From IMG/VR virus record IMGVR_UViG_3300013815_000001: a DNA stretch of 20,000 nt, one strand, 5' to 3'. The position numbers and the translations under genes are program-made. The notes below the pieces were generated by a model. That model searched no databases and was not told the origin of the DNA. It saw only the letters and a program-made list of their open reading frames with translations. The DNA is from an uncultured virus (IMG/VR IMGVR_UViG_3300013815_000001) (taxonomy: Duplodnaviria; Heunggongvirae; Uroviricota; Caudoviricetes). Positions 1-20,000 of the stretch are shown here, piece after piece (within the stretch, counting starts at the first letter, position 1; each line of letters begins with the position of its first letter).

Positions 1-123
1 GCGTTATTAATTGAATTGGTCAGGGCAGAGAGAGTGCCGGTTTGCAGCGCTGGAAATATTTCTTCTCTTTTAGATATTTATGATCAAGCTGTTCAACATT
101 TTAAAAAAGAAGAGTCGCAGTAA
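1..123 (+). CDS. 3' end of small phage hypothetical protein (partial)
   Basis: Frame 1 reads ALLIELVRAERVPVCSAGNISSLLDIYDQAVQHFKKEESQ*; resembles a small protein I recall near HNH/terminase genes of enterobacterial prophages. Confidence 0.6.
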   Translation, partial: ALLIELVRAERVPVCSAGNISSLLDIYDQAVQHFKKEESQ

Positions 124-259
124 AACAGTATCTTTATTGAATTTTACGAGCGGAACAGCGATAAACGATGCGCTTTCCGCTCTTATTTTCAGCACGTTTG
201 ATTTTTTGTATTTCTATTCAACCGACTTTCAAAGGCTTCATCCCCATACTTTTATGGCA

Positions 260-1717
260 TCATTTATGTTTCCACCAGGCACACTCCCTACCGACGCCTT
301 CGCTTTTGAATACCGTATGAACGAGCGGGCCAGTTACTACCCGATCGCCAAATGACCTGGCCACAATGCCGAACGCCAGCATGTCGCCCACTGCAGCGCC
401 AGCCTGCTCTTTCTTCCAGAAGCGATAACTCTCGATGCGGTAATAAAGGCGAATGATGCCATGCGCGAACGCCATTACATCAGCGCGAGTGCCGCCCAGC
501 AGCCCAGCGTTAATCATCACATCGTTACGGTGTGCTTCAATGAACTCCTGATAGATGCGCTCCGGATGATTCTGCTTTGCCCATGCGTCAGCGTATGTTT
601 TAGGTTCGGAACCGACATAAACCTTACCGGGTTGCATTTCTCCCCACGGTGCGCGAAGCATCTCGACATCGGTACCATCCGTACACCAGACGAAACGATA
701 CTCAGGGTGATCTCTGAGATGCTGCCAGATATGCAGCCAGCGCCGGAAGTAGATATTCATCTTCACGTCAGGAACACGGCACAGATCAACGTCTGCCGGG
801 GCGGTCAGCAATTCATCCACCAGCGCGATACGTCCGCACTCCCGAAGCGAGGCTGCCCATTTGACCAGCATGTCAGGCGAGGCAGCCATTTTGGTGCCAC
901 GCTGTGGATCTGGCTGACTGGTAAGCAGAGTGGTGATTACCACGTCCAGCTGCTTCCGGTACTCAGCGTAACCGGTAAACCCGGCATCACGTCGTTCGTT
1001 GTGGATCTTTACGTTGCGTTCCACCAGCGCCTGTCTGTCGGGCTTCGGTACCGAACGTTCCACCGCTTCATGCTCATCAAGGGAGTGAATCAGCTTTTCT
1101 GAGCCAACAATATCGGCATATGCCCATGTGGTCAGTCCGGCGTTATGAATGCGAAGGGCTAAATCGCTGTGCTCGTACATTCCGCGCCCGTAAATCGGGT
1201 CGAACCCGCCAACCTTTTCAATAGCGCTGCGGTGGTAGTAGAGCATGACGCCACGCTGGCCGGTGTAGGCGATGTGTTTATCGTCTCGATACAGGACGGA
1301 AAGGTCATTGAGCTTGCGTGGTCCAGCTAAATCGAGAAACTGATAAGCCAGATGCGGCTCGGGTGAATTGATGTAAGGCAGATGCCAGTTGTCCGCGGTC
1401 GGCCAGGCATCATCGTCCCACAGGAAAAGATGTTCACAGCCAGCATCCATCAGCGCTTCAAGACTGGCGTTCTTTGATGCCACGATACCTAGTGAGGCTT
1501 CCTGCCGGATTAACCGGATGCCATCGGGTACTGCGACAGCAGGATTAGAACCATCATCTATCACCACCACCAGCGCGCCAGCAGGCAGATGATATATGTG
1601 CTGCTCAATGGCCTGCTTCAGAACATCTGGGCGATTATGGGTGCTAATCGCAATGCCGATTCTCGACGGCTGCTGGTCGGCGGGTACATATTGAACACTG
1701 TCAATAGTGACCTGCAT
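260..1717 (-). CDS. Two-domain glycosyltransferase (N-terminal GT2/GT-A plus a second GT-A-like domain)
   Basis: IGIAISTHNRP, VVVIDDGS, LFLWDDD, VGGFD..EHSDL GT2 motifs; C-terminal VWCTDGTDV and INAGLLGG. Confidence 0.9.
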   Translation of the reverse strand: MQVTIDSVQYVPADQQPSRIGIAISTHNRPDVLKQAIEQHIYHLPAGALVVVIDDGSNPAVAVPDGIRLIRQEASLGIVASKNASLEALMDAGCEHLFLWDDDAWPTADNWHLPYINSPEPHLAYQFLDLAGPRKLNDLSVLYRDDKHIAYTGQRGVMLYYHRSAIEKVGGFDPIYGRGMYEHSDLALRIHNAGLTTWAYADIVGSEKLIHSLDEHEAVERSVPKPDRQALVERNVKIHNERRDAGFTGYAEYRKQLDVVITTLLTSQPDPQRGTKMAASPDMLVKWAASLRECGRIALVDELLTAPADVDLCRVPDVKMNIYFRRWLHIWQHLRDHPEYRFVWCTDGTDVEMLRAPWGEMQPGKVYVGSEPKTYADAWAKQNHPERIYQEFIEAHRNDVMINAGLLGGTRADVMAFAHGIIRLYYRIESYRFWKKEQAGAAVGDMLAFGIVARSFGDRVVTGPLVHTVFKSEGVGRECAWWKHK

Positions 1718-1828
1718 AACTCGTTCCTATTTGATATTAATCTGTCGCACGGGGAAAGCCTCCCGAGATAAATCAGGGTTCCCCAAACTCACGACTTAAA
1801 GACTTTCTGACGTGCTGGCTAGATGCAT

Positions 1829-1860
1829 AAAAAAAGCCACCAGCGATTGCCAGTGGCTTT
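1829..1860 (-). terminator. Intrinsic terminator after the 62-aa gene
   Basis: AAAGCCAC...GTGGCTTT stem with A7 run (U-tract on minus strand). Confidence 0.65.
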
Positions 1861-1877
1861 ATGAGTACTTATTAGGC

Positions 1878-2066
1878 TTAAACTCGATTGAACGCTGTTA
1901 ACATAATATTTTCCACTGGAACACCTAATGATTTTGCCGCCTCTATAACATATTGCGCAGCAATTTCTTTGGCCGATCTACCGCTGGAATCGGTGAAGAT
2001 GTTCCAGCCGCTAGTCCTTGTTCCATTACGCTCTAATTCAAAGGCTACAAACCATTCTTGCATCAT
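1878..2066 (-). CDS. Small hypothetical protein (moron-like)
   Basis: 62-aa ORF, AAGGAG RBS, AT-rich, followed by a terminator. Confidence 0.7.
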   Translation of the reverse strand: MMQEWFVAFELERNGTRTSGWNIFTDSSGRSAKEIAAQYVIEAAKSLGVPVENIMLTAFNRV

Positions 2067-2210
2067 GAGCTCCTTGTGCCCAAAGAGAAGTTATACCCTA
2101 GCCCTAGGATAAATCTTAGGGAAAATAAATTTGTAGGCCTATGTCACAGTGTGACGAACTGTTATCCCTTGTCGGAGGATTCAACAAAAAACCGCCCAGA
2201 GGTGGCATTG

Positions 2211-2402
2211 TTATACAGGTTGTACCGAAGTAATGGTGAACCTGCTTATGTCGATATTTCGGGCGTCAGCCATGCTTTCACAAAACTCTGCGAACCTATT
2301 CATCAAATGATCGTTGGGTTCTATTGAAAAGAAATGGTAGCCCTTTTCTATCAACTTCCACTCTTCAGAATAAACTTCCCACACAACAAAATATTCTTTC
2401 AT
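2211..2402 (-). CDS. Small hypothetical protein, probable distant paralog of 1878..2066
   Basis: 63-aa ORF with GGGAG RBS; similar residue pattern to the neighbouring ORF. Confidence 0.7.
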   Translation of the reverse strand: MKEYFVVWEVYSEEWKLIEKGYHFFSIEPNDHLMNRFAEFCESMADARNIDISRFTITSVQPV

Positions 2403-2529
2403 TTCATCTCCCTGTTAGTTGAGAGAACGAAGATATGATGTTCATAAGGCACTTACAACTCCATCATCAGGCGCACTCGAAAATGCGCCTTGTGATGAAA
2501 GCCGTTGTGAAAGAGGCTCTCACCTCTTC

Positions 2530-3231
2530 TTAGGCTGCCTGGTCATTGAGATCGTGACCTGCCAGCAATGCAGCTACCCACTGAATGCCTCGCGGAGTGA
2601 ACTTGGCCTGAGTGAATGCATGCCCATTGTTCTGGTTCTCTCCGGTTTTCATCGTGAAACGGCCGGCATCGAGATGTTGAGCATAGGGTGTCAGTTTTCC
2701 GGCCAGCCGATACATGATGCCCTGCTCAATCAGGAACAACCGAAAGTCCGTTTCTTTCACCTTCAGCAGTTTTGCTGCTTCACGGAACCCCATCGCGCAG
2801 GTTGCCTCGACGTAGTTATCAACGAATTCGACTTTAGGCGCGGCAATAGCTAGCTTGTTTTCAAGCTCCGCTTTCTGCTCTGCAAGGTCTGCCGCCAGGC
2901 GCAACGCTTCCGGCAGGCTCTGCGGTATTCTCACTGGCTGACTAAGTTGGGTTTCAAGCTCCTGCCAGCGATCAACCAGGCGGGCGGTAAACTCAGGAGA
3001 AAGCTGAGCAACGACAATAATACTGTCACGCTTACCCTGCTCACCTTCAAACACATAAACACTCACTGAGCGGCCCGCCGTGGGCTTTTCCTCAATTTGA
3101 GGAGAAGCAATCGTGCCACGCTCAATAAGGCTTTCTATAGTGCGCTTAACGTTATCGTGCCGCTTTTCTACCAGATCAGCGATTTCAATGCTGGTCATTA
3201 CTAACGGATGGTCATTTACTGGATATTGCAT
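2530..3231 (-). CDS. Rha-family regulator with C-terminal antirepressor (ANT/KilAC) domain
   Basis: MTSIEIADLVEKRHDNVKRTIE (Rha N-terminus); PQSLPEALRLAADL..APKVEFVD..FTPRGIQW (ANT). Confidence 0.9.
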   Translation of the reverse strand: MQYPVNDHPLVMTSIEIADLVEKRHDNVKRTIESLIERGTIASPQIEEKPTAGRSVSVYVFEGEQGKRDSIIVVAQLSPEFTARLVDRWQELETQLSQPVRIPQSLPEALRLAADLAEQKAELENKLAIAAPKVEFVDNYVEATCAMGFREAAKLLKVKETDFRLFLIEQGIMYRLAGKLTPYAQHLDAGRFTMKTGENQNNGHAFTQAKFTPRGIQWVAALLAGHDLNDQAA

Positions 3232-3364
3232 AGGTTGGTGCTCCTATAGAGAAACAAGCCTGTCGCACAGATTAAGCCGTCCCCTAAGACGCACCATTTA
3301 CGGATAATCTCAGGCTTGCTTGTCTGTAGGCTTAGGGATTGATGTTTGCGCGTGCGAAGCGCAT

Positions 3365-3388
3365 AAAAAAGCCCCGCATAAGCGAGGC
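3365..3388 (-). terminator. Probable intrinsic terminator
   Basis: Minus strand GGCCTCGC-TTAT-GCGGGGCT followed by a T run. Confidence 0.5.
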
Positions 3389-3881
3389 CGATATTGCTTG
3401 GTTGCTAATGGTGAATCTTCTTGGGGGTTGTCCTGGTCTCAGGTGTATCACTTCACCACTGAATGGCCATTCGTTATGCCCACAGAAGGAATGGCATCAT
3501 CAGGCTCACTAGTTTGAAATCTTTGTGGCGCTATTGGTTAACTCTGCCTGGAAAGACAGGATAGATAGAGGCAATAAGACGATTGCTCTGCGTGTACGTG
3601 TACAAAGCAGAATTTTATGTATAAGTATATCTGGATAATTCTTATAAAATAGGCCGCCGCTTGATATACAGGCTATATAGACCAGGATTAGTTCCATCTT
3701 GTTGATGGAGTGGCTCCTAAAAACAAGCACCGTGAAATATCAGGGACGAAAAACAAAAAGACAGGAACGTCGTATAAATATCCAAGATAAAAGCACCAGG
3801 GAAACCGAATCAACGCTGCGTTATAGATAATAATAAAAGAAGTATCGATCCTGTCGTCGCCCCAGCCATGGGGCTTTTTTT

Positions 3882-4346
3882 TTACCTCAAGCACTGCTCC
3901 CGAACATACGCCTGCAATCCGCTCAACTGCCTGGTCACGGTCTCGATCCGCTCCCTGAGGGTGAAATAATCCCGTTCAGCGGCGTCAGTAAGTCGGGGGC
4001 CGGTGCCATCATCCACGCGGGTGGTGCCGGGCGCTCCGTTCGCTGTGCAGGTTGCGTTGAGCTGCAACCGACGTTTGCCAGTAGCAACATCGCGCTCAAG
4101 CTGATTAATAGTGCTCTGCGCATCGGCAAGTTCCTGTGTGTATTTCGCATCGAGCGCTGCAACGTCGCGCTGGCGAGTCTGCATGTCGGTGATGGCGTCT
4201 TTAGCCAGATTTAATTCACGATTAACTTTGGTTAAAGATGCCTCTGCTTTTGTGAGCGAGGCCCGGTAATAAAGCGCAAATCCCACAGCGGCCAGGAAGA
4301 GTAGCGGCTTCCACCATGCCCGCACAAAGCCCCATAGCGCCGCCAT
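3882..4346 (-). CDS. Rz: Rz-like inner-membrane spanin
   Basis: N-terminal TM, then QRDVAALDAKYTQELADA..RLTDAAERDYFTLRERI..YVREQC typical of lambda Rz. Confidence 0.92.
   Translation of the reverse strand: MAALWGFVRAWWKPLLFLAAVGFALYYRASLTKAEASLTKVNRELNLAKDAITDMQTRQRDVAALDAKYTQELADAQSTINQLERDVATGKRRLQLNATCTANGAPGTTRVDDGTGPRLTDAAERDYFTLRERIETVTRQLSGLQAYVREQCLR
3935..4123 (-). CDS. Rz1: Rz1-like outer-membrane spanin lipoprotein embedded in Rz
   Basis: MRRALLISLSAMLLLANVGC lipobox; Pro-rich PAPPAWMMAPAPDLLTPLNGIISPS; nested in Rz in another frame. Confidence 0.85.
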   Translation of the reverse strand: MRRALLISLSAMLLLANVGCSSTQPAQRTERPAPPAWMMAPAPDLLTPLNGIISPSGSGSRP

Positions 4347-4969
4347 CAGAGCACCCGGCGCGCTGCCGCATAGCGGGCCCGTCTGTCTTCCAGACCGTTC
4401 TGCCCACCGTTAATAATCTGCGTGACGCGCAGCAAATCGCCCGGATATTTCAGACAGCCTTTGCTGGTATAGAACCATGCCGCAGAGCGCGCAGCGCTGG
4501 CCTCTTCGGAAAGCAGTTCCGGCGAGCTCACAAGGTCGAGTTTCAGCGCGGCGCCGCAGTCGTGGTAATTCTCGAGCCCGGTGATCTGGATGAGCCCTCG
4601 TCCGCGATATTTCCAGCCATCACCCGGGGCGTTATTACCGAGGCGCTTGCTGTAAACCAGATTGGCGATCGCGCGCTGGCGTTCAAGGGGCAGCACCTTT
4701 TCATACGTGCGGCGGCCCAGCGTGTTGGCCTGATCCTGAGTTAACCGGCCAGCCCGGACAAAACCATTAAGCGCTGCGATGCTGTAGTTGAAGCTCTCTT
4801 CCAGCCTGGTAAAGCCGGTGCTTTCATGGCCGACCTGCGCGATGAACATTGCCTGGTCGACCGGCGCGGTGATGCCGTACTCGCACATCGCCGCATCAAT
4901 ATGCGGAAACCAGCGCGCAGCCAAGCTGGCGCTTAAACCAGCCGCCTGCTGAAATTGTTGTTGGTTCAT
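4346..4969 (-). CDS. Glycoside hydrolase family 19 endolysin
   Basis: [38 protein letters not shown]; start MNQQQF overlaps upstream stop (ATGA). Confidence 0.92.
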
Positions 4970-5250
4970 TCGGGCCTCAGTACCTGAAACAGGCGCGCCA
5001 CGTTGCCCCGGGCACGGAACACGGCGGCGCAGATGATTAAGTTGATGATGACCGACGCCCAGTGTGTATGGACGTAAAAGTCGAAGGCGTAGCGGAACGG
5101 CACAGAGGCATACGCCAGGATAATCAGGTATGCCAGCCACGATGCCCACCAGCGATGCCGGGCTCCGGGTTTACGGAACAGCATCAGCCTCAACACAATG
5201 GCCGAGCACGTCGCCACGTTGGTCAGTACCAGCGGATCACTTATTACCAT
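4966..5250 (-). CDS. Phage holin-family protein (DUF754-like, 3 TM)
   Basis: Three hydrophobic segments and C-terminal RARGNVARL; lies between holin and endolysin. Confidence 0.8.
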
Positions 5251-5617
5251 TGGCTCCCCCTCTCCACCGCTGGAACCACTGCGCAGGGTCTTGCTGGCTG
5301 GCGAACGTCAGGATTTTAATCGTCAGCGCAGAGAGGATAACGGCCCCCAGTGCATCAAGCGGCTTGTCGCTGTATTCCGTCCAGCTGGCAAGCTTGGAGC
5401 CCACCAGCCCGGCGCCGTAAACGCCAGCGATGTACGAAACAACAAAATAGGCTGCGCGCCGGATCAGAGTCAGATCTGCCGCGGTGGCAACATAAAAGAC
5501 AGCACCGGCAAACGCGCCAAAAATTACGCCGTAATCTGTGCCGGTCAGCAGCCCGTAGATGCTCGCACCAGTAAGCGCAGCACCTGCCGCGACAGTTCCC
5601 GAAACCGGATCGGACAT
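5237..5617 (-). CDS. Putative phage holin
   Basis: MSDPVSGT..GTDYGVIFGAFAGAVFYV, multiple TMs, first lysis gene, GGGGG RBS. Confidence 0.85.
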   Translation of the reverse strand: MSDPVSGTVAAGAALTGASIYGLLTGTDYGVIFGAFAGAVFYVATAADLTLIRRAAYFVVSYIAGVYGAGLVGSKLASWTEYSDKPLDALGAVILSALTIKILTFASQQDPAQWFQRWRGGANGNK

Positions 5618-5664
5618 GTATCCCCCCTCTATTGCTGTGCATCCTCTCTGAGCGAGGGGAAATG

Positions 5665-5688
5665 AAAAAGGCCGCCCGGAGGCAGCCT
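5665..5688 (-). terminator. Intrinsic terminator between the 89-aa cargo gene and the holin
   Basis: AGGCTGCC-TCCG-GGCGGCCT-TTTT on the minus strand. Confidence 0.7.
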
Positions 5689-5710
5689 GTTTGAGTTTTG
5701 CTTTATTAGT

Positions 5711-5980
5711 TCAGTGAAGGTTCAGGACAGAGATCGGGTAACGGAATTCTTTCCGTTTATTATCCACACATACGACACGAACATGCCGGTTGCATATGAA
5801 CCACGTTTCATCCCGATCATTAGCCAGTATGTAATATGCATCTGACGTTTCAGATGGATTAAAACAACCCAGCACCCGATAAGCCGTTTCCATATTAAAT
5901 CCGCTCTTTAACGGCATCGGTGTGGGGCCGTTAGCAAGCTCCTGAATCCTGATATAGAGACCTTGTTCAATCCACAGCAT
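5711..5980 (-). CDS. Hypothetical cargo protein (89 aa)
   Basis: AAGGA RBS, globular-looking composition, own downstream terminator. Confidence 0.75.
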   Translation of the reverse strand: MLWIEQGLYIRIQELANGPTPMPLKSGFNMETAYRVLGCFNPSETSDAYYILANDRDETWFICNRHVRVVCVDNKRKEFRYPISVLNLH

Positions 5981-6088
5981 AGAAATCCTTGTATAGCGGG
6001 TACCTTTACAGCGTAGGTACCTGTGTACAGGTTTTCCATGTCTCCGCAGGAAATTTTTACCTGTTAAAGGTGTCCACAGGTGACATTG

Positions 6089-6168
6089 AAAACGCTCTAA
6101 TGTATGGGGCTCTGAACTGTGGATATACTACCGCCATCGTTAGAAAAGCCTCGCCATTTTTGGATCTT
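6089..6168 (-). repeat. Degenerate copy of the pR'/tR' region
   Basis: 6112-6147 matches 7651-7686 at 29/36 ungapped positions, including CCATCGTTAGAAAA. Confidence 0.8.
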
Positions 6169-6344
6169 CCCCTCCCCATTGCTGGCACTGCTGCATTGGT
6201 ACCTGCAGCCCGGCGAACGTCAGGATTTCACCGTCAGCGCAGAGAGGATAACGGCCCCAGTGCATCAAGCGGTTTGTCGCAGTATTCCGTCCAAGTGACT
6301 AGCCTGGAACCCACCTACCGTGACAGCTCCCGAAGCCAATTCAT
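6167..6344 (-). pseudogene. Decayed, internally deleted copy of the holin gene
   Basis: 6212-6293 near-identical to 5300-5383 with single-base deletions; 6312-6344 resembles the holin 5' end (5581-5617). Confidence 0.88.
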
Positions 6345-6349
6345 ACTTT

Positions 6350-6378
6350 TTGCGAAGCGTAACGACTTTTTCTATTAT
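6350..6378 (+). promoter_or_regulatory. Putative sigma70 promoter of the toxin-immunity pair
   Basis: TTGCGA-17 nt-TATTAT, upstream of GGAG RBS and ATG 6407. Confidence 0.6.
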
Positions 6379-6406
6379 CAACTCAGGGAAACTCCGGAGA
6401 AAGAAC

Positions 6407-7234
6407 ATGAGTGATGGATTACAAATTGTTATGTCGCCAGTTCAAATGGCCGCGGTAATATCAGATAAAACCGTGACTGAAGCCGAAACCATGCAAAACC
6501 GCCTGCTTGGGGGACTTGGTGTGGTAATGGGTACGGTAGAGCTGGTTGGTGCAGCGGTTCTTTGTGCCGCGCCTGAACCTACTACCTTAACTAAGGCTGC
6601 CTGTGTTGTTGTTGGCGCGCATAGTATGGATTCACTACAAGCAGCCATTGACCAGACAATTACAGGACGAGATACCCGTACAGCTGCTTACCAGCTGGCC
6701 GTGCAAACAGCCCGTCAATTTGGTGCGGATGAAGACACTGCGTTAAATATCGGTTTAACTGTTGATATTGCTGTCCCGGCTGCATTCGGTTTGGCACTTG
6801 GCGCTTCCCGGGTTGCCTACGTTCGCGCAGGCAATTTCAGGCTGGCGGAACATGAAGCCGTAAAAGGTATTAAAGCTGGTGGTCATACGATTGCGAAACA
6901 TATTGCTGTTCCTGAGGAAGAGCTACTGGCTCGCCTTGCCAGAACCCCACAAATGCAGTCCACATCGTCTTTTTTTAAGCTGGAACAGGCTGAAAAGGTT
7001 ATCAGCTCGGCGCTTAAAGCTAACCGGCTTAAAATCCTGCATTGGGCGAACCTGTCCAGAAGTGCAGAAAACACTCTGGATATTACATATAAATCAGGTT
7101 CAGCAGTTGGTTACGGTTTCCGCCAAGGAAGTCAGACTAAAGAAACCCTCTATGTAGTACGAATTGTTCTTCTCAAAAAAATGTACAACAACAAGCCTTA
7201 CTACGTCTTAACTGCCTATCCATTCATGGGATAA
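6407..7234 (+). CDS. Polymorphic-toxin-like protein with C-terminal bacterial RNase A-like (CdiA-CT Ykris-type) domain
   Basis: GGHTIAKH..LLARL..YYVLTAYP motif set; hydrophobic N-terminal part with APEPTTLTK. Confidence 0.8.
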   Translation: MSDGLQIVMSPVQMAAVISDKTVTEAETMQNRLLGGLGVVMGTVELVGAAVLCAAPEPTTLTKAACVVVGAHSMDSLQAAIDQTITGRDTRTAAYQLAVQTARQFGADEDTALNIGLTVDIAVPAAFGLALGASRVAYVRAGNFRLAEHEAVKGIKAGGHTIAKHIAVPEEELLARLARTPQMQSTSSFFKLEQAEKVISSALKANRLKILHWANLSRSAENTLDITYKSGSAVGYGFRQGSQTKETLYVVRIVLLKKMYNNKPYYVLTAYPFMG

Positions 7235-7528
7235 ATGATGCACAAAAACTACGAAACACTGAGAAAGCTGATCGTGATTTTTTTCGGTCCGGATTATCAA
7301 ATATTTGGCGAAAATATCGACGAGATTATGGCTTCATATGTTGATACAGAAAACGAATTAGCTATTGGCCATCTCAGACAACAGGCTTCGCAGGCGATTG
7401 CTATACAAAGTGATTACGAGCTTAACAGTATTATGACTGCTCTTGCAGAGAATCAATTCTCGCCAGCATTATGGGGTGAAACATGGCGTTCCTTTTTACA
7501 AAAAATACTGCTTCATCTTCCCGAATAG
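7235..7528 (+). CDS. CdiI-like cognate immunity protein
   Basis: Small acidic ORF abutting the toxin stop; FFGPDYQIFGENIDEIMASY..WRSFLQKI pattern. Confidence 0.78.
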   Translation: MMHKNYETLRKLIVIFFGPDYQIFGENIDEIMASYVDTENELAIGHLRQQASQAIAIQSDYELNSIMTALAENQFSPALWGETWRSFLQKILLHLPE

Positions 7529-7625
7529 GAAGACCTTTTCGGCATAAGTTTTATGCCTTAACAGAATATGTCATGAACCTAACTAACTGGAAACTCTGAC
7601 ATACGGAAAGTGACTATTTGCCAAT

Positions 7626-7650
7626 AAAAAAACCCGCTCATCGGCGGGTT
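7626..7650 (-). terminator. tR' late terminator
   Basis: AACCCGCCGATGAGCGGGTTTTTTT on the minus strand, just downstream of pR'. Confidence 0.85.
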
Positions 7651-7674
7651 CTGAACGGCGGATACACAATGCCC

Positions 7675-7715
7675 ATCGTTAGAAAAATCCTACCCAATTT
7701 TTTTGAATTTAGCAA
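7675..7715 (-). promoter_or_regulatory. Late promoter pR' with AACGAT pause element
   Basis: -35 TTGCTA, 17 nt, -10 TAGGAT, then AACGATGGG as at the lambda pR' start; directly downstream of Q. Confidence 0.85.
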
Positions 7716-7747
7716 GCATCGTGTCGCTAAAATATTTAATCAGGCTT

Positions 7748-8506
7748 CTAACGTGTGATTTCGCGCAGCATCTTTTCCGCGAATGCTTCTTCCTGCCAGC
7801 ATTTCGTCACCAGCAGGTTAATGACGTCAGCAAAACCGCTGTACCACTGGTAATCCGTCATATCAGGCACCAGAACCTGCACCTGACGGCGCGCCAGAGT
7901 GGTGGGCAGACGTGCAAACCCTTTACCACCACATCGCTCACACAGCTTTTGCACCGGCACGCCGTGTAACTCGGTACGCTTACGGTCGAGCGCCGTTCCC
8001 CGTCCCGAGCAGTCCCGGCAGGCCGTACTGATTACCCCCTTCCCACCGCAGTGCTTACAGAGTTCTTCAACTTCCTCTACGCGAATTGTCGCATCCACGC
8101 CTTTCACGCCAGGATGCTTCACCACTTCCCGACGCACGCGCTTAACCCCTTTTCCTTCGCAGTGATGGCATTCGCAGCTGCTGGCTGCCGAGCGCGCATA
8201 GTCGCTGTAGGCGAACTGAGCCAGACAAAGGGCCATTTCCGCGCGCGCGCGCTCACCGAGTTTTTTCATTACGCCGTTATTTAGCGCGAGCGCATATTTA
8301 ACCAGGCCATCAATAGCGGGCTGCGGATCCTGAATACCCATTTTGGCGAGGAAGAGGTTGAACCCCAGCGCCGCCTTAGACTGGACGAGACCCTGTGCGG
8401 CCATTACATCCGAGATGGTCAGCGCGGCGCTGCCGGTGGCTGGTGTCTCATCATTGAGTTTTGGTGATTTCGGGGAATAGAACTTTGGTAAGGCTTCGAG
8501 GTTCAT
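7748..8506 (-). CDS. Q: Late antitermination protein Q (Zn-finger type)
   Basis: MNLEALPKFYSPKS, LTISDVMAAQG, repeated CxxCxGxG motifs; precedes pR'. Confidence 0.9.
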   Translation of the reverse strand: MNLEALPKFYSPKSPKLNDETPATGSAALTISDVMAAQGLVQSKAALGFNLFLAKMGIQDPQPAIDGLVKYALALNNGVMKKLGERARAEMALCLAQFAYSDYARSAASSCECHHCEGKGVKRVRREVVKHPGVKGVDATIRVEEVEELCKHCGGKGVISTACRDCSGRGTALDRKRTELHGVPVQKLCERCGGKGFARLPTTLARRQVQVLVPDMTDYQWYSGFADVINLLVTKCWQEEAFAEKMLREITR

Positions 8507-8524
8507 GTGTGGTCTCCACTCCAC

Positions 8525-9574
8525 TTATGACAACACGCCGATCGCAAGCGCGCGGTCTAAAAAACGAAAAATCAGCTCCAGCTGTGAGCCATATTTTTCT
8601 TCGAATGCCACGGTGTCCCGATGAAGCTCGTGGTGATGCCTTCTGCACAAAGGCAACACGAAAAGGTCATGGGCTTTGGTACCCATCCCGCCCTGCCCGT
8701 GGCCGATCAGGTGGTGGGGATCATCTGCCCGCTGGTTGCAGCATGCGCAAGGCTGCTGCTTAACCCAGCGGGTGTATTTCTCGTTTTCCCAGCGGCGGCG
8801 CTTTGGCCGGAGCATGTAACTTTCAGGCGACTCAGGGTCGATTGTCAGCGCAACCACCCGCATCTGTTGCTCGTGCGGCTTGTCGCAGTTCATTAGCGTC
8901 TTCACGGCACCAGCACGCTGTGCTTTCGTCTGTACTATTTCAGCGGCCGACGGTCCCGGAACAATATGGCTTTCACGCGACACGCCCTGCACTGGCAAAG
9001 GCGGAAGGCGCAGCGCGCGGCGCGCCACGCTGTCCGGCAGCGCATCTGTGATATCCATTCTGACAGCCCACCAGCACAACTCCGGCAGAGTCAGCTCGTG
9101 GGTATCGTTAAAGGCAAGGGCTCCGCTCGCGACGCTGATAATCCAGGCTATCACATTGGAACGGGCAATTGCTGACAGGCGCTCAGTAAAATGTTCGGCC
9201 AGCTGATTATCACAGTGCCAGCACAGACGCAGCGCGCCGGGCTCATGCCGCATCGTGGTCAGCTCATGGTGATGGTACTCACTATGCGGCCACTGGCAGC
9301 CGCCCTTCTGCTTCATCAGCCAGTGCTCCAGCCCATTGATGCCACCAGCTGCCCGGATCACCCGCTCATCAGTAAAGAAGACCTGCAGTCCTTCGTCATT
9401 GGTCAGGGGCTGGTGCGCCGGCGGCACCGCGCCGCTCGGGAACCGTGCCATGCTTTCAGGCTGCATCTCCACAAGCACGCGTCCGTTTGCAAATATGGGC
9501 ATCAGTTCAGGGCCGGGGCGCAGCAGCACGATACCCATGCCGCGCGCGATTTCCGGTGTTAACAGCGCCCTCAT
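8525..9574 (-). CDS. DUF968/YdfU-family protein
   Basis: MRALLTPEIARGMGIVLLRPG; C-terminal CACC..ADDPHHLIGHG..KAHDLFVLPLCRRHH. Confidence 0.88.
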   Translation of the reverse strand: MRALLTPEIARGMGIVLLRPGPELMPIFANGRVLVEMQPESMARFPSGAVPPAHQPLTNDEGLQVFFTDERVIRAAGGINGLEHWLMKQKGGCQWPHSEYHHHELTTMRHEPGALRLCWHCDNQLAEHFTERLSAIARSNVIAWIISVASGALAFNDTHELTLPELCWWAVRMDITDALPDSVARRALRLPPLPVQGVSRESHIVPGPSAAEIVQTKAQRAGAVKTLMNCDKPHEQQMRVVALTIDPESPESYMLRPKRRRWENEKYTRWVKQQPCACCNQRADDPHHLIGHGQGGMGTKAHDLFVLPLCRRHHHELHRDTVAFEEKYGSQLELIFRFLDRALAIGVLS

Positions 9575-9951
9575 ACTGTACCTATCCCAAAGTTACTGAT
9601 CGTGATTTCCACCTTACCTTTGCTGGTTACCGGGCCCCATTCCACCAGCATCTTTTTCACCTGGCTGTCGTCCTCCCAGACATGAGCCAGCGTCAGTGCA
9701 TCGAAAAGTGCCTTCAGATAGTTATCCAGATCGCGGCGTTTCCGGTCAGGCGGGTAAAGCACCACCTCCACCGCCAGCAGGCTGGTGACAGGCCTGGGTA
9801 TGCGCCGAAGTTGTTCAACTACGGCCGCTGCGGCATTGCTCTGATATTTGCGCCCGTCGGCGCTGACAAGATGACGGCCTTTTAGCGGCCCCTTAGTCGG
9901 GGCGCGCCAGTAGCTGTTAACGCTGGGGGGAAAAGGCAGGGTCAGCTTCAT
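9571..9951 (-). CDS. rusA: RusA-family Holliday junction resolvase
   Basis: LPFPPSVNSYWR, RRDLDNYLKALFDAL, WEDDSQV. Confidence 0.92.
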   Translation of the reverse strand: MKLTLPFPPSVNSYWRAPTKGPLKGRHLVSADGRKYQSNAAAAVVEQLRRIPRPVTSLLAVEVVLYPPDRKRRDLDNYLKALFDALTLAHVWEDDSQVKKMLVEWGPVTSKGKVEITISNFGIGTV

Positions 9952-10277
9952 GCAATGGCACCCCGCGCTTTCAGGAACGCCACCGCGCGATCGCGCGATT
10001 TGGCCTCACCTTCTACCATCGCACGCAGCAGAGAAACCGCCTCATCTTCTTTGGCGATGCCGTTGATGGTGATGCCGCGGGCGACGCCTTTTGATAACGA
10101 TATGGCGCCTTTCTTCTCCAGCGTACGCAGCATGTCGGTCGCAGCGTTGGGTGAAGCGGCCCCCATCAGCTGAGCCACTTCTTTCTGTGTCGGCGGGTAA
10201 CCTTTTCGTCTCTGGAAATCCGCGAGCATATCCAGCACCTCCTGCTGTCGGACGGTTAAAGCAGAGGCAGAATTCAT
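9948..10277 (-). CDS. LexA-type DNA-binding domain protein without peptidase domain
   Basis: LTVRQQEVLDML..GYPPTQKEVAQLMG..SPNAA..LEKKGAI..ARGI. Confidence 0.85.
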   Translation of the reverse strand: MNSASALTVRQQEVLDMLADFQRRKGYPPTQKEVAQLMGAASPNAATDMLRTLEKKGAISLSKGVARGITINGIAKEDEAVSLLRAMVEGEAKSRDRAVAFLKARGAIA

Positions 10278-11455
10278 GCCGCTTTCTCCCGCGCGCCAGC
10301 CATTTCGCGAACGGAGGCTCTAAGCTGCCGAATGTTCCGCCAGTGCGTGGTGTCAATTGCCCCGACAACCAGCAGAACCTCATCCATCGCCAGGCCATGC
10401 TGCTCTTCAGCTTCGCGAGCGACCGTCGCAAGCCGTTCGTGCATGTCTTTCCGCTCCGCATCATCCTGAAAGGCAAAATCATGGAGGGCCATAAAAGCTC
10501 GCAGCTTCACGCCGTTGTGATGCTCTTTAATCAGTTCCTGCGCGCGCGAAATGACATCCGCAGTCACCGTCACCAGCATCGGGCTTTCTACAGAATCGGC
10601 GGCCCAGCTGTGAGCAAAGCGGGATTCATGGAAGGCATACACCTCTTTGCTGCCGAACGCCGCGGTGGCACAGGCCCAGACTTCAACGCCGCTTCGTTCC
10701 AGGATGTCGGCTGCTGTCAGCGGTAATTCACTTTCATCAGCCTGCAGTTGCTGCTCAGTTTCTGAATGCAGATCTGTTTCATCCTCATCGGGTTCCAGGC
10801 GGTTACTCATCAGCAGGCGTTCAGCCTGACGGCGTATCTGTGCAATAAACGCGTCGCCGTGCGCTTCCAGCTCGTTACGGCTGATGTAGCTCATTGCCGG
10901 GCCGCGCCAGGTCTTATCGAATACCGCAATTGCACCTGCAAAAAACGCGCCGGACGGGATCTGCTTTTCGTCTTTAGGCATGAACCATGACGGAAGATCG
11001 AAACCGATGCGGCCACGGATAAAGGCGATGTGATCCGCGTCTTCCGGCCACCAGACCTCGCTGGTGGCCGCCTTAATCAAAAAGACGTACCGCCCGCCTT
11101 TTTCCCGCATCGCGCTGGCATGCTGCATGATGTAGCGCATGCCTGTGATGTACTCACCGTCGTGCCTGGACGCGCGGCTGTACGGAGGGTTGCCGAACGC
11201 GGCGCCGTTGAGTTCGGCCAGACACGCGGACCAGTCCTGCGTCAGCGCGTTATCTTCGGCGGTGTAATAAGCGTCACATTTGGCGTTCTCGCCATCAGAG
11301 AACAGGTCCAGTACGAGCGGGCCGAACATGGCGTTGATGCCCCAAAAAATATTGTCCGGCGTGCGCCACTGATCGCCGACTTCCTTAAGTTCGTGAGCCG
11401 GTTTGCTGCGCAGCGCCGCCAGCGCCTGGTTATAAGCATTCAACGCGTGCATCAC
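10274..11455 (-). CDS. Phage N6-adenine DNA methyltransferase with long C-terminal extension
   Basis: DQWRTP, LDLF, NPPYS catalytic motif, RGRIGF. Confidence 0.88.
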   Translation of the reverse strand: MMHALNAYNQALAALRSKPAHELKEVGDQWRTPDNIFWGINAMFGPLVLDLFSDGENAKCDAYYTAEDNALTQDWSACLAELNGAAFGNPPYSRASRHDGEYITGMRYIMQHASAMREKGGRYVFLIKAATSEVWWPEDADHIAFIRGRIGFDLPSWFMPKDEKQIPSGAFFAGAIAVFDKTWRGPAMSYISRNELEAHGDAFIAQIRRQAERLLMSNRLEPDEDETDLHSETEQQLQADESELPLTAADILERSGVEVWACATAAFGSKEVYAFHESRFAHSWAADSVESPMLVTVTADVISRAQELIKEHHNGVKLRAFMALHDFAFQDDAERKDMHERLATVAREAEEQHGLAMDEVLLVVGAIDTTHWRNIRQLRASVREMAGAREKAA

Positions 11456-11688
11456 AGTTCCCCCACATAGTTACCGGCCAGATAGCAACGACCTTTCACG
11501 TAACCAGCGCGGTTGCTCATCTTCAGGCACTGGGTACGCTTCTTCGCCAGCCGTTCGCGGTCCCGGTTACTCTTCGAGGCATCGAACGCAGCCAGGTAGG
11601 CATGTGCGGCGCGGCGCCACAGATGCTGTCTTTCCAGCTGGCAGGCCAGCTCTTCAAAAACTTCGTGTTTCAGCTTCTCGTTTGTCAT
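11452..11688 (-). CDS. PerC-family transcriptional regulator
   Basis: ACQLERQHLWRRAA..RERLAKKRTQCL pattern; follows the replication gene. Confidence 0.75.
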   Translation of the reverse strand: MTNEKLKHEVFEELACQLERQHLWRRAAHAYLAAFDASKSNRDRERLAKKRTQCLKMSNRAGYVKGRCYLAGNYVGEL

Positions 11689-12581
11689 GATCTGAACCCC
11701 TCCGGAACCTGGCTGTAATCAACACCGGCATAGCTGGCTTTAAATGCGCTGTCGTCGCGCTGCACACTGCGCTGCTTCCACTGCTGGCGGGGCGGGCGTC
11801 CGCGCTCTTTCCAGCGGGTAGCGCTCAGCAGGTAGCCTTCAAGCTTGCCCGGGACGAACAGCGTCTGCGGGCGCATGTAGTCATACATCTCCGTGTCGTG
11901 CCAGTGCTCGTGCTTGTAGTCGACAACGAGCTGCAGGTCGTCCACCGAATGACCTTCGCGCAGCCGGGCCCGGATGTTCTCCAGTGAGGATTTCGAGTTC
12001 TGGTAACGCGCGCCGGTGACCAGATTCAGGTGTTTCAGCACAGCAATCGCTTTATCGGTGATCAGCTGCTCAGCGTCGGGTTGCCCGGCAACCTGACGAG
12101 AAGGTTTTTTATCTGATGGTTCTTGTTTTGAAGTTACTGACGGATCGTGTCCAGATTCTGGACCCTGAGAAGCCCCGTTTTGGCGGTTTTCCGGACGTTC
12201 AGATTCTGGACATCCAGCTTCTGAACCTTCGGATTCTGAATGTCCGGATTCTGAATGTTCAGAATCCGGACCCTGAGAATAAGCACCGGCAGCAGCCTGG
12301 CGCAGGCGCAGCACGTTCAGCGTGTAGATGTTGGTACCGCTGCGCTGGCCCTGACGGCGTTCTTTACGAGTCAGCCATCCGTCACGCTCAAGCTCACCAA
12401 CTGCGGTAATAACGGTGCTGCGACCGGCGCCAATCTGGCGCGCGATGGTGTCGACGCTGGGCCAGCTGATACCTTCATCGCTGGAAAAATCAGCCAGGCG
12501 CGCCAGAATCAGCAGCTTCGTGCCTTTGATTCCGGCACTCGCGCAGCCATCCCAGACGTAGGCTGATAACTTAACGCTCAT
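11685..12581 (-). CDS. Replication initiator (N-terminal wHTH, conserved phage C-terminal domain)
   Basis: KLLILARLADFSSDEGISWPSVDTIARQIG; YMRPQTLF; internal iterons. Confidence 0.88.
   Translation of the reverse strand: MSVKLSAYVWDGCASAGIKGTKLLILARLADFSSDEGISWPSVDTIARQIGAGRSTVITAVGELERDGWLTRKERRQGQRSGTNIYTLNVLRLRQAAAGAYSQGPDSEHSESGHSESEGSEAGCPESERPENRQNGASQGPESGHDPSVTSKQEPSDKKPSRQVAGQPDAEQLITDKAIAVLKHLNLVTGARYQNSKSSLENIRARLREGHSVDDLQLVVDYKHEHWHDTEMYDYMRPQTLFVPGKLEGYLLSATRWKERGRPPRQQWKQRSVQRDDSAFKASYAGVDYSQVPEGFRS
12150..12270. repeat. Iterons of the putative replication origin
   Basis: YCRGATTCTGRA-like units at 12151, 12199, 12214, 12229, 12244 and 12259 (15-bp period), quasi-palindromic. 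Confidence 0.8.
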
Positions 12582-12924
12582 GCATCCACCCTTTTGAACT
12601 TCTCGCGGAACCGCTCAACAGGCTGCATGCAGTCGTGCGGGTAACCCGCGCGCCGGAAGATAACCTGTCGCTTTTCGGGGTCGTAACCAGTGACGTGGAC
12701 TTCAGTTCCCCGCCAGTCGCGGTATCGTCTGTTGAGTTCCTGCACGCGAAAGCCTCCGCCTGGCGGTTAAACTCCCCTACCATCTGCTGAACGAGCTGGT
12801 AGCTGACGGGCACACAATGGCCTGATACTCTCACTGCATACCGGTACTGCACCGGACCGGCTCCGCCCGGTACCGGCAGCGCAATAAGTTGCGACCTGCG
12901 GTAACGTGTTGTTAAACTGTTCAT
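12571..12924 (-). CDS. ymfM: YmfM-like protein (e14 cell-division inhibitor family)
   Basis: MNSLTTRYRRSQLIALPVPGG matches my recall of the e14 YmfM N-terminus; GGAG RBS. Confidence 0.72.
   Translation of the reverse strand: MNSLTTRYRRSQLIALPVPGGAGPVQYRYAVRVSGHCVPVSYQLVQQMVGEFNRQAEAFACRNSTDDTATGGELKSTSLVTTPKSDRLSSGARVTRTTACSLLSGSARSSKGWMHER
12578..12745 (-). CDS. DUF4222-like small protein (55 aa, GTG start; not in the ORF track)
   Basis: MQELNRRYRDWRGTEVHVTGYDPEKRQVIFRRAGYPHDCMQPVERFREKFKRVDA; ATGA overlap with the initiator start. Confidence 0.75.
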   Translation of the reverse strand: MQELNRRYRDWRGTEVHVTGYDPEKRQVIFRRAGYPHDCMQPVERFREKFKRVDA

Positions 12925-12938
12925 GCGTAGTTTCTCCA

Positions 12939-13475
12939 CTATTGAAAAGACGCGCCCGACGCCTCGAGCTGCACACTCGGGGCGTCACCTTTTCTGGTGC
13001 TCATAAATACTTCTACTGCCTGGTCTGAAACCCCATACAGCGCCATAAAGCCCATGAACCCGTGGAACTGGTGGCGAATTGTCTTGCGAAACAGCTCAGA
13101 GAGCTTTTTGCGTTCATGACGGTCAATTACCCCATCCTCCGCCGCTTCAATCTGCGCCTGCGCCAGCTGGCCTTTCGCCGCGCTGGTTTTCATGTCGATC
13201 GCGAACAGGTCCACGTTGTCCATGCTTTCCGGCTTCGGAACGTCCACCAGCAATTTGCCAACGCGCGCCGCGGCATATTCCGCCAGCATTGATACGCCGG
13301 ACAGGTCCTCCATGCGTTCAAGTTCGGCCAGCGTGAAGAAGCGGCTGCCGCATTTCTGGTACATGTGGTTATGAAAGGTGTCGATGCTCATGCCGAGATC
13401 AGCAGCCATCCCGAGGCGGCCGGCGGGATGCGCCTTACACATCGCGCTGATTGCTGCTTTGATGTTGTCTACCAT
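12939..13475 (-). CDS. ymfL: YmfL-family putative regulator (CII position)
   Basis: Position after cro; AEDGVIDRHERKKL and KGDAPSVQ..GA C-terminal pattern. Confidence 0.75.
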   Translation of the reverse strand: MVDNIKAAISAMCKAHPAGRLGMAADLGMSIDTFHNHMYQKCGSRFFTLAELERMEDLSGVSMLAEYAAARVGKLLVDVPKPESMDNVDLFAIDMKTSAAKGQLAQAQIEAAEDGVIDRHERKKLSELFRKTIRHQFHGFMGFMALYGVSDQAVEVFMSTRKGDAPSVQLEASGASFQ

Positions 13476-13505
13476 CTTGTTTTCCTTTTGGTAGTTAACG
13501 GTTGA

Positions 13506-13763
13506 TTAATTTGCCGCTAAATTGGCGTTGCCAGGTTTGGCTGTTTCTTGTTCGGTTGTCTGATAACGGCTGGGGTAAAGAATCTGCAATTCGTCTATCT
13601 CCCCGTCGTAGAACTTCACAAGCTTTTCAGCCAACTCAACGGAAGGAACTTGCTCACAACGTTCGATGCGACTTAGCGTGGCAGGGTCAACCTGAACACC
13701 GCCAGCAACATGAGATAACGTATAACCGTGCGAATTGCGCAATTTTCTCAATGGGGATTGCAT
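13506..13763 (-). CDS. cro: Cro-like HTH repressor
   Basis: XRE-type HTH (LSHVAGGVQVDPATLSRIER), divergent from cI, AGGAGG RBS. Confidence 0.88.
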   Translation of the reverse strand: MQSPLRKLRNSHGYTLSHVAGGVQVDPATLSRIERCEQVPSVELAEKLVKFYDGEIDELQILYPSRYQTTEQETAKPGNANLAAN

Positions 13764-13777
13764 AACGCCTCCTATAT

Positions 13778-13862
13778 TTGCGTAATACGCATGTTATTGC
13801 ATGTTGTAATCTTGCGCAAGTTACTTTGCATGAAACGCAAAATGGACATGTAATATGCGCAT
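13778..13862. promoter_or_regulatory. oR region with pR and TTGCR-N5-YGCAA-type operators
   Basis: TTGCGTAATACGCAT (13778), TTGCATGAAACGCAA (13826); minus-strand TTGCGC-17-TAACAT promoter toward cro. Confidence 0.7.
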
Positions 13863-14556
13863 GAACATAGGAAATCGAGTTAGACAGCTTCGCCTGGCGA
13901 AGAATATGAAAATTGCTGAATTAGCTGACGCCGTTGAAGTGGATGCGGCGAATATTTCTCGTCTTGAAACAGGTAAACAAAAGCAATTTACAGAACAGAC
14001 ACTTAATCGATTAGCGCAAGCTTTAGGCGTAACTGTCGCTGACCTCTTTACCTCGACCGACAATGAGACTACTGTATATAAAAACAGTAAACCAGATTCC
14101 GCAGTCGGAGAGGGTACCGATGTGTTTAGAGTCGAAGTTCTTGATGCCTGCGCAAGTGCTGGGGTGGGTTATATACAAGGAAGTGATGTGATCGATGTTA
14201 TTCAGGCGATTGAATACAGCCACGAAAAAGCTTTAGCGATGTTTGGTGGTAGATCCGCTGGAAACGTTAAAGTGATAAACGTTCGTGGCGATAGCATGTC
14301 GCCCACCATTGAGCCTGGTGACTTAGTTTTCGTCGATGTCTCGATTAATGAGTTTGATGGTGACGGCATTTACACCTTTGGTTTTGATGGAAAAATCTAC
14401 GCCAAACGCCTCCAAATGATACCAGACCAACTTCTTGTTATTTCAGACAATCCTAAATATCGAGAATGGAGCATAGACAAGAGTAACGAGCATCGTTTCT
14501 ATATTTATGGAAAGGTGTTGATAAGCCAATCGCAGGCGTTTAAAAGGCACGGCTAA
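13861..14556 (+). CDS. cI: CI repressor (XRE HTH plus S24 autopeptidase)
   Basis: HTH; ASAG cleavage site; VRGDSMSP (Ser) and AKRLQ (Lys); no RBS, so possibly leaderless. Confidence 0.93.
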   Translation: MNIGNRVRQLRLAKNMKIAELADAVEVDAANISRLETGKQKQFTEQTLNRLAQALGVTVADLFTSTDNETTVYKNSKPDSAVGEGTDVFRVEVLDACASAGVGYIQGSDVIDVIQAIEYSHEKALAMFGGRSAGNVKVINVRGDSMSPTIEPGDLVFVDVSINEFDGDGIYTFGFDGKIYAKRLQMIPDQLLVISDNPKYREWSIDKSNEHRFYIYGKVLISQSQAFKRHG

Positions 14557-14574
14557 TCCTCGAAACACAATAAC

Positions 14575-14598
14575 AGGTCGCACAAGCGGCCTTTTTTT
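14575..14598 (+). terminator. Terminator after cI
   Basis: AGGTCGC-ACAA-GCGGCCT followed by a T run. Confidence 0.75.
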
Positions 14599-14609
14599 CA
14601 CCCTCAAAA

Positions 14610-14660
14610 TTGCGCAATATGCAATTAACACTTGCGTAATTCGCAATTTAGAATTATTTT
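14610..14660 (+). promoter_or_regulatory. oL operators and pL promoter
   Basis: TTGCGCAATATGCAA (14610) and TTGCGTAATTCGCAA (14632), same motif as oR; TTGCGT-17-TATTTT. Confidence 0.7.
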
Positions 14661-14828
14661 CTGTACGTGGAGTGTGAACAACCAATTTACACAGCACACA
14701 AGAGCATCACTGGGTGACCGGCTCATGACCCAATCCACCCGGGCGGAACTCCTAACCGTAGGTGCTCTTCTGTGTTGTGTGGAGAAACTACGACCGGCGG
14801 TTGCAGCCGCCTTTCTGAGGGTAAACCG

Positions 14829-15200
14829 ATGAGTAATGAACGTTTGACCAAAGTGCCTGAGTTTCTGGGCGAACTGGACGGAGGGGTGTTCGAAAACAAA
14901 ATCGCCCTGGCACTCAGCGAAGTTGCATTTGGCGTGCTGAACAACGGCACCAAAGGAAAAGTTACCGTGACCTTTGAGCTCGACCGCATGAGCAATTCCG
15001 TCGAAGAGAAGCGCGTGATGATTAAGCACAAGCTGTCATATATGCGCCCCACTCCGCGCGGCAAATCCTCGGAGGAAGACACCACCGAGACGCCGATGTA
15101 CGTAAACCGCGGCGGCAAGCTTTCCATTCTGCAGGAAGATCAGGGCCAGCTTTTTACTCTGGCTAGTGATCCTGATGCCAAGCTGCGTGCCAAGCAGTAA
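14829..15200 (+). CDS. yfdP: YfdP-like phage protein
   Basis: VPEFLGELDGGVFENKI..PTPRGKSSEEDTTETPMYVNRGGKL; GAGG RBS. Confidence 0.8.
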   Translation: MSNERLTKVPEFLGELDGGVFENKIALALSEVAFGVLNNGTKGKVTVTFELDRMSNSVEEKRVMIKHKLSYMRPTPRGKSSEEDTTETPMYVNRGGKLSILQEDQGQLFTLASDPDAKLRAKQ

Positions 15201-15231
15201 ATCCTACCATTCAACCAGTTAAGGAATAACC

Positions 15232-16056
15232 ATGTCCCACTCTTTAGACGCAACTGCGATCGATAAAATTGGCGATCTGACCCTCTCCCGTTTTATGGAA
15301 GAAAAGCTTGAAAGCGTGGACTGCCCCGCAGCCGTTGTTCCGCAGGGCGCACGAATCGACAGTCTGGAATCCCTTTGCCTGGAGCGCTTTCGATTTCGCG
15401 GCAAAATGGTGACCGCCAGCATTGAAGACTTTGCCCGCTACTCTACTGGCTACGCTGCAGAGGGTACCCGTTGCTTTATTAATGCCGAAGATATGCGTGC
15501 TGTTGCGGTATTTAACCTCGGAACCCTGGATAAACCCGGCCACGCTGATAATACCGCGCTGCTGGCGCTGAAGAAGACCGCGCCCTTTTCCGCACTGCTT
15601 TGCATCAACGGCGACCGCCATACACAGAAAGAGCTGGCCGAATGGCTGGAAGACTGGTCTGAATGCCTGATCGGCTTTGACGCCGACGGCCAGCCGATTG
15701 ATGCGAAGAAGTCGGCTGCGGCAATTCGCAAAATCTCCATCGAGTCGATTCAGAAAGCTGACTTTGAAGATGGTGACTTCAGCGGCAAGCGCTCCCTGAT
15801 GGAAAGCGTAGAAGCCAGAACGCAGGACATCATGCCGGTAGCCTTTGAATTTACCTGCGTGCCGTTTGAAGGTCTGGCTGAGCGTCGCTTTAAGTTACGT
15901 CTGAGCATTATCGGTGGCGACCGTCCGGTTCTTGTTCTGCGCATCGTCCAGCTCGAAGCCCAACAGGAAGAAATGGCTGCAGAGTTTCGCGACCTGCTGA
16001 TTGAAAAATTCAAAGACAGCCAGGTAGAAACGTTTATTGGCCAATTCTCAGCTTAA
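15232..16056 (+). CDS. yfdQ: YfdQ/DUF2303-family protein
   Basis: [39 protein letters not shown]; paired with the yfdP-like gene. Confidence 0.85.
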
Positions 16057-16188
16057 TTCGCTGCCTTAAATGCCCCGCATAAGGGGCATTTAGTGAAGCG
16101 TAATTCTTTTTTTATCGCCATCTGGTGAGGGATTCGCTCAACCAAAATTCAGCGCGGTGCAGCGCAAAGCTAAGTGGAGGAACACGCA

Positions 16189-16581
16189 TTGAATTACGAA
16201 AAAACGAAGGAGCTCGCGAAATCAGGCCACCAGCTGGTGGTGCTTTTGGGCACGCAGAACGGTATGCATGAAGCCGCCTCTCTTGTTCAGCGTATGGCCG
16301 GGCAGCTCGATCTCTTAGCTGTAGTGTTAAACGAAAAGACGAAGCTGTGCGAAGCCTTGACGGCGGAGAACTCCTGTCTACTACAAAAAACTACCAGCGA
16401 GTTGTCGCAAGGCATCAGGAATGCGATCGATACCTGCTCTGACTATCTGGATACTGACTGCGTAATGGAAAGACTGGATATTAGTTATGAACAAGCAGAG
16501 CTGCGTACAGCTGGCGCAACTGAACTGCATGATGCTCTGGTCGCATTGGCAAATTCATTGAGCGAATGCGGTGCATCATGA
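16189..16581 (+). CDS. Phage hypothetical protein (probable TTG start)
   Basis: GGAGG RBS at 16176-16180; in frame with the 135-aa ORF; ATGA overlap with the next gene. Confidence 0.65.
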   Translation: MNYEKTKELAKSGHQLVVLLGTQNGMHEAASLVQRMAGQLDLLAVVLNEKTKLCEALTAENSCLLQKTTSELSQGIRNAIDTCSDYLDTDCVMERLDISYEQAELRTAGATELHDALVALANSLSECGAS

Positions 16582-16844
16582 CCAAAAAAACAGATTACCG
16601 CGCAATCGTCGAGCGTATCGCAGAAATTCTGCATGGCAGCGTCACGGATGTGGATCTGCTGACCATTACTGTGCAGGCGATGAAAGAACGAAACAAGAAG
16701 CTTGAACGACAACGCCAATTATCATTCAGGAACGACAGGGCTTTAAATGAACCGACAGTTATATGGTCGCCAGCTGAGAGATGCGATGTATGCGTTGAAG
16801 GCGCCAGAGGCGGGTGTTCTTCATGCGTTTTTAATCAGAAATAG
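16578..16844 (+). CDS. Phage hypothetical protein with C-terminal CxxC..CxxC
   Basis: MTKKTDY start overlapping the previous stop; CDVC..CSSC. Confidence 0.65.
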   Translation: MTKKTDYRAIVERIAEILHGSVTDVDLLTITVQAMKERNKKLERQRQLSFRNDRALNEPTVIWSPAERCDVCVEGARGGCSSCVFNQK

Positions 16845-16874
16845 CCGGGTGCAGCCGGTACTAGTGGAGGAATT

Positions 16875-17081
16875 ATGCTGAACCTCGATTGTGTTCCCAT
16901 CTCAACTTATTGCAAAGAAACTGGCGAGACGCCTGATGCCATAACCAAACGTGTACAACGAGGCGTTTGGCGTGAAGGCGTTCAAGTGCTGAAGGTGGAA
17001 GGCGTTAAGGAAAGATGGATTGATCTTAATGAGGTTGCTAAATGGGCAAGACAGAGCTGCCAAAACTCCCGCGCGGCGTGA
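16875..17081 (+). CDS. xis: Excisionase
   Basis: Small wHTH-like protein (GVWREG..ERWIDLNEVAKWA) overlapping the int start; GGAGG RBS. Confidence 0.85.
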   Translation: MLNLDCVPISTYCKETGETPDAITKRVQRGVWREGVQVLKVEGVKERWIDLNEVAKWARQSCQNSRAA

Positions 17082-18253
17082 CCGTAAGAAAACACAGCCA
17101 GGGAGAGACAATTAATATTACTTTCACCTATAGAGGAGTTAAGTGCCGTGAGCCGCTCTCTAATCTTGAAGTGAACAGTAAGAACCTTAAATACGCCGAG
17201 CGAACCCTCGGCGAAATTTATAATAAAATTGAGCGCGGGACGTTCGTTTACGCTGAATACTTCCCGCGATCAGCGCGCCTGAAGATATTCGGAAATGCAG
17301 CTGCTGGTAAAACCGTCAAGATGTACCTGGACGAGTATATTGGCATTTGTGAAACACGAAAATTATCACCTTCGACTATCGGCGGTTATAAAAAATGCCG
17401 TAGCGCGCTGGCAGCCCTTCATTCATTGCCTGCAAGCGAGCTTACGCCGGCAGCAATGAAAGCATGGATCCAAAGCCGCACCACCACGCTAAAAACAATT
17501 CGTAATCAACTTTCTTTCCTGCGCTCAGCGCTTGATGAGGCTGTAACAGATGGCGTGCTCCAACTCAACCCGGTATCACTGGTAACTGCATCGCGGTATC
17601 AAAGCGATAAATCGACTGCTGACAGCGACTATATTGTCGATCCGCTTTCACCAGCAGAAATAGATGCCCTCCTATCCTCTGCCGGTAATAAGCAGTGGGA
17701 AAACCTGTTTATGTTCGCTATCCAGACAGGTTTACGCAGTTCAGAATTGTGCGCGCTGCGCTGGCGCGATATCGACTTCATTGGGAAAACTGCGCATGTT
17801 CAGAACGCGAGTGTAGTTGGCGTTATTAAGGGGACGAAAACAAAGGCAGGCACACGCAAAGTAGAACTTAACGATGTGGCGATGACAGTGTTAGCTAATC
17901 AGAAAACTTTCACCTTCATGAAAGATGCGACTATTTTTGAGGATCCGAAAACGAATAAGCCGTGGGCCAGCGCAGATGCGATCCGCAAAAAGGCCTGGGT
18001 CCCAACTTTGCGTAAAGCGGGGATCAGGTACCGCAACCCATACCAGACCCGGCATACATTTGCGACGCGCCACATCAGCCAAGGGGCAAACCTTTTCTGG
18101 CTCGCCGGGCAGATGGGGCATAAAGGACCCGAGATGCTTTTCAGACACTACGGTAGCTACCTCAAAGAATATGATGGTAAGGCGGCTATTGTGAAAAATA
18201 CAAGGAAAACACCTCCCATGACTCAAAAATCTGATGCTACCCTTAAGGTATGA
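17042..18253 (+). CDS. int: Tyrosine integrase with N-terminal arm-binding domain
   Basis: TGLRSSEL, KTKAG, YQTRHTFA, QMGH, HY catalytic motifs. Confidence 0.95.
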   Translation: MGKTELPKLPRGVTVRKHSQGETINITFTYRGVKCREPLSNLEVNSKNLKYAERTLGEIYNKIERGTFVYAEYFPRSARLKIFGNAAAGKTVKMYLDEYIGICETRKLSPSTIGGYKKCRSALAALHSLPASELTPAAMKAWIQSRTTTLKTIRNQLSFLRSALDEAVTDGVLQLNPVSLVTASRYQSDKSTADSDYIVDPLSPAEIDALLSSAGNKQWENLFMFAIQTGLRSSELCALRWRDIDFIGKTAHVQNASVVGVIKGTKTKAGTRKVELNDVAMTVLANQKTFTFMKDATIFEDPKTNKPWASADAIRKKAWVPTLRKAGIRYRNPYQTRHTFATRHISQGANLFWLAGQMGHKGPEMLFRHYGSYLKEYDGKAAIVKNTRKTPPMTQKSDATLKV

Positions 18254-18417
18254 CACAAGGCGTCAAAATCGCCTTTATATCCTGTAAGCGACTGATAAGT
18301 AAGGTATAAATGCCTAGGCAATAGCGGAGTTATAAATAAATATCTTGACATTGATTATGCCGTTGTTAATAAAGCACTTTTTTATCAATTCCTACCTTTA
18401 AGGTACTAAACTTATGC

Positions 18418-18447
18418 TTGAAAAAATGTGTCATAACCTGCTATAGT
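18418..18447 (+). promoter_or_regulatory. Putative sigma70 promoter of the peptide-DUF4760 unit
   Basis: TTGAAA-18 nt-TATAGT with extended -10 TG. Confidence 0.55.
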
Positions 18448-18518
18448 TGGCCCATAAAGCAATGGACAAATCAAAATTCATTAATTTTCAAGTGGATAGG
18501 AAACTGGAGGAATCGTAC

Positions 18519-18557
18519 ATGGCTCATTCTCTTAGCGTAGGTTTCGGCGAAGGCTAA
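18519..18557 (+). CDS. 12-aa peptide MAHSLSVGFGEG (31 aa if started at ATG 18462)
   Basis: GGAGG at 18506-18510, 8 nt before the ATG; followed by a hairpin. Confidence 0.55.
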   Translation: MAHSLSVGFGEG

Positions 18558-18585
18558 CCATCCGTCAAAAAATCGTTATGCAAGT

Positions 18586-18609
18586 AGACCTCCGTTTAGG
18601 GGGTCTTTT
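18586..18609 (+). terminator. Terminator/attenuator-like hairpin between peptide and DUF4760 gene
   Basis: AGACCTCC-GTTTA-GGGGGTCT-TTT. Confidence 0.55.
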
Positions 18610-18628
18610 GCTATGGGGGACAGAAAAA

Positions 18629-19555
18629 GTGGCGTCAAGAATGGTTATAATTACGTGCACGTTGTTTGTAATTATGATGTTAATCAGGGGCCTATACACT
18701 TATGCTTTTCCAGGCACAATCCCATTCAAAATGGACATTGTTGATTTCCTGATTGTTGCTTCAGGGGCCGGAAGCTTAGTATCATCAGTTTTTTGCTTCA
18801 TAAGAGCAAGATACCCGGATACTGTTGACTTTCTTCCTATTTTTAGTAGCGTCTGTTATGGCATTATATTGGCTGGATATGCAATACTGAGATACTATCC
18901 TACCTACCAAACTTCGCTTTCTATAATGGTTACCGGAATGCTTGTTGGTATGGGATGGTGGATACAATGTATAACATCTGCTGCAAACTCCCGCCGATCA
19001 CATACACTAAATATAATAATCAACACTCGTACTAGTCCGGAATATCAAAAACAACTACGTAATAGCACGAAATTTTATCGTGGCATGCGCTATGTTCCCC
19101 AAGAACTTTCTGAGTGGCGTTGCAACCCAGATAAAGATGAATATAAGAACATACTTGTGCCAGACGAATATCGAGATGCTATTAACGGGCTACTTTACAT
19201 CCTTAATTATTTCGAGTTTTTAGCTCAAGGCATTAAATTCAGAGATCTCGATGATAAATTGTTGAAAGAGTGCTTTTCTAGCTTTCTGAAAGGAATCGAA
19301 AGGAGAGGCTTTCATATGATTATTGAATCACAAAAACAAGATCGTCTTGCGTTTGAAGGCATTATTGAACTATCAAAAAAATGGAATGGTTCCTCTTTTG
19401 TAGAGATGCATAGGTCAAATCCGAACACAAGCGAGTTAGGTATTCCCTATCCTTCTAATGAAATAATTGAACGCATGATCGCCGGCAGGCCCTTGATTGA
19501 CTTGGAACCGGCTATAGTTTCTACACAAGAACAGGCCGGGCAGCCAGCCAGCTGA
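18629..19555 (+). CDS. Membrane protein with 4 N-terminal TMs and DUF4760-like C-terminal domain (probable GTG start)
   Basis: Four hydrophobic segments; RRSHTLNII, ILNYFEFLAQGIK..LDDKLLK..FEGIIELSKKW; GGGGGA RBS; low GC. Confidence 0.78.
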   Translation: MASRMVIITCTLFVIMMLIRGLYTYAFPGTIPFKMDIVDFLIVASGAGSLVSSVFCFIRARYPDTVDFLPIFSSVCYGIILAGYAILRYYPTYQTSLSIMVTGMLVGMGWWIQCITSAANSRRSHTLNIIINTRTSPEYQKQLRNSTKFYRGMRYVPQELSEWRCNPDKDEYKNILVPDEYRDAINGLLYILNYFEFLAQGIKFRDLDDKLLKECFSSFLKGIERRGFHMIIESQKQDRLAFEGIIELSKKWNGSSFVEMHRSNPNTSELGIPYPSNEIIERMIAGRPLIDLEPAIVSTQEQAGQPAS

Positions 19556-19650
19556 ATTGAAAAATGTATAGAAAAGCCGCCGCGAAAGAGCCGCGTACAA
19601 ATGAATGAAAAATAATATGAATTTATTCAATAAGTTACATTAATAAAGAG

Positions 19651-19678
19651 GCGGGTTCAACTCCCGCCAGCTCCACCA
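19651..19678 (+). repeat. att site: displaced 3' end of tmRNA (ssrA)
   Basis: GCGGGTTCAACTCCCGCCAGCTCCACCA equals the enterobacterial tmRNA T-arm/acceptor end; upstream sequence is not tmRNA. Confidence 0.9.
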
Positions 19679-19712
19679 CTTTTTAGTTGTTTGAAGTACA
19701 ATGAAGTCTACT

Positions 19713-19746
19713 AAGCCCGCACAGCACAAGCTCTGCGGGCTTTTTT
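19713..19746 (+). terminator. Terminator of the kind following ssrA in CP4-57-like islands
   Basis: AAGCCCGCA...TGCGGGCTTTTTT. Confidence 0.75.
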
Positions 19747-19842
19747 ACGTCTATTGTCGTCCAGTGAGAATTGCTGAGAACTATAAGTTATGGCACCCTG
19801 AATGGGACCCTCTAAGATGGGTCCAAAAACCGAGGGTCCCAA

Positions 19843-19878
19843 ATGGCAAAAATCGCTAAGAAACTCACTGACACTGAA
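19843..19878 (+). pseudogene. N-terminus of a P4/CP4-57-type integrase interrupted by an IS
   Basis: MAKIAKKLTDTE resembles IntA/SlpA-type starts; preceded by a TGGGACCCT...AGGGTCCCA inverted repeat. Confidence 0.72.
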
Positions 19879-20000
19879 TGACCTGCCCCCAGTATTAGAT
19901 ACAAGGCTCAGTTAGTAATGTCGGATCCTTCGCTCTCAGAATTATCCTTTCTCCAGCCCGCCACAAATTCAGACGGCGTCTGATAATTGAGCGCGGAGTG
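19879..20000 (-). mobile_element. IS3-family element (IS407-group-like), right end with transposase C-terminus (partial)
   Basis: Terminal TGACCTGCCCCCAGTATTAGATACA; minus-strand frame 20000-19908 reads HSALNYQTPSEFVAGWRK..DITN*. Confidence 0.85.

Follow-up and report, generated by a model that had tools for sequence, protein, structure and literature searches.

A conserved tiny open reading frame and a terminator precede a DUF4760 membrane protein gene in the int-att cargo slot of an uncultured virus

The window analyzed here is a 20,000-nucleotide (nt) stretch of DNA from an uncultured virus (IMG/VR IMGVR_UViG_3300013815_000001; Caudoviricetes), and the cassette under study occupies positions 18418-19555, which makes it small, at about 1.1 kb. 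The features of the cassette and its surroundings are as follows.

16875-17081: excisionase gene (xis)
17042..18253, + strand: tyrosine integrase gene (Pfam Arm-DNA-bind_2 and Phage_integrase), the left bound of the cargo slot
18418..18447, + strand: sigma-70 promoter, with the -35 element TTGAAA (18418-18423), an 18-nt spacer, and an extended -10 element of TG, one base, and TATAGT (18439-18447)
18448..18518, + strand: 5' leader, with a conserved TTTTCAA..TTAA element and GGAGG at 18506-18510 (from sequence and alignment)
18519..18557, + strand: 12-codon peptide gene, with the C-terminal core hydrophobic-x-V-G-F-G-E-G followed by TAA
18586..18612, + strand: intrinsic terminator, an 8-pair hairpin (18586-18606) followed by TTTTGCT
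18615..18620, + strand: GGGGGA, the ribosome-binding site of the DUF4760 gene, 8 nt ahead of its GTG
18629..19555, + strand: DUF4760 membrane protein gene (308 amino acids), GTG start at 18629 and stop at 19553-19555
19551..19678, + strand: copy of the 3' end of the transfer-messenger RNA (tmRNA) gene ssrA (Rfam RF00023, partial), the prophage attachment site and right bound of the slot

The location of the cassette between an integrase gene on the left and an ssrA attachment-site copy on the right bears out the cargo position that an earlier note on this DNA had proposed. The partial RF00023 match scores 22 bits, which is under the gathering score, and ARAGORN found no whole tmRNA gene; in the cassette region, Rfam otherwise gave only an IsrM match below threshold, located downstream, and had nothing for the leader. 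The GC content of the cassette is 0.36-0.41 versus 0.48-0.50 in int and xis. In a megablast search against E. coli, the att end of the cassette was the sole match, and relatives came up only in distant-search mode. The cassette occupies known accessory slots, located between int and att, in the Q-holin gap on the opposite strand, or beside P2-like portal and terminase genes. The DUF4760 family is widespread and found in prophages, and 119/5,426 complete E. coli genomes (about 2%) encode it, O55:H7 and O157:H7 strains among them.

The promoter, the ribosome-binding site, the 12-codon open reading frame (ORF), the hairpin, and the GTG-started gene were all found at the positions that the earlier note had assigned to them. 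The promoter scores 10/12 with the TG in a promoter scan that is by itself not significant (4 sites versus 5.0 expected), and judging from the sequence, transcription would start at about position 18454. The GGAGG ribosome-binding site lies 8 nt upstream of the ATG of the tiny ORF, and the hairpin, which is followed by a short T-run, starts 28 nt past its stop codon. The ORF list offers an alternative ATG start for the large gene (18578), with a reading frame across the hairpin; the GTG start is backed by homologues that start at the same aligned position. Since the promoter core (-35 TTG and TGnTATnnT) is invariant in 10/10 aligned loci from three kinds of context, and an ORF ending in G-x-G-x-G-stop is found in 44/44 loci, the arrangement of promoter, tiny ORF, terminator, and DUF4760 gene is beyond chance. 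We read the unit as a self-contained cassette of two genes that has a constitutive promoter of its own and travels as cargo in temperate phages.

DUF4760 (PF15956) is the only Pfam family detected in the downstream gene; it scores 53.2 bits (gathering cut-off, 25; E = 4.7e-14), and the match covers residues 123-269 of the protein as read from the ATG. The protein also matches PHROG 8946 (E = 6.9e-87), and PF15956, PHROG 8946, and PHROG 21275 are all families of unknown function. AlphaFold models, with a pLDDT of 86.8 for the whole protein and 91.7 for the domain alone, predict an N-terminal bundle of four transmembrane (TM) helices and a helical domain of ∼190 amino acids, which is probably cytoplasmic. 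Foldseek found no match at E <= 0.001 for either the whole model or the model of the domain alone, and the best scores in a VIA fold comparison (Z of 7.6 and 7.3) fall within the range of noise seen with helical proteins. These searches recognized no known toxin or pore fold in the models. Comparison with the PADLOC-DB 2.0 defense models returned 0 families at E values up to 1, NCBIfam likewise returned 0 families, and the ESM Atlas returned DUF4760 clusters only.

The earlier note had suggested that short ORFs ending in G-aromatic-G-E-G lie ahead of other DUF4760 genes and had proposed a search for them, together with a hairpin, in the upstream DNA of homologues. We examined 48 loci of the subfamily with four TM helices (4-TM), 44 of which came with upstream DNA (L002, L046, L054, and L056 did not). 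All 44 assessable loci, which represent 24 distinct sequences, have a short ORF with a terminal [VI]-G-[FYV]-G-E-G-stop and, after it, a terminator; in one of them (L009), a 1-nt offset at an A-run puts the ATG in another frame. This linkage holds down to about 49% protein identity among the loci, and a hairpin with a T-run lies between the ORF and the gene in 24/24 distinct loci (energy of the hairpin core, -10.5 to -17.2 kcal/mol). A degenerate DNA pattern of the motif was found in 0/401 genomes sampled from the order, and the reversed control also gave 0. The suggestion of the earlier note proved correct, and it extends beyond this subfamily. Distant DUF4760 subfamilies (19-58% identity) have their own tiny ORFs, mostly ending in G-x-G-x-[GA], and a tiny ORF with a ribosome-binding site was located just upstream of the gene in 10/10 distant genome loci and in 11/15 further metagenome and viral loci. 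A second class of peptide ends in G-Y-A. Because the distant subfamilies carry tiny ORFs of their own, the sequences indicate that the pairing of peptide and DUF4760 spans the family. The C-termini of the distant peptides are related, yet particular to each subfamily; this tracking of DUF4760 subfamilies by peptide classes could reflect shared descent alone. The tiny ORF is unannotated in the database records examined, for example, in that of E. coli O55:H7 CB9615.

Conservation of the tiny ORF has a three-base period and stops exactly at the stop codon, which shows that selection acts on the peptide. Entropy in the Gly codons is zero at positions 1 and 2 and 0.9-1.1 bits at position 3. Two residues ahead of [VI], there is invariably a hydrophobic residue, encoded by a codon with a middle T. 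The Glu codon is always GAA (23/23) and the last Gly codon always GGY (24/24), which hints at an extra constraint at the RNA level, and all three stop codons occur among the tiny ORFs. A chance ORF is ruled out by the 44/44 occurrence and the codon-level conservation.

Such a short ORF, followed by a terminator, might act in cis. Nascent [VI]-G-[FY]-G-E-G might stall the ribosome at the stop codon, possibly sensing a ligand or translation stress, and the position of the ribosome would then set the terminator and switch DUF4760 on or off. We regard this reading as unlikely, although it agrees with several features of the locus. The order of promoter, strong ribosome-binding site, short ORF, terminator, and the gene's own ribosome-binding site is that of a leader; translation of the ORF is predicted from its strong ribosome-binding site and its three-base-period conservation; the terminator lies 20-60 nt ahead of the DUF4760 gene, where a second promoter would not fit; and conservation is strongest in the six codons that precede the stop, a pattern also known from short arrest peptides, and the GAA and GGY codons are invariant. 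Control of termination by ribosome binding to a tiny ORF is also described for the microcin C (mcc) operon (PMC4231749). However, no exclusive antiterminator overlapping the leader was found among simple duplexes, since pairing of the ORF or its ribosome-binding site with the 5' arm of the terminator beats shuffled sequences in only 1/24 loci (tertiary contacts or mcc-type ribosome-dependent effects lie outside the reach of this test). The distance from stop codon to hairpin also varies, from 7 to 47 nt, and all three stop codons are in use.

Specific forms of such control were also considered. Pairing of the Shine-Dalgarno sequence with the CCTCC arm of the terminator was attractive by eye and no better than in shuffled sequence. 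Attenuation by glycine starvation was rejected, since conservation extends to the F/Y, E, and hydrophobic positions and four different Gly codons occur.

The tiny ORF also occurs alone. Thirteen orphan loci in 6 sequence families contain an ORF of 7-10 codons with the same core and a strong ribosome-binding site, with DUF4760 absent nearby. Six of the orphan records are complete genomes of enterobacterial phages. PF15956 had no match in any of these six (3/3 known carriers were detected as a positive control), and no tyrosine integrase was found in the five of the six that were searched for it. In Klebsiella Drulisvirus phages, the orphan is part of an accessory insert and has a copy of the phage promoter to itself; 16 records have it and SU503 lacks it. 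In one orphan group, the ORF is the final gene ahead of a terminator and convergent lysis genes, so that nothing lies downstream for it to regulate. The motif recurs, moreover, in the tails of the T5 ORF053 protein family, internally as well as C-terminally. Several of the pattern matches away from DUF4760 are probably chance hits or by-products. Nine of them have the motif in a different frame of a longer ORF or lack a start codon, and in three, the motif ends a longer ORF, the final codons of which also serve as the ribosome-binding site of the next gene.

Orphan ORFs that end an operon opposite convergent genes, or that follow promoters for phage RNA polymerase, in phages without DUF4760, and motifs within longer proteins, distant from any stop codon, speak against a leader function. 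In another reading, the core would bind a conserved host protein rather than DUF4760, as a short linear motif through which phages take control of that protein. The prophage would flood the cell with free peptide, a decoy that competes with superinfecting phages, and the role of DUF4760 would be separate or accessory. That lytic phages of Enterobacteriaceae from unrelated lineages share the motif is in line with this proposal, as is its position beside other acidic-aromatic modules in the tails of small proteins of the T5 family and of T4-like phages. A decoy directed only at the host would need neither the strict, family-wide DUF4760 linkage nor a peptide class for each subfamily, and it has no known host target; we consider it very improbable.

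Our preferred reading, to which we give a probability of roughly 45%, is a trans-acting peptide that partners the DUF4760 protein and is made in large excess through the terminator. The tiny ORF would be translated; its product, 7-17 residues long and conserved in its C-terminal core, would be an obligate partner of DUF4760. The intergenic terminator would end most transcripts after the first gene, and DUF4760 would be read from read-through transcripts only, leaving the peptide in large excess over the 4-TM protein. The peptide would act on the cytoplasmic helical domain, and its likeliest role would be that of a short-lived antidote that holds the membrane effector inactive. Once an infecting phage shuts off host expression, the supply of peptide would end and the effector would act, so that the infection is aborted or excluded; lytic phages that have the peptide gene alone would bring their own antidote. 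Complex prediction for the peptide and the full DUF4760 protein gave a score of 0.00, with a 12-residue chain being outside the calibration of the tool. Of the roles proposed for the peptide in the earlier note (a labile inhibitor or ligand of a membrane effector, a signalling peptide, or an arrest peptide), a trans-acting inhibitor or ligand is favored over an arrest peptide because there is no conserved antiterminator, the spacing is variable, orphans occur without DUF4760, and the motif is found inside longer proteins.

On this reading, the peptide is likely an antidote that has been copied by lytic phages, and the cassette and the orphans together suggest an undescribed, peptide-controlled phage-bacterium conflict system; we found no description of a tiny-peptide/DUF4760 system in print. 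Only tentatively do we propose a new class of conflict system, in which a labile antidote of as few as seven residues (formyl-Met and the six-residue core) controls a DUF4760 effector, the system is ancient and family-wide, and virulent T7-like, siphoviral, T4-like, and T5-like phages of Enterobacteriaceae counter it by means of the same peptide or the motif on protein tails. If every DUF4760 member has an unannotated tiny peptide gene and terminator, the functional unit is currently misannotated, and this gene and terminator offer a concrete experimental handle on a family of unknown function. If the peptide acts in trans, genes of 7 codons would be real players in phage-host conflict, and gene callers that drop ORFs under about 30 codons would miss a defense component together with the counter-defense. 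Should it be an antidote, it would be both the smallest antitoxin and the smallest counter-defense gene known, each missed by routine annotation.

Among known systems, the layout can be compared with that of mccA-mccB. A 7-codon mccA is described as having a single promoter and a very strong ribosome-binding site (Zukher et al. 2014, PMC4231749); an intergenic intrinsic terminator follows, the downstream genes are expressed by read-through only, and the short transcript is stabilized by ribosomes and abundant (about 20:1). One promoter, a strong ribosome-binding site, a tiny ORF, and an intergenic terminator are all present in the DUF4760 cassette as well, and because of this precedent an excess of peptide caused by the hairpin is plausible. 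The mcc layout, with its terminator supplying excess substrate, would also suit a peptide that is a precursor or cargo modified or exported by DUF4760 to give an extracellular signal or antibacterial product; the predicted membrane-embedded four-helix bundle of the partner is compatible with this, and the conserved small residue at the C terminus could be a modification site. We nonetheless judge such a precursor improbable. The peptide has no signal sequence, and no partner for export or maturation is apparent for the orphan copies of lytic phages. In contrast to mcc, the cassette contains no MccB-type adenylyltransferase (Pfam detects DUF4760 only, and the next feature is the att site), nor a peptidase, an ABC transporter, another enzyme family, or further biosynthetic or immunity genes, and the core of its peptide is unrelated to MccA.

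With regard to sequence rather than layout, the peptide core resembles the K+ channel filter signature, T-[VI]-G-[YF]-G-[DE]. A K+ channel pore was considered and rejected: the peptide would be a separate product of 7-17 residues, with a terminator between it and the membrane protein, whereas in a channel the filter motif is placed between a pore helix and an inner TM helix of one and the same chain.

Leader-peptide attenuators of the trpL/pheL type and short arrest peptides, such as the Erm, Cat, MsrD, and TnaC leaders, likewise have a short ORF and a terminator before the gene, with conserved C-terminal residues beside the would-be ribosome stop. The cassette differs from them in lacking a conserved antiterminator, in its variable spacing, and in that the tiny ORF also occurs solo in phages and its motif inside proteins. 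Toxin-antitoxin and abortive-infection pairs share more of its features, with strict two-gene linkage on mobile elements (44/44 4-TM loci and the distant subfamilies), co-transcription, accessory prophage slots, an upstream product that is probably in excess, and lytic phages that have only the small upstream partner; T4 Dmd, which acts against RnlA/LsoA, is an example of a phage-encoded antitoxin mimic. Unlike the known pairs, the DUF4760 protein matches no PADLOC model, and its toxic role and the neutralizing role of the peptide are putative; to our knowledge, none of the known antitoxins is a peptide as short as 7-17 residues.

The window is a lambdoid prophage that carries genes for CI, a Cro-like protein, CII, an O-like protein, RusA, Q, an endolysin, Rz, Ant, and a glycosyltransferase moron. 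Its right end is arranged in the order excisionase, integrase, DUF4760 cassette, and a copy of the tmRNA 3' end; no whole tmRNA gene was found in the window. The earlier note had described the cassette (18418-19555, + strand) as a promoter, a GGAGG site, a 12-codon open reading frame (ORF), a hairpin, and a ribosome-binding site with a GTG start, and all of these elements are present in the window sequence, as follows:

16875-17081, excisionase gene
17042-18253, integrase gene
18418-18423 (+), -35 element, TTGAAA
18439-18447 (+), extended -10 element
18506-18510 (+), GGAGG
18519-18557 (+), tiny ORF of 12 codons
18586-18606 (+), hairpin of 8 pairs followed by a short T-run, 28 nt past the stop codon of the tiny ORF
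18615-18620 (+), GGGGGA
18629-19555 (+), DUF4760 gene, with its GTG start at 18629 and the frame closing at 19555
19551-19678, copy of the tmRNA 3' end (partial Rfam match)

Since it is flanked by the integrase gene and the tmRNA 3'-end copy, the unit occupies the cargo slot between int and att, as the note had claimed, and its GC content is 0.36 to 0.41, versus 0.48 to 0.50 for its neighbours. Mechanical ORF calling opens the DUF4760 frame at an ATG at 18578, within the hairpin region; homologues start where the GTG aligns, which gives a protein of 308 residues, and this protein clearly belongs to DUF4760 (PF15956, 53.2 bits versus a cutoff of 25). The window end past the tmRNA copy is covered by E. 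coli matches and is therefore shared att-flank DNA; it has a terminator-like hairpin (19728-19750) and a subthreshold IsrM-like match (19669-19746, 56.6 bits, the gathering score being 376). On the left side, the glycosyltransferase (485 amino acids, 260-1717, - strand; PHROG 1579, moron category) is probably a lysogenic-conversion gene.

The sites at which the cassette is found are classic accessory slots, and its own promoter and terminator travel with it to each of them. It follows the integrase gene, beside the att site or host gene, in the window and in seven loci fetched for comparison (L001, L020, L021, L023, L027, L036, and L051), lies in the gap between Q and holin on the opposite strand in two (L041 and L044), beside P2-like portal and terminase genes in one (L006), and near umuC and SRAP genes in two from Pseudomonas (L004 and L048). 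Between Q and the lysis genes of the window (5150-7750), two + strand ORFs point against the lysis genes (6320-7234, 304 amino acids, weak match to PHROG 25038; 7235-7528, 97 amino acids); they may be another cargo unit, because the DUF4760 cassette fills that slot in L041 and L044.

A protein search returned 95 relatives with identities from 91% to 29%, from Enterobacterales, Pseudomonas, Shewanella, and Halomonas, and the DNA around relatives was collected for 19 loci from species-representative genomes and 38 from IMG/VR. The subfamily with four transmembrane (TM) helices comprises 48 loci including the window, four of which (L002, L046, L054, and L056) come without upstream DNA. All 44 others have a short ORF ending in G-x-G-x-G-stop within 600 nt upstream, and the note's suggestion of ORFs ending in G-aromatic-G-E-G ahead of DUF4760 genes thus holds for related endings in every assessable locus of this subfamily. 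The IMG/VR loci are redundant, and the 44 loci reduce to 24 distinct sequences, in which a strong ribosome site always precedes the proximal ATG, the products have 9 to 17 residues with the consensus hydrophobic-x-[VI]-G-[FYV]-G-E-G, and a hairpin with a T-run, then a ribosome-binding site and the DUF4760 start, follow the tiny ORF (24/24); the upstream comparison proposed in the note thereby came out in its favor. One Pseudomonas locus has G-T-G-A-G in place of the usual ending. In L009 (Enterobacter sp. EA-1, 3880-3920), the tiny-ORF ATG is shifted out of frame by a single base at an A-run, possibly through an assembly or sequencing error or as a natural knockout of the peptide gene. Among 5,426 complete E. 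coli genomes, 119 have related genes, and the RefSeq record of E. coli O55:H7 CB9615 has this layout between int and the DUF4760 coding sequence, with the tiny ORF unannotated.

The pattern of variation among the 24 distinct sequences is the signature of a translated, constrained peptide and not of an RNA motif, as judged from codon positions. Bases 1 and 2 of the three Gly codons are invariant and base 3 has an entropy of 0.9 to 1.1 bits, both synonymous codons are used for Phe (TTC and TTT) and for Tyr (TAC and TAT), all three stop codons (TAA, TAG, and TGA) are used, and entropy rises sharply to 1.5 to 1.9 bits at every position directly past the stop. T is invariably the middle base of the codon two before [VI], which makes that residue hydrophobic in every case. 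The Glu codon is GAA in 23/23, and the final Gly codon is GGY throughout. A degenerate DNA pattern for the core occurred in 0 of 401 sampled genomes of the order, as did a reversed control.

In each of ten distant DUF4760 loci from the species-representative genomes (19 to 58% identical among themselves and 22 to 31% identical to the window protein), the mechanically called start is directly preceded, or overlapped, by a tiny ORF that has a ribosome site. Five of their peptides end in E-G-[DV]-G-[YV]-A, one in E-G-I-G-G-A, two from alphaproteobacteria in D-G-F-P-G-G and E-G-M-V-G-G, one in I-G-I-E-E, and one in P-T-S-V, which is unlike the others. Among 15 further loci from metagenomes and IMG/VR, 11 have a tiny ORF, with the endings E-G-S-G-Y-A, D-G-I-G-G-A (twice), E-G-I-G-G-A, E-G-T-G-I-A (twice), E-G-D-G-Y-A, E-G-G-G-K-G, E-G-H-G-F-G, E-G-E-G-L-G-A-K-A-V, and a second I-G-I-E-E, which confirms that peptide class; the other four (L139, L142, L145, and L178) lack either a candidate ORF or sufficient upstream DNA. 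A hairpin and T-run follow most of these tiny ORFs. In subfamilies with one TM helix, a GCCCAGC..GCTGGGC hairpin with a T-run falls inside the called N terminus, where it is read as K-P-S-x-x-L-G-F (L011 at 3817-3900, L013, L015, L019, L119 to L122, and L144). The annotated starts are therefore doubtful: either the true start lies past the hairpin or a terminator lies within the first 20 codons. The class of peptide sequence differs by protein subfamily, and a tiny ORF with a Gly-rich acidic C terminus is an old, general companion of DUF4760 genes.

The orphan search was defined by the core motif, and its counts speak for this peptide class only; the pattern matched 60 IMG/VR loci, of which 32 adjoin a DUF4760 gene and 28 do not. 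Nine of the 28 look like chance, because the motif either lacks a start codon or falls in a longer ORF that is read in a different frame, and 3 lie at the ends of longer ORFs, the final codons of which also serve as ribosome site for the following gene. An 11-codon ORF in T4-like contigs accounts for 2, the C terminus of a 97-residue protein for 1, and 13, in six sequence families, are ORFs of 7 to 10 codons behind a strong ribosome site, encoding M-[VI]-G-[FY]-G-E-G or this core extended by one to three residues. Six of these orphan records are complete phage genomes (CheckV, 100%); PF15956 had no match in any of the six (positive controls, 3/3), and a tyrosine integrase was absent from all five searched. 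Their relatives are phages of Enterobacteriaceae, namely, Klebsiella Drulisvirus, the Klebsiella phage vB_KpnS_ZX4 group, Klebsiella phages VLCpiS11a and 37P2, and Enterobacter phage phiKDA1. The last of these has 100% identity with L092 and carries the orphan ORF in its early region. The Drulisvirus orphan is an accessory insert of an extra phage-promoter copy, a leader starting with GGGAGG, and seven codons for M-V-G-Y-G-E-G (L083, Klebsiella phage myPSH1235, 1288-1321; also L072, L109, and L117). In 16 GenBank records it separates two early genes, its ORF unannotated, and it is absent from SU503, for which its authors annotated a single promoter. In the ZX4-like group, the orphan closes an operon; because a terminator starting 3 nt past its stop and convergent lysis genes come next, it has nothing downstream to regulate.

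The 97-residue protein (L087, 1028-1321) belongs to the T5 ORF053/T5.055 family, whose members have a Cys-rich core and tails of repeated short modules (alignment A4), namely, [VI]-G-[FYW]-G-E-G, D-E-F-D-G-F, and E-D-E-R-P-D-L; copies of the first are both internal and terminal and stand next to acidic-aromatic modules. Two T4-like contigs (L064 and L094) have 8-codon ORFs that encode acidic-aromatic modules alone. Because selection acts on the peptide and its linkage to DUF4760 spans deep divergence, because orphans persist in lytic phages where there is nothing to regulate, and because the core motif is used inside proteins, a peptide that acts in trans as a partner of DUF4760 is the most economical reading, to which we give a probability of about 45%.

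A leader or arrest peptide acting in cis would account for the geometry of the cassette and for the invariance of GAA and GGY, but it leaves the orphan copies unexplained, and we consider it unlikely. When the terminator's 5' arm was paired with the stretch that runs from the ribosome site through the stop codon, the best duplex was better than composition-matched shuffles in just 1 of 24 loci, a test that is blind to tertiary and ribosome-dependent effects, and the distance from stop to hairpin varies from 7 to 47 nt, so that the signature of a classical attenuator is missing. The window promoter is not significant by consensus scan alone; TTG of the -35 element and TGnTATnnT are invariant at fixed spacing across ten aligned loci from three kinds of context, and the promoter is therefore real. 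Between the -10 element and the ribosome site, the 5' leader has a TTTTCAA..TTAA element (window 18470-18500) that is common to the enteric cassettes (alignment A5).

The AlphaFold model of the window protein is confident (pLDDT of 86.8, and 91.7 for the domain alone) and has four TM helices, the fourth of which carries an invariant G-W-W-I-Q and runs into a helical domain of ∼190 residues. From the positive-inside rule, we infer that both termini and the conserved TM2-TM3 loop are cytoplasmic, as is the large domain, which a cytoplasmic peptide could therefore reach. Foldseek gave no match at an E value of ≤0.001 with whole-protein or domain models. Foldseek and VIA both rank the EP domains of EDS1, PAD4, and SAG101 first for the domain (window 18971-19504); the best VIA matches are to plant PAD4 and EDS1 (Z of 7.3, rmsd of 3.7, 120 residues; then Z of 6.8 and 5.6), ahead of C-terminal domains of unrelated GST proteins at ≤5.5, and the top score lies in the noise range for helical folds. 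Although small molecules are bound by EP domains, the modeled likeness is a weak lead only. PADLOC and NCBIfam contain no model matching the protein, and its PHROG families (8946 and 21275) are annotated as of unknown function. The peptide core (window 18537-18554) bears what we take to be a resemblance to the K+-channel selectivity-filter signature, to which we attach no weight.

Gene order, the predicted ratio of the two products, the presence of the cassette in cargo slots, and the location of orphans in early regions point to a possible antidote role, which is the specific role that we favor. The peptide would be a labile antidote of a DUF4760 membrane effector, which would be released when an infecting phage stops host expression, and lytic phages would counter the effector by producing the peptide themselves; this full chain, antidote and mimicry together, is tentative and rather unlikely as a whole. 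That the peptide is instead a precursor or export substrate seems improbable, and that it is a decoy for a host target has a slim chance. Full-text searches outside the subscription journals gave no report of the tiny ORF, of its linkage with DUF4760, or of orphans in phages, and the core in five spellings led to no relevant paper as judged by title and the start of the abstract. One paper, on Serratia genomic islands, mentions DUF4760.

In having a tiny ORF followed by an intergenic intrinsic terminator, the cassette is like mccA-mccB, for which this architecture, with a 7-codon ORF, was shown experimentally (PMC4231749). There, the short mccA transcript is very stable and ribosome bound and outnumbers the read-through transcript by ∼20:1, so that the peptide is in great excess of the downstream proteins. 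A leaky terminator would fit the short T-run of the window, and, by analogy with mccA-mccB, the terminator of the DUF4760 cassette may likewise set the ratio between peptide and DUF4760 protein high.
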